From positions 34,148-98,147 of the forward strand of contig CAYMYO010000002.1 in the NCBI GenBank assembly GCA_964394685.1: 64,000 nt of DNA, given 5' to 3'. This document shows, piece after piece, positions 1-64,000 of this stretch. The notes beneath the pieces are model-generated. The model did not search any database. It saw only the letters and a program-made list of their open reading frames with translations, and was not told the origin of the DNA. This DNA is from an uncultured Gammaproteobacteria bacterium (lineage in GTDB: Bacteria > Patescibacteriota > Microgenomatia > UBA10105 > UBA927). A program made the position numbers and the translations under genes. How positions within the stretch are numbered: the first letter of the stretch is position 1; every line of letters starts with the position of its first letter.

Positions 1-18
1 TCTAGTGCGAAATTCGGA

Positions 19-432
19 ATGAAAAAGGGTTTGATTATTTTCTTATTAACAATGTTGATTACCGATGTATTATTAGGACTTCATCCGGTTATGTGGGCAA
101 CGTATGGAAGTTTTATGATTACAATTCTTATTGGATCGTGGGTGCAAAAAAAATATTCGCTATCACGATTTTTAACAGGAACATTGGTCTCATCCATTAT
201 ATTTTTTATTATCACTAATTTTGCCGTCTGGCTCGTTCCGCTTCATAGCGGGATGTACGCAAAAACTTTGACAGGTCTTATCCATTGTTATATTATGGCC
301 ATCCCATTTTTCAGGAATTCTCTTATTGGAGATTTTTTCTACGGTTTGATTTTTTATTACGGATATGAATTGGTCAAATATTGGAACGTACAACATCACA
401 CAGCATTAGTTACTAACAAAATTCGTACATAG
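19..432 (+). CDS. hypothetical integral membrane protein (about 4 TM helices)
   Basis: 137-aa ORF with hydrophobic segments throughout; no recognisable catalytic motif. Confidence 0.45.
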   Translation: MKKGLIIFLLTMLITDVLLGLHPVMWATYGSFMITILIGSWVQKKYSLSRFLTGTLVSSIIFFIITNFAVWLVPLHSGMYAKTLTGLIHCYIMAIPFFRNSLIGDFFYGLIFYYGYELVKYWNVQHHTALVTNKIRT

Positions 433-445
433 AGGAAGGTTGTGC

Positions 446-465
446 CCTGCCTGCCGGCAGGCAGG
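446..465. repeat. GC-rich perfect palindrome CCTGCCTGCCGGCAGGCAGG (type B, intergenic copy)
   Basis: 20-bp perfect inverted repeat in AT-rich intergenic DNA; related copies at 21124, 40906 and 57811. Confidence 0.6.
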
Positions 466-530
466 AATTCAACCACTGTGCCGCAACGGTTATAGTCCGA
501 TACTCTATATATGTTTGAGTCCCGAGCAGG

Positions 531-2336
531 ATGTGTATGGAGCAAGAACAATTATTAAATTACGATCAAAGGGCTGCACAAATAGGTCTTCAACAGGCCG
601 CTGAGGTAGGTCCTCATGCATACCAAGCTCGGTTAACTGGAATCAATAGAGATAAACAAAGTGCTCAGAATGAATTAGATAATCCAACAGATGCCTACTG
701 GAGTGGTGAATATCACACTGGTGTTGATGGTCATGGTAATGCTGCACTCGTCACGCCTGAACTCGGAATGATACCAGGAAGAGTTCATCGGGAAAATAGT
801 AATGCCATGTCCGATTCAACGGTAAGAAATGTTGCATATACATTTGATAGAATTCAAGAAGGGATACTTCCACATTCTTCATGGAGAGCGGCGATAGAAC
901 AAGTAAGACAATTTCGGGCCGTTCAACAAGAGGCAATGACACTACAAGATAATGAATCACTTCTTGGATTTGTAATGAATGGATTAACAACAGAGGATGG
1001 TATTGCGCTCATGCGCATGACTCGTCATGGAAATACTATTTCTTATGAAACGCGATTAGTTGGTGGAATGTCGGAAGGAGCTGCGAAAGATCTCCTGGAC
1101 CGGTTTTCTTCAAAAGATGCAGAACGAGTTTCATTAAGAGAAGGGAAAAATAGTCCATTATATTCTGTGATCAGAGGGAATATTTCCGTTGATTTAAAAA
1201 ATAAAAAACAGATTGCTGCCATTGTGCAAGACGTGTTGGATACGCGTCATGAAACAAAGTCTCAAACTGTGAGTCTTGGTACGTGCCGCACGGTCGCAGT
1301 AAACGAAGAAAAAGTTTTTAAAAAACCTATTGCGATAAAACCAATTGCTATCAAACAACAAAAGCAAGAATATGCAATAAAACAAAAACATAACAATCCA
1401 TTTGATGATTTGCCACTAGCTCCACCATACATACACACTGAAAAACAACCTAGTCAAAAACAAATATGGGATGTGTCTGTCAGACCATGGATTATTTTTG
1501 ATACACCATCAAAAAAAGAAGTACCTGTATTTTCTGAGCCGTCAGAAAAGAAAAAACAAAAAATAAATAAACCCGTTATTGACCAACGCATCCATGAAGA
1601 AAAAATACCAGAAGAAGTTACACGAGACATAACAATGACAGAACAATCTTTGGTTACTCAACCAACGATTGTATTTCAAAAAGAACCCGATTTTGTTTTG
1701 CGGGAAGAAAAACAACAAACACAAGAAAAACATGTTGTTCAAATACAGAGAGTGTTGCCTATAACAACATTTATAATAATGACCGATGTTCAAACAGTTC
1801 GTACATACGAGGAAAAAGCAATTGTGATATCGCTTGCAGCGATAAAACCAACATATAGAGAACAAACAATTCAGGAAGATATAATGGTGGCAGAACATAT
1901 TCCTATTAATGTTGAGCACCAACAAGCACAACAAGATGTTGTTATGCAGTCTAAAACAGATTCTTCTTTTGAAGTTGACCAACTCATAATTCAAGATATT
2001 AGTACAATGACAGCGACATTAGAAAAACAGCTTGCGCGGGGAGAATTAGCAAACGCAGTCACAAAATTACTATGGATGGAATTAAACGATCAGAATGAAT
2101 TTGTACCAGTCGAAGAAGTTGAAATATCGCAAGACGCAACGCATACACGGCATAATCTTCTTCATTTTTTACGCAAAGTGGTACAAAAGTACGTTGGAGA
2201 TGATGTTATTAGACAAAGGGTTGTACAACGGATTACTTCAGATAAATGGGATAATGAGATTGAGGAAATAGCAGAATATCTTACTATCCTCAAAACCCAA
2301 CGATTGTATAACCATCTATTTGCGGTAGTCAATTAA
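531..2336 (+). CDS. hypothetical large Gln/Lys/Glu-rich soluble protein
   Basis: 601-aa ORF with no TM helices; low-complexity K/Q/E-rich middle region with a short tandem KPIAIKPIAIK; first gene of a co-directional block. Confidence 0.5.
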   Translation: MCMEQEQLLNYDQRAAQIGLQQAAEVGPHAYQARLTGINRDKQSAQNELDNPTDAYWSGEYHTGVDGHGNAALVTPELGMIPGRVHRENSNAMSDSTVRNVAYTFDRIQEGILPHSSWRAAIEQVRQFRAVQQEAMTLQDNESLLGFVMNGLTTEDGIALMRMTRHGNTISYETRLVGGMSEGAAKDLLDRFSSKDAERVSLREGKNSPLYSVIRGNISVDLKNKKQIAAIVQDVLDTRHETKSQTVSLGTCRTVAVNEEKVFKKPIAIKPIAIKQQKQEYAIKQKHNNPFDDLPLAPPYIHTEKQPSQKQIWDVSVRPWIIFDTPSKKEVPVFSEPSEKKKQKINKPVIDQRIHEEKIPEEVTRDITMTEQSLVTQPTIVFQKEPDFVLREEKQQTQEKHVVQIQRVLPITTFIIMTDVQTVRTYEEKAIVISLAAIKPTYREQTIQEDIMVAEHIPINVEHQQAQQDVVMQSKTDSSFEVDQLIIQDISTMTATLEKQLARGELANAVTKLLWMELNDQNEFVPVEEVEISQDATHTRHNLLHFLRKVVQKYVGDDVIRQRVVQRITSDKWDNEIEEIAEYLTILKTQRLYNHLFAVVN

Positions 2337-2355
2337 ACACAGCCGTTTTTGTGAT

Positions 2356-2760
2356 ATGATTAATGCTATGAATAACCTGCCTGATGCGAGTGGGAAATCG
2401 ACTATTCCAACACCGACCGGAGCTATTGGAATCGGAAAAGAAGCAGAAGGTGTTTCAATTTCTGATTCCGAACAGGGGTTACACGCCGCTGGAGCTGAAA
2501 TTGAACTTCCGAAAGAAATATCAGCTATTGGGGTAACACAGCAACCGACTGTTATCTCAATCCCTCCGCCTGTCAGTCAACTGGGGGTGAAACCAACAGG
2601 ATTAAATATTCCTATCCAAACAAGTCCATCTGTCGCAATTCCCTTGTCTGATAGTGAACTAGCCCAAGGGCTTCATATAAGTGTTATTAATTCGTTTCGG
2701 TGGCTCGCAGAATGGTGCAAAAAACAACTGATGATTTTTGGAATAAAGAGTAAAGTATGA
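2356..2760 (+). CDS. hypothetical protein
   Basis: 134-aa ORF whose stop overlaps the start of the next gene (ATGA), suggesting translational coupling. Confidence 0.4.
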   Translation: MINAMNNLPDASGKSTIPTPTGAIGIGKEAEGVSISDSEQGLHAAGAEIELPKEISAIGVTQQPTVISIPPPVSQLGVKPTGLNIPIQTSPSVAIPLSDSELAQGLHISVINSFRWLAEWCKKQLMIFGIKSKV

Positions 2761-5105
2761 CAGACCAATTCGCTGATCTTACATATAAGTTAGAAATGTT
2801 TGGAATAAGTTTGTTGATTGTGCTTATTTGTTTGAGTGTCGGTATTGGACTTTTGTATGTCGCTTTTTTGTTATGGAAGTATCGAAACAGAGAAAAACGT
2901 TCACTTTCCTATGTACTTTTACAAATTGCAGTTCCACGGGAAAATGAAATTAAAATCGATGCAGCTGAGCAGATGTTTGTCAGTCTCTATGGACTCTATA
3001 ACAAAAAATGGTGGGCGTTTTTAAAACCACAAGATCATATTGCATTTGAGATTGTGGCTCGTCGTGAAGATATCCGTTTTTATGTCTCGGTTCCGAGAAA
3101 TCTCATGGATTTAGTGGAAAAACAAATCCATGGAGCGTATCCCGGAGCGGATATTAAAGAAATAGAGGAATATTCCATTTTTACAAAAGAAGGGAAAGTT
3201 GCCTTTGTTCCTCTGGTTCTTAAGTATTCAAATTATTTTCCCATTCGGACATACAAAGATCTTCCGACTGATTCATTATCATCAATTACTTCGGTGTTAG
3301 CTAAAATGCAGGAAGGGGAAGGAGCAGTCATCCAAATTCTTATTCAACCGGCAAATGATAGGTGGCGAACAAATGGTCATTCGTTTATCTCAAAAATTAA
3401 AAAAGATGAAGCAAATCCGGAAAAGGCAAATTTTAAAGTGGATCAAAAAACACTTGAGTCGATTAATCAAAAAGTTCAGAAAACAGGATTTAACACCGTT
3501 GTTCGAATTGTCGTAACATCAACCACGAAAGAGCAAGCAGAGATGCATTTGAAAAATATTCTTGCGTCATTTGATCAGTTTTCTTCGGATAATAATGAAT
3601 TCCGGGAAATCCGCTTCTTCTTAAAATATGTGTTTATGATCGATTTTATTTATCGGTATTTTCCCGTTATTAATCTTCCTTTTTATAAACAATCGAGCGT
3701 ACTAAACAGTGACGAACTTGCAACACTCTTTCATTTGCCAAATAAAACAGTTGAAACACCGCATATCTTTTGGCTCAATGCCAAGCGCGCTCCCGCCCCC
3801 ATGCTCATACCGGAATCAGGACTTTTCCTAGGTCTTTCAAAATATCGAGGAGTAGAGCGGCCGATATACATTGGCGATGATGATAGAAGAAGACACATGT
3901 ATGTGATCGGAAAAACCGGTACAGGAAAGTCACAATTATTAGAAGAACTTGTGATGCAGGATATAAACGCAGGACGTGGGGTAGCTGTTATTGATCCTCA
4001 CGGAGATTTGATCACCGGGATTATGTCTCGGATGCCTGTCGCTCGCGCTGAGGATGTGATCTATTTTGACCCATCAGATACGGAACGTCCCATGGGGATA
4101 AATATGCTTGAGGCGCACACAGAAGAACAGAAGCATTTTGTAGTGACCTCCATTGTCGGACTTATGTATAAACTCTATGATCCGATGAAAACCGGTATTA
4201 TTGGTCCTAGGTTTGAACACGCGATTCGAAACGCCATGCTAACTGTTATGTGTGAACCGGGAAATACGTTTGTGGAAGTGGTAAGAATTCTTACTGACGC
4301 TGCGTTTGTTCAGGAGCTCTTACCTAAAGTATCTGACCCAATCATACGAAGGTATTGGACGGATCAAATAGCTCAAACAGCAGATTTTCATAAGTCAGAG
4401 GTGTTGGATTACATCGTTTCAAAATTTGGCCGATTTGTCACGAATAAACTCATGCGTAATATTATTGGACAATCAAAATCTTCGTTTGATTTTCGTCATG
4501 TGATGGATGAAGGAAAAATACTCCTTGTGAATCTTGCAAAAGGAAAATTAGGCGAGGAAAACAGCAATTTCTTGGGCCTTATTCTTGTTCCCAGAATTCT
4601 CATTGCTGCCATGAGTAGGCAGGAGATGCCGGAAGCAGAGCGCCGTGATTTTTATTTGTACGTTGACGAATTTCAGAATTTTGCTACTCCTGATTTTGCG
4701 CAAATATTGTCAGAAGCCCGGAAATACAGACTCAATTTGACTGTCGCAAACCAATTCATCGGACAAATGGAAGAGGAAGTGAAAAATGCGGTTTTTGGAA
4801 ACGTTGGATCTTTAATCGCGTTTCGTGTTGGAGTGACTGATGCAAATTATCTTCAGCACGAATTCCAACCGACATTTTCAGAAACTGATCTTATCAATAT
4901 CGATAAATTTAATGCATATATCAAAACAATTGTGCATAATGAACCGGTTAAACCATTTTCCATTGATTTAACAAAAGATATGAAAAAGATCATTGCGCTT
5001 CAAAATCCAAAGATAGCTGAAGCAATCATCCAACTATCAAGACTCAAATATGGCAGGTCGAAAGAATTAGTAGAGGCGGAAGTATCCCAGCGCGCACGTT
5101 TATAA
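2757..5105 (+). CDS. membrane-anchored FtsK/HerA/TraG-superfamily P-loop ATPase (TraG/VirD4 type IV coupling protein-like)
   Basis: N-terminal TM segment; Walker A VIGKTGTGKSQ followed by VIDPHGDL (DPxGE-like); Walker B LYVDEFQNF; SEARKYRLNLTVANQ arginine-finger region typical of TraG/VirD4/HerA. Confidence 0.5.
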   Translation: MTDQFADLTYKLEMFGISLLIVLICLSVGIGLLYVAFLLWKYRNREKRSLSYVLLQIAVPRENEIKIDAAEQMFVSLYGLYNKKWWAFLKPQDHIAFEIVARREDIRFYVSVPRNLMDLVEKQIHGAYPGADIKEIEEYSIFTKEGKVAFVPLVLKYSNYFPIRTYKDLPTDSLSSITSVLAKMQEGEGAVIQILIQPANDRWRTNGHSFISKIKKDEANPEKANFKVDQKTLESINQKVQKTGFNTVVRIVVTSTTKEQAEMHLKNILASFDQFSSDNNEFREIRFFLKYVFMIDFIYRYFPVINLPFYKQSSVLNSDELATLFHLPNKTVETPHIFWLNAKRAPAPMLIPESGLFLGLSKYRGVERPIYIGDDDRRRHMYVIGKTGTGKSQLLEELVMQDINAGRGVAVIDPHGDLITGIMSRMPVARAEDVIYFDPSDTERPMGINMLEAHTEEQKHFVVTSIVGLMYKLYDPMKTGIIGPRFEHAIRNAMLTVMCEPGNTFVEVVRILTDAAFVQELLPKVSDPIIRRYWTDQIAQTADFHKSEVLDYIVSKFGRFVTNKLMRNIIGQSKSSFDFRHVMDEGKILLVNLAKGKLGEENSNFLGLILVPRILIAAMSRQEMPEAERRDFYLYVDEFQNFATPDFAQILSEARKYRLNLTVANQFIGQMEEEVKNAVFGNVGSLIAFRVGVTDANYLQHEFQPTFSETDLINIDKFNAYIKTIVHNEPVKPFSIDLTKDMKKIIALQNPKIAEAIIQLSRLKYGRSKELVEAEVSQRARL

Positions 5106-5112
5106 AAAATTT

Positions 5113-6519
5113 ATGGACCAAACAGAAGATCCTCTCAGTATAGTCCCCGTTAAAAAACACGAGAAAGTGGTATATATTTTTAATCTCTCTGAAGATGTCT
5201 GGCCGTTTATTTGTGCCATGTCCGATACGCATGAGCGTCAATTTGAGATTGATTGGAATGCCAATCTTGCGGAACGTGATCTTATCTCAATGTCCGAAGA
5301 GAATGAAGCGATATTTATCACTCCTCGTCCAATTACAGACGGTTTCATGTTGTATTACCAAAAAGTATTCGGTACGAAACATATGACCGTCCTTGTCCCA
5401 AATACGCATACCGGAGAAATTTGTGAAGATATCATTCGAGATCCAGAGATCATAGAACAATTAGTCAACGCTTCCAATTTTGTAAAGAAACTTACTCTAA
5501 TAAGCTACACAACCAGTCCGCAGTTGTTACATCTGGTAAACGTTCTATCAGTTCGCGGGATTACTGTGTATACACCAGAGTCTCCGGAAGTAACCAGCGC
5601 TTGGACAGTAAACTTTTTTGGGAGTAAATCCGGCATCAGGCAGCTTGCCCAAAAAAGTGGAACGCTTGAGCCGGATTTTAAAGTAGCTGATGGGCTCATC
5701 TGCGCATCAATATACGATGCCGCAATGATAGCGGCAAATAAATACATCAAAGAGGATGGGGTAGTGATAAAAACCAACAAAGGACATTCAGGGGCTGGAG
5801 TACTCATTTTCCGTCCGGGAGATCTTCCAAAAGAATATAAAGCGTGTGAACTGGCAATCCATAACAAATTGCAAAAAGACAGCTATTGGGAGAAATTTCC
5901 AATTGTTATTGAAGATTTACTCAATGTCAATTCTGCAATTGGTGGGGGATTTCCAAATGTTGAGTTTAAAATAACAAAAAGCGGAAAAATCGAGTTTCTT
6001 TATTACTGTGCTATGCGGGTGGATAAAAACGGTGTTTATAAAGGACAAGAAATGCATGAATCAGTTCTTCCAGAACGTATTGCCGCACGCGTTATCGATA
6101 CAGGATTTTTTATCGGCGAACAATATGCGGCATCTGGATATCGGGGGTATTTTGATGTTGACTATGTTGCAGCCAAAAATGGGGAAATTTATGTGACAGA
6201 ATCTAATGCCAGGCGAACCGGTGGAACCCATATGTATAAAGCGGCACAAGAATTAATTGGCAAAGACTTTATGACCGATTCCTATACCCTTTCCAATAAT
6301 GATTATGAGTTGCCTCATGGAATAAAACCTTCATTTGAAAAAGTTATTGAAATACTTGCTCCGGTACTCTTTAACAGTAAAACAAAAGAAGGGGTCGTAC
6401 TTGCCTCATCAAATCTGTTAAAACAGAGCAAATTTGCCTATATCATCTTCGGAAAAAGCGAAAAACGCTCCCTTGAAATTGAAGCCTCCATGGAACAGCT
6501 TCTCACCAAGCTTCAGTAA
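5113..6519 (+). CDS. ATP-grasp domain enzyme (carboxylate-amine ligase-like)
   Basis: KTNKGHSGAGVLIF glycine-rich ATP-binding loop and YVTESNARRTGG C-terminal ATP-grasp motif. Confidence 0.5.
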   Translation: MDQTEDPLSIVPVKKHEKVVYIFNLSEDVWPFICAMSDTHERQFEIDWNANLAERDLISMSEENEAIFITPRPITDGFMLYYQKVFGTKHMTVLVPNTHTGEICEDIIRDPEIIEQLVNASNFVKKLTLISYTTSPQLLHLVNVLSVRGITVYTPESPEVTSAWTVNFFGSKSGIRQLAQKSGTLEPDFKVADGLICASIYDAAMIAANKYIKEDGVVIKTNKGHSGAGVLIFRPGDLPKEYKACELAIHNKLQKDSYWEKFPIVIEDLLNVNSAIGGGFPNVEFKITKSGKIEFLYYCAMRVDKNGVYKGQEMHESVLPERIAARVIDTGFFIGEQYAASGYRGYFDVDYVAAKNGEIYVTESNARRTGGTHMYKAAQELIGKDFMTDSYTLSNNDYELPHGIKPSFEKVIEILAPVLFNSKTKEGVVLASSNLLKQSKFAYIIFGKSEKRSLEIEASMEQLLTKLQ

Positions 6520-6551
6520 ATCACCCCATTTTTTGTTATAATTGCCGTATT

Positions 6552-6623
6552 GCGCCTGTAGCTCACCGGTAGAGCACCACTCTTATAAAGTGGGGGTACC
6601 TGGCTCGACACCAGGCAGGCGCA
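6552..6623 (+). tRNA. tRNA-Ile with anticodon UAU (reads AUA); no encoded CCA
   Basis: Hand-folded cloverleaf: acceptor GCGCCTG/CAGGCGC (7 bp), D arm GCTC-ACCGGTA-GAGC, anticodon stem CCACT/AGTGG with loop CTTATAA (U33, anticodon TAT at 6584-6586, A37), 5-nt variable loop, T arm CCTGG-CTCGACA-CCAGG, discriminator A. Confidence 0.65.
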
Positions 6624-6673
6624 CAAAAATAAAATAGATTAGATTACCGTATCTAACAAAGTAAAATAATACT

Positions 6674-7546
6674 ATGAGTGAATATAAAGAAACATTATTT
6701 GGTGCTTCTGCACGAGTTTCATTTGATTTAAGAAATAACATTGCATATTGGCAACCACGTGATGCATTTTCATCAGCAGATTTAGCAAGAAAAGTAAGAT
6801 TGACAAAGCAATTTAACCAAATAATAACACAAGCTCAGGTACATCATATATATCCATTACATATTATGGAAGCCACTTCAAGCAAAGTAATTACGGGGCT
6901 TGTAAGAGGTGTCGATGTAGGTTTTTCTCGAAGATATGAGGAAATTGCTGATTTTTTATTAGTTAGGTCACCTGAAGCGCGACTGAATTCGCTCATAGCG
7001 TATTTGCGAGCAATAGATGCTTTAAATCAGCGAGGTTTAATATTTAAGGATCATAAACCTGATTCAATTATTTACCCATACCAAACTCCTGATGGTCCTG
7101 ACGGAGGAATTAGTGTTATTGATGTTGATGGTATGATAGTATGTAGTTCTCCAGTATTAGCTTGGAAAATAGACCGAACAATTCTAACTCCTCAACCAAC
7201 TAACACATTTGATTTGGAAATGTTTTTTACGAAGGGACTAACCGTAGAAACTATTGAACGAAATTTTGGATCTTTATCTGAAGGTGTTGGAAAGTTACCT
7301 TTTGACAAGCTCATTCCCGTAGGAGTGGCGTTAACTCTACAGCGCGATTTTCCTTATAGTAATAGTGCTGCAGAAGTAGCTGAAAAATTAGAAGGGTATC
7401 GAGATGGCAGCTATCAACCCCCATTTCATTCGGATGACCCTTTGCACAATATGTCAACAGCAGATGCTTACAGAGTGGATATGCGTGAATCCTTTGAAGC
7501 TGGAATTGATGTCGCAAAAGGTCTGTTAGATATTTATCAGAAATGA
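6674..7546 (+). CDS. hypothetical protein, possibly atypical protein-kinase-like fold
   Basis: 290-aa ORF; LIFKDHKPDSIIY resembles a kinase catalytic loop (HxDxKPxN-like) and VIDVDG a DFG-like motif; weak. Confidence 0.4.
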   Translation: MSEYKETLFGASARVSFDLRNNIAYWQPRDAFSSADLARKVRLTKQFNQIITQAQVHHIYPLHIMEATSSKVITGLVRGVDVGFSRRYEEIADFLLVRSPEARLNSLIAYLRAIDALNQRGLIFKDHKPDSIIYPYQTPDGPDGGISVIDVDGMIVCSSPVLAWKIDRTILTPQPTNTFDLEMFFTKGLTVETIERNFGSLSEGVGKLPFDKLIPVGVALTLQRDFPYSNSAAEVAEKLEGYRDGSYQPPFHSDDPLHNMSTADAYRVDMRESFEAGIDVAKGLLDIYQK

Positions 7547-7562
7547 GTGAGCAGATAAATTT

Positions 7563-7596
7563 GAGGTGCTTGGCTCGACGCCATGCAGGCACACAA
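7563..7596 (+). repeat. degenerate direct repeat of the 3' half of the tRNA at 6552-6623 (att-like)
   Basis: TGGCTCGACgCCAtGCAGGCaCACAA matches tRNA 6601-6627 (TGGCTCGACaCCAgGCAGGCgCACAA) at 24 of 27 positions. Confidence 0.55.
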
Positions 7597-7613
7597 CATT
7601 GAAAAAAGGGAAA

Positions 7614-7976
7614 TTAGGCTTTCTGAAGGATTATCTTCTGAAGAGGGAAATTAATTATCAATTCATACTTTGCCAGTAAAGCCGTTCCTGCCAGCGCTTC
7701 TGTCCCAGCTGTAAGCGTTGCGGGAACTGTTTCTTGTTCTCCATCAAGCTCAACTTTTACGGAGAATACCAATTCTTGACTTATTCTCCCATCGGCATAC
7801 TCTACTGGGATAATGGCGGTAAGCTCAATGCCCAAGGTAACTGCAATGTTAATTGGTAAAGAAAGATATCCGTCGAAACCCGTGTCTAAGATTGCCTCTA
7901 GTAAATTGTTTTGCTTTGCCCCGCCCACTGCCAGCTTTATTTTGGGATGATTTCGGTCATCGAAGAATGTTTCCAT
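7614..7976 (-). CDS. retropepsin-like (clan AA) aspartic protease
   Basis: ILDTGFDGYLSLP carries the DTG active-site motif in a retropepsin-like context; 120 aa. Confidence 0.6.
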   Translation of the reverse strand: METFFDDRNHPKIKLAVGGAKQNNLLEAILDTGFDGYLSLPINIAVTLGIELTAIIPVEYADGRISQELVFSVKVELDGEQETVPATLTAGTEALAGTALLAKYELIINFPLQKIILQKA

Positions 7977-8253
7977 AAGATAAAGGCTGATGATATCCGG
8001 AGAAAGTTACTGCCGAGGGGAAACCAACTTTCATTAAATAAAAGATTTTGGCCGGAAAACGTTTTTTGGCTTTTTCAATGGCTTCGACTTGGGTTTGTCC
8101 AAAAAAATACTTTCCTGACTCTACTTCGATAGCAATAAAACTGCCCAGATATTTTTTTTCCATCTTTTTGCTTATTTTTTGGTAAACTTTCTCGCCCCTG
8201 TGGGCAATTTCTGCTGGGTACACTGTTGGGAGAGAGGTTAAGGGTTTATTCAT
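7957..8253 (-). CDS. hypothetical small protein co-transcribed with the retropepsin-like protease
   Basis: 98-aa ORF overlapping the downstream protease gene by 20 nt on the same strand. Confidence 0.45.
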   Translation of the reverse strand: MNKPLTSLPTVYPAEIAHRGEKVYQKISKKMEKKYLGSFIAIEVESGKYFFGQTQVEAIEKAKKRFPAKIFYLMKVGFPSAVTFSGYHQPLSYGNILR

Positions 8254-8334
8254 GATGCCAGTTTATCATTGATAGTCAGACAATTCAATTACGTGTATCA
8301 TATATATACTCTTACTTACTGATAAACAGGCATT

Positions 8335-8889
8335 ATGGAACAGGTCATACTCGTTGATGAGGAAAATAATCAAATCGGTATTGCTGATAAAGAAACCGTG
8401 CACACAAAAAATACTCCGCTTCATCGTGCGTTCTCGTTGTTTCTTTTTAATTCCAAAAAACAACTTCTTGTAACACAACGCGCATTAAATAAGAAAACAT
8501 TTCCGGGAGTGTGGACTAATAGCGTGTGCGGACATGTGTCTCTGGGCGAAGCCGCGTTTGACGCGGTGAAACGAAGATTAAGTGATGAGTTACATGTTGT
8601 TGCTACGGATATAAAAGAAGTTTCTCCGTATCGCTACCGGTTTGCAGATGTAAACGGTGTTGTTGAAAATGAAATCTGTCCTATTTTTATCGGATTTACT
8701 AACGAAGATCCAAAACCAAGTAAGAGTGAAGTAGAAGCATGGAAATGGGTTGGTTGGAGCGAATTTTTGAAAACAGTTAAAGAACATCCCGGAACCTATT
8801 CACCGTGGAGCGAAGAAGAAGCGGTTATACTGAACAATTGTCATCCTGAACTCGTTTCAGGATCCCAGCCGCTTTCAGATGGATGCTGA
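8335..8889 (+). CDS. idi: isopentenyl-diphosphate delta-isomerase, type 1 (Nudix)
   Basis: HRAFSLFLFN...LLVTQRALNKKTFPGVWTNSVCGH matches the IDI-1 signature; the last ~18 aa (NNCHPELVSGSQPLSDGC) and the stop are encoded by the repeat element at 8838-8908. Confidence 0.75.
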   Translation: MEQVILVDEENNQIGIADKETVHTKNTPLHRAFSLFLFNSKKQLLVTQRALNKKTFPGVWTNSVCGHVSLGEAAFDAVKRRLSDELHVVATDIKEVSPYRYRFADVNGVVENEICPIFIGFTNEDPKPSKSEVEAWKWVGWSEFLKTVKEHPGTYSPWSEEEAVILNNCHPELVSGSQPLSDGC

Positions 8890-8908
8890 AATAAATTCAG
8901 CATGACAA
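8838..8908. mobile_element. 70-bp twin-hairpin TIR element (family 1), copy 1, between convergent idi and tsaD
   Basis: TTGTCAT-[ATCCTGAA-ctcgt-TTCAGGAT]-cccagccgctttcagatgg-[ATGCTGAA-ataaa-TTCAGCAT]-GACAA; terminal inverted repeats TTGTCAT/ATGACAA. Confidence 0.6.
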
Positions 8909-8915
8909 ACGGCTT

Positions 8916-9971
8916 TCATACTTCAACGGATAAATCCGGAACTGCTTCGATAGTGTGCCAGTTAACAGGAGTTCCACGGAAGAATGCATAGCTTCCAATA
9001 TATGCGGCGTTATCCGTGCAGAGCGCGACGGGAGGGCAATGGAAATTAAAAGGTAATTTCTGAAACTTTTTACGAAGTCTTAGATTTGCAGCAACACCGC
9101 CGCCAATTAAAATCGATGAAGCGTTATGCAATTCAGCTGCTTTTATTGTTTTTGCTACCAATACATCAGTAATTGCTTCTTGGACTTCATACGCAAATTC
9201 ACTTTGCAATACTTTTTCTGATTTGGATCCTGAAACAAGTTCAGGATGACAAGCATGCCATGTTCTCATGATTGCAGTTTTGAGTCCTGAAAACGAAAAA
9301 TTGAGTGTATCGTCATGAAGGAGTGGGCGGGGTAATTGTATTTTGTATTTAGTATTTTGTATTTTGTATAACGAGGCAGATTCTTGGATTGCGAGACCTC
9401 CTCGGGAACCAAATCCCAAAAGCCGGGCAGTTTTGTCAAACGCCTCTCCAGCTGCATCATCAATAGTTCCTCCGAGCCATTTCAATTCTTTAACACTATT
9501 CATGAGAAATAGTTCTGTGTGTCCACCTGAGACAACAAGACCGATTGCTGGAAATGCAATTGGACAGTCCCTCGACTTCGCTCGGGACGAATTTTCATTC
9601 GAAGACGAAAGAAAATTCGCATACAAATGAGCAAGAACATGATTAACTGGAATAAGAGGTTTTTTGGTCACATATGCAATTGTTTTAGCAGTTTCAACAC
9701 CAATAAGAAGTGATCCGATGAGTCCCGGACCGATGGTAACTGCAATTGCGTCAATTGAATCATACATGAGATGAGCTTCTTCCAACGCTTCTTGAATCGT
9801 CGGGAGAATACATTTTAATTGTTCCCGCGATGCTACTTCCGGTACAATCCCGCCATATTTTTCATGCATGGCAGAAGATGATGCTATGACATTACTTAGA
9901 ATTGTTGTTCCGTCTTTTATAACAGCAGAAGCTGTTTCATCACAGGATGATTCAATTGCGAGTATGGTCAT
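8916..9971 (-). CDS. tsaD: tRNA N6-adenosine threonylcarbamoyltransferase TsaD (Kae1/YgjD family) with three in-frame repeat-derived insertions
   Basis: MTILAIESSCDETASAV, VSGGHTEL and FSFSGLKT motifs; extra loops SSSNENSSRAKSRDC, KIQNTKYKIQ and ACHPELVSGSKSEKV are encoded by repeat sequences. Confidence 0.8.
   Translation of the reverse strand: MTILAIESSCDETASAVIKDGTTILSNVIASSSAMHEKYGGIVPEVASREQLKCILPTIQEALEEAHLMYDSIDAIAVTIGPGLIGSLLIGVETAKTIAYVTKKPLIPVNHVLAHLYANFLSSSNENSSRAKSRDCPIAFPAIGLVVSGGHTELFLMNSVKELKWLGGTIDDAAGEAFDKTARLLGFGSRGGLAIQESASLYKIQNTKYKIQLPRPLLHDDTLNFSFSGLKTAIMRTWHACHPELVSGSKSEKVLQSEFAYEVQEAITDVLVAKTIKAAELHNASSILIGGGVAANLRLRKKFQKLPFNFHCPPVALCTDNAAYIGSYAFFRGTPVNWHTIEAVPDLSVEV
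9225..9252. repeat. half copy of the family-1 element (hairpin A plus ATGACAA terminus) inside tsaD
   Basis: GGATCCTGAAacaagTTCAGGATGACAA; translated in-frame on the minus strand as CHPELVSGS. Confidence 0.55.
9338..9369. repeat. GTATTTT heptamer tandem repeat (about 4.5 units) inside tsaD
   Basis: gtattttgtatttagtattttgtattttgtat; encodes KIQNTKYKIQ on the minus strand; same array at 38289-38327. Confidence 0.6.
9566..9601. repeat. hairpin repeat family 4 (TCCCGAGCGRAGTCGAGGGA, R = a/g) inside tsaD
   Basis: The reverse complement of gtccctcgacttcgctcgggac is near-identical to the intergenic atcccgagcggagtcgagggatt at 17498-17520; followed by the palindrome cgaattttcattcg. Confidence 0.5.
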
Positions 9972-11112
9972 AGGATTTAAGTTTTATGCTGATGTAAAGC
10001 ACGGATAACATGAGAAACTGGACGACAATGAGAGCTTTCGCAGGTCCTACAGAATCAGCGATGAATCCCAAGATAGGCGAGAATAGTCCGTAGAACACAT
10101 TGCCGAAGAAGGAATTTATTGATGCGAGGGTCGCCCTCTGTCCCTCGGAATATTCTTTCTGCATGAGGTTGTTGATGCTGACTTCCTTTGCTCCGTAAAA
10201 AAGCGAAGCGGATGCTGTAATGACCGGTGAAAAAACAGTCGGGACTCCGTAAGCAATGAAATTGATAACACGTGTATATGCATACGTGACGATGAGGATA
10301 TTATACTGGCCGATTTTCCGGATAATCTTGCCGCTGAACCAGAAGCTTAAAAATGCCGCGCCAAATGACAGCATTCTCGAAAACCCGATTGCCCAGAGAG
10401 GCCAGAGTGTGCCGATGAACGCGGCATTGAAATGAAAAGATGACTCGCCGATGCCGTAGCTAACGATATCCGCAAGAGAAAGAAGCCTGAGTTTTTTATT
10501 GTTCCACAGGCGGAGCGATGAAATGCGTATGTGGGAAAAAATATTTGCTTTTTCCCGTGACGTTTTTTCCGGTTCCCGAAGAAAGAGGGATATGAAAAAA
10601 CACAAGAACTGGGGAACTACCGAGAGCCACATGACGAGGGAAAACGATTGCGCCGCAAGCACACTTCCGACAACCGCCCCGACCATGAGGGCGATCTGAA
10701 ACATGGATTTTGTTTTTCCAAGATAATGGGAGAATGTCTCTTTTTTTCTGGATTCCCTAAGAGAGTCGTAGAGGAAAGCATCATTGTTTCCGCTGTACCA
10801 GGAGCGGGATAGTCCTTCAAGAAGCGCTCCGATAAAAAGTGGCCAGTACGAACCTCCTATTGCGTAAAAAACAGCAGAGACGGCTGCTGAAAATGCGCCG
10901 AGCATGACAGTTTTTTTCCGTCCGATCATGTCTGAAAAAATTCCTGTCGGTACTTCAAAAATTGCTGACGAAACCATAATAGCGGAAAAAAGGCTCATAG
11001 CAAGCGTATACGAGCCGGTTATTTTTGCAAAATAAATGACCAGTACGGCACTATGAAATTTAAAATCCGTAAAGAAGTTAAATAGTGCGAGTAGCTTGAT
11101 ATTTCGCTCCAT
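9952..11112 (-). CDS. MFS transporter
   Basis: 386 aa with about 12 predicted TM helices and MFS-like loop motifs; overlaps the tsaD start by 20 nt. Confidence 0.65.
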   Translation of the reverse strand: MERNIKLLALFNFFTDFKFHSAVLVIYFAKITGSYTLAMSLFSAIMVSSAIFEVPTGIFSDMIGRKKTVMLGAFSAAVSAVFYAIGGSYWPLFIGALLEGLSRSWYSGNNDAFLYDSLRESRKKETFSHYLGKTKSMFQIALMVGAVVGSVLAAQSFSLVMWLSVVPQFLCFFISLFLREPEKTSREKANIFSHIRISSLRLWNNKKLRLLSLADIVSYGIGESSFHFNAAFIGTLWPLWAIGFSRMLSFGAAFLSFWFSGKIIRKIGQYNILIVTYAYTRVINFIAYGVPTVFSPVITASASLFYGAKEVSINNLMQKEYSEGQRATLASINSFFGNVFYGLFSPILGFIADSVGPAKALIVVQFLMLSVLYISIKLKSYDHTRN

Positions 11113-11123
11113 ATTAGTCTATT

Positions 11124-11540
11124 TTACTCAACTTCGAGGGATTTGGCGAGTGAAGTAGTGGAAATGTTGGGAATGCGAGGGATAATAACTGCTTTAGCGC
11201 TAATTAATTCTGCCTGTTTTTGTTTTTTTTCAAGTATTGGGTCTCCTTCTGTTAAGGCAATAATATCTGGACGAATATTTTTTATGACGTCAAAATATTC
11301 TTCATCTGTTTTAAGCGGAGAAATTGAAATAACTTCGTCAACAAATTTGATAGCAAGAAGCATTTTTTTCCGTTCCTCTTGGGTGTGGACCGGTCGATGT
11401 TCTCCTTTTAATTTTTTTATCGTTTCATCGGACTCTAACAGTACCGCAAGTTTGTCACCCAGTTTTTTCGCCTCTTCCAAAAAATATATATGACCGATAT
11501 GAATAAGATCAAAACATCCGCCCACCAAAACTGTTTTCAT
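11124..11540 (-). CDS. cytidylyltransferase-like nucleotidyltransferase (TagD/RfaE domain II-like)
   Basis: VLVGGCFDLIHIGHIYFL is the (H/T)xGH nucleotidyltransferase motif. Confidence 0.6.
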   Translation of the reverse strand: MKTVLVGGCFDLIHIGHIYFLEEAKKLGDKLAVLLESDETIKKLKGEHRPVHTQEERKKMLLAIKFVDEVISISPLKTDEEYFDVIKNIRPDIIALTEGDPILEKKQKQAELISAKAVIIPRIPNISTTSLAKSLEVE

Positions 11541-12916
11541 TGTTTTACTCCCTTAAGATACACTGCTTGCCAAGGACGGTAATTAGATACGAAGGTTTTT
11601 TCAAATATCACTTTTCCTTCTTTTGTCACGCGATAATCAAACGATGCTTTTGCTCCCCATGCGGCAAAGTCAACTTGTTTGACTGTTCCAACGGGAAGTG
11701 TCGGATCATCTTGATAAAGAGCCGGTGGTGGAGCAGATATTCCTCCGACAACATGATTAAGAATTTCCGCTTTTCTTCCATCAGTTGCTCCATAAAATTC
11801 AAACGCAAGATTAACATTTGCTAAGTCAATTTTTGTTTGGATTAATATATATACAGGAGTATCGTTAATAAATTTCAGATCTTCCGTGGGATTAAACACT
11901 GTTGCATCAAGTCCTGCTTTTGATCCGTCATCTTCATAATAATGAACACGGTATGAATGTGCACTTCGTTCAGTAACGGGAAGTCCTGCGTTGAGCGCTG
12001 CTCGAAATAATGTTGTTGAAACCTGACAAACTCCGCCACCATCACCGAGTACCGTTCTCCCATCTTTAATAATATATGCAGACTGATACCCAGTTGCTGC
12101 TGAGATATCTCCAACCGTGTCATTAAAAGAAAACGTTGTTCCTGGGGGAATAAGCACTCCATTGAGTTTTGCTGCAGCAAGAGCGACATTATGTATGCGC
12201 CCTGCGATAGATCCCGGAAATTCAGAATATCCGCGACCAATGAGTTCCTTAATACCAAATGAATTTGTTTGCTTCGTTGAGATGATTGGTTCAATTGTGT
12301 CAATTGGAATTGGTAGAATAATCAGTTTTGTGTTTGTTTGGATTGCTGATAAAAGGGCTTCTACAAATCGTTCTCGCAGTTTTTGAACATGTACCACTCT
12401 CCCTTTTTTTGATGGTTTAAAGGCAATAACCTTTCCTTTTGTAAATTGGAAGAGCGCGTTTTCCACTGGAATATTGATCGTTTCTGATATAGATGTAATA
12501 AACTGGTCTACCGCATCCGTATCCCATCGAAGTGAAGGGGGCAGATTGATTGGTTGTTTAAAATACCGCTGTCTTATGTTACTTAAAAAATGTTTTGACC
12601 GTCCGACTGATAGTGCTTGCGTTGCAGAAAGCGTGGCATCATATGATAAACCAAGTGTCTCTGCTGAAAGTGTTGCTATGTGAGATTCGAAGCGAAATTC
12701 AAATTGAATATTCGTAAGAGTGTTGTTTTTGTCGAGCCAAAATATCTCAACTTCTTTTTGTGTTTTTCCTCCAAATGGAACGTTTCCGATTGAAACAGTT
12801 GGGTAAACACGATTCAAATATGAGGTCTCAAATTTCCATACGTATCCGGCACATACGCCAAAAACGATCATGATGATCGAACAAACGATTATAGCCTTGT
12901 GGTTTCTTTTTTGCAT
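11537..12916 (-). CDS. VanW family protein with N-terminal membrane anchor
   Basis: GGGVCQVSTTLFRAALNAGLP matches the VanW signature; N-terminal TM segment. Confidence 0.6.
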   Translation of the reverse strand: MQKRNHKAIIVCSIIMIVFGVCAGYVWKFETSYLNRVYPTVSIGNVPFGGKTQKEVEIFWLDKNNTLTNIQFEFRFESHIATLSAETLGLSYDATLSATQALSVGRSKHFLSNIRQRYFKQPINLPPSLRWDTDAVDQFITSISETINIPVENALFQFTKGKVIAFKPSKKGRVVHVQKLRERFVEALLSAIQTNTKLIILPIPIDTIEPIISTKQTNSFGIKELIGRGYSEFPGSIAGRIHNVALAAAKLNGVLIPPGTTFSFNDTVGDISAATGYQSAYIIKDGRTVLGDGGGVCQVSTTLFRAALNAGLPVTERSAHSYRVHYYEDDGSKAGLDATVFNPTEDLKFINDTPVYILIQTKIDLANVNLAFEFYGATDGRKAEILNHVVGGISAPPPALYQDDPTLPVGTVKQVDFAAWGAKASFDYRVTKEGKVIFEKTFVSNYRPWQAVYLKGVKQ

Positions 12917-12985
12917 GGTATGATTATTGTATACTACGAAAACTTAAATACGAAATACGTTTTCTCAGTATGCACCCATCTAATC

Positions 12986-13049
12986 AGCTTTTTCGCTTAA
13001 GAAAGCTGTCCTTCGATAATACTCAGGATCCTGAGCCTGTCGAAGGACA
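12986..13049. promoter_or_regulatory. tandem and nested hairpins immediately upstream of the substrate-binding protein gene (candidate operator or 5'UTR structure)
   Basis: agctttttcgcttaagaaagct (6-bp stem), then gtccttcga...tcgaaggac (9-bp stem) enclosing the perfect 14-bp palindrome ctcaggatcctgag; ends 13 bp before the ATG. Confidence 0.35.
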
Positions 13050-13061
13050 AACCTGAGTAAG

Positions 13062-14552
13062 ATGGGTACACACGATTTTTTTATGATGACGCCAGTAACA
13101 AGTGCAAACGCGCAACCACAAGGGGAAATTACATTCAAACCAGAAACGGTTGTTGTGCCACCACAAAGCAACACTCCTTCAGCGATTGTTCCGGAGGTTC
13201 CACAATCTTCTTCACCTGTTCCACCACCTAATCCATGGCCGAAACGAATAATTGCATTTATTATTATCATTATTCTTATCATCGGCGCTGTCTTTGGAGG
13301 ACGATTTATATTTGGTATGTTGGAAGGATCAAAACAAGTAACAATTACCTATTGGGGATTATGGGAAAGTGATGCAATTGTAAGGCCGCTCATTACCTCG
13401 TTTGAATCAACGCATCCAAAAATTAAAGTGCAATATATCAAGCAGTCACATAAACAATATAGAGAACGGTTGCAAGCTGCAATTACTCGTGGAGAAGGTC
13501 CGGATGTATTTCGTTTTCATAATACTTGGGTTCCAATGCTTGTTCAAGAATTACAACCAGTTCCAGAAACTGTCATGACAACAAGTGAATTTCAAAGCAC
13601 GTTTTTTCCTGTCGCTTCCAATGATCTTATTGGCGGAACAACTATGTATGGAATACCGCTCATGATTGACGGACTGGGACTCTATTACAATGAAGATTTA
13701 TTTGCTCGGGCTGGAATAACGACACCACCGACTACATGGGCAGAGGTGTTGGCAATGATACCAAAAATTGCAAAGCCCGAAGGAGAAACGTTTGCGGTGT
13801 CGGCGATTGCTTTAGGGACAACCAATAATGTGGAGCATTATTCGGATATTCTGGCAACCATGTTTATGCAAAATGGAGCAAATCTCACTGCTCCAACAGG
13901 TAAAGAAGCGGAAGAAACACTTTTATTCTACAGAAAATTTTCAAATCCGAATGATCCGCTCTATACATGGAACGAAACAATGGATAATTCCATTTATGCA
14001 TTTGCATCCGGAAAAGTTGCCATGATCCTTGCCCCTTCATGGCGAGCATTTGATATAGCCGACACGAATCCTTCATTACGATTTAAAATTGCTCCCATTC
14101 CGCAATTACCGGGAAATACAGTAAATTGGGCCTCATATTGGGTAGAAGGAGTTTCTTCAAAAAGTAAATATCCAGCCCAAGCCATGGAATTTATGAAATT
14201 TTTGACAAGTAAAGAAGGAGCAACTATCCTGTATTCAGAAGAAGTCAAAGCAAGGAAATTATTTGGAGAACCATATGCGCGCATGGAACTCGCAAGCTCT
14301 TTAACAAACGATCCGTATGCAGGAGCGTATGTGACTCAAGGAAAGGATGCGCGATCATTTCCACTTGCATCCCGGACATTTGATAACGGACTGAATGATA
14401 AACTCATTAAGTATTTAGAGGACGCATTAAACGCTTTAAAAACAGGATCGTCACCAACTGCGGAACTTGAAACAATGAAACTGGGGTTTCAACAAATATT
14501 TACGACTTACGGGCTTACAACAAATACCACCTCTGCCCAACAACAGCCATAA
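13062..14552 (+). CDS. extracellular solute-binding protein (ABC transporter family 1 substrate-binding protein-like) with N-terminal TM anchor
   Basis: TM helix IIAFIIIIILIIGAVFGG, then TITYWGLWE...KVQYIKQSH...LQAAITRGEGPDVF typical of sugar-binding SBPs; no adjacent permease genes. Confidence 0.6.
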   Translation: MGTHDFFMMTPVTSANAQPQGEITFKPETVVVPPQSNTPSAIVPEVPQSSSPVPPPNPWPKRIIAFIIIIILIIGAVFGGRFIFGMLEGSKQVTITYWGLWESDAIVRPLITSFESTHPKIKVQYIKQSHKQYRERLQAAITRGEGPDVFRFHNTWVPMLVQELQPVPETVMTTSEFQSTFFPVASNDLIGGTTMYGIPLMIDGLGLYYNEDLFARAGITTPPTTWAEVLAMIPKIAKPEGETFAVSAIALGTTNNVEHYSDILATMFMQNGANLTAPTGKEAEETLLFYRKFSNPNDPLYTWNETMDNSIYAFASGKVAMILAPSWRAFDIADTNPSLRFKIAPIPQLPGNTVNWASYWVEGVSSKSKYPAQAMEFMKFLTSKEGATILYSEEVKARKLFGEPYARMELASSLTNDPYAGAYVTQGKDARSFPLASRTFDNGLNDKLIKYLEDALNALKTGSSPTAELETMKLGFQQIFTTYGLTTNTTSAQQQP

Positions 14553-15460
14553 TGATAGTATCAATGAGGTCACGTATTCTTGCTGCTATTTTATATGCTG
14601 ATATTTTTCACTACCCACTGACTATCCGCGAGCTCACGCAGTGGATAGTGTCTGATACACCAATTTCTCCTCGTGTCATACAAAACCACATAAAGAAGCT
14701 TGTGAAAAAAAATAAAATAGGGTACACACCACCGTTTCTTTATGTGTCTGGTCACAAAAAAACAATTCAATTTCGCATTGAAAGGCTTGCTGCCTCAACA
14801 AATAAATGGCAAAGAATTCGTAAAACTGTGAAAATTCTTACGTATATTCCAACGATCTGTTTGGTTGGGGTGACTGGGGGACTTGCGGTAAATAATGCTA
14901 ATAACCAAGATGATATCGACCTTCTCATCATTGCCCGGCACAATACATTGTGGGTGACACGGTTTCTTACGACACTATGTATTGAGCTATTCTCAAAAAG
15001 AAGGCATCCAAGAGATATACACGTTGTTAATGCTATTTGTCTAAACATGTTTTTGACTGATAAATCGCTTCAAATACCACAAAAAGAACAAGGATGGTAT
15101 ACAGCGCATGAAGTGTTGCAAATGGTTCCTCTATGGCAAAGAAACAATATGTATATGAAATACCTTCGTGCGAATAGTTGGACACAAAAGTGGTTTACCC
15201 GACGATACGAATTCCAAAAGCAGATTCAAATACCTTCGTACAATACTAGAAACAACAATATCAAATGGTATCAGGTGTTGGAACAACCACTCAAGGTATT
15301 TCAATTATGGTATATGAGGAAAAGAAGGACTACGGAGGTGGTTTCTGAATCAGTTATTAGGTTTCACCCGAACGATGCCCGTATATGGATACGGAAATCA
15401 TTCCTCACGAAACTTCGCCTGTATAAAGTTCCTCTTGACAAGAAGCATAATCAAATTTAA
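14552..15460 (+). CDS. nucleotidyltransferase-fold domain protein
   Basis: GVTGGLAVNNANNQDDIDLLI fits the minimal NTase motif G[GS]x9-13 DxD. Confidence 0.45.
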   Translation: MIVSMRSRILAAILYADIFHYPLTIRELTQWIVSDTPISPRVIQNHIKKLVKKNKIGYTPPFLYVSGHKKTIQFRIERLAASTNKWQRIRKTVKILTYIPTICLVGVTGGLAVNNANNQDDIDLLIIARHNTLWVTRFLTTLCIELFSKRRHPRDIHVVNAICLNMFLTDKSLQIPQKEQGWYTAHEVLQMVPLWQRNNMYMKYLRANSWTQKWFTRRYEFQKQIQIPSYNTRNNNIKWYQVLEQPLKVFQLWYMRKRRTTEVVSESVIRFHPNDARIWIRKSFLTKLRLYKVPLDKKHNQI

Positions 15461-15463
15461 AAT
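15435..15463 (+). promoter_or_regulatory. sigma-70-like promoter for groES-groEL (TTGACA-17 bp-TAAAAT) followed by a degenerate CIRCE-like inverted repeat
   Basis: TTGACA at 15435-15440 and TAAAAT at 15458-15463 with a 17-bp spacer; CACTC-aaaaa-GAGTG at about 15470-15485 shortly before the RBS GAGGAGG. Confidence 0.4.
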
Positions 15464-15524
15464 AGCAGTCACTCAAAAAGAGTGCCAAAAAATTACAGAG
15501 TTACTTTTTCTAGAGGAGGTTTGT

Positions 15525-17481
<1,957 letters not shown>

Positions 17482-17491
17482 GAACTGTAAG

Positions 17492-17520
17492 TTCGAAATC
17501 CCGAGCGGAGTCGAGGGATT
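17492..17520. repeat. hairpin repeat family 4, intergenic copy
   Basis: ttcgaaATCCCgagcggagtcgagGGGATt; the same core lies inside tsaD at 9566-9601. Confidence 0.5.
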
Positions 17521-17545
17521 AAGTTTGATTTTATTGTATTAACTC

Positions 17546-17574
17546 AAAAACCCCGGGAAACCGGGGTTTTTGTT
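17546..17574 (+). terminator. rho-independent terminator of the groESL operon
   Basis: aaaaaCCCCGGgaaaCCGGGGttttt: GC stem followed by a T run. Confidence 0.8.
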
Positions 17575-17579
17575 AAGAT

Positions 17580-18413
17580 ATGAATAATTTTAGAAAAATT
17601 ATTAATATAACAAAAGGGCCTTTAAATTATTTTAGTAGCTTATTTCAAGTTATTCAGACTTTATATACAATAGTGTTATCTTTAATACTTTTTTATAACT
17701 CACCAATTACCTTAGATTTGCGTTATAGAATTTTATTTTTGAATCCACTAATTAAATCTGCCTTACTTCTATTATTATTTTTTTCCTTTTATTTTTGGAT
17801 AAAAAATATATTTGAAAAAACTCTGTTCATCCTCGAAAGCAATAAATTTAATGCGGGATTAGTAAAAAATATAGATTCAAATACAGGCTTAATGATAGAT
17901 GACTATCATAATATTCTTCCACCCAATAGAATAGTTGTTGAAATTTATAACCAGTTTTATTCGAGAGCAATAAAATGGTCTAAAGACTGTTATCTTGCAA
18001 ATTCAATTTTAGATATATTTTACAATAAAAAAAATATATCAATTAGTATTAAATTCGAATTTTTTTCGCCGAGTAAAAAATCAACAATTGAATTTCATTC
18101 AACAGATCTAAAAATTCCTCAAACAACTAGACTAGAACCAACTCAGCTACAAAAGGAAGACTTCAGAGTAAAATTTGTTCCCTTTTTTAACGAAAAATCT
18201 TGGAGAAGGCTCGTTGTAAATATTTTAGGCTTAGTTGAAAATGAAATAGCGGGGAGAGATTTTTATTTGTCTGTTGGTAGTGAGGTATTTGGGTCTACTA
18301 GAGTCTATTTAGATGCAGGATTTATTCCAAAAAAGGTTTTTACATATTATTTTAAAGATAGAAAGATATATCGTGACTTAAGTTGTACTGATCTGGTAAA
18401 ATTTGAATTGTAA
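17580..18413 (+). CDS. hypothetical protein in a markedly AT-rich ORF (possible orphan or horizontally acquired gene)
   Basis: 277-aa ORF, N-terminal hydrophobic segments; by eye AT content is clearly higher than in the flanking genes. Confidence 0.4.
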   Translation: MNNFRKIINITKGPLNYFSSLFQVIQTLYTIVLSLILFYNSPITLDLRYRILFLNPLIKSALLLLLFFSFYFWIKNIFEKTLFILESNKFNAGLVKNIDSNTGLMIDDYHNILPPNRIVVEIYNQFYSRAIKWSKDCYLANSILDIFYNKKNISISIKFEFFSPSKKSTIEFHSTDLKIPQTTRLEPTQLQKEDFRVKFVPFFNEKSWRRLVVNILGLVENEIAGRDFYLSVGSEVFGSTRVYLDAGFIPKKVFTYYFKDRKIYRDLSCTDLVKFEL

Positions 18414-18433
18414 TTTATTAGTTCCATAACATT

Positions 18434-18871
18434 ATGAAACCGGGAATTGATTATATCGGCGTATCCGTTGGAGCAATCATTTTCAATGATGAAGGGAAAA
18501 TCCTTTTATGTAAACGAAGTCAGAATGCAAAAAATGAACGTGGATGTTGGGAAGCTCCAGGAGGTGCAGTTGAATTTGGAGAAACATTGGAACACGCAAT
18601 TGTCCGCGAGATAAAAGAAGAGTTAGGTGTTGAACTCAAGTTATTAAAACAGATGCCGGCGGCCAATCACATTATTCCAGCTGAACACCAACATTGGATA
18701 CCATCTGCTTTTATTTCTCGTATTAAAGACGGAAAAAAACCAAAAATTATGGAACCAGATAAATGTGATGAGATTGGCTGGTTTCCACTCGACAATCTTC
18801 CAAGTCTATTATCTATCATTACCAAAATTGATGTTGACCGATATAAAATGAATAAAGTAGATATTTATTGA
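18434..18871 (+). CDS. NUDIX hydrolase
   Basis: Nudix box GGAVEFGETLEHAIVREIKEELGV (Gx5Ex7REUxEExGU). Confidence 0.75.
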   Translation: MKPGIDYIGVSVGAIIFNDEGKILLCKRSQNAKNERGCWEAPGGAVEFGETLEHAIVREIKEELGVELKLLKQMPAANHIIPAEHQHWIPSAFISRIKDGKKPKIMEPDKCDEIGWFPLDNLPSLLSIITKIDVDRYKMNKVDIY

Positions 18872-18936
18872 TTGACATAATTTCAGTATATGCGGATTTT
18901 ATGTTAATCAGTTGGTGTGAGTAATTAATTAATATT

Positions 18937-19572
18937 ATGAAACAACAAGTTGATTACGTTTCTCAGACCATTGATGTTTATGATGTGATAGCTGATTCGT
19001 ACGCTAAACAAGCGCTCAAGCATGGTCCGGGAGTTCAACGAAGACATTTTTGCTCACTTGTTAAAAAAGGTGGAAAGATTTTGGATGTTGGCTGTGGATC
19101 GGGAAGAGATTGTGCATATTTTGTAACGAAAGGATTTAAAACAGTTGGTGTTGATCTTTCAGATAATCTTCTTGAGATAGCAAAAAAAGCTGTTCCAAGG
19201 GCAACGTTTATAAAACAAGATATTCGAGCGTTGACAGTTGTTCCAAATTCTTTCGACGGCATTTGGTCTTGTACATCACTTCTCCATGTAAAACATGAAG
19301 AAATTCCAGCAACACTCCATGTATGGTTTTCTATATTAAAACCAGGAGGAATCTTATTCATTCATGTAAAAAAAGGAGAAGGTGAAGTTGAGCGAGTAGA
19401 TCCAAGTGTGCCAGGAATTAAACGCTTATTCTCTCTTTTTTTAAAAGAGCAAGTAGAAATGTATTGTAAACAAGCCGGATTTACTGTACTTTCTTGTTAT
19501 GAGGTAGAGGGAAAAGATTATGAGACTGGAAAATCACCAACAAAAATAAGTTGTTTTGCAAAAAAGATATGA
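18937..19572 (+). CDS. class I SAM-dependent methyltransferase
   Basis: Motif I ILDVGCGSGRD and motif II-like VGVDLS. Confidence 0.7.
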   Translation: MKQQVDYVSQTIDVYDVIADSYAKQALKHGPGVQRRHFCSLVKKGGKILDVGCGSGRDCAYFVTKGFKTVGVDLSDNLLEIAKKAVPRATFIKQDIRALTVVPNSFDGIWSCTSLLHVKHEEIPATLHVWFSILKPGGILFIHVKKGEGEVERVDPSVPGIKRLFSLFLKEQVEMYCKQAGFTVLSCYEVEGKDYETGKSPTKISCFAKKI

Positions 19573-20465
19573 AGAAATATTTTTTGACGGAGATAACCAC
19601 AAAAGATAACCTGATTCATCAAGGGATTTATTTTGAACCGAAAGAAAAATCAGATATTGCAATATTGTGGGTGCATGGATTATCGAGTACTTATGCAAGT
19701 CATATTCCGACATGCGATGCATTTGCAGAGATATGCGAAACATATCATGTTGGGTTTGCGGCATTTAATAACAGAGGAGCGAAATTTATTGATGGAATTC
19801 AGAAACATGACCTGTCAAATCCAAAAGGATATATCCATGTTCCTGGAGGAGCAGGACAGGAAAAATTCGAAGACTGTGTCTATGATATCGATGCAGGTAT
19901 TACATTTTTAACGAGTCAGGGATACAATAAAATTATTCTTGTTGGTCGGTCGACAGGTGCAAACAAAGTATGTTTTTATGCAGGGACAGTTTTTGATGCA
20001 CGCGTTGCAGGAGTTGTGCTTATGTCTCCAATTAGTGACCGGTTAGAAATGGTTAAATCACGTCCGGATACAAAAGCTATTATTTCATACATGAAAGAAC
20101 AAATAGCAGCAGGAAAAAGTGATATCCCCATGTTTGGATTTCATTTTTTCCCACTTACCCCTAAACGGTATTTGAGCCTAGTTGAAAAAGGATCAAAAGA
20201 GGATGTGTTTGATTACGGAGATGAAAAACCGAAACTTACGGCATTTTCCAATATTATAAAACCGTTATATGTCATTTTTGGTGGGAACGATGAACATGCA
20301 GATAGACCAGTTGCTGATATTAAAAAGGTTTTTGATGCGCATGCAAAATCAAAAAAATATACAAGCACTATTGTTTCCGGCGCGCTTCATGGTTTTGATG
20401 GTATGGAAAAGCAACTAGCTCGTCTTGTCGGTGAATGGATTGATTGTAGTCTCAAGCTGTGTTAG
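19551..20465 (+). CDS. alpha/beta hydrolase (paralog of 32779-33723)
   Basis: Nucleophile elbow VGRSTGA (GxSxG); WVHGLSS...FNNRG shared with the paralog; the true start may be the ATG at 19569 (MKKYF). Confidence 0.55.
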   Translation: MFCKKDMKKYFLTEITTKDNLIHQGIYFEPKEKSDIAILWVHGLSSTYASHIPTCDAFAEICETYHVGFAAFNNRGAKFIDGIQKHDLSNPKGYIHVPGGAGQEKFEDCVYDIDAGITFLTSQGYNKIILVGRSTGANKVCFYAGTVFDARVAGVVLMSPISDRLEMVKSRPDTKAIISYMKEQIAAGKSDIPMFGFHFFPLTPKRYLSLVEKGSKEDVFDYGDEKPKLTAFSNIIKPLYVIFGGNDEHADRPVADIKKVFDAHAKSKKYTSTIVSGALHGFDGMEKQLARLVGEWIDCSLKLC

Positions 20466-20477
20466 TATCGACATGCC

Positions 20478-21386
20478 ATGAAGCAAAAGGTCTTTTTCCT
20501 CATTATTCTTCTTGTTATTATTGCTCTTATTATCGGCATTGTCCGTATGTTTGTTGGAAAATCTCCAAAACAAGGAGACCTGCGGGTAGATAGCACACCA
20601 GTTGCGAGTGTATTTTTGGATAACAAGCATGTCGGGCGAACACCGCTCGGAGCAACCTCATACAAAGTGGATGCAGGGGAATATACGATTAAAATCGTAC
20701 CTGAGTCAGCAACAACGCAATATGCCAGTTGGCAAGGAAAAATTCGAATTACCCCCAATGTTCTAACGTATGTCAATGGAACACTTGCAGAATCTGAACT
20801 TGCATCAGCTATAGATGTATTATGGCTTGAGAAAGCAACAGGAGCTAAAGGAGAGCTGTCTGTCACTACAACTCCTGACAGCGCAACGGTGATGTTTGAT
20901 GATGAGATGAAAGGTATGACACCAATAAGTATTCCAGACATCGCTCCCGGCAGTCATACCATTACCATTGCCTCACAAGGGTTTGTTACGCGAACACTAA
21001 AAGTTCAAATAACAGCTGGATATCGGCTCATTACTGCAGTGAAACTTGCTCTTTCTTCAGGAGTATCTGCACCAGAAGCATCACCATCGCCTACATTAAA
21101 AATTAGTGGTAAGCCGACTCCTACCTCGCCGGCAGGCGGGCCTGCAACAAGCCTTGTTGATCCAGTTAAACCATACGCACTTATAAAAGATACCCCAACT
21201 GGGTATCTTAATGTCCGTTTGGAAGCAAATAAAACTGCTTCAAAAGCAGGTGAAGTAAAACCAGGTGAGAAATTTAGCTTTACCAAAACGGCAACAGATA
21301 GTGCGGGAACAATATGGTATCAGATAAAATATGATGGAACAAAACTGGGATGGATATCAGGACAATATGTCGATAAAATCGAATAA
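20478..21386 (+). CDS. membrane-anchored protein with two PEGA domains and a C-terminal SH3b domain
   Basis: N-terminal TM; PEGA-like LRVDSTPVASVFLDNKHVGRTPL and LSVTTTPDSATVMFDDEMKGMTPISI; C-terminal GYLNVRLEAN...WYQIKYDGTKLGWISGQYV is SH3b-like; contains the in-frame GC palindrome PTSPAGGP. Confidence 0.55.
   Translation: MKQKVFFLIILLVIIALIIGIVRMFVGKSPKQGDLRVDSTPVASVFLDNKHVGRTPLGATSYKVDAGEYTIKIVPESATTQYASWQGKIRITPNVLTYVNGTLAESELASAIDVLWLEKATGAKGELSVTTTPDSATVMFDDEMKGMTPISIPDIAPGSHTITIASQGFVTRTLKVQITAGYRLITAVKLALSSGVSAPEASPSPTLKISGKPTPTSPAGGPATSLVDPVKPYALIKDTPTGYLNVRLEANKTASKAGEVKPGEKFSFTKTATDSAGTIWYQIKYDGTKLGWISGQYVDKIE
21124..21140. repeat. GC-rich palindrome type B inside the PEGA/SH3b gene
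   Basis: cctcgccggcaggcggg translated as SPAGG. Confidence 0.45.
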
Positions 21387-21398
21387 GAAAGAGCTTCG

Positions 21399-22304
21399 TT
21401 ACCCTCCAATTCCATAGATAACAAAAAGAACTGACATTGTCCAAATAATAACAGTTGTTAAAAGGGGTATGTCGGTAGTTAACACTTGCTCCGGGGATTC
21501 TCCCTTTCCTTCATAAATAAGCTGCATATATCGCATAATTCCATAAAGAACAAAAGGAATGGTAATCATCATCCATTTACGATCAGCTAAGGCCCCTATA
21601 CTTAACGGTTTTTCTAAGAATGTGTAATATACATAGGTAATAAATGTTGAATTTGCAAACATTGCAGTATACGTATCTAAGAGCCGTTCAGAATAATGGG
21701 AAAGTGATTCTCTTGTGTCTTTTGGAAGCACCCCTTGATATCCCTGAAGGAGCGTAAGTTCTGCTCTTCGTTTTCCAACAGCTAAAAATAAAGCAAGAGA
21801 AAGCGCAGCAAGAGAAAGCCATATAGATATGTGATATCCCGTTGCCGCTTCTCCTGCATACACACGAATAAAATATGCTGTTGTTATCGCAAGAATATCA
21901 ATAACAGCAATGTGTTTGAGAAGAAGCGAATAGGTGTATTGTAGTGTAATAAAGACAATTGAAAGAATTAAAAACGGTTTACTGATGGATGATGCAATAG
22001 AGAGTCCAACCACAAAAAATGCGGCTGATGTAAGAAACGCAATTGGTACAGGTAAGGCACCGCTCGCGACAGGTCGAAATTTTTTAAATGGGTGTTTACG
22101 ATCTTTCGCCACGTCAAGAATATCATTAATAATATATCCTGAAGATGATAAGAAACAAAATGCAATAAATGCCCAGACTGTTGTTTGAAAAATAGCCGGA
22201 TGGAAAAATTCACCGGTAAAAAGAATCGTGGTAAAAACGGCTACATTTTTCAGCCATTGTCTTGGTCGTGCGGTTTTGAGAATTGCGAAAAGAAGTTTAC
22301 CCAT
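21399..22304 (-). CDS. UbiA-family prenyltransferase (decaprenyl-phosphate phosphoribosyltransferase-like)
   Basis: YIINDILDVAKDRKHPFKKFRPVASG is the UbiA NDxxDxxxD motif; start taken at internal MGKLLF, since the longer ORF to 22439 overlaps the upstream gene. Confidence 0.6.
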   Translation of the reverse strand: MGKLLFAILKTARPRQWLKNVAVFTTILFTGEFFHPAIFQTTVWAFIAFCFLSSSGYIINDILDVAKDRKHPFKKFRPVASGALPVPIAFLTSAAFFVVGLSIASSISKPFLILSIVFITLQYTYSLLLKHIAVIDILAITTAYFIRVYAGEAATGYHISIWLSLAALSLALFLAVGKRRAELTLLQGYQGVLPKDTRESLSHYSERLLDTYTAMFANSTFITYVYYTFLEKPLSIGALADRKWMMITIPFVLYGIMRYMQLIYEGKGESPEQVLTTDIPLLTTVIIWTMSVLFVIYGIGG

Positions 22305-23341
22305 AAGAGAAACCCTCCGATACCAACAGCAATTAAAATAAAGGTAAAAATTTTCTGTTGACTGGTAACAGTTAAGGCTACCCAGCCAAGTATAGCGGAC
22401 ACTCCCCAGTAAAACAAGGCGATTTTTCGTTTCCCCCAACCAGCTGCAAGAAGAACATGATGCAGGTGTTGGTTATCTGCCCATACAGGAGATTTCCCTT
22501 TGAGAATGCGCCTGAAGAGAATGAATACCGCGTCAATAGTAGGAATTCCAAGAACAAGGAGTGCAGTTCCAAGTTTTCCATATGAGAGTATTGCGAGGAG
22601 TCCCAAAAGAAATCCAGCGAGCGTTTTCCCACTATATCCGGGCATAATTTTTTGCGGATAAAAATTCCAAGGAATAAATCCCGCCCAGGCTCCTGAGACA
22701 ATAAATGCAAGTATGGTAATAGGAATTTGGGATGGATCGGCAAGACTATATCGAAGGGACAAGAGTCCAATCACCGCTGCGCTGATCGATACAAACCCCG
22801 GCATTTGTCCCTCCACTCCTGCTGACCAACCAACGATTGTTGTGGTCCACATAAGCCAAAGAAACGCAACAATGGCCGACCAAACAAGAATAGAATGGGA
22901 TCCAAAAAAATCAACGGAAATTCGCCATGTATCAAGACGAAGTATTGTTCCATTTGCAGGATTCGTGATATAGGGAACTCCCGCACCAGCAAGGATAACT
23001 ATACCAATTGCAAGAGCGTTAGTGAAAATCCGAATATATGGACTGATGTCCTTTTTGTCGTCAAGAAGTCCAACAACAGTAAATAGAACGCATGAGATAC
23101 CAATACCGATAAATAATTTGTTCCATGGAAGATACAACATAGACATAACTGAAATGACAAGAAATATAGCAAGTCCTCCTGCCCGAGGGATAACTCCCGT
23201 ATGGGTATGAGCAGGGTGCGGTCTTTTTTTTGGATCATCGACGAGCTGATACTGTTTTGCAAAGCGGATAACCCAAGGGGTAATACCAACCATGGCAATG
23301 ATGGACAGAAAAAACGGTACTCCAATTGTTGCTATCCACAT
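22250..23341 (-). CDS. glycosyltransferase family 4 polyprenyl-phosphate sugar-1-phosphate transferase (MraY/WecA-like)
   Basis: About 10 TM helices, LLDDKKD (DDxxD) and a C-terminal HLHH motif. Confidence 0.6.
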   Translation of the reverse strand: MWIATIGVPFFLSIIAMVGITPWVIRFAKQYQLVDDPKKRPHPAHTHTGVIPRAGGLAIFLVISVMSMLYLPWNKLFIGIGISCVLFTVVGLLDDKKDISPYIRIFTNALAIGIVILAGAGVPYITNPANGTILRLDTWRISVDFFGSHSILVWSAIVAFLWLMWTTTIVGWSAGVEGQMPGFVSISAAVIGLLSLRYSLADPSQIPITILAFIVSGAWAGFIPWNFYPQKIMPGYSGKTLAGFLLGLLAILSYGKLGTALLVLGIPTIDAVFILFRRILKGKSPVWADNQHLHHVLLAAGWGKRKIALFYWGVSAILGWVALTVTSQQKIFTFILIAVGIGGFLLWVNFFSQFSKPHDQDNG

Positions 23342-23347
23342 AACGAA

Positions 23348-23707
23348 CTATATGACGAGCGTAATAACTGTTGTAACTATGATGAAAGACATAATAGAGA
23401 TGATAAGAGTGACAACCGATAAAATTTGCGAGAATACTAAATGCTCTTTGAGAAGTCGTATAGAAATACCAATGGTAGTCAGCAGCCAGCATAGTGAAGA
23501 AAAAGGAGGAAGATACAATCCAAACACTGATGTTAACCGTTCAAGACCCCATGGTCTTGAAAACCATAATGGGACAAGAGGAGGTAATGCTTTCCAAAAA
23601 AAGAGAGGAACGCAAATGGTAAGAATACAGAGAATAAAGCTGCTATATGTTGTGACACGAATAATACGATTTTGGAGATAGGTATGTAATTCAGAGTGGT
23701 AATCCAT
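23348..23707 (-). CDS. small hypothetical membrane protein
   Basis: 119 aa, 3-4 TM helices; wedged between glycosyltransferase genes with small overlaps. Confidence 0.4.
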   Translation of the reverse strand: MDYHSELHTYLQNRIIRVTTYSSFILCILTICVPLFFWKALPPLVPLWFSRPWGLERLTSVFGLYLPPFSSLCWLLTTIGISIRLLKEHLVFSQILSVVTLIISIMSFIIVTTVITLVI

Positions 23708-25004
23708 ATACTACTGTAAACGATCGATCTCCCTTAAGTATAAACGCTCGTTTTGGATATGGGGGAGGTTGTGTGACAATATGTTCTGGTTTTACAATTC
23801 CATCTCCTATATACCAAGGAAAGTGACCACCAGCAGGCATATACAAAAACACTTTATTTCTGTCTTTTGCGTAGTACATCGTTTCAAATAAATGAAGGGG
23901 ATTATCCGCATAAATAACATCGCCAGCAGCAGTCAGTGCGTTAATTTCGCGCATGGTTGTGCGATAATCAGTTTTCAGATGTTTATCCGGAAACCAGGTA
24001 TTAAACCACAATGAAAACCCTAAAAGACTAAGTGCAAGAAGGATTCTGAGAACTTTTGGTCGGAATGCTTGGATGGCAAACCCCAGTAAAAATACCTCCA
24101 TCATGGTAACCGGAATAAGGTAACGGATGACAAAAATTGGTTTAATAAATGATACGCCGATAATGACAACAAGCGGTACCAGAACCATTAAAACGAAAAA
24201 CGATACAAGTCGTCGGGATTTTTTGGGAATGAGAGCGATAAAAAATAATATGACTAATACAATTGATATTCCGGCTGTCCATGACCATCCATTTCCCGGT
24301 GTCCCTTCGTACCCAACATACATATTGCCGAGCACAGATTTAATAAGATGCATATCTACAGGAAAGTACCAGCTTTCTTTTAATTGGGAAGTTACTAAAG
24401 CAACACGTATAAGCCAAGGGGTAACGCACAGAATAATAATGGCAGTAGTTTTGAGATATGCGTTATGTAGCCATTCACGAGGAGAAACAAGTAATTTTAT
24501 ATTTGTTCCAATATAATGAAGTGTACAGACAAAAGGAACTAAAATCATATAGAGGTGTGTATAAAAACCAACAATAGCTGCAAAGCAAAATAGTTTCCAA
24601 TTGCCTTTGATATAGCTATATATAGTAAGCATGGCAAAAAACATATACCAGCCATATGCACGAACCTCAATGCCGTAATACAGAAGCATGGGATTAATAA
24701 AGAAAAGTAGTGGGATAAACCAAGAAAGCCAATGTTTTTTAAATACGTGTTCAGCAAGGTATATGGAAACGACTGTGGCAAGAGAAAATCCGACAAATGA
24801 AAGAGCGCGTACAGCAATCTCACTTTGTCCAAATATCCTCATCCATATATGGAGGATAAGATAATACAATGGAGGATCAAACGAAGATTTAGCTATTATT
24901 GCTGCAAACGATTGAGATGCGTAAAGAACGGAGAATGCTTCGTCTCTCCATAATGGTTGTGTGAGATACAAAAGAGGTGAGTGAGTAAATAAATAAGTTA
25001 GCAT
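23691..25004 (-). CDS. GT-C fold membrane glycosyltransferase (ArnT/PMT family 39/83-like)
   Basis: N-terminal WRDEAFS (DE motif), then 10+ TM helices typical of GT-C. Confidence 0.55.
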   Translation of the reverse strand: MLTYLFTHSPLLYLTQPLWRDEAFSVLYASQSFAAIIAKSSFDPPLYYLILHIWMRIFGQSEIAVRALSFVGFSLATVVSIYLAEHVFKKHWLSWFIPLLFFINPMLLYYGIEVRAYGWYMFFAMLTIYSYIKGNWKLFCFAAIVGFYTHLYMILVPFVCTLHYIGTNIKLLVSPREWLHNAYLKTTAIIILCVTPWLIRVALVTSQLKESWYFPVDMHLIKSVLGNMYVGYEGTPGNGWSWTAGISIVLVILFFIALIPKKSRRLVSFFVLMVLVPLVVIIGVSFIKPIFVIRYLIPVTMMEVFLLGFAIQAFRPKVLRILLALSLLGFSLWFNTWFPDKHLKTDYRTTMREINALTAAGDVIYADNPLHLFETMYYAKDRNKVFLYMPAGGHFPWYIGDGIVKPEHIVTQPPPYPKRAFILKGDRSFTVVYGLPL

Positions 25005-25013
25005 TACTTCTTA

Positions 25014-26492
25014 TTATACCTTTTCTGTCACGCGATATTCCAGCCGTTTCCCGAGCATGAGTCTGGTGTGGGCGTCAAGTCCGGGAAGAGCGGATAAAAA
25101 GAAAGATATGATCGGAAGCGTAAACCATTGCAAATAGAGAAACGGAAGCTTCCAAGCGGCGAACTCTTTAGGCTTCGGTGGCTTTATGCGCCAATCGATG
25201 ATAAATACAACAAGAAGAAAGATTGTCGACAAGGTAAGAATGCTTGAGGAGATGCGAGCAAGATTATGTCCAAGTACAGTCTTTGCAAATTCAGGATTGA
25301 TCATAGGCGGGATGGTGCTGCCAATAGTAAGGAGAAACCAATTTGCCGGCCAGAATATATGATGTTCTAATATCATAACTACCCGTCGTATTCGATCCCA
25401 GATAGGAATTTCTCCGTGGAGAAAGGCATTGCGAATGACATAAGGAATATCCGATACTCCCCATGCCCATCTCTTTGATTGTTCATATTGATTAATCATT
25501 GTTTTGAAAAATCCATGGCTTTCCGCCGCATCAACAAGGATCGGAAGAAAAATGCCTTTTGTTCGTACACGGCTTCCTTTTTCAAAATAGACTTTGAAAA
25601 AGAGATGATAATCTTCTGGAATAACATCGATACTCCAGTATCCAACATCAATAACAGTTTTGAGAGACAAAGAATATGTTGAGAAATTTATAAAACGGTC
25701 AGACTGAGATAGAATTGCGAGATTCCAGATGCTATTGATTGTGTTAAAAAGTTTATTAGGAAGCGGAATTCTCCAAATATTGGAATAAAAGAGTATTGCT
25801 CCCTGATAAATATGATAGTGCCTTTCTGTATCACGTAAAAATGAATCTGAGAGATAAGAAAAATACTTTGGGTGAAGAAGCGCATCGGCATCACAAGAGG
25901 TAACTGTGGTGGTTGATGGATGAATCTTTGATCCGTGGATCCGCATAAATTCTTTTGCTGCGTATGCCATGTTTGACGATTTTCCCGAGACTTCTCCAGT
26001 CACGAGTGTGTGACGTGTTACGACAAATAAACCAAAGTGATGTTCATACTCTTTTTTGAGGATGTCGCTTACTTCCTTTTCCCGATCGTCTTTTGCTTCG
26101 GTTGCAAGGACAACGACGATTTGTTTTTTTGGAAAGTCCTGCAATACTAGATTATCAAGTGTTCGACGTAAAATATGAAGTGGTTCTTTATACTCAGGAA
26201 TAATGATGACATGTCTGATTTTTTTGAACCCTTTGAGTTGTTTAATCTTGTTCAACCAGTCAACTTTGATGTGTGCTTGCATCATAAGGTATGACCGTAT
26301 AGCTGAATATCCGAGAGTGAACGACTTGTAGAACCAATACACATCAAAGGTGATTATGATATACGCAACAAATGCAGGATGCCAAAAGGATAACCAGAGA
26401 GGCATGGTGATAAGAAACCATGAAGTAAGTGGAATTGCTATTTCCAAAATTCGTCTTGTTCTATTTGGGTACAGAAGGAATATTCGGCGCAT
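25014..26492 (-). CDS. membrane-integrated processive family-2 glycosyltransferase (cellulose/chitin synthase-like)
   Basis: DAD motif in SCDADALL and QxxRW in QSKRWAWG, with N- and C-terminal TM helices. Confidence 0.6.
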   Translation of the reverse strand: MRRIFLLYPNRTRRILEIAIPLTSWFLITMPLWLSFWHPAFVAYIIITFDVYWFYKSFTLGYSAIRSYLMMQAHIKVDWLNKIKQLKGFKKIRHVIIIPEYKEPLHILRRTLDNLVLQDFPKKQIVVVLATEAKDDREKEVSDILKKEYEHHFGLFVVTRHTLVTGEVSGKSSNMAYAAKEFMRIHGSKIHPSTTTVTSCDADALLHPKYFSYLSDSFLRDTERHYHIYQGAILFYSNIWRIPLPNKLFNTINSIWNLAILSQSDRFINFSTYSLSLKTVIDVGYWSIDVIPEDYHLFFKVYFEKGSRVRTKGIFLPILVDAAESHGFFKTMINQYEQSKRWAWGVSDIPYVIRNAFLHGEIPIWDRIRRVVMILEHHIFWPANWFLLTIGSTIPPMINPEFAKTVLGHNLARISSSILTLSTIFLLVVFIIDWRIKPPKPKEFAAWKLPFLYLQWFTLPIISFFLSALPGLDAHTRLMLGKRLEYRVTEKV

Positions 26493-26523
26493 AATGACAA
26501 CCTGTATTGTATCACGAGTACCG

Positions 26524-27228
26524 TTATTTGCGTACAGCAGGAAATCCGATGGTGTCAGCCTTTCGGAAGAGAAAATAGAGGAAAAAGACTTTGAAAACTC
26601 TCAGAAGCAGTCCTTTTTCAAAACCACGCCGGCCTGATGCAGCGACATACTCTTTTTGCGTAAAAAAAATTTTTCCTTTTGTCATCATACGCCGTGCTAT
26701 TTCAATATCTTCAGCCATTTTAAATTCCGGCGGAAATCCGCCTGCTTCAAGTGCTAGTGTTCGGTAAAATGCCATATTTTGACCTGTTGCCATTGGCATA
26801 CGAAAAAGCGCAAAAAGAAACACATTCCATATAGGTTGGATTTTATTGATAAAAAATTTGTATGCCCATGGACCATCAAACACCTGATACCCGCCAAAAT
26901 ACCCAACAATTCCGGGGGTAGTCAATGCGCGTTCTATGCGGTTCAGCCAATTATGAGGAAGGAGAGCATCTGCGTCAGTAAAAGCCACAATATCGCCAGT
27001 TGCCTTCTCAAGACCTTTTTGTCGGGAAAAACCAATAGTGGATTTGGCAACAGTAATAACAATTGCGCCAGTTTTTTCAGCTACCTGGGCTGTTTTATCA
27101 GTCGATGACGCATTGACTACAATAATTTCATCCGGTTTTCGATCTAGTTTAGATAAAGAAGCAAGAGTTTTAGGGAGAAGTTCCTCTTCATTGTATGCTG
27201 GGATTACGACAGAAATGGTCATATTCAT
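26524..27228 (-). CDS. family-2 glycosyltransferase (polyprenyl-phosphate sugar synthase-like)
   Basis: VVIPAYNEEE...TDAD...DIE typical of GT2 (GT-A fold). Confidence 0.7.
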   Translation of the reverse strand: MNMTISVVIPAYNEEELLPKTLASLSKLDRKPDEIIVVNASSTDKTAQVAEKTGAIVITVAKSTIGFSRQKGLEKATGDIVAFTDADALLPHNWLNRIERALTTPGIVGYFGGYQVFDGPWAYKFFINKIQPIWNVFLFALFRMPMATGQNMAFYRTLALEAGGFPPEFKMAEDIEIARRMMTKGKIFFTQKEYVAASGRRGFEKGLLLRVFKVFFLYFLFRKADTIGFPAVRK

Positions 27229-27236
27229 ATTTCCTA

Positions 27237-28007
27237 TTATATCTTAAACAATGTTTGAGTGTTTTTTGTTGTTTGTTCTTCCACTTGTTTGACAGAAATA
27301 TTTTGTAGTTCTGCGATTGTTTTTGTAATAAGCGGGATATATTTCGGTTCATTGCGCTGTCCGCGATGTCCAGCAGGGGGTAAAAGCGGCGCATCGGTTT
27401 CCAGAAGAATCATAGAAAGAGGAATGGATGGAATGACGAGTTTGAGCTGTTTGGAATATGTTGCATTTCCGTCAAGACCTAAGAACAATCCTCGTTTTTC
27501 AATTTCCCTGACATCTGCAAGGCCTCCGGAAAAACAATGAAATACACCCTTCGGTATCGTTGGCAAGCTGTCAAGAACGTCAAATGCATCCGCGAAAGCG
27601 TCCCGGCAATGAATAATAACCGGCAGGTTATATTTGAGAGCCAGCAGTAGTTGTGCTTCAAACAATTGTTTTTGTTCTGTCTTTCTGCCAACAGCAGGAA
27701 AGTCTTCATATACATGATAATCCAGTCCGCACTCGCCGATGGCAACAATATTATTATGTGTAATTATTAATCGTTCTAAATCATGAGTATCTGGATTTCT
27801 TGTTATCTCATATGGATGAATTCCAACTGCCGGAAATACTACGTTTGGATATTGTTTTGAAAGTTCGATTGCCTGTTTTGATGTAACAACGCTATTTCCG
27901 GGATTAATAAACTTTTTTACTCCTACTTTTTTAGCATTGCCGATAACCATGGCACGGTCTTCGTCAAATTCTTTGAAGTTCAAATGACAGTGGGTATCGA
28001 TGTACAT
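27237..28007 (-). CDS. tatD: TatD family metal-dependent DNase/hydrolase
   Basis: MYIDTHCHLNF...GECGLDY...ETDAP motifs. Confidence 0.8.
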   Translation of the reverse strand: MYIDTHCHLNFKEFDEDRAMVIGNAKKVGVKKFINPGNSVVTSKQAIELSKQYPNVVFPAVGIHPYEITRNPDTHDLERLIITHNNIVAIGECGLDYHVYEDFPAVGRKTEQKQLFEAQLLLALKYNLPVIIHCRDAFADAFDVLDSLPTIPKGVFHCFSGGLADVREIEKRGLFLGLDGNATYSKQLKLVIPSIPLSMILLETDAPLLPPAGHRGQRNEPKYIPLITKTIAELQNISVKQVEEQTTKNTQTLFKI

Positions 28008-28017
28008 ACTTTTTTCC

Positions 28018-28088
28018 TTGTCATGCTGAATTTATTTCAGCATCTATTTAAAAACTAACGGGATCCCGAAACGAGTTCGGGATGACAA
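28018..28088. mobile_element. 70-bp twin-hairpin TIR element (family 1), copy 2, inverted orientation, exactly between the metG stop and the tatD start
   Basis: TTGTCAT-[GCTGAA-tttat-TTCAGC]ATC-tatttaaaaactaacg-[GGATCCCGAA-acgag-TTCGGGAT]-GACAA. Confidence 0.6.
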
Positions 28089-28089
28089 T

Positions 28090-29517
28090 TTATGCAATCC
28101 TCGGGAACAACGGCGGTTGAGATGTAACCGTTGGTCCTTTAAATTGTTTCAATATCTTTTCGGCAGTTTCCGGAAGAAATGGTTGTAATGCGTCGACAAT
28201 CATTTGAATGTCATCAACCAATCCTTTAAGAATTGTAATTAATTCTTTTCCCTGTTTTTCCCATGGTTTTGTATCGTTAATTTGTTTATCAACTCTTTTT
28301 AGATGAGCCCAAATATATTCTAGTGCTTGGTCAAATAGGAAGTTGTCCAAGTATTTTTTGGTATTGCCAGAGTGACTTTTGTAAAAATTAGGTTGATAAA
28401 CAGGAATTGTTAGTTTTGCCGATTCGCATAATTTAGCAACGCGCGAAACTAAATTTCCAAGACCATTGGCGAGGTCTGCATTATAAAGTTCTTTAAATCT
28501 GCGTTCGGAAAAATCACCATCATCATATGCCGGTATTTCCCGAAGGAGATAATACCGCAGAGCATCGGTTCCATATTTTTTTACAAGTTCATATGGATCA
28601 ATAACATTGCCAAGACTTTTACTTATTTTTTGTCCGTCAACCGAGATAAATCCGTGAATAAATATTTGTTTTGATGGCGGGAGTCCGGCTGAAAAAAGCA
28701 TTGATTGCCAGATAGCTGATTGTTGCCGCAGATTATCTTTGCCGGCAAATTGTACAACTGGCCACCATGATTCAAATGTTTTTACATCATTTGGCCAACC
28801 GATTGCAGAAATATAATTAATAAGCGCATCGAACCACACATACATGACATGATCTGGATCATCTGGTACGTCGATTCCCCATGGCATCTTACTTTTTAAT
28901 CGGGAAATACTGAAATCCTGAAGTCCTTTCCCAACAAATTCCGTTATTTCTTTTTGCCTATATGCTGGAATGACAAATTGTGGATTATTTTTATAAAGTT
29001 TTAATAATTTATCTTGATAGTTGGAAAATTTAAAGAAATAATTTTCTTCTTCAATGATTTCTAAATCCCGATTGGGATGAAGTGGACATCGCCCGTCAAC
29101 CAGCTCTGAATCCGTTTTTTCCAGTTCACATCCGACACAATATTTTGTTTTATAGTTTTTTTTGTATATGTCTCCGTTTTTATTGCATTTTTTCCAAAAT
29201 TTTTGAGCAGCATCTACGTGTTTAGGATCAGTAGTTCGAATAAAACTATTGTAACTAAGATTAAATGCTTGTTTGAGATCATCAAATTTTGCTGCATATT
29301 CATCACAATATGCTTTCGGATCTTTTTTAACCTCAATTGCTTTATCGTATATTTTTTTCCCATGTTCATCTGTACCAAAGTTAAAAAACACTGCATCACC
29401 AAGTAACCTGTGATAGCGTGCAATGACATCTGCCTGCACGATTTCCAATGCAAATCCGATATGCGGTGCAGCATTAACATACGGCAGAGTAGTGGTGAGA
29501 TAGAATTTTTTCTTCAT
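28090..29517 (-). CDS. metG: methionyl-tRNA synthetase (core enzyme without the C-terminal tRNA-binding domain)
   Basis: HIGH-type motif PYVNAAPHIGFA, GTDEHGKKI, KMSKS motif KISKSLGNVIDP, zinc knuckle CVGCE...CPLH. Confidence 0.8.
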   Translation of the reverse strand: MKKKFYLTTTLPYVNAAPHIGFALEIVQADVIARYHRLLGDAVFFNFGTDEHGKKIYDKAIEVKKDPKAYCDEYAAKFDDLKQAFNLSYNSFIRTTDPKHVDAAQKFWKKCNKNGDIYKKNYKTKYCVGCELEKTDSELVDGRCPLHPNRDLEIIEEENYFFKFSNYQDKLLKLYKNNPQFVIPAYRQKEITEFVGKGLQDFSISRLKSKMPWGIDVPDDPDHVMYVWFDALINYISAIGWPNDVKTFESWWPVVQFAGKDNLRQQSAIWQSMLFSAGLPPSKQIFIHGFISVDGQKISKSLGNVIDPYELVKKYGTDALRYYLLREIPAYDDGDFSERRFKELYNADLANGLGNLVSRVAKLCESAKLTIPVYQPNFYKSHSGNTKKYLDNFLFDQALEYIWAHLKRVDKQINDTKPWEKQGKELITILKGLVDDIQMIVDALQPFLPETAEKILKQFKGPTVTSQPPLFPRIA

Positions 29518-29557
29518 GGTTTAGTCCAATTGTACCACGATGAGGCTTTCTATTTTA

Positions 29558-29830
29558 TCAGGAAACAGAAACAGTAAGAGGGGTCTTGACGGCATGCGAA
29601 AGACGCTCGATAAAAGAAAGCGTGGGATTGGTATTGCCCGATTCGAATCGCGCGATCGCCGACTGCTTTGTCCCCATTTTTACTGCAAGAGTTTTTTGAC
29701 TCATGTTCTTTTTGATCCTCGCGTCTAAAACTTGCCGAATGAGCGCATATCGCGGTTCCAGTCGGTCGTATTCTGCTTTTATCTTTTTATTCTTCAGCGC
29801 TTCTCGTTTGAAATCTTCAACATTTTTCAT
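29558..29830 (-). CDS. XRE-family helix-turn-helix antitoxin (HigA-like)
   Basis: MSQKTLAVKMGTKQSAIARFESG is an XRE HTH; immediately downstream of the toxin gene. Confidence 0.7.
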   Translation of the reverse strand: MKNVEDFKREALKNKKIKAEYDRLEPRYALIRQVLDARIKKNMSQKTLAVKMGTKQSAIARFESGNTNPTLSFIERLSHAVKTPLTVSVS

Positions 29831-29852
29831 ATACAGAAGTATAACATAAAAG

Positions 29853-30179
29853 TTATATTTCTGTCAATCGCCGTTGAGCAATGCGCAGTTCTTTTATTGG
29901 TGTTTTTTGTGTCTTTTTCTTGAATGCATGAAGAAGGATATGCTCGCCGTGGAGATGAGTGTAGAAAATTCGAACTTCGGTTTTTCCCCGAATACGAAGT
30001 TCAAAAATATTCTTGGTAATAAATTTTGTGTGGGGGAATGTGAGCCGTGGTCCGTATGCGCGCAGAAGGTCGTACAGATGCAGAAATTTTGCTTTTGTTT
30101 GATCGTCTAAGTTGCTAATAAATTCCTCCACCGGCTTTTCTCCGCGAGCACTCTCGAAGAATCTTACCGTATAAGACAT
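29853..30179 (-). CDS. type II toxin, RelE/HigB (Gp49-like) family
   Basis: FFESARGEKPVEEFISNLDDQTKAKFLHLYDLL...IFYTHLHGEHILLHAF resembles HigB/Gp49 (DUF891); start taken at MSYTV. Confidence 0.6.
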   Translation of the reverse strand: MSYTVRFFESARGEKPVEEFISNLDDQTKAKFLHLYDLLRAYGPRLTFPHTKFITKNIFELRIRGKTEVRIFYTHLHGEHILLHAFKKKTQKTPIKELRIAQRRLTEI

Positions 30180-30226
30180 ACACACGTAGTATAACAAAGC
30201 GGGAGATCATTATTAATTTCCAAAGT

Positions 30227-30547
30227 CTATTTAGATGTTTGCGTGTATTGCCGTATAGATACCAATACCGCAATAAGAAGTATCAAATAGAGTGGGTGGC
30301 GGAGGTTGAGGGAGCGAAGGAGAAAATAGACAATACTTCCGATGGAAATGAGCAGTGCTTCTTTTTTTGAAGCAAAAATAAACATACCTATGCAGAACAT
30401 GATTATTCCAAGAATTGCATAAAAAATACATTGCATCCAGAGATTATCAGGAGTTAAACTATTGATAAACCACGCAAGACCGCATAATCCGACGATAGAA
30501 AAGATAAGATAATTAATATTCCTTTCTTTATGAAAAAACCGCTTCAT
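30227..30547 (-). CDS. hypothetical membrane protein
   Basis: 106 aa, 3 TM helices. Confidence 0.4.
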   Translation of the reverse strand: MKRFFHKERNINYLIFSIVGLCGLAWFINSLTPDNLWMQCIFYAILGIIMFCIGMFIFASKKEALLISIGSIVYFLLRSLNLRHPLYLILLIAVLVSIRQYTQTSK

Positions 30548-31499
30548 GGTAGTATTGTACTACGAATCTATGGATATCCTGCTTATAGTTCTTGCAATTG
30601 TTGTTGGATTCATTCTTTTATATATTTTACTTCGTTTTGAACGCATCAATCAAGCAGTATCAGATTCAATACGCGGTCAAACCGGCGATGTAGCTAAAAT
30701 GCTGCAGATGAACACGCGACAGCTCAATGAACGTTTGGACACTGCTTCACAGGTCATCGGAGATCTCAAAAAAAATCTCGGAGAAATGAGCGAAGTCGGG
30801 AAAGGGATCAGAAGTCTTCAGGAATTTCTGCAGTCCCCAAAACTACGGGGCAATATCGGTGAACAGGTGCTGGCTGACATGATCGGTCAGACATTTCCTA
30901 AAAAATCATTTCATCTGCAATACGCGTTCAGGTCAGGAGTAAAAGTGGATGCGGTGTTAGAAACTGATGCAGGACTTCTCTGTATTGATTCCAAATTTCC
31001 CATGGAAAACTTTACGATTATGCATAAAGGAGAGACAGAGTTGGAACGGAACCAGGCAAAAAAAGATTTTGTGAGCGACGTAAAAAAACATATCACGGAT
31101 ATTTCAAAAAAATATATTCTCCCTGAAGAAGGAACCATGGATTTTGCTCTTATGTATATCCCATCAGAATCAGTGTATTACGAGATAGCAAACAACCAGC
31201 CGCTCATGGACATGTCACGGGAGAGCAGGGTGTATCCTGTTTCTCCCAACACACTCTATGCGCATCTTCAGGTGCTACTTTTGTCTTTTCAGGGAAAAGA
31301 GCTGGAAGAACAGTCAAAAGAGGTATTTCGGATACTAAGAGCCATGCAAAAAGATTATGAAAAAGTTGATGAAGCAATTGGAACACTCGGAAAGCATGTA
31401 ACGAATGCATATAACAGCATGAGCACGGTTGCGACCAATGTCGCGCAGCTCGGGCAAAAGCTGGACCGCACGAAGAAAATCTCCGCTCCAGAAAGCTGA
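30546..31499 (+). CDS. rmuC: DNA recombination protein RmuC family
   Basis: N-terminal TM, coiled-coil region, then VDAVLETDAGLLCIDSKFP and FALMYIPSESVYYE resembling the RmuC nuclease-like core. Confidence 0.55.
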   Translation: MVVLYYESMDILLIVLAIVVGFILLYILLRFERINQAVSDSIRGQTGDVAKMLQMNTRQLNERLDTASQVIGDLKKNLGEMSEVGKGIRSLQEFLQSPKLRGNIGEQVLADMIGQTFPKKSFHLQYAFRSGVKVDAVLETDAGLLCIDSKFPMENFTIMHKGETELERNQAKKDFVSDVKKHITDISKKYILPEEGTMDFALMYIPSESVYYEIANNQPLMDMSRESRVYPVSPNTLYAHLQVLLLSFQGKELEEQSKEVFRILRAMQKDYEKVDEAIGTLGKHVTNAYNSMSTVATNVAQLGQKLDRTKKISAPES

Positions 31500-31521
31500 T
31501 TTTGGTGTATACTAAAGCTCT

Positions 31522-32778
31522 ATGCTTCATAAAGTAAAAGAGCAAATAGGCAGCTTTCTCCCAGCGCTCCGGTCCAAAAATTACCGGCTGTATTTTATTG
31601 GTCAGGGAATATCTCTTATTGGCAGTTGGATGCAGATGATAGCGGAACAATGGCTTGTGTATCCAATTTTGACAACAAACAAATCGCTTTTGGGTATCAT
31701 CGGCGCAGTGGGAATGCTTCCAATGCTTGTTTTTGTTCTGTTTGCGGGAGTACTTGTTGATCGGATAAATAAACGGAATGTTTTTTTGCTGTTTCAATAT
31801 GTATATACCGCAATTGCAATTTCGTTATTTTTTCTTATTGCTACGCATCAGATACAACTCTGGCATATATTTGTCGCGGCACTTGTTAGTGGCACTATTT
31901 TGGCATTTGAAAGTCCAACCAGGATGATCTTTGTCATGGATTTGGTTGAGAAAAAAGATCTACCAAGCGCTCTTGCACTCAACCAGGCAATGTTTAACAG
32001 CGCTCGGGCAGTTGGCCCCGCCTTGGCAGGATTTACGATTGCAGCAATCGGTATTGCTCCGACATATTTAGCAAACGGACTCAGCTTTTTTGCGGTGATA
32101 GCAAGTATTTACATGATGCGGTTTCCGAAAATGGAGAATGTCGCTATTCAACATCCGCCGATTCTCAAAGGACTCAAAGAGGGATTTCAATTTATCGGTG
32201 ATCACAAAATATATATCGCGCTTTTGGGGATTGTCGGCATTTTGACATTTTTTTCCTGGCCGATAGCGACCATTCTTCCGGTGTTTGCCCACGATATCTA
32301 TAAAACAGGAGAAGTAGGATTTGGACTATTACAAAGCGCATTTGGCATTGGTGCGGTGTTTGCCGGTTTATCATTTCATACACTGTATGGAAAAGTGACA
32401 AAAAAATATCTGCTTATATATATCGGTATGGCGGTAACAGTGCTGGTATTTAGTGTATTTGCGTGGAGTCCTTGGTTTTGGATGGCACTCGTTACTCAGA
32501 TGTTCGGTGGATGGGCAATATCAACTACCTATGCGACTGCAAATACATTAATTGTGACGACAATTCCCCAAGAATTCCGCGGACGCATGATGAGTATCTA
32601 TATGTTTGTGTTTATGGGCGGTATGCCGTTTGGAGCACTCCTTTCAAGCGGTCTTGTACATCTTGTCGGTGCCCGAATGACTGTCTTTCTTTGCGCGACC
32701 GCAATCCTTGTCGCCGGACTGACCCTCATTCTTTCCCTACGCGAAAAACTCCAAAGCAAAATCATGACAATGGTATAA
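31522..32778 (+). CDS. MFS transporter
   Basis: 12 TM helices; N-terminal LYFIGQGISLIGSWMQ is MFS-like. Confidence 0.65.
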   Translation: MLHKVKEQIGSFLPALRSKNYRLYFIGQGISLIGSWMQMIAEQWLVYPILTTNKSLLGIIGAVGMLPMLVFVLFAGVLVDRINKRNVFLLFQYVYTAIAISLFFLIATHQIQLWHIFVAALVSGTILAFESPTRMIFVMDLVEKKDLPSALALNQAMFNSARAVGPALAGFTIAAIGIAPTYLANGLSFFAVIASIYMMRFPKMENVAIQHPPILKGLKEGFQFIGDHKIYIALLGIVGILTFFSWPIATILPVFAHDIYKTGEVGFGLLQSAFGIGAVFAGLSFHTLYGKVTKKYLLIYIGMAVTVLVFSVFAWSPWFWMALVTQMFGGWAISTTYATANTLIVTTIPQEFRGRMMSIYMFVFMGGMPFGALLSSGLVHLVGARMTVFLCATAILVAGLTLILSLREKLQSKIMTMV

Positions 32779-33723
32779 CTATTCTCTTTTTTTCAGCCAC
32801 TTAACAACAGTTTCTACTAGTTCATCTTCTCTTCCCAAAAAATTATGAACAGCATTTTTTATAACAAATGCACTGAAATCTTTTGAGGCAGTTCTTTCTC
32901 TAATAAGTTCTATAGCTTTTTTTTGTTCTATTCCTGTAGCTACATCATTCTCCGGATTAATCACGACGATAGGAAGTTTTATTTTGTTAAAATTTTTGTA
33001 TTCTTTCTCCGGATGCGTTCCGTTGAAAACAAAACAGTTATTGTTCGGATTTGTATAATTCCAGAAAGTAGCTGCAGAAATCGGACAATTACTCCAGAGA
33101 CGAATAGGCATTAAATCCTTTCCTTTTCCGTCGTCAATCATACGTTTGGCAATCAGAGAATATTTTGGCCAATCAGTGATGCTAGAGTCGAACTGATAAT
33201 GAACATCTGCGGTGGTTAATAAAATTATTTTCGACACCGGATGATCGGGAATATTTACTAAATAATAACAAATTTTGTGAGGACCCAAGCTGTGTCCTTG
33301 TAAAATAATTTCAGAATAACCTAAGTTTTGAACATAACTGATTACACCCTGAAGATCATATACAGAGTCTTCAAGAATATCGAACATTGAACCACCCTGT
33401 TCCCAAATGAAACCAGTTGAAGTTTTTTTAATTAGATCCGCCATATAATCATGTCCGCGATTGTTGAATGTAAGAAACGCATACCCGTTGCGCGGGTAAT
33501 TCTCTCCCATTATTGTTACAAAATGATTTTGAATAAAATGTCCTTCTTTTCCGTGGACATGAACTATTATTTTGTTAGATGGTTTTGGAGGTTCGAAAAG
33601 AATGCAATCGAGTTCGATACCGTCAGTAGAATACGTTTTGTGCAGGGTAACTTGAGAAGCATGATGAATTTTCATAATAGCAATTATAACATTTTTAGTT
33701 TTGCATCGTAATTTCATTGCCAA
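32779..33723 (-). CDS. alpha/beta hydrolase (paralog of 19551-20465)
   Basis: GHSLG nucleophile elbow; HVHGKEGHF...FNNRGHDY shared with the paralog. Confidence 0.55.
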   Translation of the reverse strand: MAMKLRCKTKNVIIAIMKIHHASQVTLHKTYSTDGIELDCILFEPPKPSNKIIVHVHGKEGHFIQNHFVTIMGENYPRNGYAFLTFNNRGHDYMADLIKKTSTGFIWEQGGSMFDILEDSVYDLQGVISYVQNLGYSEIILQGHSLGPHKICYYLVNIPDHPVSKIILLTTADVHYQFDSSITDWPKYSLIAKRMIDDGKGKDLMPIRLWSNCPISAATFWNYTNPNNNCFVFNGTHPEKEYKNFNKIKLPIVVINPENDVATGIEQKKAIELIRERTASKDFSAFVIKNAVHNFLGREDELVETVVKWLKKRE

Positions 33724-33761
33724 CTCAAATAATTTCTAACCGGTGCTATAATCGTTTAAGA

Positions 33762-36629
33762 ATGAAATCACTATCTTCGCAAGAAAGAATTTTAAATAAA
33801 GAACAGAGAAAAGCCGTTCGGTTTGGGAGTGGGCCGCTTTTGATTATCGCAGGCGCGGGCACCGGAAAAACAACAGTGATAACGGAACGGATCAAATATC
33901 TGATTTTATCTAAAAAAGCACATCCTCAAGAAATTCTCGCCCTCACGTTTACGGAAAAAGCGTCCCGAGAAATGGAAGAGCGGATTGATTTGGCAATGCC
34001 ATACGGAACCACACAAATGTGGATCTCAACATTTCATGCATTTTGCGACCGAATACTTCGAAATGAAAGTCTTGCGATAGGGCTGGATCCAAATTATAAA
34101 CTCATGGGGGAAGCAGAGACCATTCAGTTTTATAAAGATCATCTCTTTGATTTCACCTTATCGTATTTCCGCCCGCTCGGAAATCCGACGAAATTTATTT
34201 CCGGCATGCTCCAACATTTTAATAGGCTGAAAGATGAAGACATAGATCCGACTACATATATTTCCTGGGTACAGAAACAAAAAGCATTTGAAAGCGAGGA
34301 AAAGAATAAATACATAGAATTAGCCAACGCATACAGGAAATACGAAGAATTAAAAATAAAAGAGAGTGTGGTTGATTATTCGGATCTTATCGCTAATACT
34401 CTCAAATTATTCCGCTCACGTAAAAAAATTCTTGAGGGATACCAAAAACAATTTAAATATATTTTGATTGATGAATTTCAGGATACGAATATTGCGCAGA
34501 ACGAACTGGCAATCCTTTTAGCTGGCAAAAGGCAGAATCTTACCGTTGTTTTCGATGACGATCAAAGTATTTATAAATTCCGCGGGAGTTCAATGTCAAA
34601 TACCATGCAATTTACAAAACGATTCAAAAAGTCGAAGATTATTGTTCTCACCAAAAACTACCGTTCGAGTCAGGAAATTCTTGATAGGTCCTATGACCTT
34701 ATTCAGCATAATAATCCGGATCGGTTGGAGGTTGTTGAAAAAATAAATAAGAGACTTGAATGTATTCGAAGAGTAAACGGAGAAAAAATTGAAGTACTCT
34801 ATACAGAGCGGGTTGAGGATGAAGCGGAAGCGGTGGCAAAAGAAATTAAAAAAACGATTGAACACGGTAGTACTTACAAAGATATCGCGATTCTAGTGCG
34901 TGCGAACAATCACGCAGAACCATTTGTTCGGGCACTATCGAGAGCCGGTATTCCATATCAATTCTTAGGCCCCGGGCAGCTATTTAAGCAACCAGAAGTA
35001 AAAGACATCATCGCATATTTAAAAGTACTCTATGATATCCACGATAGTGTTGCCATGTACCGGGTGCTTACCATGGACGTATTCAAGATATCTCCTCGGG
35101 ATGTCGCTGAAATTGTCTCCTATGCAAAACAACACGCAATTTCCATTTTTTCAGCCTGTGAAGAACAACAAGAAAAGATTTTGACAGTAAAACCAGTGGT
35201 TGCGATGATTTATAAACATCTCGGGCTCATTAAAAACGAAACTGCTGGACAGATTGCCTATTACTTTTTACAAGAATCCGGATTATTAAAAGAATTTACC
35301 ACCATTGATACCACAAAAGAACAGCGTAAAGCTGAAAATATCGCAGCGTTTTTCGATAAACTCAAAACATATGAAGTTGATCACGATGACGCAAGTATCT
35401 TTCGTGTTGTTGACTGGCTTGATTTGTCCATGGATCTTGGAGAATCACCACGTGCTGTCAATTCCGATTGGAATGAGGTAGATGCGGTGAACATATTGAC
35501 AATCCATTCAGCAAAAGGTCTGGAATTCCCAATTGTATTTTTGGTCAACCTTGTAAGCGCCCGGTTTCCAACAAATGAGCGTCATGAACAAATTCCCATT
35601 CCTGACGAGCTTGTGAAAGAAATTCTTCCTGTTGGAGACTATCATCTTGAAGAAGAACGCAGACTTTTTTACGTCGGGATGACGCGGGCACGGGATATGT
35701 TATACATGACCGGAGCCCAGTTTTATGGTGACGGAAAACGCGAGAAAAAAATTTCACCATTCGTCGAAGAAGCGATAGGAGAAAAACCCTCCTTCTCCGC
35801 CAGCTGGCGGATTCGGGCGAGCAAGCAACTTTTTCTTATTGATTGGAAACAAGAAAAAGAATCACAGAAAAAAATAACTACACCTCCGGTATCGTATCTT
35901 TGGTATACACATATAGAATCATTTCGCAGGTGCCCCTTGCAATATAAATACCGGTACGTTATCAAAATCCCTGTTCCAACATCGGCGGTTCTTGGGTTTG
36001 GGGATATCATGCATAAAACCATGCAGGAGTTTTATCAACAAGTGATGAAAGGAAAACATCCGACAAAAGAAACGCTTCTTTTAATCTATGAAAATAAATG
36101 GTCCGCCAGTGGGCGGATTGGTTTTAAGATTGAAACATATGAAAAAGAAATGAAGAAACACGGTGAAGAACTTCTTAAAGAATATTTTGTAAAGGGATAT
36201 GACCAAAAAACTAAAACAATTGCAGTAGAACAGAGATTTAAGATTAAAATCTCAAACGAGATTACTCTTGGAGGAAGAATTGACAGAGTTGATAGAAAAC
36301 CTGACGGATCCTTGGAGATCATTGACTATAAAACAGGTGCTGCACCAAAAAAGCGAGATGTATCAGAAGATTTTCAGCTGTCTCTGTACGCGCTTGCGGC
36401 TACTGACAAAGGAGTGTTCGGAGAAATATCAGAGAATATCATGGTTTCATTTTATTTTTTCGAAGGTCAGGAGTGCATGAGCGCGACACGGTCAAAAGAA
36501 CAGTTAGAAAAAGTAAAAGATGAGATAGTGAGTACTGCACAGGCAATGGGAACAAGTGAATTTCAACCAACACAAGGAATGTACTGCGCGTTTTGTGAAT
36601 TCAGGCTTTTGTGTGAGGCGTGGAAGTGA
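33762..36629 (+). CDS. UvrD/PcrA-family helicase fused to a C-terminal PD-(D/E)xK Cas4/AddB-like Fe-S nuclease domain
   Basis: Walker A AGAGTGKTTV; helicase motifs DEFQDTN, VGMTRAR; C-terminal RRCPLQYKY...IDYKTG...CAFCEFRLLC is a four-Cys Cas4-like nuclease; ATG at 33762 preferred over TTG at 33717; contains the in-frame GC palindrome at 35797. Confidence 0.75.
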   Translation: MKSLSSQERILNKEQRKAVRFGSGPLLIIAGAGTGKTTVITERIKYLILSKKAHPQEILALTFTEKASREMEERIDLAMPYGTTQMWISTFHAFCDRILRNESLAIGLDPNYKLMGEAETIQFYKDHLFDFTLSYFRPLGNPTKFISGMLQHFNRLKDEDIDPTTYISWVQKQKAFESEEKNKYIELANAYRKYEELKIKESVVDYSDLIANTLKLFRSRKKILEGYQKQFKYILIDEFQDTNIAQNELAILLAGKRQNLTVVFDDDQSIYKFRGSSMSNTMQFTKRFKKSKIIVLTKNYRSSQEILDRSYDLIQHNNPDRLEVVEKINKRLECIRRVNGEKIEVLYTERVEDEAEAVAKEIKKTIEHGSTYKDIAILVRANNHAEPFVRALSRAGIPYQFLGPGQLFKQPEVKDIIAYLKVLYDIHDSVAMYRVLTMDVFKISPRDVAEIVSYAKQHAISIFSACEEQQEKILTVKPVVAMIYKHLGLIKNETAGQIAYYFLQESGLLKEFTTIDTTKEQRKAENIAAFFDKLKTYEVDHDDASIFRVVDWLDLSMDLGESPRAVNSDWNEVDAVNILTIHSAKGLEFPIVFLVNLVSARFPTNERHEQIPIPDELVKEILPVGDYHLEEERRLFYVGMTRARDMLYMTGAQFYGDGKREKKISPFVEEAIGEKPSFSASWRIRASKQLFLIDWKQEKESQKKITTPPVSYLWYTHIESFRRCPLQYKYRYVIKIPVPTSAVLGFGDIMHKTMQEFYQQVMKGKHPTKETLLLIYENKWSASGRIGFKIETYEKEMKKHGEELLKEYFVKGYDQKTKTIAVEQRFKIKISNEITLGGRIDRVDRKPDGSLEIIDYKTGAAPKKRDVSEDFQLSLYALAATDKGVFGEISENIMVSFYFFEGQECMSATRSKEQLEKVKDEIVSTAQAMGTSEFQPTQGMYCAFCEFRLLCEAWK
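35797..35810. repeat. GC palindrome type A (CCGCCAGCTGGCGG) inside the helicase-nuclease gene
   Basis: Perfect 14-bp palindrome translated as SASWR. Confidence 0.5.
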
Positions 36630-37574
36630 TTAATTCTTGTCATGCTGAACTCGTTTCAGCATCTGTCTGAAAACAGCTGGGATCCCGAAACAAGTTCGGG
36701 ATGACAAAATAGCTGAAATAGGGTAATAGAGTGAAGCTCCTCCAAAACCCTCTTTAAATTTCGTAAATCCTTTCCATTCGAAAAATTGCTTTGGCTTTCG
36801 TTCATCCCATACACCAATAAAGTCAAATACGGTACACTTTCGCTTTTTTCCAATTTTAAGCGCATGCCATATAAGAAGTGTCGGCGCAAATAGCCTTTTT
36901 CCTTCATGAGTTGCTCCAGCAATCCAATAAAACGCAGTGTTATTCCAAAATAGTAACAATATGCCGGCAACGACGCGATCAGTATTGGTTTTAGCAAGAA
37001 GAATCGTCGCGTGTTTTGGATAGAATAATTTCCAAAGACGGTCAATGCCATGCGTGGTAATGCCACCAAACATTCCCGCGCCCTTGGATTTAATAGCTAT
37101 TAAATCGTTAATATCATGAGACTCTACAATCGTAAGGTTATTTTTTTCCGCTTTCCGAACAGCCCTGCGTTTAGCAGATGTAAATTTGGAAAATAGTTCT
37201 TTTGTACTTCCTGATAGGTCAATAACAATAGTTTTCGTTGGAATAAATGGGGAAGTCATGATGTGAAAAAACTTCGAAAGAGATGAAAGATATTTATTAA
37301 ATTCTTCTTGCGATACATCTTCTTTCGGTTCAACACTTAGTTGAGTTACGCGGAGTTTTTTTAGTGTCATAACCATTTTTGGGAGATAGGGAAGATGTTC
37401 AGGTCGTTGAAGCTTTGCAAGAGTTCCAATGAGCGGAATGCGGCGGTAAAAAATAGCAGTGCCATCAATAGTCGCTACGTTCCAATGCAATGCTTTAATA
37501 TACGCTTGATAAAGAGAGGATTGTTGCAGTTCCATAATTTTTCTTGTCATCCCGAATTTATTTCGGGATCCCAT
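36630..37574 (-). CDS. FemABX-family peptidyl/aminoacyl transferase (peptidoglycan bridge formation), paralog 1
   Basis: GATHEGKRLFAPTLLIWHALKIGKKRKCTVFDFIGVW...WKGFTKFKEGFGG is FemABX/GNAT-like; the first 13 codons (MGSRNKFGMTRKI, start from the element's ATGACAA terminus) and the last 24 codons lie inside family-1 elements; the native start is probably MELQQ at 37535. Confidence 0.6.
   Translation of the reverse strand: MGSRNKFGMTRKIMELQQSSLYQAYIKALHWNVATIDGTAIFYRRIPLIGTLAKLQRPEHLPYLPKMVMTLKKLRVTQLSVEPKEDVSQEEFNKYLSSLSKFFHIMTSPFIPTKTIVIDLSGSTKELFSKFTSAKRRAVRKAEKNNLTIVESHDINDLIAIKSKGAGMFGGITTHGIDRLWKLFYPKHATILLAKTNTDRVVAGILLLFWNNTAFYWIAGATHEGKRLFAPTLLIWHALKIGKKRKCTVFDFIGVWDERKPKQFFEWKGFTKFKEGFGGASLYYPISAILSSRTCFGIPAVFRQMLKRVQHDKN
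36638..36707. mobile_element. 70-bp twin-hairpin TIR element (family 1), copy 3; translated as the C-terminal 24 aa and stop of fem paralog 1
   Basis: TTGTCAT-[GCTGAA-ctcgt-TTCAGC]-atctgtctgaaaacagctg-[GGATCCCGAA-acaag-TTCGGGAT]-GACAA; the minus-strand frame reads SSRTCFGIPAVFRQMLKRVQHDKN*. Confidence 0.6.
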
Positions 37575-37614
37575 CCGTTTTCAGATGGATGCTGAAACAA
37601 GTTCAGCATGACAA
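37545..37614. mobile_element. 70-bp twin-hairpin TIR element (family 1), copy 4, between the two fem paralogs
   Basis: TTGTCAT-[CCCGAA-tttat-TTCGGG]-atcccatccgttttcagatgg-[ATGCTGAA-acaag-TTCAGCAT]-GACAA; an extra partial hairpin-B arm (ttatttcagcatc) at 37626-37638 provides the KMLK* end of paralog 2. Confidence 0.6.
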
Positions 37615-37622
37615 TACACAAG

Positions 37623-38570
37623 TTATTTCAGCATCTTTAATATTCCCCATCTTATGGAATCAGTAATACAGTAAATACGATATAAGAAAGGCTTGAGAAC
37701 AAGATCATAAGATCCGACAAATTCAATAAGTTTTGGAGAAAAGCCCGCTTTAAACCTGTGGAATCCATACCACGGATCTTTTGGGTCTGGTCCGCCAGCT
37801 GGCGGAGGACCAATTGCTCCCCACAGATCAAATGCTTGAAGTCCTTTGGACTTTCCCCATTTTATTAATTCCCATAGTAACAGGTTTGGCGCCATAACTT
37901 CACGATGTTCCCTTAAAGATGCTCCGTATGGATAGTACATAACACCTTCGTGAATAAATATAACCCATGCGGCAACTATTATATTGTTATATTTGGCTGT
38001 CCACAGAGTTGCAATTCCAGCCTTGTGCATAATGTTCCACATTGTTCGTGTGTATGTTTCGTTGTGTGCATAAAATCCTTGTCTGCTTGTTGTTTCGTAA
38101 GAAAGCTTCATATAGGTTTCAAATGCATTCTCGCTATTATCTTCTTGGATTTTTACATTATATTTTTGGGCTATTTTTATGTTGTATCTTGTTTTTGGAT
38201 GCATGGCTTTCAGAAGGTCTTCCTCAGATTTTGTCAGATCAATCACAAACGTATATTTGGTAAATAGAGGATGATGACTGGGGATAAAGTATTTTGTATT
38301 TTGTATTTTGTATTTTGTATTTTGTATGACATTTGGCTCTATTTGTATAAATATTGCATGTTTTTGTTTTCCTAATAGTATTAATTCTTCTATCATCTTT
38401 TTTGTTGGGTTGGGGCCTTTGGGAAAAAAGCCAATAGTGAATGGAGTGTAAGGGATGCGGTGAAAAGAAATATACCAAGCATAGAGCTTCACAACATCGA
38501 CTCCCATTGCTTTTCTAAATTCTGCCCACGCTTTTGTTTGAAGTGGATGAGTCATAGTGATATTATACAA
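37623..38570 (-). CDS. FemABX-family peptidyl/aminoacyl transferase, paralog 2, with in-frame heptamer-repeat and GC-palindrome insertions
   Basis: Fem-like core (YAWYISFH..., MAPNLLLWELIKWGKSKGLQAFDLWG, FKAGFSPK); KYKIQNTKYKIQNTKY is encoded by (GTATTTT)n and PPAGGPDP by CCGCCAGCTGGCGG. Confidence 0.6.
   Translation of the reverse strand: MYNITMTHPLQTKAWAEFRKAMGVDVVKLYAWYISFHRIPYTPFTIGFFPKGPNPTKKMIEELILLGKQKHAIFIQIEPNVIQNTKYKIQNTKYFIPSHHPLFTKYTFVIDLTKSEEDLLKAMHPKTRYNIKIAQKYNVKIQEDNSENAFETYMKLSYETTSRQGFYAHNETYTRTMWNIMHKAGIATLWTAKYNNIIVAAWVIFIHEGVMYYPYGASLREHREVMAPNLLLWELIKWGKSKGLQAFDLWGAIGPPPAGGPDPKDPWYGFHRFKAGFSPKLIEFVGSYDLVLKPFLYRIYCITDSIRWGILKMLK
37792..37805. repeat. GC palindrome type A (CCGCCAGCTGGCGG) inside fem paralog 2
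   Basis: Perfect 14-bp palindrome flanked by ggt...aggacc; translated as PPAGG. Confidence 0.5.
38289..38327. repeat. GTATTTT heptamer tandem repeat (5.5 units) inside fem paralog 2
   Basis: (gtatttt)x5 + gtat; a similar flank ggggataaag...gtatgac compares with ggggtaattg...gtataac at the tsaD copy. Confidence 0.6.
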
Positions 38571-38751
38571 CTAGTATGAAAAAACATACTTCTTCTTGGT
38601 TTCCCTTTCTCGATACGCGTATATTTCCTGGTATTATTTCTTTCAAATGTGTAAAAGGTCCATGTAGGTTTTTCTTACAGATGGAAATCATACTATCGCT
38701 TCTTGTTGTTATCGGAACATGTTTGTTAATTATTGTGAAGTATTTACCTCG

Positions 38752-40605
38752 TTAAAGGAGCATGTCGTCTTCATGAAATCCATGTGTTGCATCGATAGAA
38801 ACGTGTTTTTCAAGAATATGCTCCGGAATATCAGAAATAAATCGCGAGATCATGTTTTGTGTTCTTGTTCCGAAGAATAGTCTTCTGTTTGCATAGGTCA
38901 GATATAACCGTTCTTTTGCCCGTGTTATCCCTACATAACATAGTCTCCTCTCTTCCTCGAGTTCATCCCGGTCCATGAGCGCCCGCGCGTGGGGAAACAA
39001 TCCTTCTTCCATGCCAACAATATAGACAATCGGGAATTCCAACCCCTTCGCAGCATGCAATGTCATCATTGTAACAGCATTGCGTTGTCTATCATCCTTA
39101 ATTTTATTGCTATATTTCTCTTCAAGAAGCGCTACTGTTTCCAAAAACTCTGATAACACTGGATATTCAGTAGCAACGGACCTGAGTTCTTTAATGTTTT
39201 CAAGTCGTGTTGCTTCTTCTTCAACGTTGGCATCATAGAGCTCTAGATAGCAAGTTGTGTTGAGAACTTTATCCATAAGTTCAAGTGTGCTAAATGATAT
39301 GAGTTTTGCATCTGTTTTCACTGTTTGAGAAAACGTGACAAATTTTTTTAATCGTCCTAACCCAAGTTTTTCAATGCGTCTATAGGAAACAGTATCTTTT
39401 GGGTTAGCAAGAACCTTTAGATACGCAAGTACGTCTTTAATTTCTTTCCGGTCATAAAATCTAGTTCCTCCGACAAGAACATAAGGAACGCCAGCGCGTA
39501 AAAACGCTTCTTCAAGAACTCTTGATTGCGCATTCGTTCTGTAGAGAATTGCATGGTCGGTATATGGACGATTTGCCTGAAGAATTGTCGTAACAATAAA
39601 TGAAGCCTCGTCGTGTTCAGTTCTCGCTTCGTAGAGCACTACTTGATCACCACCGTGTTTATCAGTCCATAATGTTAATATTGGATGAGATGTATTTTTG
39701 GAAATAATGTTTGTAGCTGCATCCAAAATAGTTTGTGAAGACCGATAATTTTGTTCCAAGTGAAACTCCTTGATGTCTTTAAAATCGTGTTTGAAGTTCG
39801 TAATATTACGAAAATCTGCCCCCCGAAACCTGTAAATACTTTGTGATGCATCACCAACAACTGTAATGTTTTTATGACGTTTGGATAGCATCGTAGTAAG
39901 AGTGTATTGCGCGTGATTGGTATCTTGGTATTCATCAATAAGAATATACATATATTGTTCTTGATATACCCCAAGCACATCAGGATGTTTGGTAAATAAT
40001 TCAACAGTTTTTGAAAGTAAATCATCAAAATCAAGCGCATTATTTTCGATGAGTTTTTTTTGGTAAAGAAGATAGACACGAGCAACAGTTTCCTGAAAGT
40101 AGCCGCGAGCAAACTGGGGATATTCAAGGGGTCCTATCAACTCGTTTTTTGCTTCTGAGATAGTTGTCGCGATGGCGTGAGGTTTGAAGTCTTTTGTCGA
40201 TATATCTGCTTCTTTCATAACATCTTTTATTACATCGAGCTGATCTTGTTCGTCATAAATAGTAAAATTAATAGGAATGCCCATGTGTTTCCCGTCACGC
40301 CTCAAAATTTTTGCGCAAATTGAATGAAACGTACCCATCAAAGGGAAACCAATTGACAATTGACAGTTAACAAGTAACAGATTTTTGATCCGGTCTTTCA
40401 TTTCTCCTGCTGCTTTATTGGTAAAGGTGACCATGAGAATGCGGTCGGGGTCAACCTGTTTTTCAAATATAAGATAGGCTACTTTATAAGTGAGTACTCT
40501 GGTTTTTCCACTGCCGGCTCCTGCTAATATAAGCACCGGTCCGTCAGTAGCAATAACAGCTTTTTGTTGATCGCGGTTCAGTTCATTGAGGAGCGCGCTT
40601 GTCAT
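38752..40605 (-). CDS. pcrA: ATP-dependent DNA helicase PcrA/UvrD
   Basis: ILAGAGSGKTRVLT, TFTNKAAGEM, DEYQDTN, QNYRSS and VGITRAK motifs; start taken at MTSALLNELN. Confidence 0.8.
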   Translation of the reverse strand: MTSALLNELNRDQQKAVIATDGPVLILAGAGSGKTRVLTYKVAYLIFEKQVDPDRILMVTFTNKAAGEMKDRIKNLLLVNCQLSIGFPLMGTFHSICAKILRRDGKHMGIPINFTIYDEQDQLDVIKDVMKEADISTKDFKPHAIATTISEAKNELIGPLEYPQFARGYFQETVARVYLLYQKKLIENNALDFDDLLSKTVELFTKHPDVLGVYQEQYMYILIDEYQDTNHAQYTLTTMLSKRHKNITVVGDASQSIYRFRGADFRNITNFKHDFKDIKEFHLEQNYRSSQTILDAATNIISKNTSHPILTLWTDKHGGDQVVLYEARTEHDEASFIVTTILQANRPYTDHAILYRTNAQSRVLEEAFLRAGVPYVLVGGTRFYDRKEIKDVLAYLKVLANPKDTVSYRRIEKLGLGRLKKFVTFSQTVKTDAKLISFSTLELMDKVLNTTCYLELYDANVEEEATRLENIKELRSVATEYPVLSEFLETVALLEEKYSNKIKDDRQRNAVTMMTLHAAKGLEFPIVYIVGMEEGLFPHARALMDRDELEEERRLCYVGITRAKERLYLTYANRRLFFGTRTQNMISRFISDIPEHILEKHVSIDATHGFHEDDMLL

Positions 40606-40623
40606 AGAGTATAATCTTATCAT

Positions 40624-41685
40624 ATGAACCCGAAAAAATATTCACGGCTTCAGCTTGTTGTTATCATGATTCTTTTTTTTGTAAGCATTTTTTTGAGTAT
40701 CAAGACGTACCGATATATCCAAGCAGTTTCAACGCAAACAGGAATAACTCCACGTATACTCACTCAGCTTATTTTTGATGGAGCAGATTCTTTAAAATCT
40801 TCGGACGGTCGTATCAATATATTACTCCTTGGCATATCGGGAGGGACGCATGAGGGACCGGATTTGACGGATACAATGATCGTCGCTTCTGTTTCGAAAA
40901 AAAATCCTGCCTTGCCGGCAGGCAGGCCCTCAATATCTCTTCTTTCTATTCCTCGTGACATTTGGTCAGAAACATTGAAAGATAAGATTAACAGCGCATA
41001 TCACTATGGAGAAGAAAAAAGAAAAGGAGGAGGAAAAGTACTGGCGAAAGCAATTGTTGAAGATGTGACCGGACTTGTCATTCATTATGTCATTGTTGTC
41101 GATTTTTCTCGATTTGAGAATCTTATTGATATAGTAGGTGGAGTAGATATTGTTGTTCCAAAAGCATTTATCGACACCGAATATCCCATAGCAGGTAAAG
41201 AGAATGATGAATGCGGAGGGGACATCACTTTTGCATGTCGGTATGAAACAGTACAATTTCAAGCCGGATTCCAGCATATGAATGGAAGTATTGCGCTGAA
41301 ATACGTACGCAGCCGTCACGCAGAAGGGGATGAGGGAACAGATTTTGCACGAGGAAATCGTCAACAAGATGTCATCGTTGCTTTAAAAGAAAAGATTATG
41401 CGCAGTAAACCATGGCTTCATCCAAACACATCATTGAAACTACTACAAATTGCTGATATAGCAACAGATACTGATATGACCATTGGTGAGCAGCTCACTA
41501 TGGGAAAATATCTTCTCAAAGTAAAATCACCGGCAATTTCTAGAATTTCAATTGAACCGCTTCTTATGAACCCACCATCTTGGATGTATGGAAGATATGT
41601 GCTTGTTCCCGAAAAAGATTATGAAGCGATCCACGATTTTATAAAATTAAGCCTAACACAAGAAGAAGAACGCTTCCGACAGTAA
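40624..41685 (+). CDS. LytR-CpsA-Psr (LCP) family cell-envelope phosphotransferase
   Basis: N-terminal TM, then LLLGISGGTHEGPDLTDTMIV...SIPRDIW...LKYVRSRH are LCP signatures; contains the in-frame type B palindrome (PALPAGRP). Confidence 0.7.
   Translation: MNPKKYSRLQLVVIMILFFVSIFLSIKTYRYIQAVSTQTGITPRILTQLIFDGADSLKSSDGRINILLLGISGGTHEGPDLTDTMIVASVSKKNPALPAGRPSISLLSIPRDIWSETLKDKINSAYHYGEEKRKGGGKVLAKAIVEDVTGLVIHYVIVVDFSRFENLIDIVGGVDIVVPKAFIDTEYPIAGKENDECGGDITFACRYETVQFQAGFQHMNGSIALKYVRSRHAEGDEGTDFARGNRQQDVIVALKEKIMRSKPWLHPNTSLKLLQIADIATDTDMTIGEQLTMGKYLLKVKSPAISRISIEPLLMNPPSWMYGRYVLVPEKDYEAIHDFIKLSLTQEEERFRQ
40906..40926. repeat. GC-rich palindrome type B inside the lcp gene
   Basis: cctgccttgccggcaggcagg translated as PALPAGR. 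Confidence 0.5.
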
Positions 41686-42820
41686 TAATGATTGCTTTTA
41701 TGTCGAAAAATCCAGAAACTGGTACTTTTGGTGTAGGTCGTTGAGTCTCTGTTACAATAGGTGCTTCGGCAATGACCCGTTCACGAGGTGGTTGTTGCAC
41801 ATAGACAACGCGTTCCGTTGGCAGCGCAGTTGCCTCAGCAATCGGACATTCACAATTTGTTCGATCCGGACACGCAGCTTTTCTGCATCGTTTTACACCG
41901 AGTGATGTAACACACGAAAGGCCTGATTCACAATTGCTGTCAAAGTCACATGACGCGTCACATCTGCCCGGAGCACTTGTATTTACAATCGTTGGTGTTG
42001 CTGTTGGGGCTGATGTATTGGTCGGAGCAGGAGTATTGGTTGCGATTGGTACGGGAGTATTTGTATTACCAGGTTGATTTGTTGGTGTTAGGGTAGGTGT
42101 ATTTCCTCCCCCGCCGCCAGCTGGAGTTGGAATCGTAGCTGGACAGGTACCAGAAGTACTCCAAACACAATAATTTTCGTTTATAGTACAAGCATTTTGG
42201 CTTGCACCAGTGCATGTATTAATAGAGTAGGTGGTATTATATTTATGGCAACATTTTTTTGTACTGCTTACAGGAGCAGTCGTTGGCGTTGCTGTTGCTG
42301 TAGGACAAGCGTCTCTACAATCCTCCGGTGCAAAATTTTTGCAAATACAGTCGTTGTAACAATTTCCTGTATTACAACTTGGCGCTGCTGGACGAGGAGT
42401 AGGAGTATTTGTTACGGAAACAGATATTTTGCAACATTTTCTTGGCGTAGTACAATTTGTACATGAACCATTGGGTATAATCGTTCCACCGGCCTCAGTA
42501 CACTCTATTGCTGCAGGCACACAAAATATTTCTGACACTATAGCTGCTCTGCTTCTTAGCTCAGTAATTTGCTGGTATTTTTGAGAACCGTAATAAATTG
42601 CAACAGGAAGAGTTAGGATGAAAAACAAAAGCATGCCAATGAGCATGCCTTTTCCGCCTTTTTTCTTTGGTGGTTTTACTACCGGTGGGGGAGGTTCTTG
42701 TTTTTCTTCCTTCGGTGCAATAACGATTGTTTCCGGTTCAGTGGGCGGTAATGGAACCGCCTCTAATTTTTTTGAAGCTTCATCAACTATCTGCTGTGGA
42801 TTTGTTGGTTCGTCTGCCAT
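41639..42820 (-). CDS. Cys/Thr/Pro-rich cell-surface protein with N- and C-terminal TM segments
   Basis: 393 aa: cytoplasmic N-terminus, TM (MLIGMLLFFILTL), then about 40 Cys among T/P/N-rich low-complexity sequence with a GGGGG run, then a C-terminal TM; by eye GC content is higher than the local average; its 3' end overlaps the convergent lcp gene by about 47 nt. Confidence 0.5.
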   Translation of the reverse strand: MADEPTNPQQIVDEASKKLEAVPLPPTEPETIVIAPKEEKQEPPPPVVKPPKKKGGKGMLIGMLLFFILTLPVAIYYGSQKYQQITELRSRAAIVSEIFCVPAAIECTEAGGTIIPNGSCTNCTTPRKCCKISVSVTNTPTPRPAAPSCNTGNCYNDCICKNFAPEDCRDACPTATATPTTAPVSSTKKCCHKYNTTYSINTCTGASQNACTINENYCVWSTSGTCPATIPTPAGGGGGNTPTLTPTNQPGNTNTPVPIATNTPAPTNTSAPTATPTIVNTSAPGRCDASCDFDSNCESGLSCVTSLGVKRCRKAACPDRTNCECPIAEATALPTERVVYVQQPPRERVIAEAPIVTETQRPTPKVPVSGFFDIKAIIITVGSVLLLVLGLIL

Positions 42821-42829
42821 ATATCCAGA

Positions 42830-44164
42830 CTAGTGCATACGAGATGTAATAGTCAATGCCCCCCCACTAATAAATAATATACAACCAAGTAGTATTAACA
42901 TTAATGTTGGTACTATGGACCCACTCGTTGGTATCTCATCAGCGATTAATTCTCCTGTTGGAGTCGCTTCTCCGGAAGGCGTCGCAGTGGGAATCACTTC
43001 CGTTGTTGCTGATGGTGTTGCATCTCCAAGCACCTGAGATCCGCTTTTGAGAACTGTAAATGTATGTGTGATCGCAACAGGTTTACTTTTTGCGTCTTGC
43101 GTTGTTATCGTGACACTTTGTTTTCCTGGGGCGAGTGCTTGTTTTGGGGTATATCTCCAAACTCCATCTTTTCCAACAACTGTCGATCCAATCGCCGGCT
43201 CTGTAATTCCAATAGTAATAGTCACTGTTTTTCCGGGAATTCCAACGCCACTGATAAGAGGTTTTGTTGAACTAAGTGTTGCTCCTTGAATTGGAGCGGT
43301 GAGTGCAACTCCGCCAGTTAATTTATCAGATGTTACCCCTAAAACAACTTGTTTTGGTTTTGTTGTGGGCGCCACCTGTTTTTGTGCAAGTGCAGCAGGA
43401 GTGGTTTTCTTTGCGTCCCGTCCCCGGAAATCATATGTTTCTCCCAAAATAATATCAGGAACCGGTGCATCATTTAACGTATCAGTGGTTACCCGGGAAA
43501 CACTAGATCCAAGTTGGATAACAAGTGTTTCATTGGTGCGTTCTTGTGAAGTGATATACGCTGCGCCATCTTGAGTGCGAAGAAGTGACAATGGAATAAT
43601 CCACGATCCAGAAGTTCGGACAAGCGTTGATAGTGTTTGACTTCCTTCGAGACTTAAATATACGAGTGCCCCTTCAGCGGGAAGACTGCTTATCGTTTTA
43701 ACTGACCCAAACGCAGGATCAAGAAGTGGAGCGTCACTGGTTAAAGTTGGAAGAGTTGTAACAGAAAAACTTTTTTTGTCTTCTTTAGGATTTATAGGAT
43801 ACTTCTTTCCGTTAGAAAGTACAGTTGCATCATATGTCGTTGACGGAACAAGTGTTCTCACTGTTACTGAATGGGTAAGATATTTTCCCATTTTTCCCGT
43901 GATGTCCCGTTCATCAAAACTGGAATATTTTTTTCCACTAGCTGTTGTGACAAGAAGTGTGCCTGAGGTAAGTTCATCTGTTTGCCAGGTAAAGGTAAAT
44001 GATGTATCAGTGAGATTTGTTACCATGATACTTTTTGGTTCTATGGAAAGTGTTGCTTTTGTCTCTTGTCTTGTAATTCCTTCAAACAAAAATCCAATAC
44101 CACCCACAGTAATAAGAAGGAGCATGATTGCAAGAAGTGTTGGTATTCGTTTTGTTTTCTGCAT
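42830..44164 (-). CDS. membrane-anchored surface protein with fibronectin type III-like and Ig-like domains
   Basis: N-terminal TM, then LTDTSFTFTWQTDELTSGTLLV...TTYDATV (FN3-like), then beta-rich domains and a C-terminal TM. Confidence 0.5.
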   Translation of the reverse strand: MQKTKRIPTLLAIMLLLITVGGIGFLFEGITRQETKATLSIEPKSIMVTNLTDTSFTFTWQTDELTSGTLLVTTASGKKYSSFDERDITGKMGKYLTHSVTVRTLVPSTTYDATVLSNGKKYPINPKEDKKSFSVTTLPTLTSDAPLLDPAFGSVKTISSLPAEGALVYLSLEGSQTLSTLVRTSGSWIIPLSLLRTQDGAAYITSQERTNETLVIQLGSSVSRVTTDTLNDAPVPDIILGETYDFRGRDAKKTTPAALAQKQVAPTTKPKQVVLGVTSDKLTGGVALTAPIQGATLSSTKPLISGVGIPGKTVTITIGITEPAIGSTVVGKDGVWRYTPKQALAPGKQSVTITTQDAKSKPVAITHTFTVLKSGSQVLGDATPSATTEVIPTATPSGEATPTGELIADEIPTSGSIVPTLMLILLGCILFISGGALTITSRMH

Positions 44165-44168
44165 ACGT

Positions 44169-44369
44169 TTAGTAGCGTTTCTTATTTGTCAATATATCCA
44201 GTGTATCAGTATCAAGCTTCGGTGTTAAGGGTGTGATGAGTTGGTTCACCACAGCTGTATTTGTGGATGTTTTTGTTGTGCGTACAAGTTCAAAATAGAT
44301 CCACAATAACACCGTAATAAAGGTAAATATGGTAATCAGATAAAGATCCCGATCAGATTCTTGTTTCAT
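44169..44369 (-). CDS. small membrane protein in the pil operon
   Basis: 66 aa, single TM; lies between pilO and the FN3 protein gene. Confidence 0.4.
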   Translation of the reverse strand: MKQESDRDLYLITIFTFITVLLWIYFELVRTTKTSTNTAVVNQLITPLTPKLDTDTLDILTNKKRY

Positions 44370-44378
44370 ATGTTCGTC

Positions 44379-45023
44379 TTAATAACTTTGATAATACGCA
44401 GTTAATTTTAATTGTAACCGAATTTCATTTAGTCCTGCTTGTGGTAACCCACTTTTGCCTGGAGAAAATGAGATTGAGTCAATAGTAATAATGCGCTGCA
44501 TAGCTAACAGTCCACTCATAAAAGACGCAAGCACATTATATGGTCCATCAATAGATACATTGATTGGAATAGCGGTGTGTTTAACAATAGAAGATGGAAG
44601 AGCGGCACTCGGAGTAGCGACAAGGATAGGGACTGAAGCTATTTGAATACCGCTCAGTGACGCTTGTGACGTTTCGGCTAACTTTTTCAGCTGTCGCGCG
44701 ATATCAACTGCCTGAGGATTCATTGGTATGGTATAAGAGATGACTTCTAACTGAGGTTGAATATTCTCAAGTATTGCCTGTGCTTCTATAAGAGCATTAA
44801 TTTTTTCATCCATTTTTGTATTGACCTCTTTTTTATCTACAATTTCTCTCTGTAAATAGAGAATGGTTTGGATCGTAGGTTTAATTGCAAACCACCCAAA
44901 GAGAGCAACAGTTAAAAAGAAAAAGATAACAGTAGAATACCGTTTTGTTTTTGGTTTATTGAGTATTGGCTCAAGTGATCGGTAATATTTTCGATATTCC
45001 TGTGGTATAGAAAATTTATCCAT
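44379..45023 (-). CDS. pilO: type IV pilus assembly protein PilO
   Basis: N-terminal TM, coiled coil, C-terminal GPYNVLASFMSGLLAMQRIITIDSISF; located downstream of pilN. Confidence 0.55.
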   Translation of the reverse strand: MDKFSIPQEYRKYYRSLEPILNKPKTKRYSTVIFFFLTVALFGWFAIKPTIQTILYLQREIVDKKEVNTKMDEKINALIEAQAILENIQPQLEVISYTIPMNPQAVDIARQLKKLAETSQASLSGIQIASVPILVATPSAALPSSIVKHTAIPINVSIDGPYNVLASFMSGLLAMQRIITIDSISFSPGKSGLPQAGLNEIRLQLKLTAYYQSY

Positions 45024-45029
45024 ACGATA

Positions 45030-45584
45030 TTATTTTTTACCTGCCTGCGCAAGTTGCGCTGTGAGCGTGTACTGGATACCGGCAACTGTTTGTTTATCAA
45101 CAGTCCCGATTTCAATATTAGATAATTGTTTTGTTGCGCTTAAATTGATCAAAAATTGAGAAAAACTTTGGACGGTCAGTGATACAACTTGTGATGTAAT
45201 TTTACTATCATTAATTGATAGCGATTGAAAATATGTCCCCGAGGGAAGCAGCACATGCAATGTATTTATGGTGTTTGTTGGAATTTCCTGTTTCGCAAGA
45301 AGCGCTTTCATCTTGTTTAGAGAATCCTGTATTTGACGAAATTGAATTTCTAAATCCTGATTGGCGGCAATGATATCTTGTTTTTGTTGTATTTCATCTT
45401 TCAGATCTGTTAATTGACGATCTAAGCTAAACCTGGAAAGGAACGCGACAAGAACAATCATTTCTGTTGTCACCATAATATATCTGCCATACGTGGTAGC
45501 CCAGCCAATGAAGCGACCGAGTGGAGAATGTTCTTGTTGCTCAAGACCCAAGAGATTGATTGATATTTTTGGTGCGGCAGGCAT
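45030..45584 (-). CDS. pilN: type IV pilus assembly protein PilN
   Basis: N-terminal INLL motif (KISINLLG), single TM, coiled coil. Confidence 0.6.
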   Translation of the reverse strand: MPAAPKISINLLGLEQQEHSPLGRFIGWATTYGRYIMVTTEMIVLVAFLSRFSLDRQLTDLKDEIQQKQDIIAANQDLEIQFRQIQDSLNKMKALLAKQEIPTNTINTLHVLLPSGTYFQSLSINDSKITSQVVSLTVQSFSQFLINLSATKQLSNIEIGTVDKQTVAGIQYTLTAQLAQAGKK

Positions 45585-45617
45585 ACCTCCATAATATCAT
45601 AGTTATGGAGTAAAGAA

Positions 45618-45857
45618 TTATTTCTTAATAAGAAGTTTTGAGAGGCGGGATTTGAGTCGTGAAGCCTTATTTTTGTGGATCACATGAAGTTTTACTGCTT
45701 TATCCAAGAGAGAAAACACAGCTCGCAATTGTTTTTTTGTCGGAGTTTTTCTCATGGATTTCACTCCATCACGAAGGTGCGCACGGTGAGCCGCGTTAAT
45801 TACTTGTTGTTTCCGGTCCCGTCTTAATTTTTTTTCTGCTTGTGCTGTAACTGGCAT
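45618..45857 (-). CDS. rpsT: 30S ribosomal protein S20
   Basis: AEKKLRRDRKQQVINAAHRAHLRDGVK...LHVIHKNKASRLKSRL is the S20 signature. Confidence 0.8.
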   Translation of the reverse strand: MPVTAQAEKKLRRDRKQQVINAAHRAHLRDGVKSMRKTPTKKQLRAVFSLLDKAVKLHVIHKNKASRLKSRLSKLLIKK

Positions 45858-45922
45858 AGGGCAAAGTATACCTGATTAGGGTATAGCTGGTCAAGGTGAG
45901 ATTGCGTTATAATAGGGTCGTA

Positions 45923-47578
45923 ATGAAACGTGTATGGTCATTCCTTTGGAATAAACAAGCTTCGATGCGGTCGGCCGTAACTGTTCTTATCATCATGGTG
46001 TTTGCATCTCGCGTACTCGGACTCCTTCGGGACAGAATGCTCGCTGCACGATTTTCTCCCGATGAACTTGGTGTGTATTTAGCGGCGTTTCGACTTCCTA
46101 ATCTTCTTTTTGAGCTTCTTGTCATGGGAGCCTTAACATCGGCATTTATTCCTGTATACACAAAATATATAACCCTTGGAAAACAAGAAGAGGCTTGGAG
46201 AATTTCAAATACCATTATTACTATTTCCTGTATTCTATTAGCGTTCATCGCAATACCAATTCTTATCTGGACCAAAGCAGTATCACATTTCATAGCCCCT
46301 GGTTTTTCAGATGCCCAGGTAATGCAAATGATAGGGTTTACCAGATTTATGGTAGTAGCCCAAGTATTTCCACTTCTTATAGGAAATTTTTTTACCGGTA
46401 TTTTACAATCACATAATTTATTTACCGTTCCGGCAATAGCGCCTGTTGTCTACAATATCGGAATTATTATTGCCATTGTTGTTTTTTCTTCAACAATGGG
46501 ATTATGGGCACCGGTTGTAGGAGTGGGCATTGGAGCAGTTCTTTTTATGTGTATTCAAATTCCGTCTCTTATTAAACTCGGGTACCGCAGTCGAATCGAT
46601 TTAGATATACATAATCAGGGCGTACGAGAAATTGGAAAACTCATGGTGCCAAGAACAATCGGTCTTGCTATATCACAAGTGGACACAACAGTCGATCTCA
46701 TATTATCAACCCTTCTTGGAGCGCGTATGGTAACCGTGTTTCATTTTGCGCAGCATTTACAGCAATTTCCCATTGCTCTTTTCGGAGCCACAGTTGCTCA
46801 AGCAGCATTTCCCTTGTTATCCCAGGCAAGCGCATCGGGAGATAAAGATAAATTTGCTAAAACGTTATACTCAGCACTCAATCAAATCATTTTTTTCATT
46901 ATGCCGGTATCAGTGTTGTTTATGGTACTTCGAATTCCCATTGTACGGCTTGTTTTTGGTGCGTCGCGATTTGATTGGCAGGCAACGGTGCTAACCGGTA
47001 TGACGTTATCCATGTTTGCCATTTCACTTTCAGCCCAAGCGGTATCACAACTTTTCACTCGGGGATTTTATGCGCTATATGACACAAAAACCCCAGTTAT
47101 TATTGGAGTTATTACCATTTTAATTAATACAGTTTGCAGTATCGTATTTGTACAAATATATAAGTTTCCTGTGTGGTCTTTGGGATTATCAACAACCATT
47201 GCAAGCATCATCAATGCGTCACTACTTGTTGTATATCTTGGAAAACGAATAGGCGCTAGTACTATGATACATATGTTTTATACACCTGTTAAAATTGTTA
47301 TTGCGTCACTTATAACAGGACTCGCTTTATATATTCCACTCAAATTATTTGATCAACTTGTTTTTGATACAACGAGAACATCGGGACTCCTCCTTCTAAC
47401 AGGAGCAGCGAGTTTGATTGGACTTATTGTTTATGTGTTTCTCGTTTGGGTACTTGATGTACGGGAGGTAAAAACATTTGTCAGTATGATTTCTCAAATA
47501 CGCCGGCCGAAACAAATTATTTTGGAATCCGCAAGTGAAGTTGTCGGCAACGGGGGACAAAACACCCCGATTTCGTAG
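45923..47578 (+). CDS. murJ: lipid II flippase MurJ
   Basis: VFASRVLGLLRDRMLAARFSPDELGVYLAAFRLPNLLFELLVMGALTSAFIPV matches the MurJ N-terminus; 14 TM helices; start uncertain (45896, 45923 or later). Confidence 0.75.
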   Translation: MKRVWSFLWNKQASMRSAVTVLIIMVFASRVLGLLRDRMLAARFSPDELGVYLAAFRLPNLLFELLVMGALTSAFIPVYTKYITLGKQEEAWRISNTIITISCILLAFIAIPILIWTKAVSHFIAPGFSDAQVMQMIGFTRFMVVAQVFPLLIGNFFTGILQSHNLFTVPAIAPVVYNIGIIIAIVVFSSTMGLWAPVVGVGIGAVLFMCIQIPSLIKLGYRSRIDLDIHNQGVREIGKLMVPRTIGLAISQVDTTVDLILSTLLGARMVTVFHFAQHLQQFPIALFGATVAQAAFPLLSQASASGDKDKFAKTLYSALNQIIFFIMPVSVLFMVLRIPIVRLVFGASRFDWQATVLTGMTLSMFAISLSAQAVSQLFTRGFYALYDTKTPVIIGVITILINTVCSIVFVQIYKFPVWSLGLSTTIASIINASLLVVYLGKRIGASTMIHMFYTPVKIVIASLITGLALYIPLKLFDQLVFDTTRTSGLLLLTGAASLIGLIVYVFLVWVLDVREVKTFVSMISQIRRPKQIILESASEVVGNGGQNTPIS

Positions 47579-47583
47579 AAAAA

Positions 47584-48987
47584 TTACTTTTTTGACAGCT
47601 CCAAGATGGCCATGCTTTGTGCCTGCATAAACACTTCTTTTGCGAGTGTGCCGCTTGCGACAGATTCATCTGATTGAATAGATCGTCCAAATAAGAACCG
47701 TTCTTTATATGTATACGCGCCATTGGGTAACCCTGTTATTGTGACGGGCACTTGTTCGCTATGTGTACCATTGGCATCAAAATTAACTAAGAATATACGG
47801 ATAACACCACCGCGTTTCGTTGCAAACGCCGTCACCCAAGATCCTTCTCCAGTAAGTTGTAATCGCTCTCCTTTCATTGCATCAATAAATGCATAGACGC
47901 TGTAACGCGGTTTTGCTTTTTTCCCGTTTGTTGAATGGGTAAATAAACCCCATCCAGACCCGTCTTCCTGGTTCGGCCCGTCAATAAGCTCAAAGGAAAA
48001 TAAATATGTTGGACCCCCTGAGATAAGCTGTCGAATAACGGCCGCGGTATGAGCAGCGCCAAAGGCGGTACCATACATTTTATTTTTTGCTCCGGTAAAT
48101 CCAAACTCAGTAATAAGCGTTGGCTTGAGGCTAAGTCCCGGATACGGTAGGAGCCATTTGACAAGATTATGCTGATCTGTCATATATCGTTTTGGATCTC
48201 CTAAATATGTATGCCAGGAAAAGAAATCTATCCGAGCGCCGGAATTAGCAAGGCCAATAATCCAATTTTTGTAGAGCCCTGTTGTCGATGGTCCGCCGAT
48301 ATAAAATGTATTCACATTAGCGGCTTGACCTGCTCCTTGTGCTGCATACCGATATAACGTAACGTAACTCTTTTCTCCACTCATTTTCCATTTTCCAAAT
48401 TGATCTAGATCAGGCTCGTTCCACACTTCGTAGTAGACGCCGTTGATATTCTTTTCTCCTTTTCCGCTATAGTGTTCAACAGTCCGTTTGACAACAGCCG
48501 CCCAATCATCCCAATTATTTGGCACATTAATAATCGAACCATCTTTTGCGATAACCGATGGCATAAAGGAAAGAGCAAGTAACGGTTTTGCACCTGTTGA
48601 CACAATGGTATTCACGATTTGGTCTAATTTGTCAAAGTTGTAGGAAAGGTTCCCACTGGACCCGGACACCACGTCAAAATGGTCATAGATATGGTCAATA
48701 CGAATAATCTCTGGTGATAGCGCCTTTGTTTCATTAATAACGGGCGCGATCATATCATTTGCTTCTTCTCCTCCTTGTGCAAATGCGTGGTAAAAATTCG
48801 TTGAAATGGATTCTAAAGGTACACTTGCATCAACAACAATATTTGCTTTTGTTCCCGATGCCTTGGTTGCAAGAGACATAATGCCTGCAATTCCCGCAAC
48901 CAGAAGCGGTGCGAAAATGACGAGCGCGATAATGATAACTACTTTTTTTATTGACGGGGGAGCTTTTTGTTGAATAAACATAGTCAT
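47584..48987 (-). CDS. membrane-anchored clan GH-A glycoside hydrolase (GH5/GH39-like)
   Basis: N-terminal TM; YYEVWNEPD (acid/base NEP) and LITEFGF (nucleophile TEF). Confidence 0.5.
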   Translation of the reverse strand: MTMFIQQKAPPSIKKVVIIIALVIFAPLLVAGIAGIMSLATKASGTKANIVVDASVPLESISTNFYHAFAQGGEEANDMIAPVINETKALSPEIIRIDHIYDHFDVVSGSSGNLSYNFDKLDQIVNTIVSTGAKPLLALSFMPSVIAKDGSIINVPNNWDDWAAVVKRTVEHYSGKGEKNINGVYYEVWNEPDLDQFGKWKMSGEKSYVTLYRYAAQGAGQAANVNTFYIGGPSTTGLYKNWIIGLANSGARIDFFSWHTYLGDPKRYMTDQHNLVKWLLPYPGLSLKPTLITEFGFTGAKNKMYGTAFGAAHTAAVIRQLISGGPTYLFSFELIDGPNQEDGSGWGLFTHSTNGKKAKPRYSVYAFIDAMKGERLQLTGEGSWVTAFATKRGGVIRIFLVNFDANGTHSEQVPVTITGLPNGAYTYKERFLFGRSIQSDESVASGTLAKEVFMQAQSMAILELSKK

Positions 48988-50015
48988 ATTCGTATCTGTG
49001 ATGTCTGGATCATCACGCCTCCTAGTAATAATAGTAGTGAAACACCAATAAGAACAATTGTATACGTAATAGTGCCGGAAATGGGCATCGTCTCTCCTGT
49101 TAGCTCTCCGTTTGCTGTGCTTGATACGGTAAATTCAGATGAGGTTGTATTTGCTGTTCCATCTGAATTTTGAGATGTGACGACGATCGTATGCGTCCCA
49201 TCAGTCAGTGGTTGAGTTGGTGTGTATTGATAATTCCCATTTGCATCAGTGGTAACCACAACAGTAATTGGGTCAGAGTGGATAACAATTGTTACTGTTG
49301 ATCCGGGAGGAGCAACTCCTTGAATAAGAGGAGCATTGGGAGAAACACCTGATTCGTCTTTTTGAATAGAAACCTGAATTGCAGACGAACTTGCTTGGGG
49401 TGTTGGAGATAGTTGAGGTATCGCTGTTGGAGTAATGATCACTGTTGGCGAAACTGCATTTGACACGGTTGGAACGACCTGTGCATCTTGACCCATAGAA
49501 ACAGTAACGGAAGCGGGGATACTGTTAGTGAGTACATTTGGATTATTTTCTCCGAGTCCAGAAACAAACGTAGTAGTATCAAATTTTACTTGAGTTGGCG
49601 CATCAGTTGCTCCCATTGCTTTAAAGCGAATAACTGCAATCGTACCAGTTCCTTTAATGGGTTTTGTTGTATTTTCAGCGCGTACGGTAATTGATGCCGT
49701 TCCTCCTCCAACAACTCCTGAAGCAGCTATTTTTGGCGCCAGTGGACCATTTGTGATGCTGAGAGCCTCTAATTTTGTTGCGTCATAGATAAGATGAAGT
49801 TCTGCCATTGCGACATTATTAGCCGCTGTATCAATCTGTACATCAAATGAGAAAATATCACCTTTGGTTTTTGTCGTAGTACTTGGATTTAGCGCAAGAA
49901 CTGTTGCTGGAGCAGCACGACTCCGAAGTTCTTGTTGTTGTCCAACCATATATACCGTGATAGGAACAACAGTAAGAATAATAAGAAGAATGATAAAAAA
50001 GACGACTTTTTTCAT
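48984..50015 (-). CDS. surface protein with cohesin-like/Ig-like domains and a C-terminal TM anchor
   Basis: Signal/TM at the N-terminus, beta-rich T/S/V-rich domains, C-terminal hydrophobic segment IVLIGVSLLLLLGGVMI. Confidence 0.45.
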   Translation of the reverse strand: MKKVVFFIILLIILTVVPITVYMVGQQQELRSRAAPATVLALNPSTTTKTKGDIFSFDVQIDTAANNVAMAELHLIYDATKLEALSITNGPLAPKIAASGVVGGGTASITVRAENTTKPIKGTGTIAVIRFKAMGATDAPTQVKFDTTTFVSGLGENNPNVLTNSIPASVTVSMGQDAQVVPTVSNAVSPTVIITPTAIPQLSPTPQASSSAIQVSIQKDESGVSPNAPLIQGVAPPGSTVTIVIHSDPITVVVTTDANGNYQYTPTQPLTDGTHTIVVTSQNSDGTANTTSSEFTVSSTANGELTGETMPISGTITYTIVLIGVSLLLLLGGVMIQTSQIRI

Positions 50016-50061
50016 CCTATAACCAGTATGAAGTATTGACGCAGAAAATTACAATAGGGTC

Positions 50062-50098
50062 TTGACATGAATTAGCACTCGTTATATATTACTGCTAA
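50062..50098 (+). promoter_or_regulatory. sigma-70-like -35 (TTGACA) overlapping a CIRCE operator upstream of hrcA
   Basis: TTAGCACTC-gttatatat-TACTGCTAA against the CIRCE consensus TTAGCACTC-N9-GAGTGCTAA: left arm perfect, right arm 7 of 9. Confidence 0.7.
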
Positions 50099-50099
50099 T

Positions 50100-50834
50100 A
50101 TGGAAACAACATTTGATCTTACTCCAAGACAAGTTGCAATCTTGAAATCCATTATTGAGGAATTTATAACAACTGCAGAAGGGGTCGGTTCCGAAACGCT
50201 GGACAAGAAATATAATCTCGGTGTTTCGCCAGCAACAATTAGAAATGAAATGGTGAGACTAACCGATATGAAACTTCTCAAACAGTCGCATACGTCAGCT
50301 GGTCGTGCACCAACACCGGCAGCCTTAAAGTTTTATGTAGAACATCTCATGAAGCAAAAAGAAATGTCAGTTGCTGAAGAGATGTCAGTGAAAGAGAAAA
50401 TTTGGGATTATCGGCAGGAAGTGGATAAGCTGCTGCGCGAGGCAACGAAAACCCTCGCTGACAGCACAAAAACACTGGCAATTACTGCTACAAAAGATGG
50501 AGATCTCTATTTCGCGGGTGCTGCCAATATTCTCGATATGCCGGAATTTTTTGATTATGAACTCACTCACGCGCTTTTTGCAGCGCTTGACCGATTTGAT
50601 TTTTGGTGGGAACTCTTGGCTCGTGAAAGCGGACCATTTGAAATTCTCATTGGAGAAGATTTGGGAGATCGCGGCGTATTATCCCAATGTGGATATGTGT
50701 ATCATAAATTCGAAACCCCGCACGTGTCAGGAGCAATCGGCATTGTTGGTCCGTCACGCTTAAATTATCCACGGCTTATCCCCATGGTGCGCTATATGGG
50801 CGGATTAATTCATGAATTTGGGAGTAATTGGTAA
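50100..50834 (+). CDS. hrcA: heat-inducible transcription repressor HrcA (short form)
   Basis: LTPRQVAILKSIIEEF...VGSETL...SPATIRNEM...HTSAGRAPT matches HrcA. Confidence 0.75.
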   Translation: METTFDLTPRQVAILKSIIEEFITTAEGVGSETLDKKYNLGVSPATIRNEMVRLTDMKLLKQSHTSAGRAPTPAALKFYVEHLMKQKEMSVAEEMSVKEKIWDYRQEVDKLLREATKTLADSTKTLAITATKDGDLYFAGAANILDMPEFFDYELTHALFAALDRFDFWWELLARESGPFEILIGEDLGDRGVLSQCGYVYHKFETPHVSGAIGIVGPSRLNYPRLIPMVRYMGGLIHEFGSNW

Positions 50835-51286
50835 CTATGAAACAAACGAAAATGCAATCACCTATTATTATTGATGACGAGTGGAAAAACAAATATTTGC
50901 GGGCACTTGCAGATTATCAAAATCTTGTGAAACGGACTGAACAAGATGTATTTGATGTGCGTCTGTATGCAACAGAGCAATTTTTAAAAAAATTATTGCC
51001 TGTTGTTGATACGCTTGAACTTGTCGAGCATCATGTGCACAAAGAGGGACTTGCACTTGCAATGAAAGAATTACACGCAGTGTTAAACACGTATGGAGTT
51101 GAAAAAATTGATGTTGCGGGTAAACCATTTGATCCGCATATCATGGAATGTATAGAAGTTGTTGACGGAGAAAAGGATCATGTAATGAAAGTTTTGACAG
51201 ACGGGTACCGGATGCATGATAAATTGCTAAGACCATCAAAAGTACAAGTAGGTGGAGGTATAAAGGAGGAAGTATGTCTAAAATAA
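50828..51286 (+). CDS. grpE: nucleotide exchange factor GrpE
   Basis: [13 protein letters not shown]...LLPVVDTLE...[17 protein letters not shown]. Confidence 0.8.
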
Positions 51287-53163
51287 TTGGTATTGATTTG
51301 GGTACAACGAACTCTTGTGTTGCCATCATGGAAGGCGGCAGCCCGAAAGTCATCTATTCAGCGGAAGGAAGAAATGTTTTTCCTTCTGTCGTTGACCCAA
51401 TTAAAAATATTGTCGGAGATGTTGCGAAGCGGCAGATGGTGATCCATGCAAAATCGACCGTGTATTCCGTCAAACGTCTCATGGGAAGAAAATACAGTGA
51501 TAAAAGCGTCGAGCTCGACAAAAAATTGCTTCCATATGAAATAAAGAGCGGAAAAAACGACATGGCGGTCGTTGTCGTTGAAGGAAAAGAATTCACTCCT
51601 CAGGAAATTTCTGCAAAAATACTATCTAAAATAAAGACAGATGTTGAAAAATATCTTGGAGAATCGGTCAAGCAAGCAGTAATAACCGTTCCAGCGTACT
51701 TTGACGATAGCCAGAGACAAGCAACCAAACAAGCAGGAGAAATAGCTGGTCTTGAAGTCATGCGTATCTTAAATGAACCAACCGCTGCAGCGCTTGCCTA
51801 TGGACTGGATAAGAAAAATGCCCATACCATTGCTGTTTATGATCTTGGCGGAGGAACATTTGACATATCCATCCTCGAGCTTGATCTTGATGAAAAGTCA
51901 GGCGTCTATACCGTAAAAGCAACAAATGGTGACACACACTTGGGTGGAGATGATTTCGATAAACGGATTCTTGATTATTTAGCTGATGAATTTAAAAAAG
52001 AACACGGGGTAGATTTACGGAAAGACCCTCAGGCACTGCAGCGGATCCGTGATGCAGCTGAAAAATCAAAAATAGAACTGTCAAGTTCCATGGAAGCAGA
52101 AATTAACCTTCCATTTATCACCCAAGGGAAAGACGGTCCGGTGCATTTGGTTACAAAATTAACGCGAGCAAAACTGGAATCACTTGTTGGAGATCTTATC
52201 GAAAAATCCATTGAGCCGGTGAAAAAATGTTTGAGTGACGCCAAAAAAACAGTCAAGGATATCGATGAAGTGGTGCTTGTTGGTGGAATGACCAGAATGC
52301 CAAAGGTTGTGGAAGTAGTAAAGAACTTCTTTGGCAAACAACCCAATCAGTCTGTCAATCCAGATGAGGTGGTAGCAATTGGAGCTGCTGTCCAAGCTGG
52401 TGTTCTTGCTGGAGATACGAGTTATAAAGATATTGTCCTCGTAGACGTAACACCACTCACTCTTGGACTCGAAACGCTTGGAGCCGTATCAACACCGCTT
52501 ATTCAAAGGAATACCAGTGTACCAACAAGTAAAACTGAAATATTTTCAACAGCTGCTGACAACCAAACATCTGTTGAAATTAATGTCCTTCAAGGAGAAC
52601 GGGCAATGGCAGCGGATAATAAATCGCTCGGTCGATTTATTCTTTCCGGTATTCCGCCGGCGCCGCGAGGCGTCCCGCAAATTGAAGTGACATTTGATAT
52701 CGACGCCAACGGGATTCTGAACGTTGCAGCAAAAGATAAAGCAACGGGAAAAGTAAGTACCATTAAAATCACCGGTTCTACGGGACTTTCCAAAGATGAA
52801 GTGGAGAAGATGAAAAAGGAAGCAGAGGAACATGCAGCAGAAGATTCTGAAAAGAAAGACAAAATTGAAGCAAAAAATAAAGCGGAAAATCTCATCTATG
52901 TAGCGGAAAAAACCATCAAAGATGCGGGTGATAAAGCAAAAGCAGAAGATAAAACCACTATTGAAGAAAAGATAAAGGCACTGAAAGATATTCTTGAGAC
53001 AGGTAGTAAAGAAGATTTGGAAACAAAAACCAGTGAACTCTCTGATGTAGTCCAAAAAGTGGGAGCCGCTATGTATCAAGGCCAAACACCACCGACTGAA
53101 GAGCCAAAAGCAGAAGAAAAAAAGGACGACAAAAAAGTACAAGAGGGAGAAGTGGTTAGCTAA
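51274..53163 (+). CDS. dnaK: chaperone DnaK (Hsp70)
   Basis: [37 protein letters not shown]. Confidence 0.95.
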
Positions 53164-54047
53164 TGGCTACAAAAAGAGATTATTACGAAATCCTCGGTGT
53201 TTCAAAATCCGCTGGTGATGTGGAGATTAAACGTGCATATCGGAAACTTGCATTGGAGTGGCATCCGGACAGAAATAAAGCAGCACATGCAAATGAAAAG
53301 TTTAAGGAAATCAACGAAGCCTACGCGGTTCTTTCAGATAAAAGCAAACGAGAAACTTATGAACAATTTGGTCATACCGCCTTCGCCCCCGGTGGGGGCT
53401 ACGGGGCACGCGGCAGCGCAGGACAAGGGCCATTTACTTATTCTTATTCATCCAGTGGAGGAAGTCCATTTGGGAATGATTTTATTGACCCATTTGAAAT
53501 ATTTGAGCAATTTTTTTCGTCCAACGGACGACCAGCCTCTGGCTGGGGCGGTCGCGCTCGCAGCCATCCAGCGTATGAAATTACCATTGATTTTATGGAT
53601 GCGGTACATGGAGTAACAAAGGAAGTTATGGTTCCAAGAGGGGGAGCCGGCGAAGGGTCAGAAAGAAAAACAATCAAAATCCCAGCAGGTGTTGATACCG
53701 GATCACGCATTCGATTTGATGATTTTGACATTGTCATTGAAGTCAAACCCAATCGGCTATTCCTGCGGGAAGGGGACGATGTCATTGTTACCCACGAAAT
53801 CCCGTTTGTACGGGCAGTGATAGGGGGAATAGAAGAAGTGGAAACAATTGATAAACCCGTAAAAATCAGAATTCCGGCTGGCACGCAGCCAGGCACACTC
53901 ATCCGTCTTCGCGGTCAAGGAGTACCGCATGTTCGAGGCGGCGGTCGGGGAGATGCGTATATCAAAATACAACTGAAAATTCCGACCCATGTCACCCATG
54001 AACAACGGAAACTGTTGGAAAAATTAGACAAAACGATGCAACATTGA
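53163..54047 (+). CDS. dnaJ: J-domain co-chaperone DnaJ lacking the zinc-finger repeats (class B-like)
   Basis: J domain DYYEILGVSKSA...HPDRN, G/F-rich linker, C-terminal beta domains; no CxxCxGxG repeats. Confidence 0.85.
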   Translation: MATKRDYYEILGVSKSAGDVEIKRAYRKLALEWHPDRNKAAHANEKFKEINEAYAVLSDKSKRETYEQFGHTAFAPGGGYGARGSAGQGPFTYSYSSSGGSPFGNDFIDPFEIFEQFFSSNGRPASGWGGRARSHPAYEITIDFMDAVHGVTKEVMVPRGGAGEGSERKTIKIPAGVDTGSRIRFDDFDIVIEVKPNRLFLREGDDVIVTHEIPFVRAVIGGIEEVETIDKPVKIRIPAGTQPGTLIRLRGQGVPHVRGGGRGDAYIKIQLKIPTHVTHEQRKLLEKLDKTMQH

Positions 54048-54097
54048 CGTGGTAGGCTCAAATCAGTATAATAGAAGTATTGTAGTAGCAAGGGAGG

Positions 54098-54128
54098 TGG
54101 GTAAGTAACCCGCCTTTTTTTATAAAAA
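54098..54128 (+). terminator. rho-independent terminator after dnaJ
   Basis: aGGTGGGTaagtaACCCGCCttttttt. Confidence 0.7.
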
Positions 54129-54137
54129 GAGGAATAT

Positions 54138-55151
54138 ATGCCGGCAACAGTCAGAAGCGAATTTTCACTTGCACTTAACCAAGTAGCAACAGAACGGGGA
54201 CTTGATCCAAAAATAGTCCTTGAGACCATTCAAGCAGCTATCCTTGCTGCGTATCGAAAAGACTATCCAACAGATGAAGTTGATACCCTAACTGCATCTG
54301 TTGATCCTGACACTGGGGAAGCAAAAATTGTCAAAGAAGGAAAAGACGTCACTCCTTCGGGATTTGGCCGTATTGCAGCGCAAACTGCAAAACAAGTTAT
54401 CCTTCAACGGATCCGCGAAGAAGAAAAACAAGCAGTACTAACGGATTATCAAACAAAAATTGGCATGATTGTTCCGGGAATGGTGCTTCGTTTTGATGGC
54501 CCTAACATCATTGTGGATATTGGTCGAACGCAGGCGGTCATGCCGGTATCTGAGCAAAATCCGGGTGAACGGTATCATTTAAATGGGCGGCTCACGTTTT
54601 ACATTGAAGGAATTCGGGAAACTCCCCGAGGAAATGAAATTATTGTCTCACGCAGCCATAAGGGACTTGTTGAAAGACTATTTCATCGGGAAGTGCCGGA
54701 AGTTGCCCAAGGAGCAGTTGAACTACGAATAGTTGTGAGAGAGGCAGGAGGAAGAACAAAAATAGCGGTATTTTCTAAACAATCAGGCGTTGACCCTGTT
54801 GGATCTTGTGTCGGGCAAAAAGGTGTTCGGGTAACAGCAGTTATTAATGAACTCGGAGGAAATGAAAAAGTAGATATCATCCAATGGAGTGATCAGCCAA
54901 AGGCATTTATTACGGCAGCTCTAGCGCCAGCAAAAGATATTGATGTAGCGCTCAATGAAGAAACGAAAATCGCAACCGTTACGGTTCCTGAAGACCAATT
55001 ATCTCTTGCTATTGGAAGAGATGGTCAAAATGTACGGCTTGCTGCAAAATTAACCGGTTGGAAAATAGATATTCAGGGGAAACCGGTCGTTGTTAAAGAG
55101 GAAAAAACTGAAACGCCAAAAACAGAAGTAGTTCCTGAAGTCCATGCATGA
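54138..55151 (+). CDS. nusA: transcription termination/antitermination factor NusA
   Basis: N-terminal domain, S1 domain (GMIVPGMVLRFDG...IVDIG), KH domains (GVDPVGSCVGQKGVRV). Confidence 0.85.
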   Translation: MPATVRSEFSLALNQVATERGLDPKIVLETIQAAILAAYRKDYPTDEVDTLTASVDPDTGEAKIVKEGKDVTPSGFGRIAAQTAKQVILQRIREEEKQAVLTDYQTKIGMIVPGMVLRFDGPNIIVDIGRTQAVMPVSEQNPGERYHLNGRLTFYIEGIRETPRGNEIIVSRSHKGLVERLFHREVPEVAQGAVELRIVVREAGGRTKIAVFSKQSGVDPVGSCVGQKGVRVTAVINELGGNEKVDIIQWSDQPKAFITAALAPAKDIDVALNEETKIATVTVPEDQLSLAIGRDGQNVRLAAKLTGWKIDIQGKPVVVKEEKTETPKTEVVPEVHA

Positions 55152-56605
55152 AAAAAAGTCAGAAGAAATCAGAAATGTCTGTAGCACGTCCGCCGATAGT
55201 TGCGGTCTTAGGTCATGTTGACCACGGAAAAACATCCCTTCTTGATTACATAAGAAAAACCCAAGTAGCTAGCCGTGAACACGGAGGAATAACTCAACAC
55301 ATTGGTGCATATCAGATTCCAGGCATTACCTTCATCGATACTCCCGGCCACGAAGCATTTGCAAAAATGCGTACCCGCGGCGCATCAGCGTCAGATATCG
55401 CCCTTCTTGTGGTAGCAGCTGATGATGGCGTGATGCCGCAAACAAAAGAATCCATCCGGATGATAACGGAAGCGGGAGTACCCATGATTGTTGTTATTAA
55501 TAAAATCGACATGGAGACAGCAAATGTCGATAAAGTCAAAAAAGATTTAGCCCGAGCCGGTGTTCAGGTGGAAGGATTCGGAGGAACAATTCCGTTTGTG
55601 TTGGTATCCGCTAAAACCGGTGCAGGAGTAAAAGATCTTCTTGAGATCATTAAACTTGTAGCTGATGAAAAGAAACTATCCAATGAGCCAATAGCTCCTC
55701 TTGAAGCAGTGGTCATTGAAACCAGAATTGATAAAGGAAAGGGACTCGTTGCAACAGTCATTGTGAAAAAAGGAACACTTCGGTTTGGAACGACACTCTA
55801 TAACGGAGTCCAACCAATAGCGAAAGTTCGGGCCATGTTTGATGAAGCAGGAGTTGGTGTATCAGAAGCTCCTCCTTCAAAACCCGTGGAAGTATTGGGA
55901 TTTACGAAACTTCCACAGGTGGGAACCAGTATCACCGACGTCATCCAACAAGAAGCAGTATTGCCGGAACAAGCTGTTCCACTTTCGCAAGAACAAACCG
56001 TGCAACAATTCCTTTCCACAATGGAACAAAAGAAAAAATTAGCAATTATTATCAAAGCAGACACATTCGGGTCTCTTGAGGCCATTTTAGAAGCACTCGG
56101 AGCGGATGTAGACATTGTGACAGCGGGTGTTGGTGATATTGCTGATCAGGATATACTCCTTGCTAAGTCTACAGGCGCGTTTATAATTGGCTTTAATGTC
56201 AAACTCAAACAGGAAATTCAGAAACTCGCGCAAATCGAAGGAGTGGTCACGCGGACATACACCATTATTTATGAACTATTGGACGAGCTTCGTGATGTGA
56301 TTGCAGGAGCAATGGAAGTCATCATGCAGGAACGGGAACTGGGAAAAGGAACGGTGATTGCTGAATTTCCTTTTGACGGGAAACGGATTGCCGGCACAAA
56401 AGTCATCTCAGGCAGAATTGCCCGCGGAGATCAGGTGAAGATTATGCGTAAAGAAGAAGAAGTGGGCATTGCAAAAATTAAGTCTGTCCGAAAAGGAAAG
56501 CTAGAGGAAACAAAAATCGAACCAGGGAACGATTGCGGTATTTTATTTGACCGTGACGTTGCGTTTGCCATAGGTGATGATATAATCGCATTCACCAACC
56601 GATGA
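55148..56605 (+). CDS. infB: translation initiation factor IF-2 (reduced form lacking N-terminal domains)
   Basis: G domain VAVLGHVDHGKTSLLD, DTPGHEAF, NKID; C-terminal beta-barrel domains. Confidence 0.85.
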   Translation: MKKSQKKSEMSVARPPIVAVLGHVDHGKTSLLDYIRKTQVASREHGGITQHIGAYQIPGITFIDTPGHEAFAKMRTRGASASDIALLVVAADDGVMPQTKESIRMITEAGVPMIVVINKIDMETANVDKVKKDLARAGVQVEGFGGTIPFVLVSAKTGAGVKDLLEIIKLVADEKKLSNEPIAPLEAVVIETRIDKGKGLVATVIVKKGTLRFGTTLYNGVQPIAKVRAMFDEAGVGVSEAPPSKPVEVLGFTKLPQVGTSITDVIQQEAVLPEQAVPLSQEQTVQQFLSTMEQKKKLAIIIKADTFGSLEAILEALGADVDIVTAGVGDIADQDILLAKSTGAFIIGFNVKLKQEIQKLAQIEGVVTRTYTIIYELLDELRDVIAGAMEVIMQERELGKGTVIAEFPFDGKRIAGTKVISGRIARGDQVKIMRKEEEVGIAKIKSVRKGKLEETKIEPGNDCGILFDRDVAFAIGDDIIAFTNR

Positions 56606-56607
56606 AT

Positions 56608-56621
56608 CCGCCAGCTGGCGG
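56608..56621. repeat. GC palindrome type A (CCGCCAGCTGGCGG), intergenic copy after infB
   Basis: Perfect palindrome 2 bp after the infB stop; no T run. Confidence 0.5.
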
Positions 56622-56642
56622 ACTGCCTCCAATAAATATTGT

Positions 56643-57509
56643 ATGGATGATATTCATGAAGTAACCCAAGTGAAGTCCCTCATTGATAAAGCAAAAGATA
56701 TCCTCATTGTCACACACATGAACCCCACCTATGACAGTATAGGAAGTGCGCTTTCTCTCTATCTAGGATTGAAGGGGATCGGAAAAACCGTAACCATTGC
56801 CTGTGCGACACCAATGATAGTTGAATACTCAAGTTTTGTTGGAGCAAACAAGCTGCAAACAACAATTGCCAAAAAGAATTTTGTCATATCGCTTGACTAT
56901 GAAGACGGATCGATTGAAAAAGTCAGTTATAACATTGAAGGAAAGAAGTTTAACCTCATCATTGAACCCAGACCCGGGTTTGCCGAATTTTCTCAGGATA
57001 AGGTCATGTATAGCCATGCCGGAACTGCGGTGGACACCATCATCACTGTCGATACGAAGCATTTAGGAGGACTGGGGAAGGTCTATGAAGAAGATAAAGA
57101 ACTCTTTGCAACCCATCCGATTATAAATATTGATAGTCACGAAGATAATGCAAAATACGGAACAGTAAATATTGTCGGAAATTCCGGAACAACAGCGGAA
57201 CTCGTTGCGAGATTTCTTACAGCACTAGGAATTGTCCTCACAGAGGATATTGCAACAAATATTCTTCATGCACTCTATAAAACAACAAATTCATTCCAAA
57301 ACCACATCACAGCGCAAACATTTGAAGTAGCTGGCCTTTGTGTAAAAGCAGGAGGAAAGCAAATAGTTCCCCACCAACCAGTTCCCGAGCCCGTTCCTCC
57401 CGTATCACAACCCCAAGAACCGATAGCTCCGGTCGCACAGCCCAAAACTCAGAATCCCCCGGAAGACTGGTTAAAACCAAAGATCTTCAAAAGTTCAAAT
57501 TTGCTTTAA
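56643..57509 (+). CDS. DHH-family phosphoesterase (NrnA-like oligoribonuclease/pAp phosphatase)
   Basis: ILIVTHMNPTYDSIGSALSL (DHH motif I/II), HSAG..., GGG... motifs; Pro-rich C-terminal tail. Confidence 0.6.
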   Translation: MDDIHEVTQVKSLIDKAKDILIVTHMNPTYDSIGSALSLYLGLKGIGKTVTIACATPMIVEYSSFVGANKLQTTIAKKNFVISLDYEDGSIEKVSYNIEGKKFNLIIEPRPGFAEFSQDKVMYSHAGTAVDTIITVDTKHLGGLGKVYEEDKELFATHPIINIDSHEDNAKYGTVNIVGNSGTTAELVARFLTALGIVLTEDIATNILHALYKTTNSFQNHITAQTFEVAGLCVKAGGKQIVPHQPVPEPVPPVSQPQEPIAPVAQPKTQNPPEDWLKPKIFKSSNLL

Positions 57510-57617
57510 CTATGGTAGCAAAATTAGAGGTTAATAAAAAAGGTGGATTGGAAGCCGGACAATCGCGCGTCGTTGGTAATCTTAAAATTACGGGAGCGTA
57601 ATAATATTTCTTCCTTG

Positions 57618-57680
57618 TAATTTACCTCTATTTAGTGTAAAATAGCCACATTGGAGCGTAGAAAGCTGCTCCATTTTTAT
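57618..57680 (+). promoter_or_regulatory. candidate promoter (TTGTAA-17 bp-TAAAAT) and leader hairpin plus U-tract upstream of rpsO (possible S15 autoregulatory or attenuator structure)
   Basis: TTGTAA-tttacctctatttagtg-TAAAAT, then TGGAGCgtagaaagctGCTCCAtttttatt. Confidence 0.4.
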
Positions 57681-57689
57681 TAAATAGTT

Positions 57690-58133
57690 ATGCCAAAAAC
57701 AATCAAAAAGACAGTTAAGAAAGCTGAAAAAGTTGAGAAAAAAGCGGTAAAAGCCGTCAAAAAAGAAGAGAAAAAGGCTGTTAAAAAAACCACGCCTACG
57801 CACGAGCCAGCCTCGCCGGCAGGCAGGGCTACGGCGGGCAAGGCAAAAAAAGTGACAGAACCGATTCCAGTTCCGGGTGTTGAGAAAGCACAGATTATTG
57901 AACAATATCAGGTAAAACCCGGAGATACAGGGAGTCCGGAAGTACAGATTGCACTCTTAACAAGCAGAATTGAGAAATTAGCACTTCACCTGAAAACAAA
58001 CAACAAAGATAATCATTCCAGACGGGGACTGTTGGGAATCATCAGCAAACGCCGAAGACTGTTAAACTATCTTGAAAATAAAGAAAAACCCCGGTATAAA
58101 GAAATAGCAAAAAAGTTGGGGTTAACAAAGTAA
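57690..58133 (+). CDS. rpsO: 30S ribosomal protein S15 with a ~60-aa Lys/Ala-rich N-terminal extension
   Basis: C-terminal [26 protein letters not shown]...[20 protein letters not shown] is canonical S15; the N-terminus has KKAVK repeats and the in-frame type B palindrome (SPAGR). Confidence 0.8.
57811..57827. repeat. GC-rich palindrome type B inside the rpsO N-terminal extension
   Basis: cctcgccggcaggcagg translated as SPAGR. Confidence 0.5.
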
Positions 58134-58291
58134 TTTTATCCTCCGCATACTTGCGGTTGGAGAAGATCATTGGAAGTGTGATGTCTTGAATTTTTGATAC
58201 GTTCGACGGCGCCAAGCGCCGCTCAGTATCAAGAACTCGAGTTGTCTCACTTCCCATAACTTCTTCCCCTCAGGTAGGCGAGAAATATCAT

Positions 58292-60466
58292 ATGAAACTA
58301 ACACAAAAATCCGTTGAAATCGGAAATTCAGTTATAACGCTTGAAGTAGGCAGATTTGCCGAACAGGCAAGTGCCGCAGTGGTAGCCCGCAGTGGCGACA
58401 CCATGGTACTGGCAGCTGTCACAGCCTCCAGCCGCGAAACAACACTTGATTATTTTCCACTTTCCGTTGAATACGTCGAACGGCTCTATGCAGGCGGTCG
58501 CATTAAAGGATCCCGTTGGGTAAAACGGGAAGGGCGACCAACAGATGACGCAGTACTAGCCGGTCGCGTCATTGACCGGTCTATTCGTCCTTTGTTTCCA
58601 AAAACATATAAACACGATGTGCAGGTGATTATCACCACGCTCTCTGTTGACGGAGAAAATGATCCGGATATATTGGCTCTTGTTGCAGCATCCGCTGCCA
58701 TTTCCATCTCTTCCATTCCATGGAATGGCCCAGTTGCGGCAGTCCGTGTCGGATATACCAAAGAAGAGGGGAAAGACAAAGGAGCAATTCTTATCAATCC
58801 AACCGCTCCGCAACAGGAACTCAGTGAATTTGATTTTGTTGTGTCCTCAAACGCCGAGCGCGTCATGATGCTTGAGGGAGGATTCTGCGAAACACCGGAA
58901 GACGTGGTGTTTGAAGCAGTAAGCCAAGCAAAAGTAGCCAACAAAAAGATCATTGATTGCATCAATGAGTTGGTCAAAGAAGTCGGGAAAGAAAAGGTCG
59001 TTGTTGAAGAAAAACCAACAACTGAAGAACTTGAAAAGAAACTTGCGAAAGATTTCAAAAAAGAACTTGATGTTCAGTTTAAAAAACAAACAGAAAAAGA
59101 AGGCGGCGATACGGGGTTGTCGGATCTTGCCAAGGCAATAGCGGAAAAGTATGAGCAAGAACACACCACTCCGGACATCATGGTAGCTATTGATCATATG
59201 TTCAAAAACCGCATCCGGGAAGATGTACTTCTTCACGCCAAACGCGTTGACGGACGAAAAATTGATGAAGTACGGGAACTTTCTATGGATGTAAGCCTGT
59301 TACCACGAACCCACGGAAGCGCAATGTTCAAACGAGGGCAAACACAAGTTCTCACTGTTGCGACCCTTGGATCACCTGACATGGCGCAGCTTATCGAAAG
59401 CCCGACAGGAGAAGAATCAAGACGATACATTCACCACTACAGCATGCCTCCATATTCAGTCGGGGAAACCGGACGTGTGGGAACACCAAGTAGACGCGAA
59501 ATCGGTCACGGAGCTCTTGCCGAACGGGCACTCATCTCCGTTATCCCTGATGAAACAGAATTTCCCTACACCATCAGGCTTGTATCTGAAATTATGTCAT
59601 CCAACGGGTCTACATCCATGGCATCAACCTGCGGATCAACCTTAGCGCTTATGGATGCAGGAGTTCCAATCAAAGAACCGGTAGCAGGAATTTCCGTCGG
59701 ACTCATGACAAATCCAAAAGACAAAAAAGAATTTGTGCTGTTAACCGACATCGTTGGCGTTGAAGATTTCGGTGGAGACATGGATTTTAAAGTAGCAGGA
59801 ACAAAAAATGGCATTACGGCCATACAGCTCGACATGAAAGTTGATGGAATCAGTGATGAAATCGTCAAAGGAGCACTGGATCGGGCAAAAGTAGCTCGCG
59901 CCATGATTCTTGAGAAAATGCATGTACTGATCGCTTCCTCACGACCAGCTCTTTCCCAATATGCACCAAAGGTGCAGATGGTGAAAATTCCGGTTGAACG
60001 CATTGGAGAAATCATCGGTCCCGGTGGAAAAATAATCCGACAAATTCAAACAATCACCGGAGCAGTGGTTGATGTGAAAGATGACGGATCAGTATTTATT
60101 AGTTCTGTTAAACAAGAAGCAGTGGATAAGGCAGTTGCTTGGATAGAGGGAATTACCCATGAAGTGAAAGCGGGGGAAGAATATGAGGGAGAAGTGAAAC
60201 GCATGATGGCATTTGGTGCATTTGTTGAGATACTTCCCGGAAAAGAAGGACTCGTGCATGTGTCGCAAATGTCAACCGGATTTGTACAAAATCCCGCAGA
60301 TGTTGTAGCACTTGGTCAAAAAGTAAAAGTACGGGTCATTGAAATTGATGATCAGGGACGGGTAAATCTTTCGATGTTGTTTGGCGATGATGCCGCTAAG
60401 GCACCACCACGGGAACATACGGATCGCCCACGACGGCCATTTAACCGCGGCCCAAGACGATATTAA
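58292..60466 (+). CDS. pnp: polyribonucleotide nucleotidyltransferase (PNPase)
   Basis: Two RNase PH domains, KH (IGPGGKIIRQI) and S1 domains; C-terminal Arg-rich tail. Confidence 0.9.
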   Translation: MKLTQKSVEIGNSVITLEVGRFAEQASAAVVARSGDTMVLAAVTASSRETTLDYFPLSVEYVERLYAGGRIKGSRWVKREGRPTDDAVLAGRVIDRSIRPLFPKTYKHDVQVIITTLSVDGENDPDILALVAASAAISISSIPWNGPVAAVRVGYTKEEGKDKGAILINPTAPQQELSEFDFVVSSNAERVMMLEGGFCETPEDVVFEAVSQAKVANKKIIDCINELVKEVGKEKVVVEEKPTTEELEKKLAKDFKKELDVQFKKQTEKEGGDTGLSDLAKAIAEKYEQEHTTPDIMVAIDHMFKNRIREDVLLHAKRVDGRKIDEVRELSMDVSLLPRTHGSAMFKRGQTQVLTVATLGSPDMAQLIESPTGEESRRYIHHYSMPPYSVGETGRVGTPSRREIGHGALAERALISVIPDETEFPYTIRLVSEIMSSNGSTSMASTCGSTLALMDAGVPIKEPVAGISVGLMTNPKDKKEFVLLTDIVGVEDFGGDMDFKVAGTKNGITAIQLDMKVDGISDEIVKGALDRAKVARAMILEKMHVLIASSRPALSQYAPKVQMVKIPVERIGEIIGPGGKIIRQIQTITGAVVDVKDDGSVFISSVKQEAVDKAVAWIEGITHEVKAGEEYEGEVKRMMAFGAFVEILPGKEGLVHVSQMSTGFVQNPADVVALGQKVKVRVIEIDDQGRVNLSMLFGDDAAKAPPREHTDRPRRPFNRGPRRY

Positions 60467-60471
60467 TCAGT

Positions 60472-61539
60472 TTGTGTTCATGCTATTATAGAGGTATGTC
60501 TTTCCTGTCTGATCGATTGTCTACGTTACGAAAAAATCTAACTGATAAGCATATTCCACCAGAGCTCGATTTGCGGGTGAAAAGCTACTTTGAAGAAATT
60601 GAACGGTTGCAACAGGACATTGCAGCTCAGGTGCATATTGAACAACTTTTTGACTACATTGACTGGATTGTGAATCTTCCATGGAACGAGCGGACGCAAG
60701 ATGCAATCGATTTGACCAAAGCAAAAGAAATGCTTGATCATAATCATTTCGGTATGCAATCAGTGAAAGACAAGATTTTGGAATATTTAGCAGTATTAAA
60801 ATTAACACAAGACAAAAATATGCTTGCCCGGCGTGCCCCCATTCTTTGTCTTATTGGCTTGGTCGGGACCGGGAAAACAACCTTAGCAAAATCCATTGCC
60901 GATGCAATGGGACGAAAGTTCATCCGCGTTGCGTTCGGAGGATTATCAGACGCACTGGATTTAAGAGGTCAATCGCGGGTGCGTCCTGATGCGGAAATCG
61001 GACTCATTCTCAAAGGTCTTCGCTATGCAGGAAGCAAAAATCCGGTGATGCTTCTTGATGAAGTCGACCGCGTAGCTGAACATGCACGAGGCGATATCAT
61101 GGGAGTATTAATTGAGCTATTGGATCCGGAACAAAACCAAGCGTTTACCGATCATTATCTGGATTATCCGTTTGATCTTTCAGAAGTATTGTTTGTCGCA
61201 ACAGCCAACAACACCGCAAATATCTCAACAGCGGTACTGGACAGATTGGAAGTTATCCAAATGCCGTCGTATTCAGATACGGAAAAAATGACGATAGCCA
61301 AAGAGTATGTACTGCCGGAACTGTTACGCGCATCAGGGTTAACAAAAGAGAATCTGACCATTGATGATGGTATCTGGCCGAAACTCATCCGTCCTCTTGG
61401 GTACGACGCTGGAATAAGAAGCATCGAACGAACAATTAATGATGTGTGCCGTAAAGTGGCACGGATGATTGTCGAAGGAAAAGGAACAACATTCCATATT
61501 ACTGAAAGCAACATTAAAGAGTTTGTAGAAAGTTATTAA
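60472..61539 (+). CDS. Lon-type AAA+ ATPase module only (no N-terminal LON domain and no protease domain)
   Basis: Closely matches the Lon central region: LPWNERTQD...LDHNHFGMQSVKDKILEYLAV, Walker A LIGLVGTGKTTLAKSIA, MLLDEVD (Walker B), ELLDPEQNQAFTDHYL, ATANN, sensor-2 GIRSIER; ends at 355 aa where Lon would continue into the S-K protease domain. Confidence 0.7.
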   Translation: MCSCYYRGMSFLSDRLSTLRKNLTDKHIPPELDLRVKSYFEEIERLQQDIAAQVHIEQLFDYIDWIVNLPWNERTQDAIDLTKAKEMLDHNHFGMQSVKDKILEYLAVLKLTQDKNMLARRAPILCLIGLVGTGKTTLAKSIADAMGRKFIRVAFGGLSDALDLRGQSRVRPDAEIGLILKGLRYAGSKNPVMLLDEVDRVAEHARGDIMGVLIELLDPEQNQAFTDHYLDYPFDLSEVLFVATANNTANISTAVLDRLEVIQMPSYSDTEKMTIAKEYVLPELLRASGLTKENLTIDDGIWPKLIRPLGYDAGIRSIERTINDVCRKVARMIVEGKGTTFHITESNIKEFVESY

Positions 61540-61548
61540 TCTCGTTTT

Positions 61549-61618
61549 TGTCATGCTGAATTCATTTCAGCATCTATCTGAAATCGGCTGGGATCCCGAA
61601 ACAAGTTCGGGATGACAA
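61549..61618. mobile_element. 70-bp twin-hairpin TIR element (family 1), copy 5, flanked by a 16-bp perfect direct repeat
   Basis: TTGTCAT-[GCTGAA-ttcat-TTCAGC]-atctatctgaaatcggctg-[GGATCCCGAA-acaag-TTCGGGAT]-GACAA; GTAGAAAGTTATTAAT at 61525-61540 and again at 61626-61641. Confidence 0.65.
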
Positions 61619-61643
61619 CGGAAAGGTAGAAAGTTATTAATGT

Positions 61644-63395
61644 ATGAAAAAATTTTTTCATTTTAAACAAAAAACACAAAAAAAAGTCTTTCAAGGCTCT
61701 TCTTTTCATGGGCAAATAACCGGCAAACAGTCAATTCGTATTGTTCCTATCGGAGGCTCCGGTAACGTGACGAAAAACATGTTTGCATATGAGCTTCGGT
61801 ATGACGGACTCGTTCGTGACATTCTTCTTGTTGACTGCGGCATCGGATTTCCTGATGCTGACATGTATGGAGTAGATCTGGTTATTCCCGATACCAGGTA
61901 TTTAATGGACAAAAAACAATATATCCGCGGACTGGTATTTACCCATGGGCACGATGATCACATAGGAGCAATTCCTTACATCTATCCAAAACTCGGGAAC
62001 ATCCCCATGTTTGCTCCTCCACTTGCTGCTGCATTTGCCAATGTAAAACTCAAAGAAGCAAAATTGCATGTGCGGGTGAAACCCATGCAATTTTCCGACA
62101 CCATTACCCTCGGACCATTCAAAATATCATTTATTAGAATGACGCATTCTGTACCTGACACATCACATCTTGTTATTGAAACGCCCATTGGTATTTTTTA
62201 CCACGGCAGTGATTTCAAATTTGATTTCGATCCGCTTGACGGGAAAAAATCAGAAATAGAGAAAATCAATGCTGTTGGGAAGCGGGGAGTTCTATGCATG
62301 CTGACCGATTGTTTGGGAAGCGAGCGGACAGGATTTACTCCGTCAGAGCAAAAAATCAGAGATGCGATTGAAAAGGAACTAGCAATGTGTCCAGGAAAAT
62401 TTCTATTCACCACGCAATCGAGCAACATTTCCCGTATCCAACTGGCTATTGATATCGCTTTAAAAAATAATAGAAAAATTGCATTTTTTGGAAGAAGTGT
62501 TAATAAGAATGTTGAAGAAGCAGTCAATCTTGGATACATGAAATTTCCCCGCGACATGATTGTGAGAGACCGCGATTTGAAAAAAATGCATCCGTCAAAA
62601 ATGTTTCTCATTGTAGCCGGTGCCCAGGGACAACCGGAATCCGCTCTTACTCGAATGGCAAATGACAATCACATGTATGTGACGATTGCCGAAGGGGATA
62701 CGGTGATGTATAGCGCAGACCCGATTCCCGGTAACGAAAACAGTATGAATACCGTTATCGATCAAATTTATCGGACTGGAGCGCGCGTTTCATATACCAA
62801 TATCACGGAAGATTTACATGTGTCCGGGCACGGAAGCCAAGGGGATCAAATGCTTCTTCTTTCCGCAGTTGGTCCGCAGTATATTTTCCCAGTCGGAGGA
62901 ACGTATCGGCATATGATGAATTACCGGACTATTGCCATGGAATGCGGATACAAAAAATCCCAGATTCTCATGCCGGAAGAAGGGGATATACTGGAGTTTA
63001 AAATTGGTCTTGCTCCTAAAATAGCTCAGCATATCACTCTTGAAAATATCATGGTTGATGGACTGGGAGTAGGGGACGTGGGAAGTGTCGTGCTACGGGA
63101 TAGGCAAACCATTGCCAATGAAGGAATCGTTGTTGTGGTTGTTCCTGTTGAAAAATCAACCGGACGGGTAACCAGTGAGCCTGATATTATTTCAAGGGGA
63201 TTTGTTTATATCAAAGAATCCGGAGAGCTTCTGGCACGAGCAAAAAAAGTGGTAAACGAATCTCTTCGGGTGAGGCATGGACATACCATGGACTGGCGCT
63301 TCATGCGCGAAATGATCGAAGATAACCTGCAAGGATTTTTGAAAAAAGAAACCGGCCGCCAACCTCTCATAGTGCCGGTCATATTGGAAGTGTAA
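61644..63395 (+). CDS. rnj: ribonuclease J (metallo-beta-lactamase/beta-CASP family)
   Basis: FTHGHDDHIGAIPY (HxHxDH), beta-CASP and C-terminal domains. Confidence 0.85.
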   Translation: MKKFFHFKQKTQKKVFQGSSFHGQITGKQSIRIVPIGGSGNVTKNMFAYELRYDGLVRDILLVDCGIGFPDADMYGVDLVIPDTRYLMDKKQYIRGLVFTHGHDDHIGAIPYIYPKLGNIPMFAPPLAAAFANVKLKEAKLHVRVKPMQFSDTITLGPFKISFIRMTHSVPDTSHLVIETPIGIFYHGSDFKFDFDPLDGKKSEIEKINAVGKRGVLCMLTDCLGSERTGFTPSEQKIRDAIEKELAMCPGKFLFTTQSSNISRIQLAIDIALKNNRKIAFFGRSVNKNVEEAVNLGYMKFPRDMIVRDRDLKKMHPSKMFLIVAGAQGQPESALTRMANDNHMYVTIAEGDTVMYSADPIPGNENSMNTVIDQIYRTGARVSYTNITEDLHVSGHGSQGDQMLLLSAVGPQYIFPVGGTYRHMMNYRTIAMECGYKKSQILMPEEGDILEFKIGLAPKIAQHITLENIMVDGLGVGDVGSVVLRDRQTIANEGIVVVVVPVEKSTGRVTSEPDIISRGFVYIKESGELLARAKKVVNESLRVRHGHTMDWRFMREMIEDNLQGFLKKETGRQPLIVPVILEV

Positions 63396-63402
63396 TTTTC
63401 GT

Positions 63403-63447
63403 TTGTCATGCTGTCCGCCAGTTGGCGGATCAGCATCTATTTTTTTC
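63403..63447 (+). terminator. composite hairpin terminator after rnj: a type A palindrome nested in the loop of a family-1 hairpin B, followed by T7
   Basis: TTGTCATGCTG-tCCGCCAGTTGGCGGa-tCAGCATC-tattttttt; the typA stop codon (63437-63439) lies in the 3' arm. Confidence 0.6.
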
Positions 63448-64000
63448 GAAGACGCATGGTAAGCGGTGTAATTTCTAATAGTTCATCTTCTTCGATAAAA
63501 TCCAAACACTGTTCCAAAGAAAACACGGTTGGCGGATCAAGTTGGATGGCAATATCGGCATTTGCTGAATGAATGTTTGTGAGTTTTTTGATTTTACAGA
63601 CATTAATATCAATATCCTCTCCTCGATTGTTCAGTCCGATAATCATTCCAGCATATACAGGAACACTTGGACCGATAAATGATTTTCCGCGTTCCTGAAC
63701 AGTTTGCAGTGCATATCCTGTTGATTTCCCTGATTCAAAAGAAACAAGAACGCCGTTTCGAAGTTTTGGAACAACAGAGGAAAGTGGAAAATATCCAATA
63801 AATCGAGTAGAAAAAATCCCGTTTCCTCTGGTTTTGGTTAATATATCACCTCTGAATCCAAGTAAATTTCTGCTTGATATTTTATAGACCATTTTTGTAC
63901 TGCCCCGAGTGTTGGTATGAGTATCAAGAAGTTCCGCTTTTCGTTTTCCAAGTTCTTCGCTGATAACGCCGATATACGCACTTCCAATTTCAATAGTAAT
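63437..64000 (-). CDS. typA: translational GTPase TypA/BipA, C-terminal part (gene continues beyond the window end)
   Basis: The reading frame stays open to position 64000 upstream of the listed M; ...ELLDTHTNTRGSTKMVYKISSRNLLGFRGDILTKTRGNGIF...ITPLTMRLRKK matches the BipA C-terminal domain. Confidence 0.75.
   Translation of the reverse strand: MTIEIGSAYIGVISEELGKRKAELLDTHTNTRGSTKMVYKISSRNLLGFRGDILTKTRGNGIFSTRFIGYFPLSSVVPKLRNGVLVSFESGKSTGYALQTVQERGKSFIGPSVPVYAGMIIGLNNRGEDIDINVCKIKKLTNIHSANADIAIQLDPPTVFSLEQCLDFIEEDELLEITPLTMRLRKK

What the first reader, a model, noticed from the sequence alone, without database searches (positions are those of the whole stretch)
36630..37623. A 70-bp twin-hairpin element family with 7-bp TIRs sits at gene boundaries and is translated as gene termini
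Five full copies (8838-8908, 28018-28088, 36638-36707, 37545-37614, 61549-61618) share the architecture TTGTCAT-[hairpin]-spacer-[hairpin]-GACAA. Both 8-10 bp stems are conserved while the loops and the spacer drift (compensatory changes, e.g. ATCCTGAA/TTCAGGAT versus ATCCCGAA/TTCGGGAT). They occur in both orientations, always at gene boundaries (idi|tsaD, metG|tatD, helicase|fem1, fem1|fem2, lon-like|rnj). Elements are read as coding sequence. The last 18 aa and stop of idi, the last 24 aa and stop of fem paralog 1, and the KMLK* end of fem paralog 2 lie in element sequence. The first 13 codons of fem paralog 1 start at the ATG of the ATGACAA terminus. This MITE-like behaviour (compare Correia elements in Neisseria and RPEs in Rickettsia) is not something I can tie to a described element family from sequence alone.
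Basis: seen in the sequence. Interest (0 to 1): 0.85.

Follow-up and report, generated by a model that had tools for sequence, protein, structure and literature searches.

The report
Gene-less copies of a hairpin-ended nuclease element
The 71-bp twin-hairpin repeats are real insertions, absent from the same sites in related genomes. They are gene-less versions of a small cassette, found across many bacterial phyla, whose two hairpin ends bracket a tiny GIY-YIG nuclease gene. I found no published description of this pairing.

Summary
The solo copy sits in frame inside tsaD.

Empty sites in related Microgenomates contigs show that three copies are 84-92 bp insertions. They replaced the native C-termini of a NUDIX protein and of Fem paralog 1.

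The key new result concerns the terminal module, YGTCAT + 8-bp stem + 5-nt loop + ATC. It occurs in at least 120 species across many phyla. In full-length form, two such modules in inverted orientation bracket a 90-100 aa Slx1-like (UPF0213) GIY-YIG nuclease gene.

The reciprocal test supports this. Of 80 loci chosen only by GIY-YIG protein similarity, 50/73 have the left hairpin, 50/72 the right, and 37/65 both. About 0.02-0.04 per flank is expected by chance. An internally deleted cassette (L087) links the full and empty forms.

The window elements are therefore the non-autonomous, MITE/REPIN-like form of a GIY-YIG cassette. Mobilisation by the nuclease is inferred, not shown. I found no literature describing this.

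The parts
8838..8908 (-). Copy 1, a full twin-hairpin element (hairpin A to B reads on the - strand). It lies between the convergent NUDIX (idi-like) and tsaD genes. Hairpin B carries the compensatory variant ATCCTGAA/TTCAGGAT.
   Evidence: The site is empty in L122 and L123, where the two genes overlap.
8829..8917 (.). The whole inserted segment at the copy 1 site. It is 84-89 bp: the core plus about 8 nt (CTGAACAA) on one side and about 11 nt (ACGGCTTTCAT) on the other. ATACT is present at both junctions.
   Evidence: DNA alignment to the empty sites in L122 and L123.
8838..8889 (+). Element-encoded C-terminal tail and stop codon of the NUDIX protein (CHPELVSGSQPLSDGC*). It replaces the native ...QRINPESLQ*.
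9219..9255 (-). Solo half-element (TTGTCAT + hairpin ATCCTGAA-CTTGT-TTCAGGAT + C), in frame inside tsaD. It encodes ...ACHPELVSGS..., a 7-aa insertion relative to the closest orthologs.
28018..28088 (+). Copy 2. It fills the gap between the metG stop (28090) and the tatD start (28007) and is not translated.
   Evidence: A Logan contig with an identical TatD breaks inside this copy.
36637..36707 (+). Copy 3, between the UvrD/PD-(D/E)XK helicase stop (36629) and the 3' end of fem1.
   Evidence: The site is empty in L204-L207, where fem1 and the helicase overlap by 23-29 nt.
36630..36713 (-). Fem1 C-terminal read-through (AILSSRTCFGIPAVFRQMLKRVQHDKN*) across the 92-bp insertion (AGCTATT + core + GAATTAATCACTTC). 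The native last four codons (MLHK*) are displaced.
37544..37614 (-). Copy 4. It is inserted, with 8-nt fillers on each side (87 bp in total), exactly between the fem2 stop codon and the fem1 start codon.
   Evidence: The site is empty in L204, L206 and L207, where TAA directly abuts ATG.
37533..37535 (-). The native fem1 start codon (MELQQS...). The upstream in-frame extension into copy 4 (to 37574) is an ORF-calling artefact of the insertion.
   Evidence: All orthologs start here.
61548..61618 (+). Copy 5, between the stop of the Lon-like AAA+ gene (61539) and the rnj start (61644). It is not translated.

Best explanation
The 71-bp elements are the gene-less, non-autonomous form of a small selfish cassette that is widespread in bacteria.

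The full-length cassette is: YGTCAT-[8-bp stem, 5-nt loop]-ATC, then a 90-100 aa Slx1-like/UPF0213 GIY-YIG nuclease ORF, then GAT-[hairpin]-ATGACR. In the window the ORF is gone and only about 19 nt remain between the two terminal hairpins. This is a MITE/REPIN-like derivative that has since multiplied as a unit: the five spacers are homologous to each other.

Shown:
- The shared architecture.
- The two-way statistical association between the hairpins and the nuclease gene.
- An internally deleted intermediate.
- Hairpin types that match between a cassette and the other hairpins in the same genome.
- Insertion polymorphism against relatives.
- Remodelling of two gene C-termini, and one in-frame insertion.

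Inferred: the minimal GIY-YIG nuclease has no separate DNA-binding domain. I propose that it recognises the terminal hairpin structure plus the invariant GTCAT/ATC flanks and cuts there. Host repair (end joining or template switching) would then place copies at new sites. That would account for the 7-14 nt of non-conserved filler, the short junction microhomologies (ATACT, TTC) and the lack of a fixed target-site duplication.

In a tightly packed CPR genome, only insertions at gene boundaries or in tolerant protein loops survive selection.
For: 1. Architecture. Seven genome loci from different phyla show TTGTCAT-hairpin-ATC, a GIY-YIG ORF, then GAT-hairpin-ATGAC. The ORF is PF01541. Its nearest solved structures are UPF0213 1ywl and 1zg2, which PMC1564403 calls the bacterial Slx1 family.

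2. Reciprocal test on 80 metagenome loci picked by protein similarity only. The left hairpin is present in 50/73, the right in 50/72, both in 37/65. The chance rate is about 0.015 per 180-nt flank, from shuffles.

3. A version with no pairing filter. Of the GTCAY motifs nearest the ORF, 73/126 are followed by a perfect 8-bp stem, against 9/337 elsewhere.

4. Covariation. 31 distinct arms flank these ORFs. Stem position 3 is C-G 34, U-A 30, G-C 24. Pairing is 72.6% against at most 63.9% in shuffles.

5. GIY-YIG is the only protein family that recurs near the hairpins in 120 genome loci. No RAYT/IS200-like family recurs.

6. L087 carries an internally deleted cassette: the N-terminal 10 aa are fused out of frame to the C-terminal 32 aa, and both hairpins are kept.

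7. Dispersed hairpins share an identical arm with the cassette in the same locus 30/65 times, against 8.4 +/- 3.8 when permuted. L071 has a cassette and an empty twin with the same hairpin pair side by side.

8. Empty sites in relatives exist for copies 1, 3 and 4.

9. The nuclease is 77-85% identical across Nitrospirae, WOR-3 and Deltaproteobacteria and lies mostly on short contigs. This is expected of a horizontally moving, multi-copy element.
Against: - No GIY-YIG gene lies in the 64-kb window. I could not read the rest of the source contig (181 kb), so a trans-acting nuclease in this genome is unverified.
- GIY-YIG enzymes hydrolyse DNA and are not known to carry out strand transfer, so the nuclease cannot be a complete transposase by itself.
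- The three junctions show no consistent target duplication, and the filler sequences differ. The exact mobile unit is therefore undefined.
- About a third of the GIY-YIG loci lacked a detectable hairpin on a given side.
- The 80 loci were the closest relatives of hairpin-flanked query proteins, which may inflate the association for the family as a whole.
- The five window copies are only 87% identical, so activity may be old.
Confidence: 0.68

Rival explanations
1. Landing-pad model. The twin hairpins are an independent repeat family, and the GIY-YIG gene is a free-standing homing endonuclease gene that invades them. It would cut an empty twin in the spacer and be copied in by repair, using the two hairpins as homology arms. 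The window copies would then be unoccupied targets rather than deletion derivatives.
For: - GIY-YIG enzymes are classic homing endonucleases (established knowledge; TIGR01453 gives a weak hit).
- Cassettes and empty twins share the same ends.
- Empty twins far outnumber cassettes: 80 twin hits against 6 cassette hits.
- No nuclease gene is present in the window.
Against: - The internally deleted cassette in L087 shows that the cassette-to-empty direction does occur.
- Distances from the hairpins to the ORF vary widely (about 6-110 nt upstream, and from overlap to about 100 nt downstream). There is no fixed insertion point in the spacer.
- The protein has no sequence-specific DNA-binding domain of the kind homing enzymes carry.
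- The model leaves the spread of the twins to new loci unexplained. No other candidate gene recurs nearby.
Confidence: 0.17
2. Host-functional structure. The hairpins are kept because they act on RNA or DNA at gene boundaries, for example as transcript-end stabilisers, processing sites or insulators between tightly packed genes. Their link to GIY-YIG genes would be regulatory.
For: - All five full copies sit exactly at gene boundaries.
- They fold very stably on both strands.
- The stems are invariant while the loops and spacer drift.
- The REP elements of E. coli have such secondary roles (established knowledge).
Against: - The hairpins have no U-tract, and no terminator-like or promoter-like consensus lies at the elements.
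- There is no Rfam match, even at E up to 10.
- The sites are empty in relatives that have the same gene order, so the structure is not required there.
- Insertions truncate and extend proteins and interrupt TsaD.
- The boundary location is what purifying selection would leave in a compact genome in any case.
Confidence: 0.1
3. REP/BIME (REPIN) elements mobilised by a RAYT (an IS200-like Y1 transposase).
For: - Inverted pairs of short palindromes with two stem types resemble the Y/Z REPs in BIMEs.
- Tandem arrays occur in L019.
- Solo units exist.
Against: - The conserved end is YGTCAT, not the REP GTAG tetranucleotide.
- No Y1-transposase-like family recurs near 120 hairpin loci, whereas GIY-YIG does.
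- The GIY-YIG ORF sits between the hairpins in the way a RAYT sits between REPs, so it occupies that role.
Confidence: 0.03
4. Chance similarity or a local tandem duplication confined to this locus.
For: None beyond the two copies that flank fem1.
Against: - 11 matches against 0.00 expected.
- The copies are spread over 53 kb.
- The same module is found in at least 120 species.
Confidence: 0.01

Closest known systems
REP/BIME elements and REPINs with their RAYT transposase (E. coli, Pseudomonas)
   Same: - Short palindromic units occur singly, as inverted doublets with two stem variants, and in tandem arrays.
- They are mostly extragenic.
- A single small nuclease-type gene sits between two of the units, and far more numerous gene-less doublets are scattered through the genome.
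- Repeat type matches the associated gene within a genome.
   Different: - The associated protein is a GIY-YIG (Slx1-like) hydrolytic nuclease, not an HUH Y1 transposase.
- The conserved flank is YGTCAT...ATC, not GTAG.
- The same module is shared across many phyla rather than being lineage-specific.
- Copies enter coding sequence.
Rickettsia palindromic elements (RPEs)
   Same: These are small palindromic repeats in a reduced genome that insert in frame into protein-coding genes and are translated. Compare the solo copy in TsaD and the new tails on NUDIX and Fem1.
   Different: - RPEs are about 100-150 bp and, from my own knowledge, have no associated protein gene.
- Sequence relatedness was not tested here.
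- The present module does occur in Rickettsia endosymbiont genomes (L023, L082), so a link is possible but unexamined.
Classical bacterial MITEs such as Correia/NEMIS elements of Neisseria
   Same: They are short, non-coding, have inverted ends, sit at gene boundaries, are occasionally co-translated, and derive from a longer protein-coding element by internal deletion.
   Different: - There is no fixed target-site duplication here (Correia elements duplicate TA).
- Each end is itself a hairpin.
- The parent encodes a GIY-YIG nuclease rather than a DDE transposase.
- At 71 bp it is smaller than Correia elements (about 100-155 bp).
Free-standing GIY-YIG homing endonuclease genes (phage T4 seg genes, I-TevI)
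   Same: They share the catalytic fold, are selfish single-gene units, and show signs of horizontal spread.
   Different: - The protein here is the minimal Slx1-like domain of about 95 aa. It lacks the DNA-binding extension that gives homing enzymes their long target sites.
- The gene carries its own structured inverted ends.
- It leaves gene-less derivatives at non-homologous sites.
IS200/IS605 elements and their palindrome-associated derivatives (PATEs)
   Same: Hairpins at the ends are the recognition elements, there is no target duplication, and gene-less hairpin-only derivatives exist.
   Different: - In IS200/IS605 both hairpins function on the same strand and the ends are not inverted repeats. 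Here the ends are two-fold symmetric.
- The enzyme there is a Y1 HUH transposase.

Membership tests
Hairpin-bounded GIY-YIG cassette family (as delineated here) | The terminal module: Y-GTCAT, an 8-bp stem that begins with the AT of GTCAT, a 5-nt loop (CTTGT, TTTAT or CTCGT type), then ATC. | tested here: met
   All 11 window hairpins fit. The consensus comes from 216 hairpins in loci selected by GIY-YIG similarity.
Hairpin-bounded GIY-YIG cassette family (as delineated here) | Two modules in inverted orientation, usually with different stems (A and B). | tested here: met
   Every window copy has A = GCTGAA and B = CCCGAA or CCTGAA. The same pairs flank GIY-YIG ORFs in L130 and L137.
Hairpin-bounded GIY-YIG cassette family (as delineated here) | A GIY-YIG (UPF0213/Slx1-like) ORF between the modules. 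This is what makes a copy autonomous. | tested here: not met
   The spacer is only 19 nt, and there is no GIY-YIG gene anywhere in the window. The window copies are therefore non-autonomous members.
Hairpin-bounded GIY-YIG cassette family (as delineated here) | A cognate nuclease gene elsewhere in the same genome. | not testable with these tools
   Only 64 kb of a 181-kb contig is available. The source record is not in the contig index.
REP/BIME/REPIN | A conserved GTAG tetranucleotide at the foot of the REP palindrome. | tested here: not met
   The conserved flank is YGTCAT.
REP/BIME/REPIN | Association with a RAYT (Y1 transposase) gene flanked by the repeats. | tested here: not met
   Clustering of ORFs within 1.5 kb of the hairpins in 120 loci gives GIY-YIG as the top recurrent family and no transposase-like family.
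REP/BIME/REPIN | Inverted doublets of imperfect palindromes, together with singlets and arrays. | tested here: met
   L019 shows a tandem array.
Classical MITE | Terminal inverted repeats, size under about 300 bp, and no ORF. | tested here: met
Classical MITE | A target-site duplication of fixed length. | tested here: not met
   The three empty-site comparisons give ATACT, TTC and none, with 7-14 nt of unrelated filler on each side.
Classical MITE | Derived by internal deletion from an autonomous element that has the same ends. | tested here: met
   Full cassettes have the same ends. L087 is a deletion intermediate. The parent encodes a nuclease, not a DDE transposase.
Correia/NEMIS | 26-bp TIRs, TA duplication, length about 100-155 bp. 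| tested here: not met
   The element is 71 bp, has hairpin ends and shows no TA duplication. The defining features are taken from my own knowledge.
Rickettsia palindromic elements | Sequence similarity to the RPE consensus families. | not tested
   No RPE consensus was available to me. Only the behaviour (in-frame insertion) is shared.
Intrinsic transcription terminator | A GC-rich hairpin followed by a U-tract. | tested here: not met
   No terminator-like site lies at copies 3 or 4. The hairpins are followed by GACAA or preceded by TTGTC.
Any curated RNA family (Rfam 15) | A covariance-model match. | tested here: not met
   Only a tRNA reaches the gathering threshold in the window. At E up to 10 there are only chance-level hits.

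The most novel reading that the evidence does not exclude
A previously unrecognised, pan-bacterial class of mobile element whose only protein is a minimal (~95 aa) Slx1-like GIY-YIG structure-specific nuclease acting on its own terminal hairpins. It would have abundant gene-less twin-hairpin and solo-hairpin derivatives that colonise gene boundaries and protein loops. It would be a nuclease-driven counterpart of the REPIN-RAYT system. It would also give a function to the large, uncharacterised UPF0213/'GIY-YIG nuclease family protein' group, and an origin to many of the short GTCAT...ATGAC palindromes scattered through bacterial genomes.
Probability: 0.4. Interest if true: 0.88.

Novelty: new variant of a known kind. 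Interest (0 to 1): 0.75.

Why it matters
- Standalone bacterial Slx1-like GIY-YIG proteins form a very large family. At least 7,991 clusters matched in one capped search. They are annotated only as 'putative endonuclease'. The one phylogenomic study I could read treats them as vertically inherited putative repair proteins (PMC1564403).
- Finding them inside hairpin-bounded cassettes, with dispersed gene-less derivatives, recasts them as selfish elements. It also suggests their natural substrate, the YGTCAT hairpin, which makes their biochemistry directly testable. Cultured hosts exist, for example Mesonia sp. HuA40 (L083).
- It gives a source for short palindromic repeats that break metagenome assemblies (L121) and create spurious or altered protein termini and in-frame insertions in compact CPR genomes. 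This matters for gene calling and for interpreting 'lineage-specific' protein extensions.

Tried and rejected
- Rfam at gathering and at permissive thresholds gave nothing relevant.
- Nine literature searches found no description of the element or of hairpin-flanked GIY-YIG genes. They covered GIY-YIG combined with palindromic, MITE, RAYT, YhbQ, Slx1 and stem-loop, plus COG2827, UPF0213 and the literal hairpin sequences. The library lacks most subscription journals, so this is absence of evidence only.
- The source contig could not be retrieved. The exact TsaD protein is not in the contig index, and TatD gave only a 2-kb Logan contig. I could therefore not count genome-wide copies or look for the nuclease gene.
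- The first GIY-YIG alignment was too divergent for the search for related loci, so I used a 3-sequence alignment instead.
- The viral contig scan gave only 20 stretches, so there is no sign that phages are the main carriers.
- I looked for a target-site duplication and for shared filler sequences among the copies and found none consistent.
- The promoter and terminator scan at the elements was negative.
- My DNA alignment of the tsaD solo-copy site used badly chosen coordinates for the relatives. The insertion there rests on the protein alignment.
- A possible third, central hairpin in the spacer is only weakly supported and is not claimed.
- De-duplication of twins failed for elements whose two ends both match the pattern. 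Those numbers therefore count half-element hits, not elements.
Full report
**1. The observation**

The region 36500-37750 and the five claimed copies were read and aligned. All five share TTGTCAT, hairpin, spacer, hairpin, GACAA. A degenerate half-element pattern finds 11 sites in the window, against 0.00 expected from shuffles. Ten of these are the two ends of copies at 8838-8908, 28018-28088, 36637-36707, 37544-37614 and 61548-61618. The eleventh is a solo half-copy at 9227-9252 on the minus strand.

The two halves of each element are inverted copies of one another. They differ mainly in three stem positions: hairpin A is ATGCTGAA/TTCAGCAT, and hairpin B is ATCCCGAA/TTCGGGAT or ATCCTGAA/TTCAGGAT. 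Each copy folds either as two hairpins closed by the TTGTC/GACAA stem or as one long hairpin, with z-scores from -3.7 to -6.7 on both strands.

Oriented alike, the copies are 87% identical. All 21 stem pairs are intact in all copies, and the differences lie in the loops and spacer. There is one compensatory change, which is not significant alone. The spacers are homologous among the copies, so the 71-bp unit has multiplied as a unit.

**2. Gene context**

Pfam confirms the neighbouring genes:
- a NUDIX (idi-like) gene at 8335-8889
- TsaD at 8916-9971 (-)
- TatD at 27237-28007 (-)
- MetRS at 28090-29517 (-)
- a UvrD/PD-(D/E)XK helicase at 33717-36629
- two FemAB paralogs at 36630-37574 (-) and 37623-38570 (-)
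- a Lon-like AAA+ protein at 60472-61539
- RNase J at 61644-63395

Names attached to close homologs place the source among the Microgenomates / Candidatus Gottesmanbacteria (CPR).

**3. Insertions against empty sites**

*Copy 1.* TsaD orthologs at 75-80% identity lie on contigs L122 and L123. There the NUDIX gene and tsaD converge and overlap, with no element between them. The DNA alignment shows an 84-89 bp insertion in the window, with ATACT at both junctions. The NUDIX tail changes from ...EEEAVILQRINPESLQ* to ...EEEAVILNNCHPELVSGSQPLSDGC*.

*Copies 3 and 4.* Fem1 orthologs (75-87% identical, 278-280 aa) start MELQQS and mostly end YPIS(M/T)L(H/R)K*. The window protein carries 13 extra N-terminal codons and ends YPISAILSSRTCFGIPAVFRQMLKRVQHDKN*. 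In the syntenic contigs L204, L206 and L207 the fem2 stop codon directly abuts the fem1 start. fem1 overlaps the helicase by 29 nt in L204-L206 and by 23 nt in L207. The window has an 87-bp insertion between TAA and ATG (copy 4) and a 92-bp insertion in the last codons of fem1 (copy 3, with a TTC microhomology).

*Junctions.* In each case the 71-bp core is flanked by 7-14 nt of unrelated filler, and there is no consistent target duplication.

The N-terminal extension is not supported.

*Solo copy in tsaD.* The TsaD alignment shows that the solo half-copy adds a 7-residue insertion (CHPELVS) in a variable loop. The 19 closest orthologs examined lack it.

*Assembly break.* A Logan contig encoding an identical TatD starts inside copy 2. 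This is an assembly break at the repeat.

**4. What it belongs to**

These come from Patescibacteria, Gamma-, Alpha- and Deltaproteobacteria, Bacteroidota, Ignavibacteria, Spirochaetes, Nitrospirae, Melainabacteria and Rickettsia endosymbionts, and they include cultured isolates.

*Hit classes.* Counted per half-element hit, window included, 80 have a partner hairpin + GAC within 150 nt (median spacer 19 nt, range 1-98). Another 61 are solo, and 6 are followed by a small ORF.

*The ORF.* It is a GIY-YIG domain protein (PF01541). Its nearest solved structures are UPF0213 1ywl and 1zg2, the 'bacterial Slx1 family' of PMC1564403.

*Full-length architecture.* In L071, L079, L083, L084, L088 and L103 the arrangement is TTGTCAT-hairpin-ATC, ORF, GAT-hairpin-ATGAC. 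L015 shows the left half of it and is cut by the locus end. GIY-YIG is the only protein family that recurs near the hairpins, and no Y1-transposase-like family does.

**5. Reciprocal and control tests**

- Eighty metagenome loci were fetched by GIY-YIG protein similarity alone. A GTC-anchored hairpin lies within 150 nt upstream in 50/73 and, mirrored, downstream in 50/72. Both are present in 37/65, and at least one in 53/65.
- The same detector finds 10.4 hits per 128 kb in shuffled sequence, about 0.015 per flank.
- Without any pairing filter, 73/126 of the GTCAY motifs nearest the ORF are followed by a perfect 8-bp stem. Only 9/337 are elsewhere.
- The stems covary strongly. There are 31 distinct arms. 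Position 3 is C-G 34, U-A 30, G-C 24. Position 5 is U-A 48, C-G 35. Pairing is 72.6% against at most 63.9% when partners are shuffled.
- The conserved module is Y-GTCAT-N-C-Y-G-A-A, a 5-nt loop, then ...AT-C(T).
- Other stem classes, such as TTCCCGC-GAAG-GCGGGAA, flank the same gene family.
- Additional hairpins in a locus share an identical arm with the local cassette 30/65 times, against 8.4 +/- 3.8 when permuted. L071 has a cassette and an empty twin with the same hairpin pair.
- L087 holds an internally deleted cassette that keeps both hairpins. It is a direct intermediate between the full and empty forms.
- Cassettes with the window's own hairpin pair (CCCGAA with GCTGAA) exist in L130 and L137.

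**6. The nuclease family**

The top 120 are 77-100% identical over all 97 residues. They are named only 'putative endonuclease' or 'GIY-YIG nuclease family protein', come from several phyla, and lie mostly on short contigs. That pattern fits a horizontally moving multi-copy element. Viral contigs carry few copies: 20 stretches.

**7. Mechanism**

*Shown:* common ends, gene-less derivatives, insertion polymorphism and gene remodelling.

*Inferred:* the nuclease is the minimal GIY-YIG domain without a DNA-binding extension, and eukaryotic Slx1 is a structure-specific nuclease (PMC1564403). I therefore propose that it recognises the terminal hairpin plus the GTCAT/ATC flanks and cuts there. Host repair would then complete copying or capture. 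That would fit the filler nucleotides, the microhomologies and the lack of a target duplication.

*Rivals:*
- Empty twins may instead be homing targets. This is possible, but the L087 deletion intermediate and the variable ORF position argue against it as the sole explanation.
- The elements may be a host-functional RNA/DNA structure. There is no terminator or Rfam signal, and the sites are empty in relatives.
- They may be REP/RAYT elements. There is no GTAG and no RAYT.

**8. Novelty**

Nine literature searches found no description. The 2006 phylogenomic survey treats these proteins as vertically inherited putative repair factors. The library omits most subscription journals, so prior description cannot be excluded.

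I class this as a new variant of a known kind: a selfish nuclease gene with structured ends and non-autonomous palindromic derivatives. It is closest in logic to REPIN-RAYT, in behaviour to RPEs, and in enzyme to GIY-YIG homing endonucleases.

Noticed in passing
window 9556-9590 (- strand, inside tsaD): There is a second lineage-specific insertion in TsaD: 11 aa (NSSRAKSRDCP), absent from all 19 aligned orthologs. It is encoded by another small palindrome, tcGTCCCgagcgaagtcgaGGGACtg, which has GTC...GAC ends but a different stem class.
   Followed up: partly
L122 5588-5622; L228 2050-2100: Relatives carry other small palindromic insertions in a different variable loop of TsaD. L122 has aGTCtcgcgaagcgagatcctgctccgcagGACt, encoding SRSEILLRRTG. 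L228 has cctgcctgccggcaaggcagg flanked by direct repeats of GTATCAAG, encoding LPAGKAGI. In-frame hairpin insertions seem recurrent in this clade.
   Followed up: partly
L079 7190-7295 and 7800-7965; L087; L105; L015; window 8830-8837: Arrays of partial left arms, (T)GTCATCCTGAAC plus 6-8 nt repeated with a period of about 20 nt, lie just outside some cassettes. The CTGAACAA filler next to window copy 1 looks like one such stutter. They could be slippage or abortive-copying scars, or binding-site arrays.
   Followed up: no
L019 1480-1700: In an Ignavibacterium MAG, twin-hairpin elements occur in direct tandem, separated by a constant 12-nt linker. This resembles BIME-type arrays.
   Followed up: no
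L129, L140, L160 (3' ends of the GIY-YIG ORFs): The nuclease ORF often runs into the right-hand hairpin and stops at the TGA of the terminal ATGAC, giving tails such as ...DAETSSA*. In L129 it reads through one hairpin to a second (...MPKQVRHDKKRDSEISSG*). The element therefore supplies its own stop codon.
   Followed up: partly
L088 6874-7190: The GIY-YIG ORF has an in-frame TGA at a conserved position, and the conserved C-terminal motif (NWKDL) follows it. This suggests that this MAG (isolate ELA653) reads UGA as a sense codon.
   Followed up: no
window 6552-6624: This is the only tRNA in 64 kb, and it is tRNA-Ile with anticodon TAT. From my own knowledge that is an uncommon way for bacteria to read AUA, since most use a lysidine-modified CAU tRNA.
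   Followed up: no
L121 1-30 (Logan SRR13723397): A public assembly contig with a TatD identical to the window's starts inside copy 2 of the element. The repeat breaks short-read assemblies of this organism.
   Followed up: yes
L023 and L082 (Rickettsia endosymbiont of Polydrusus; Ca. Rickettsia vulgarisii): The same GTCAT-hairpin module, together with the GTCATTCCCGCGAAGGCGGGAAT class, occurs in Rickettsia genomes. Some Rickettsia palindromic repeats may therefore belong to this superfamily.
   Followed up: no

What the first reader, a model, noticed from the sequence alone, without database searches (positions are those of the whole stretch)
38289..38327. The same GTATTTT heptamer array sits in-frame in two unrelated genes (fem paralog 2 and tsaD)
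(GTATTTT)5.5 at 38289-38327 and (GTATTTT)~4.5 at 9338-9369 share similar flanks (ggggataaag...gtatgac versus ggggtaattg...gtataac). Both are translated on the minus strand as KYKIQNT repeats. Because 3 x 7 nt equals 7 codons, only multiples of three units keep the frame, so unit gain or loss by slippage would frameshift the gene. This is a potential phase-variation switch for a cell-wall (Fem) gene and for tsaD. Fem paralog 1 lacks the array.
Basis: seen in the sequence. Interest (0 to 1): 0.65.

Follow-up and report, generated by a model that had tools for sequence, protein, structure and literature searches.

The report
In-frame 7-base repeats in essential genes
Two housekeeping genes of this ultra-small (CPR, Gottesmanbacteria-like) bacterium each carry a translated run of the 7-base unit AAAATAC in a surface loop, and this is one case of a widespread, apparently undescribed habit of these bacteria rather than an on/off switch for these two genes.

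Summary
(GTATTTT)5.6 at 38289-38327 is perfect, and (GTATTTT)4.9 at 9336-9369 has one mismatch. Both are read on the minus strand as KYKIQNT peptides, in a FemAB-family gene and in tsaD.

The phase-variation reading is not supported:
- A relative at 76-79% protein identity has both arrays at the same length.
- Strain pairs of relatives at 95-99.9% DNA identity never differ in unit number.
- None of 84 heptamer arrays in related DNA splits a gene.
- The same array sits in MurB, LeuRS, PheT, ArgRS, GatA, UvrB, UvrC, TrmD, Pth and other housekeeping genes.

What is there is more unusual. In Gottesmanbacteria and other CPR lineages the same loop positions carry 7-nt-periodic arrays of the same length and register, but with at least nine different units. 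Period 7 dominates the tandem repeats in about 1 Mb of related DNA (67 arrays; periods 6, 8 and 9 have 12-14 each; shuffles give about 1). The arrays avoid stop codons and map to low-confidence loops. They diverge less at synonymous sites than the rest of the gene (1/21 versus 45/144).

Best explanation: translated heptanucleotide microsatellites whose length is held in frame by selection, homogenised by slippage or conversion, and tolerated only in loops.

The parts
38289..38327 (-). Perfect heptanucleotide array. The coding strand reads (ATACAAA)5.6, translated IQNTKYKIQNTKY (residues 82-94 of the FemAB-family protein).
   Evidence: TRF (5.6 copies, 100%). Sequence. ORF. AF2 model pLDDT <50 at residues 83-88 with no regular secondary structure. 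No RNA structure, 0 kcal/mol.
9336..9369 (-). Heptanucleotide array. The coding strand reads TACAAAA TACAAAA TACTAAA TACAAAA TACAA, translated YKIQNTKYKIQ (TsaD residues ~201-211), immediately before the conserved LPRP.
   Evidence: TRF (4.9 copies, 92%).. A 5-residue gap opposite solved TsaD 8iey. AF2 pLDDT <50 at 202-219.
37623..38570 (-).
   Evidence: Pfam PF02388 1.8e-27 and PF13480. Homologs are named FemA/FemB family or lipid II:glycine glycyltransferase in Gottesmanbacteria.
8916..9971 (-). Host gene 2: tsaD (tRNA t6A37 threonylcarbamoyltransferase). It carries three loop inserts absent from solved TsaD: a hairpin-type insert (res ~122-135), the heptamer array, and a 26-nt hairpin element (CHPELVSGS).
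   Evidence: Pfam PF00814 3.3e-80. Alignment to PDB 8iey shows gaps at all three places.
40350..40373 (-). Weaker member of the same class: CAATTGA x3.4 in the UvrD/PcrA helicase gene (LVNCQLSIG). It lies in the loop before the GTFHS motif, where metagenome contig L105 carries an AAAATAC array (SQNTKYKIQNT).
   Evidence: TRF.. Pfam PF00580 for both proteins.
1546..1572 (+). Weaker member of the same class: AAAACAA x3.7, in frame in ORF 531..2336 (EKKKQKINKP). The host has no Pfam match.
   Evidence: TRF.. Pfam.

Best explanation
Both arrays are translated heptanucleotide microsatellites whose length is held in frame by selection.

A DNA-level process creates runs of about 4-6 copies of a 7-nt unit and keeps them homogeneous. 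The likeliest process is replication slippage, or conversion between units, for which 7-nt units seem favoured in these genomes.

Inside genes, selection leaves only arrays that meet three conditions. Their total length keeps the frame. Their unit has no stop codon in the three frames it is read in. They fall in a surface loop that tolerates 10-13 extra or replaced residues.

AAAATAC meets these conditions well. It is open in all six frames, it uses common A-rich codons, and it encodes K-Y-K-I-Q-N-T, an alternating polar/hydrophobic stretch followed by N-T. I infer that this peptide suits a small beta-hairpin. That would explain why the unit recurs in many genes and lineages.

One- or two-unit slips must occur and would knock the gene out, but they are purged rather than used as a switch.

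Shown: the periodicity, translation, loop location, conservation of site, length and register with changing units, the excess of period 7, reduced nucleotide divergence, and the absence of out-of-frame alleles.

Inferred: slippage or conversion as the homogenising mechanism, and the protein-level filter.
For: (1) Same site, different unit. At the TsaD loop, 12 of 19 species with the 20-residue loop have lag-7 identity of 0.62 or more. The units are TACAAAA, TTGAAAA, TGCCAAA, TTCACAA, TTTAAAG, TTCAGAA, GKCAAAA and others, all 12 codons long and in the same register. Mean autocorrelation peaks at lags 7/14/21 (0.57/0.55/0.54 against a baseline of about 0.3). At the Fem loop the units are ATACAAA, CATTCAG, AATTAAA and CATTTAG.

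(2) Covariation. TsaD loop positions 10 and 17 are identical in 36 of 53 distinct loops, against 12.3 expected (FF 16, YY 9, CC 8). Fem positions 6 and 13 are identical in 20 of 35, against 5.7 expected.

(3) Translation. The unit is altered exactly where a stop codon would arise: TTGTAAA in the TTGAAAA array of L004, and TTTCAAG in the TTTAAAG array of L008.

(4) Excess of period 7. Arrays with at least 3.3 copies in 0.99 Mb: 67 for period 7, against 14, 12 and 13 for periods 6, 8 and 9, and about 1 in Markov shuffles.

(5) Too perfect for their age. Synonymous change at identical K/Y/I/Q/N/T codons is 1/21 in the arrays and 45/144 elsewhere (p=0.009). Window versus L061 shows 1 nt difference in 33, where the gene-wide rate predicts about 7.

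(6) Not a discrete element. There are no conserved flanks, arrays start and end at any phase of the unit, and compound arrays of neighbouring units are common.

(7) Loop location.

(8) The literature reports heptameric SSRs as over-represented in many bacterial genomes and proposes a polymerase-footprint slippage explanation (Rehm et al. 2015, PMC4692102, citing Mrazek 2007).
Against: Simple slippage cannot take a loop from 2 to 5 units in one step in an essential gene, because +1 and +2 units are frameshifts.

The two TsaD length classes differ by 6 codons (14 versus 20 residues), which is not a whole number of units. The Fem classes do differ by 7 codons, which is 3 units.

MurB orthologs carry AAAATAC arrays of 10, 12 and 13 residues, not steps of 7.

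No unit-number change was seen between strains, so slippage itself was never observed in a CPR gene.

The same unit sits in two unrelated genes of one genome. It also recurs at the same TsaD site in distant classes (L038, L047, L057, L126). Both could point to insertion or transfer rather than in-situ evolution.

The locus sample is biased, because the peptide YKIQNTKY was one of the seeds used to fetch it.
Confidence: 0.58

Rival explanations
1. Phase-variation (contingency) switch. Slippage by one or two units reversibly turns the Fem gene and tsaD off and on, giving population heterogeneity that is selected for.
For: The unit length is not a multiple of 3, and the Fem array is a perfect 5.6-copy tract. 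Reduced nucleotide divergence suggests ongoing repeat dynamics. Relatives have arrays directly upstream of start codons that could tune expression. A non-CPR contig pair shows a 2-unit AAAATAC polymorphism.
Against: Unit number is the same in relatives at 76-79% protein identity and in 5 strain pairs. None of 84 arrays is out of frame. The hosts are housekeeping, mostly essential genes in many lineages. The tracts are short (4-6 units) and lie mid-gene, not near the N-terminus. N-terminal enrichment is the signature reported for phase-variable genomes (Lin and Kussell 2012, PMC3315296). An OFF state of tsaD would be costly, since t6A is essential in most bacteria (my own knowledge).
Confidence: 0.08
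2. Inserted mini-element. Pre-formed heptamer arrays of about 30-40 nt are pasted into genes by a lineage-specific process, such as templated or reiterative synthesis at breaks or an unknown mobile system. Only in-frame, loop-located copies survive.
For: The same AAAATAC unit sits in two unrelated genes of this genome, and also in dozens of gene families. It recurs at the same TsaD site in distant CPR classes while closer relatives have other units or none. A 5-unit array cannot be reached by viable single-unit steps. The closest Fem relative (L069, 80% id) lacks exactly 21 nt. These genomes clearly host other tiny in-frame inserts, including hairpins that are sometimes nested inside arrays.
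Against: There are no conserved ends, no target motif and no target-site duplication. Arrays start at any phase of the unit, and their lengths vary continuously from 28 to 48 nt. Units are extremely diverse rather than forming a few families. Arrays replace native loop sequence at constant length rather than simply adding to it. No candidate enzyme was found linked to the arrays.
Confidence: 0.2
3. Selected protein motif. The loops need a K-aromatic-x-I-x-N-x beta-hairpin duplicated strand, and the nucleotide periodicity is a by-product of codon choice.
For: The pattern K-Phi-x-Phi-x-N/S-x-K-Phi-x-I-K is conserved in 55 of 120 TsaD homologs. The last strand aligns with the strand before PRP in ordinary TsaD. 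The alternating polar/hydrophobic pattern suits a hairpin (inference).
Against: A 7-residue repeat needs only 21-nt periodicity, yet the observed fundamental period is 7 nt, with the same unit read in all three frames. No protein constraint explains that. Identity of the aromatic residue at i/i+7 covaries, although a hairpin pairs i with j, not i with i+7. The same arrays occur in unrelated proteins and in intergenic DNA. AF2 gives low confidence and no strand for the array in either protein. Many orthologs do without the array.
Confidence: 0.1
4. Assembly or sequencing artefact in a metagenome-assembled genome.
For: The source is a MAG contig, and short repeats can be mis-assembled.
Against: The arrays (39 and 34 nt) are shorter than a read. 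Both keep long ORFs intact. The same arrays at the same sites occur in independent assemblies from ENA, JGI and NCBI.
Confidence: 0.01

Closest known systems
Over-representation of heptameric simple sequence repeats in prokaryotic genomes (Mrazek et al. 2007, as summarised in Rehm et al. 2015, PMC4692102), including the GGGAATC repeats of Xanthomonas and the GGGGA(T/C)T repeats of Nostoc
   Same: Tandem 7-nt units, a few to about a dozen copies, many loci per genome, and period 7 favoured over periods 6 and 8. Slippage linked to the polymerase footprint is the proposed cause.
   Different: Those repeats are reported mainly in intergenic regions and are G-rich. Here the arrays are mostly inside protein-coding genes, in frame, translated and A-rich on the coding strand. 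They sit at loop positions conserved across orthologs, and the unit changes between lineages.
STRR (short tandemly repeated repetitive) heptanucleotide sequences of heterocystous cyanobacteria (Calothrix/Nostoc; Mazel et al. 1990, from memory; mentioned in PMC4692102)
   Same: Families of tandem heptamers dispersed around a genome, with function unknown.
   Different: STRRs are a few fixed unit families per genome and are non-coding. Here there are dozens of units and a coding location, in CPR bacteria.
Rickettsia palindromic elements inserted in frame in protein-coding genes (Ogata et al. 2000, from memory)
   Same: Selfish-looking repeats that persist inside essential genes because they keep the frame and land on the protein surface.
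   Different: RPEs are 100-150 bp palindromic elements with defined ends. The arrays here are 30-40 nt direct repeats without ends or secondary structure (0 kcal/mol). The 26-nt hairpin element also present in this tsaD is the closer analogue of an RPE.
SSR-mediated phase variation (contingency loci of Haemophilus, Neisseria, Helicobacter, Campylobacter)
   Same: A non-triplet tandem repeat inside an ORF, where loss or gain of a unit shifts the frame.
   Different: The hosts are housekeeping genes, the tracts are short and mid-gene, the length is fixed among strains and relatives, and no OFF alleles were found.
Small dispersed repeats (SDR) of Nostoc, described as very small mobile elements found nested in tandem heptameric repeats (Elhai et al. 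2008, from memory)
   Same: Tiny hairpin inserts nested inside heptamer arrays are seen here too: L021 and L080/L119 at the nucleotide level, and P0146, P0177 and P0186 at the protein level.
   Different: A different phylum and different sequences. Here both the arrays and the nested hairpins are translated.

Membership tests
SSR contingency locus (phase variation) | Tandem repeat with a unit that is not a multiple of 3, inside the ORF or promoter | tested here: met
   7-nt unit, in frame, 5.6 and 4.9 copies.
SSR contingency locus (phase variation) | Unit number polymorphic among strains or within populations, including out-of-frame (OFF) alleles | tested here: not met
   Same length in L061 and L062. 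5 strain pairs are identical. 0 of 84 arrays are out of frame. Reads of this organism itself were not available.
SSR contingency locus (phase variation) | Host genes are dispensable surface, restriction-modification or host-interaction genes, with the repeat near the 5' end | tested here: not met
   The hosts are tsaD and many other housekeeping genes. The arrays lie at 58% and 27% of the ORF length.
Prokaryotic heptameric SSR / STRR-type repeats | Head-to-tail copies of a 7-nt unit | tested here: met
   TRF. Autocorrelation peaks at lags 7/14/21.
Prokaryotic heptameric SSR / STRR-type repeats | Period 7 over-represented relative to neighbouring periods and to chance in the lineage | tested here: met
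   67 arrays (period 7) against 14, 12 and 13 (periods 6, 8, 9) and about 1 in shuffles, in 0.99 Mb of related loci. In the window, 2 strong arrays against 0 in shuffles.
Prokaryotic heptameric SSR / STRR-type repeats | Predominantly intergenic location, as described for Xanthomonas, Nostoc and Calothrix | tested here: not met
   About 70 of 84 arrays lie inside long open frames.
In-frame selfish palindromic elements (RPE-like) / MITE / REP | Discrete element with conserved ends or an inverted-repeat structure | tested here: not met
   No conserved flanks or ends. The array folds at 0 kcal/mol.
In-frame selfish palindromic elements (RPE-like) / MITE / REP | Copies inside ORFs that keep the frame and map to the protein surface | tested here: met

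The most novel reading that the evidence does not exclude
CPR bacteria may have an active, lineage-wide process that repeatedly rewrites the same loop-coding segments of essential genes as 7-nt-periodic arrays. The process could be a peculiarity of their replicase or repair system, or a dedicated templated-synthesis or conversion system. It would swap the unit while keeping length and register, and keep the arrays homogeneous against mutation. That would be an undescribed mode of protein-loop evolution, and a standing source of frameshift-prone sites in minimal genomes.
Probability: 0.25. Interest if true: 0.8.

Novelty: new variant of a known kind. Interest (0 to 1): 0.62.

Why it matters
Non-triplet tandem repeats are normally purged from coding sequence, above all from essential genes. 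Here they are common in essential genes of bacteria with minimal genomes. They sit at loop positions conserved across orthologs, stay unusually homogeneous, and change unit between lineages.

If this holds up in a whole-genome census, it matters in four ways:
- It identifies a strong, phylum-specific mutational bias (7-nt slippage or conversion). That bias may be tied to the CPR replication and repair repertoire.
- It offers a simple origin for many of the lineage-specific insertions that make CPR proteins hard to align and model.
- It warns annotators and structure predictors that KYKIQNT-like peptides are repeat-derived loops, not domains.
- It provides natural frameshift-prone sites whose population dynamics can be tested with read data.

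Tried and rejected
- **Source genome.** I looked for the source genome or identical proteins so that I could inspect other contigs. The look-up of encoding contigs found nothing for the window TsaD, P0121 or P0001. The genome is not among the GTDB species representatives; the best TsaD match is 73%. A genome-wide census for this organism was therefore impossible.
- **One unit per genome.** I tested whether each genome has its own unit shared by all its arrays. Rejected: single loci carry several unrelated units.
- **Conserved flanks or target site.** I tested for these among 123 AAAATAC arrays. There are none.
- **OFF alleles.** I edited every array by +-1 and +-2 units. The 8 flagged cases are arrays upstream of start codons, not split genes. 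The broken tsaD in L011 is a scaffold gap of Ns.
- **Strain-level unit changes.** The only one found (L092/L178, 2 units plus one ACA) lies in a eukaryote-like contig flanked by (GT)n(GA)n. It is not informative for CPR.
- **Peptide query.** (KYKIQNT)6 against 5.8 billion proteins returned only short spurious ORFs (two earlier attempts failed on parameter limits).
- **RNA structure of the arrays.** None, 0 kcal/mol.
- **Literature.** I found no paper linking heptamer or tandem repeats with CPR/Patescibacteria, and no occurrence of KYKIQNT.
- **NJ tree of TsaD.** It is only indicative. I do not rely on it for counting gains and losses.

Full report
**1. The observation**

Both arrays are present as described.
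- TRF reports period 7, 5.6 copies and 100% identity at 38289-38327.
- TRF reports period 7, 4.9 copies and 92% identity at 9336-9369 (sequences).
- A 17-nt probe with up to three mismatches hits only these two loci. It gives 7 overlapping hits against 0.6 expected, and no shuffle reaches 7.
- A lag scan gives strong arrays only at lag 7, and none in 30 dinucleotide shuffles.

Both arrays are in frame on the minus strand.
- ORF 37623..38570 is a FemAB-family protein and reads ...EPNVIQNTKYKIQNTKYFIPSHHP...
- ORF 8916..9971 is TsaD and reads ...ESASLYKIQNTKYKIQLPRP....
- Fem paralog 1 has no array.

Homolog names place the window in Candidatus Gottesmanbacteria (Microgenomates, CPR/Patescibacteria). 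The best non-self homologs are 80% identical.

These codons are read in different frames relative to the arrays. The similarity is not kept in orthologs and is not seen among 123 other AAAATAC arrays.

**2. What orthologs show**

Protein alignments (A1, A2) show variable inserts at exactly these two positions. Many of the inserts are two tandem 7-residue repeats with different sequences.

I fetched 60 tsaD loci from species-representative genomes and Fem orthologs by exact-protein look-up. I then read the nucleotides at both sites.

At the TsaD loop:
- The segment before LPRP is 12 codons long in many species and is 7-nt periodic in the same register.
- The unit differs between species: TACAAAA (window, L061), TTGAAAA (L004), TGCCAAA (L006), TTCACAA (L007), TTTAAAG (L008), TTCAGAA (L009), GKCAAAA (L011). 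L013, L023 and L059 carry decayed versions.
- Over 19 species, nucleotide autocorrelation peaks at lags 7, 14 and 21 (0.57, 0.55, 0.54, against a baseline of about 0.3). The fundamental period is therefore 7 nt, not 21.

At the Fem loop:
- L062/L063 carry the same ATACAAA array with three substituted codons, at identical length.
- L064 has CATTCAG x4.7, L065 has AATTAAA x4.7, and L067 has a decayed CATTTAG.
- L069, the closest relative (80% identity), has no array and is exactly 7 codons shorter. That is 21 nt, or 3 units.

Across 120 homologs each, loop lengths fall into two classes.
- TsaD: 14 residues (n=22) or 20 residues (n=55).
- Fem: 9-10 residues (n=24) or 16-17 residues (n=55).

Residues seven apart covary.
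- TsaD positions 10 and 17 are identical in 36 of 53 distinct loops, against 12.3 expected.
- Fem positions 6 and 13 are identical in 20 of 35, against 5.7 expected.

**3. The arrays are translated and lie in loops**

Where a perfect unit would create a stop codon in one of its three frames, exactly that copy is altered. L004 has TTGTAAA, which avoids TGA. L008 has TTTCAAG, which avoids TAA.

Against solved TsaD (8iey), the window protein has gaps at three places:
- a 13-residue insert;
- the array (5 residues);
- the CHPELVSGS hairpin element.

The AlphaFold models agree.
- TsaD: pLDDT <50 over residues 202-219 (shallow alignment, mean pLDDT 73).
- Fem: mean pLDDT 82.6, with pLDDT <50 at residues 83-88 and no regular secondary structure at the array.

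As RNA, the arrays have no structure (0 kcal/mol).

**4. The phenomenon is general**

TRF on the window plus related loci shows that period 7 dominates the tandem repeats.
- With at least 3.5 copies: 61 period-7 arrays, against 11 (period 6), 11 (period 8) and 8 (period 9).
- In 0.99 Mb of tsaD loci, with at least 3.3 copies: 67 arrays, against 14, 12 and 13. First-order Markov shuffles give about 1.
- Units are very diverse.

Of these, 47 arrays lie in open frames of at least 150 residues with the A-rich strand coding.

Pfam identifies the host genes:
- translation and tRNA: LeuRS, PheT, ArgRS, a GatA-type amidase, TrmD, Pth, TsaE, a MiaB-like enzyme;
- cell wall: MurB, Mur ligases;
- DNA repair: UvrB, UvrC, UvrD, PolX;
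- other: AdoHcyase.

Some host sites recur.
- MurB carries the array at one site in seven contigs.
- TsaD carries it at the window's site in L126.
- UvrD carries it in L105, at the site where the window's own UvrD gene has a weaker CAATTGA array (40350-40373).

Caveats:
- The tsaD locus set was partly seeded with the peptide YKIQNTKY. This inflates AAAATAC among distant lineages.
- Some metagenome hits are clearly not CPR. L092/L178, for example, is flanked by dinucleotide microsatellites.

**5. Test of the phase-variation reading**

- Unit number is identical between the window and relatives at 79% (TsaD) and 76% (Fem) protein identity.
- Unit number is identical within five strain pairs of relatives at 95-99.9% nucleotide identity.
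- I edited each of 84 arrays by +-1 or +-2 units. No edit restored a longer gene at an intragenic array. The eight flagged arrays sit just upstream of start codons.
- The one disrupted tsaD (L011) contains a scaffold gap.
- The host genes are housekeeping genes, and the arrays are mid-gene. Work on SSRs in coding regions associates phase variation with N-terminal enrichment (PMC3315296).

I therefore do not regard the arrays as dedicated switches. Read-level data for this organism remain untested.

**6. Evidence for a DNA-level homogenising process**

The arrays are too perfect for their age.
- Between the window and L061, 1 of 11 array codons differs, against 156 of 320 elsewhere (p=0.012).
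- Between the window and L062, 3 of 13 differ, against 156 of 293 (p=0.045).
- Restricted to identical K, Y, I, Q, N and T residues, synonymous change is 1/21 in the arrays and 45/144 elsewhere (p=0.009).

Either new substitutions are erased, or the nucleotide sequence itself is under selection. Erasure could occur by slippage or by conversion between units without net length change. Compound arrays of neighbouring units are common in the AAAATAC flanks. So are decayed arrays. Both fit a microsatellite life cycle.

There are no conserved ends, no target motif and no phase preference at array borders. This argues against a discrete mobile element.

**7. Most likely mechanism**

These are translated heptanucleotide microsatellites held in frame by selection. 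A 7-nt-biased slippage or conversion process generates and homogenises them. Such a bias has been noted for heptameric SSRs in many bacterial genomes, with a polymerase-footprint explanation (PMC4692102). Selection then removes everything except in-frame, stop-free arrays in permissive loops.

AAAATAC recurs for three reasons:
- it is open in all six frames;
- it uses frequent codons;
- it encodes an alternating polar/hydrophobic peptide with an N-T turn (the suitability of this peptide for a hairpin is my inference).

**8. Unexplained points**

- How does a five-unit array arise in an essential gene, when one- and two-unit steps are frameshifts?
- Why do the TsaD length classes differ by 18 nt rather than 21 nt?
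- Why does the same unit occupy two unrelated genes here, and the same TsaD site in distant classes (L038, L047, L057, L126)?

These points keep a templated-insertion model alive at about 0.2.

**9. Comparison with known systems**

The arrays work like prokaryotic heptameric SSRs and cyanobacterial STRRs. However, they are intragenic and translated, unlike those.

Like Rickettsia palindromic elements, they are repeats that survive in frame on protein surfaces. However, they lack ends and palindromy.

They meet the sequence definition of a contingency locus but fail its population and gene-class criteria.

I found no paper describing heptamer arrays in CPR genes in the searchable library.

**10. 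Verdict**

- The feature is a new variant of a known kind.
- Interest is moderate to high, because of the conserved-site, changing-unit pattern in essential genes.

Noticed in passing
window 8839-8864(-), 9226-9251(+), 28062-28087(+), 36638-36663(-), 36681-36706(+), 37588-37613(+), 61592-61617(+): A 26-nt hairpin element, GATCCTGAAAC(A/G)AGTTCAGGATGACA, occurs 7 times (0 expected). Its stem shows compensatory variants (CCTGAA/TTCAGG, CCCGAA/TTCGGG, GCTGAA/TTCAGC) and folds as 8 bp with a 5-nt loop. Most copies lie at gene ends or between genes. One lies in frame inside tsaD (CHPELVSGS). One extends the Nudix ORF, and two extend the C-terminus of Fem paralog 1. It looks like a REP/MITE-like or terminator-like dispersed element.
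   Followed up: partly
window 37785-37835 (minus strand; Fem residues ~252-259): A GC-rich mini-palindrome, CCGCCAGCTGGCGG, encodes GPPPAGGPD. It is present in some Fem orthologs and absent (GP-DPDPKDP) in others. AF2 pLDDT is <50 there. Similar PAG-type inserts (LPAGKAG, LPRRQAG, PPAGEAG) occur in TsaD orthologs.
   Followed up: partly
window 9555-9615 (minus strand; TsaD residues ~122-135): A third TsaD insert, SSNENSSRAKSRDC, contains a GTCCC...GGGAC hairpin and is absent from solved TsaD. Orthologs carry variable, sometimes much longer, inserts at the same site.
   Followed up: partly
L021 ~610-650; L080/L119 MurB; proteins P0146, P0177, P0186: GC-rich hairpin inserts are nested inside heptamer arrays. 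For example, KCQMIN-PPAGEAG-AKCQIK in L021 compares with the uninterrupted array in L006 from the same MAG. KIQNTKYKI-PRSRTSSLRGK-QNTK occurs in MurB. This resembles the small dispersed repeats nested in heptamer repeats reported for Nostoc (from memory).
   Followed up: no
L050 9960-9990, L051 1438-1471, L052 10138-10180, L007 11798-11821, L045 17102-17128: In relatives, heptamer arrays also sit immediately upstream of start codons. One abuts the ATG of tsaD in L050. Unit-number change there would alter 5'-UTR or promoter spacing rather than the reading frame.
   Followed up: partly
L092 vs L178: Two metagenome contigs with identical flanks differ by two AAAATAC units and one ACA unit. The flanks carry (GT)n(GA)n microsatellites and look eukaryotic. 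The unit is thus also an ordinary polymorphic microsatellite outside CPR.
   Followed up: yes
window 33717-40623; L065, L067: The gene order is conserved in relatives at 66-72% Fem identity: AddA/UvrD-like helicase-nuclease, two tandem FemAB paralogs, then a PcrA/UvrD helicase. Only the first Fem paralog (the one next to PcrA) carries the loop array.
   Followed up: no
TsaD in L004, L005, L006, L008, L011, L021, L023, L047 and others: tsaD is a hot spot for arrays. Up to three or four separate loop sites in one gene carry heptamer arrays, often with different units within the same gene (for example L008 AAAGTTT and AATTCTC; L047 has three AAATAC-type arrays).
   Followed up: partly

What the first reader, a model, noticed from the sequence alone, without database searches (positions are those of the whole stretch)
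61525..61641. Perfect 16-bp direct repeat (GTAGAAAGTTATTAAT) flanks the element between the lon-like gene and rnj
The 16 bp containing the last codons and stop of the Lon-AAA gene (VESY*) occur immediately 5' of the element (61525-61540) and again 3' of it (61626-61641), directly in front of the rnj ATG. This looks like a target-site duplication created on insertion and argues that the element is, or recently was, mobile. The copy at 8838-8908 shows a decayed version of the same pattern (cggttatactgaacaa versus cggctttcatacttcaac). The duplication includes the native stop, so the Lon gene was not truncated by the insertion.
Basis: seen in the sequence. Interest (0 to 1): 0.8.

Follow-up and report, generated by a model that had tools for sequence, protein, structure and literature searches.

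The report
Hairpin-repeat insertion with 16-bp duplication
A 71-bp pair of hairpin repeats of a known, widespread bacterial family (CGTC-type REP / Ssn-related motif) was inserted between two formerly abutting genes and duplicated 16 bp of the junction; related genomes still carry the empty site, so the element moved recently, but other copies show that the duplication has no fixed length.

Summary
GTAGAAAGTTATTAAT occurs exactly twice in the window (61525-61540 and 61626-61641), on either side of a 71-bp two-hairpin element plus 7 nt of non-conserved filler on each side.

More than 20 related Microgenomates/Gottesmanbacteria-like contigs carry the empty site. There the 16-mer is single-copy and the lon stop overlaps or nearly touches the rnj ATG (...GTAGAAAGTTATTAATGATG / ...TTATTAAGTATGATG). 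The repeat is therefore an insertion-associated duplication, and the element was recently mobile.

It is not a fixed-length transposase footprint:
- The five insertions in the window have duplications of 16, 7-10, about 9 (imperfect), 0 and 0 nt.
- One relative (L132) has a 71/71-identical element at the same site with no duplication.
- Another relative (L001 type) has the element inverted, with a 14-16-bp duplication.
- About 50 further dimers from other phyla have no flanking repeats.

The hairpin unit fits the known CGTC-tagged REP family (Di Nocera 2013), also described as NTS/SRM repeats bound by the GIY-YIG ssDNA nuclease Ssn (Chenal 2025). The element is an 'HH heterodimer' of that family. 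No ssn gene lies in the window.

The most likely mechanism is imprecise, repair- or replication-based integration. How these repeats spread is still an open question, and these junctions bear on it.

The parts
60496..61539 (+). Lon-like AAA+ ATPase gene with no protease domain. The native C-terminus ...EFVESY* lies inside the left repeat.
   Evidence: NCBIfam lon/AAA hits. Homologues all end ..VESY. The ORF from the TTG at 60472 is longer than the homologues; the M at 60496 matches their starts.
61525..61540 (+). Left copy of the 16-bp direct repeat (codons V-E-S-Y-stop plus T). This is the original position of the sequence.
61541..61547 (.). Left filler ctcgttt. It is not conserved among copies and is absent from empty sites.
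61548..61574 (+). REP unit A: T + TGTC tag + 8-bp stem ATGCTGAA / 5-nt loop TTCAT / TTCAGCAT + C.
   Evidence: It matches the CGTC-REP definition in PMC3733652.
61575..61591 (.). 17-nt spacer TATCTGAAATCGGCTGG, largely conserved in four of the five window copies (copy 2 diverges).
61592..61618 (-). REP unit B, inverted with its tag outward: TGTC + ATCCCGAA / CTTGT / TTCGGGAT + C on the minus strand. Its stem differs from unit A, making the pair a heterodimer.
61619..61625 (.). Right filler cggaaag. The L001-type allele has cgagagg at the same position.
61626..61641 (+). Right copy of the 16-bp repeat. It now serves as the non-coding leader of rnj and restores the ancestral sequence upstream of the rnj start.
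61644..63395 (+). RNase J gene (rnj).
   Evidence: NCBIfam TIGR00649 score above the curated cut-off
8822..8922 (-). Copy 1 (dimer at 8838-8908) inserted where the convergent idi and tsaD genes overlapped by 38 nt. It is flanked by a decayed 7-10-nt duplication: CGGTTATACT at 8822-8831 and CGGCTTTCATACT at 8910-8922. The tsaD end is preserved; the idi C-terminus is replaced by an element-encoded tail.
28018..28088 (+). Copy 2, inserted between the metG stop and the tatD start (TAATG overlap in L134). There are 1 nt and 10 nt of filler and no duplication.
36637..36707 (+). Copy 3, inserted where the convergent pcrA-like and femAB-like genes overlapped by 23 nt. There is a possible imperfect ~9-nt duplication (TGGAAGTGA / CTGAAATAG). 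The femAB-like C-terminus is replaced by an element-encoded tail.
37544..37614 (-). Copy 4, inserted between two abutting femAB-like genes (TAA|ATG in relatives). There are 8 nt of filler on each side and no duplication.
9225..9252 (-). A single REP unit inserted in frame inside tsaD. It encodes ..ACHPELVSGS.., which is absent from all seven aligned homologues.

Best explanation
The 16-bp repeat is an insertion-associated duplication of the lon-stop/rnj-start junction. In the ancestor the two genes abutted (...GTAGAAAGTTATTAA[T]G[T]ATG...).

What was inserted. A non-autonomous hairpin-repeat dimer was inserted together with about 7 nt of unrelated filler on each side. It consists of two inverted CGTC/TGTC-tagged REP units with tags outward, an 'HH heterodimer' of the family also called NTS/SRM. 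Sixteen base pairs of the target ended up on both sides.

Consequences. The left copy keeps lon's last codons and stop. The right copy keeps the original leader in front of rnj.

Mechanism. The footprint is not a fixed transposase stagger. The same family in the same genome inserts with 0 to 16 nt of duplication and 1-10 nt of filler. The integration step therefore looks imprecise, for example break repair or replication template-switching of a hairpin-containing single-stranded intermediate. In this gene-dense genome only junctions that keep at least one gene end intact survive (inferred). The likely trans-acting factor is an Ssn-type single-domain GIY-YIG ssDNA nuclease. It binds such units and cuts a few nucleotides outside the tag (shown in vitro for homologues from Neisseria spp. 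and Wolbachia).

What is shown and what is inferred. Shown: the insertion, the duplication, variable footprints and family membership. Inferred: the integration mechanism, the involvement of Ssn, and selection on the rnj leader.
For: Exact 16-mer repeat, found only at these two places.

Empty sites:
- The 16-mer is single-copy in L007-L011, L138-L145 and further relatives.
- Two lineages have the site occupied with a duplication: the window (16 bp) and L001-L006/L137 (14-16 bp, element inverted).
- All other intergenic copies in the window are also lineage-specific insertions with empty sites in relatives, and their footprints are 0, 0, about 9 and 7-10 nt.

Family membership:
- TGTC tag, 8-bp stem starting with AT, 5-nt loop, C after the palindrome, HH heterodimer with a largely conserved spacer, and an intragenic unit.
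- All 144 of 144 units found in more than 120 genomes of many phyla keep both variable stem positions complementary.
- Units of exactly this type flank single-domain GIY-YIG genes on both sides, tags outward, in 7 of 7 complete cases. This is the SRM-ssn-SRM architecture described in PMC11893778.

Flank behaviour: L132 and the window have 71/71 identical elements, although the neighbouring coding DNA is only about 82-89% identical. Their immediate flanks differ completely. The change is concentrated in the zones just outside the tags, where Ssn is reported to cut.
Against: - No ssn/GIY-YIG gene lies in the 64-kb window, and the rest of the genome could not be read.
- The published degenerate SRM search sequence does not match these A/T-rich stems.
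- The reported Neisseria cut site appears to be about 3 nt upstream of the tag (my reading of the oligo lengths). The insert boundaries here are 7-8 nt out.
- Ssn cuts only one strand per unit, so tags-outward dimers are not excised as one strand by two cuts.
- L132 shows that the same element can sit at this site without a duplication, so the duplication could have arisen after the insertion.
- The lon tree is unresolved (bootstrap below 50%), so one insertion versus several cannot be decided.
- The origin of the filler nucleotides is unknown.
Confidence: 0.62

Rival explanations
1. Classical MITE. A DDE-type transposase recognises the terminal inverted repeats (TTGTCAT...ATGACAA), makes a 16-bp staggered cut in the target, and gap repair creates a true 16-bp target-site duplication.
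For: The element has inverted ends and is flanked by a perfect direct repeat. Empty sites exist. A second lineage has a 14-16-bp duplication at the same site.
Against: - The repeats do not abut the inverted ends; there are 7 nt of non-conserved filler on each side.
- Other insertions of the same element in the same genome have 0, 0, about 9 and 7-10 nt duplications.
- L132 has no duplication.
- About 50 further dimers elsewhere show only chance-level flanking repeats.
- The 'TIRs' are self-folding REP units of a family that occurs singly, in arrays and in frame inside genes.
- No transposase-bearing parent was seen. The only gene found between such units is a 95-aa GIY-YIG nuclease.
Confidence: 0.07
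2. Secondary duplication. The dimer first inserted cleanly between TAA and ATG, as in L132. Later, in the ancestor of the window and L001-type lineages, a local repair event next to the right-hand tag copied 16 nt of the lon 3' end to the front of rnj. The copy was kept because it restores the native rnj leader.
For: - L132 carries the identical element at the same site without the repeat.
- The window and L132 are the most similar pair in the rnj 5' region.
- The flanks just outside the tags turn over much faster than the element or the genes.
- The L001 type shares its left filler with L132 (acacat[t/c]) and its right filler plus repeat with the window. This fits stepwise change of a single ancestral insertion.
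Against: - It needs a second, very specific event that copies exactly the sequence that originally preceded rnj to exactly that place. A duplication at insertion gives this automatically.
- Copy 1, and probably copy 3, also have target duplications at independent sites, so duplication at insertion does occur in this family.
- The branching order is unresolved.
Confidence: 0.2
3. Independent insertions into a hot spot. The lon-rnj junction was hit separately in the window, L132 and L001-type lineages, in either orientation and with different outcomes (16 bp, 0 bp, 14-16 bp).
For: - The orientation differs between the L001 type and the window/L132, and the L001 spacer is unrelated.
- The fillers differ.
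- The window and L132 elements are 71/71 identical, far more alike than vertical neutral descent predicts (0.88^71 is about 1e-4).
Against: - Shared fillers by position (L001 left resembles L132 left; L001 right resembles window right) argue for common descent of the site.
- The three occupied lineages share loss of a 16-21-aa Lon segment that is present in the close relatives aligned in A1 that have empty sites.
- No feature explaining a hot spot was identified.
Confidence: 0.1
4. The repeated 16-mer is a functional motif (for example a protein- or ribosome-binding site) that occurs twice for regulatory reasons, or a chance repeat, unrelated to the insertion.
For: The right copy sits where a translation-initiation region for rnj is expected.
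Against: - None of 100 shuffles gave two matches.
- The motif occurs nowhere else in 64 kb.
- All empty-site relatives have it once, as lon's last codons.
- It is duplicated only where the element is present.
Confidence: 0.01

Closest known systems
CGTC-tagged REPs and their HH dimers (Di Nocera, De Gregorio & Rocco 2013, BMC Genomics 14:522; includes Neisseria dRS3 and Rickettsia RPE-4/RPE-6)
   Same: - Unpaired (C/T)GTC tag, 8-bp stem beginning with AT, 5-nt loop, and a short tail starting with C (CCA in copies 1 and 4).
- Mostly dimers with tags outside ('HH'), heterodimeric stems and a largely conserved spacer.
- Located between unidirectional or convergent ORFs, with occasional in-frame intragenic units.
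- No adjacent transposase gene.
   Different: - The host is a Microgenomates/Gottesmanbacteria-like CPR bacterium, which is not among the five phyla listed in that paper.
- The stems are A/T-rich (GCTGAA, CCYGAA).
- That paper reports no empty-site comparisons, footprints or target duplications. It left open whether new copies still form.
NTS/SRM repeats and the Ssn family of GIY-YIG ssDNA nucleases (Chenal et al. 2025, Nat Commun 16:2388)
   Same: - Same unit frame: (C/T)GTCAT-stem-loop-stem-ATC.
- The C after the palindrome is nearly invariant (140 of 144 here). It is the most important base for SsnA binding.
- In other genomes, units of exactly the window's type flank about 95-aa single-domain GIY-YIG genes on both sides (7 of 7).
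   Different: - The published degenerate SRM pattern does not match the window's units (tested).
- No ssn gene lies in the window.
- The paper shows binding and cleavage of ssDNA and an effect on transformation, not transposition. Mobility is only hypothesised there.
REPIN-RAYT systems (Bertels & Rainey 2011; Nunvar 2010; Ton-Hoang 2012)
   Same: - Works like it in outline. The mobile unit is a doublet of inverted REP hairpins with a short spacer.
- It is non-autonomous, with a single-copy domesticated nuclease gene itself flanked by the repeats.
- It is intergenic and spreads within the lineage.
   Different: - The tag is GTAG rather than CGTC/TGTC.
- The enzyme is a Y1 HUH transposase rather than a GIY-YIG nuclease.
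- To my knowledge no target duplication is associated with REPIN-type elements; this was not checked in the papers read here.
Bacterial MITEs such as Neisseria Correia elements, or IS-derived MITEs
   Same: Short, non-coding, with inverted ends; insertion polymorphism between relatives; can be co-transcribed or add coding sequence.
   Different: MITEs have a fixed-length duplication that abuts the inverted ends, and a related transposase-bearing IS. Here the duplication length varies from 0 to 16 nt, filler separates it from the ends, and no such IS was found.

Membership tests
CGTC-tagged REP (Di Nocera 2013) | Unpaired terminal tag CGTC, with TGTC/CCTC variants allowed | tested here: met
   All 11 bona fide units in the window start with TGTC. 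[quoted passage not shown]
CGTC-tagged REP (Di Nocera 2013) | Stem of 8-9 bp whose first two pairs are A-T / T-A; loop of 4-5 nt | tested here: met
   Stem and loop are ATGCTGAA/TTCAT/TTCAGCAT and ATCCCGAA/CTTGT/TTCGGGAT. In 144 of 144 related units both variable stem positions are complementary.
CGTC-tagged REP (Di Nocera 2013) | Short unpaired 3' tail (consensus CCA) | tested here: met
   Tails in the window are CTA, CCA, CTG and CCC. 140 of 144 units start the tail with C.
CGTC-tagged REP (Di Nocera 2013) | Predominantly HH dimers (tags outside), often heterodimers, with conserved spacers | tested here: met
   The window has 5 dimers, all with tags outward. Stem types A (GCTGAA) and B (CCYGAA) are always paired. 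The 17-nt spacer is largely conserved in four of the five copies; copy 2 diverges.
CGTC-tagged REP (Di Nocera 2013) | Located between unidirectional or convergent ORFs; occasional intragenic in-frame units; no adjacent transposase | tested here: met
   Copies 2, 4 and 5 lie between unidirectional ORFs; copies 1 and 3 lie between convergent ORFs. One in-frame unit lies in tsaD.
SRM / Ssn system (Chenal 2025) | Matches the published degenerate search sequence HGTCWYN(0-2)YYVSBRHN(0-5)WNVSBRGN(0-2)RNCYNB | tested here: not met
   None of the window's units match. The regex requires G/C-rich stem positions, for example B where these units have A. The pattern was derived from 29 genomes of 4 phyla.
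SRM / Ssn system (Chenal 2025) | Units flank a single-domain, roughly 95-aa GIY-YIG (cd10448) gene on both sides | tested here: inconclusive
   Met for units of this exact sequence type in other genomes: 7 of 7 complete genes, tags outward, 10-77 nt away. Pfam gives GIY-YIG only; the nearest solved structures are UPF0213 proteins. No such gene lies in this window and the rest of the genome could not be read. The cd10448 assignment itself was not testable because CDD was not available.
SRM / Ssn system (Chenal 2025) | Cytosine immediately 3' of the palindrome, and three conserved bases 5' of it (GTC) | tested here: met
   All window units have GTC-AT...AT-C. 140 of 144 related units have the C. 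Its importance is stated.
SRM / Ssn system (Chenal 2025) | Bound as ssDNA and cleaved a few nucleotides upstream of the tag by the cognate Ssn | not testable with these tools
   This needs biochemistry. The only indirect hint is that insert boundaries and flank turnover lie 7-8 nt outside each tag.
MITE (IS-derived) | Fixed-length target-site duplication directly abutting the terminal inverted repeats | tested here: not met
   With empty-site controls, duplications are 16, 7-10, about 9, 0 and 0 nt, with filler of 1-10 nt between the duplication and the ends. L132 has none. About 50 further dimers elsewhere are at chance level.
MITE (IS-derived) | A related autonomous IS with the same ends and a transposase | tested here: not met
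   None in the window. In more than 120 loci from other genomes, the only gene found bracketed by the units was GIY-YIG; this was a tblastn search with one GIY-YIG query, not a screen of the genes between unit pairs.
REPIN-RAYT | GTAG-tagged REP units and a RAYT (Y1 HUH) gene flanked by them | tested here: not met
   The tag is TGTC, not GTAG. No RAYT was found next to the units. Di Nocera also reports that CGTC repeats are not associated with tyrosine transposases.

The most novel reading that the evidence does not exclude
These junctions may be the first natural 'footprints' of how Ssn-associated (CGTC/SRM) hairpin dimers move. Three features stand out:
- The inserted unit ends about 7-8 nt outside each outward-facing tag, on the side where Ssn cuts.
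- Integration is imprecise, with 0-16 nt of target duplication.
- At an orthologous site, the 71-bp core stays 100% identical between species whose genes differ by 11-18%, while the few nucleotides outside the tags are completely rewritten.

This would mean that Ssn-type nucleases act in vivo as domesticated mobilisers and local mutators of their repeats, a GIY-YIG analogue of the RAYT/REPIN system. It would also mean they are active in streamlined CPR genomes, where they remodel gene ends by adding C-terminal tails and making in-frame insertions.
Probability: 0.25. Interest if true: 0.7.

Novelty: new member of a known kind. Interest (0 to 1): 0.5.

Why it matters
How REP-type repeats spread is still unknown. 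Di Nocera 2013 states that CGTC repeats 'apparently lack a dedicated transposase' and asks whether new copies still form. Chenal 2025 only hypothesises that SRM-ssn-SRM is IS-like. Corneloup 2021 says the same of GTAG REPs.

This window, together with its relatives, gives five dated insertion events, each with a matching empty site, in one lineage. These events show three things:
- Dimers of this family are still being inserted.
- The footprint is variable, 0-16 bp plus filler, rather than a fixed TSD.
- In a genome with overlapping genes, the insertions rewrite gene ends. Two C-terminal tails were replaced and one in-frame insertion was made, and the 16-bp duplication preserved both lon and the rnj leader.

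The published SRM search pattern also misses these A/T-rich variants, so the family's distribution, including in CPR bacteria, is probably underestimated.

Tried and rejected
- Rfam at gathering threshold found only a tRNA in the window, so no curated RNA family covers the element.
- The terminator/promoter scan at 61300-61800 found no terminator-like site. The hairpins lack a T-run, so an intrinsic terminator was rejected.
- The exact-protein look-up for the window's Lon ORF and for P0001 found nothing, probably because the called start codon differs.
- A literature search for the peptide string MLKQVQHD, which the hairpin encodes, gave no hits. The first GIY-YIG/hairpin search returned only organellar papers, and the UPF0213/COG2827/YhbQ search was uninformative.
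- An NJ tree of lon DNA, built to decide one versus several insertions, was star-like with bootstraps below 50%.
- I looked for extended homology between the fillers and the target (a longer, decayed duplication), for reverse-complementarity between left and right fillers, and for filler matches to the flanks of other window copies. Nothing convincing emerged from inspecting.
- A 'CTCG' match between the window's left filler and the reverse complement of L001's right filler hinted at inversion including the flanks. It could not be reconciled with the other flank and may be chance.
- The published SRM regex gave only two unrelated hits in the window.
Full report
**Observation.** The 16-mer GTAGAAAGTTATTAAT is present at 61525-61540 and 61626-61641 and nowhere else in the window, even with two mismatches. 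None of 100 dinucleotide-preserving shuffles gave two matches. The bases next to each copy differ, so the repeat is exactly 16 bp. The left copy holds the last four codons and the stop of a Lon-like AAA+ gene. All 12 aligned homologues end in ..E(S/T/M)Y*, so it is the native C-terminus. The right copy ends 2 nt before the ATG of rnj (RNase J).

**What lies between the repeats.** The interval is 85 nt: 7 nt (ctcgttt), a 71-bp element (61548-61618), and 7 nt (cggaaag). The element consists of two inverted hairpin units separated by a 17-nt spacer. The units are TTGTCAT-GCTGAA-TTCAT-TTCAGC-ATC and, on the other strand, TTGTCAT-CCCGAA-CTTGT-TTCGGG-ATC. The window holds five such dimers, at 8838-8908 (-), 28018-28088 (+), 36637-36707 (+), 37544-37614 (-) and 61548-61618 (+). 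It also holds one single unit at 9225-9252. The 7-nt flanks are not conserved among copies.

**Empty sites at lon-rnj.** The organism is a Microgenomates/Gottesmanbacteria-like CPR bacterium, judging from the source names on the protein hits. Contigs carrying Lon homologues show the following:
- L007-L010 and L143-L145 read ..GAGTTTGTAGAAAGTTATTAATGATGAAACC.
- L011 reads ..TTTATAGAAAGTTATTAAGTATGATGAAAC.
- About 15 more distant relatives also have lon's stop overlapping or within a few nucleotides of the next start, with the 16-mer region present once.

The element is therefore an insertion, and the second 16-mer exists only where the element is present.

**Other occupied alleles.**
- L001-L006 and L137 come from seven independent assemblies. 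They read TTATTAA-acacatt-[dimer in the opposite orientation, with an unrelated spacer]-cgagagg-GATAGAAAGTTATTAAT-TATGATG. That is a 14-bp exact repeat, or 15-16 bp if one allows the A/G polymorphism also seen in L011.
- L132 reads TTATTAA-acacatc-[dimer 71/71 identical to the window's, same orientation, sharing its private variants]-caaaattt-ATGAAACAA, with no duplication.

The flanks form a mosaic. The L001 type shares its left filler with L132, and shares its right filler plus the repeat with the window. This suggests one ancestral insertion whose flanks, and in L001 its orientation, later changed. All lineages are about 80-85% identical in lon and rnj DNA, and the lon tree is unresolved. 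The three occupied lineages do share loss of a 16-21-aa Lon segment that is present in the close relatives aligned in A1 that have empty sites. Near the junction, the window and L132 differ by about 11-13%. The 71/71 identity of the element is therefore unexpected under neutral descent (0.88^71 is about 1e-4), while the few nucleotides just outside the tags are entirely different.

**Is a 16-bp duplication typical of the element?** It is not. I obtained empty sites for every other intergenic copy:
- Copy 4: relatives read ..AAATAA|ATGGAA; the window reads ..AAATAA-cttgtgta-[dimer]-gaaaaatt-ATGGAA. There is 8 nt of filler on each side and no duplication.
- Copy 2: the relative L134 has a TAATG overlap; the window has TAA-a-[dimer]-ggaaaaaagt-ATG. 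There is no duplication.
- Copy 3: in relatives the convergent pcrA-like and femAB-like genes overlap by 23 nt. In the window there may be an imperfect ~9-nt duplication (TGGAAGTGA / CTGAAATAG). The femAB-like protein has lost its last residues and reads through the element (..YYPISAILSSRTCFGIPAVFRQMLKRVQHDKN*).
- Copy 1: in relatives idi and tsaD overlap convergently by 38 nt, with a single ..GCGGTTATACTTCAACGG... The window has CGGTTATACT-gaacaa-[dimer]-a-CGGCTTTCATACTTCAACGG. It preserves the tsaD end, while idi acquires an element-encoded tail.

Among 65 two-hairpin dimers tested, only the eight lon-rnj alleles (window, L001-L006) and members of a tandem array (L098) had flanking repeats longer than mismatched-flank controls; the remaining 50 or so, mostly from other phyla, did not. 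In about 238 kb of close relatives there are no units at all apart from the lon-rnj alleles. The expansion is thus specific to the window's lineage.

**What the element is.** A scan of one genome per species with the unit pattern reached its 120-locus limit. The hits came from Proteobacteria (including a Rickettsia endosymbiont), Nitrospirae, Spirochaetes, Melainabacteria, Bacteroidota, Ignavibacteria and many CPR groups. They occur as singles, as dimers of the same architecture, and as arrays. In 144 of 144 hits the two stem positions left free by the pattern are complementary, giving four stem types. In 140 of 144 a C follows the palindrome.

This matches the CGTC-tagged REP family of Di Nocera et al. 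2013. That family has these features:
- a tag of CGTC, often TGTC;
- an 8-9-bp stem starting with AT, a 4-5-nt loop and a short tail;
- predominantly 'HH' dimers with tags outside, often heterodimers with conserved spacers;
- location between unidirectional or convergent ORFs, with occasional intragenic units;
- 'not associated to transposase genes'.

The same units are the NTS/SRM repeats of Chenal et al. 2025. They are bound as ssDNA by Ssn, a roughly 95-aa single-domain GIY-YIG nuclease whose gene is flanked by the repeats. [quoted passage not shown]

I confirmed independently that units of exactly the window's type bracket small GIY-YIG genes in 7 of 7 complete cases, with tags outward and 10-77 nt away. 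The 71-bp dimer therefore looks like the gene-less miniature of SRM-ssn-SRM. Two caveats apply. The published degenerate SRM pattern does not match these A/T-rich stems, and no GIY-YIG gene lies in the window.

**Mechanism.**
- Shown: repeated lineage-specific insertion of the dimer; about 7-8 nt (range 1-10) of unrelated sequence on each side; target duplications from 0 to 16 nt; rapid turnover confined to the zones just outside the tags.
- Inferred: integration is imprecise, for example break repair or replication template-switching involving a hairpin-forming single strand, rather than a fixed-stagger transposase reaction.
- Inferred: in this gene-dense genome, with overlapping stops and starts, only junctions that keep at least one gene end intact survive.
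- Inferred: the 16-bp duplication persists because it keeps lon's stop on one side and the original rnj leader on the other.
- Inferred: an Ssn-type nuclease encoded elsewhere in the genome is the trans factor.

A weakness of the Ssn link is that each unit directs a cut on only one strand. By my reading of the oligo lengths, the Neisseria cut site is about 3 nt from the tag, not 7-8 nt. The hairpins are not followed by a T-run, so they are not intrinsic terminators.

**Rivals.**
- A classical MITE with a true 16-bp TSD is unlikely, given the variable footprints, the filler and the lack of a parent IS.
- A secondary duplication after a clean L132-like insertion remains possible (about 0.2). It requires a very specific second event, and independent sites (copy 1, and probably copy 3) show that duplication at insertion does occur.
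- Independent hits on a hot spot would explain the opposite orientation and the 71/71 identity. They do not explain the position-specific sharing of fillers.
- A functional or chance repeat is excluded by the empty sites.

**Novelty and verdict.** The element family and its GIY-YIG partner are already described. New here are the host clade (CPR/Microgenomates), an A/T-rich stem variant missed by the published search pattern, and five insertions with matched empty sites that document current mobility and a variable footprint. The finding is real and correctly described. Its interpretation as an insertion scar is right. Its reading as a diagnostic fixed-length TSD is not. Interest is moderate: it bears on an open question (how CGTC/SRM repeats spread), but the evidence is comparative and limited to a few loci.

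Noticed in passing
window 9225-9254 (minus strand, inside tsaD 8916-9971): A single REP unit (TTGTCATCCTGAACTTGTTTCAGGATCC) is inserted in frame in tsaD and encodes ..ACHPELVSGS... It is absent from all seven aligned homologues. It resembles the intragenic CGTC REPs / Rickettsia RPEs described in the literature.
   Followed up: yes
window 9561-9608 (minus strand, inside tsaD): A second lineage-specific in-frame insertion in tsaD (SSSNENSSRAKSRDCP). Its DNA (..GAATTTTCTTTCGTCTTCGAATGAAAATTCGTCCCGAGCGAAGTCGAGGGAC..) folds into two small hairpins and contains CGTC motifs. It may be another small palindromic repeat type.
   Followed up: partly
window 9336-9374 (tsaD) and 38283-38327 (femAB-like gene 37623-38570): Tandem heptamer GTATTTT/AAAATAC runs lie inside two unrelated coding regions. 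They are read in frame as ..YKIQNTKYKIQ.. and ..IQNTKYKIQNTKY... One TsaD homologue (P0243) has the same insert. This is another intragenic repeat that seems to spread between genes.
   Followed up: partly
window 8335-8889 (idi) and 36630-37574 (femAB-like): Two proteins have had their native C-termini replaced by tails translated from the inserted dimer (..NNCHPELVSGSQPLSDGC* and ..AILSSRTCFGIPAVFRQMLKRVQHDKN*). The mechanical ORF start of the femAB-like gene at 37574 lies inside copy 4; the real start is probably the ATG at 37533.
   Followed up: yes
loci L012-L131 (one genome per species, many phyla): The hairpin unit is conserved across phyla almost to the base, including the loop (CTTGT in 60 of 144, TTTAT in 25 of 144). 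The stem switches among four fully compensated variants. Such cross-phylum sequence conservation suggests horizontal spread or a very conserved protein partner.
   Followed up: partly
L090, L094, L098, L116 (upstream of full units); L030, L097, L098, L122 (arrays): Half-units (TTGTCATCCTGAAC) lie 7-11 nt upstream of complete units. There are also tandem arrays with short constant spacers, for example an 82-bp period in L030. These look like nested or partial duplications generated at the tag-proximal flank.
   Followed up: no
L133 5432-5460 (metG-tatD spacer in a relative): This relative has a 29-nt spacer (TTGTCAATTTGTTAATTGGTTACTTTGTT) where the window has copy 2 and L134 has a TAATG overlap. 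It begins like a unit and could be the remnant of a decayed or partly deleted element.
   Followed up: no
window 60496-61539 and alignment A1: The Lon-like protein is AAA+ only, with no protease domain. It shows a 16-21-aa indel (GIEEKELKNGETGLVHGMLA) with slightly different boundaries in the window, P0001/P0002 and P0005. The gene sits in a pnp-lon-rnj cluster of RNA-decay genes.
   Followed up: partly
window 6552-6624: tRNA-Ile with anticodon TAT (UAU). This is an uncommon way to read AUA in bacteria. It is the only tRNA in the 64 kb.
   Followed up: no
window units versus the SRM regex of PMC11893778: The published degenerate SRM search sequence fails on these A/T-rich stems. Genome surveys based on it probably undercount the family, notably in low-GC and CPR genomes.
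   Followed up: yes
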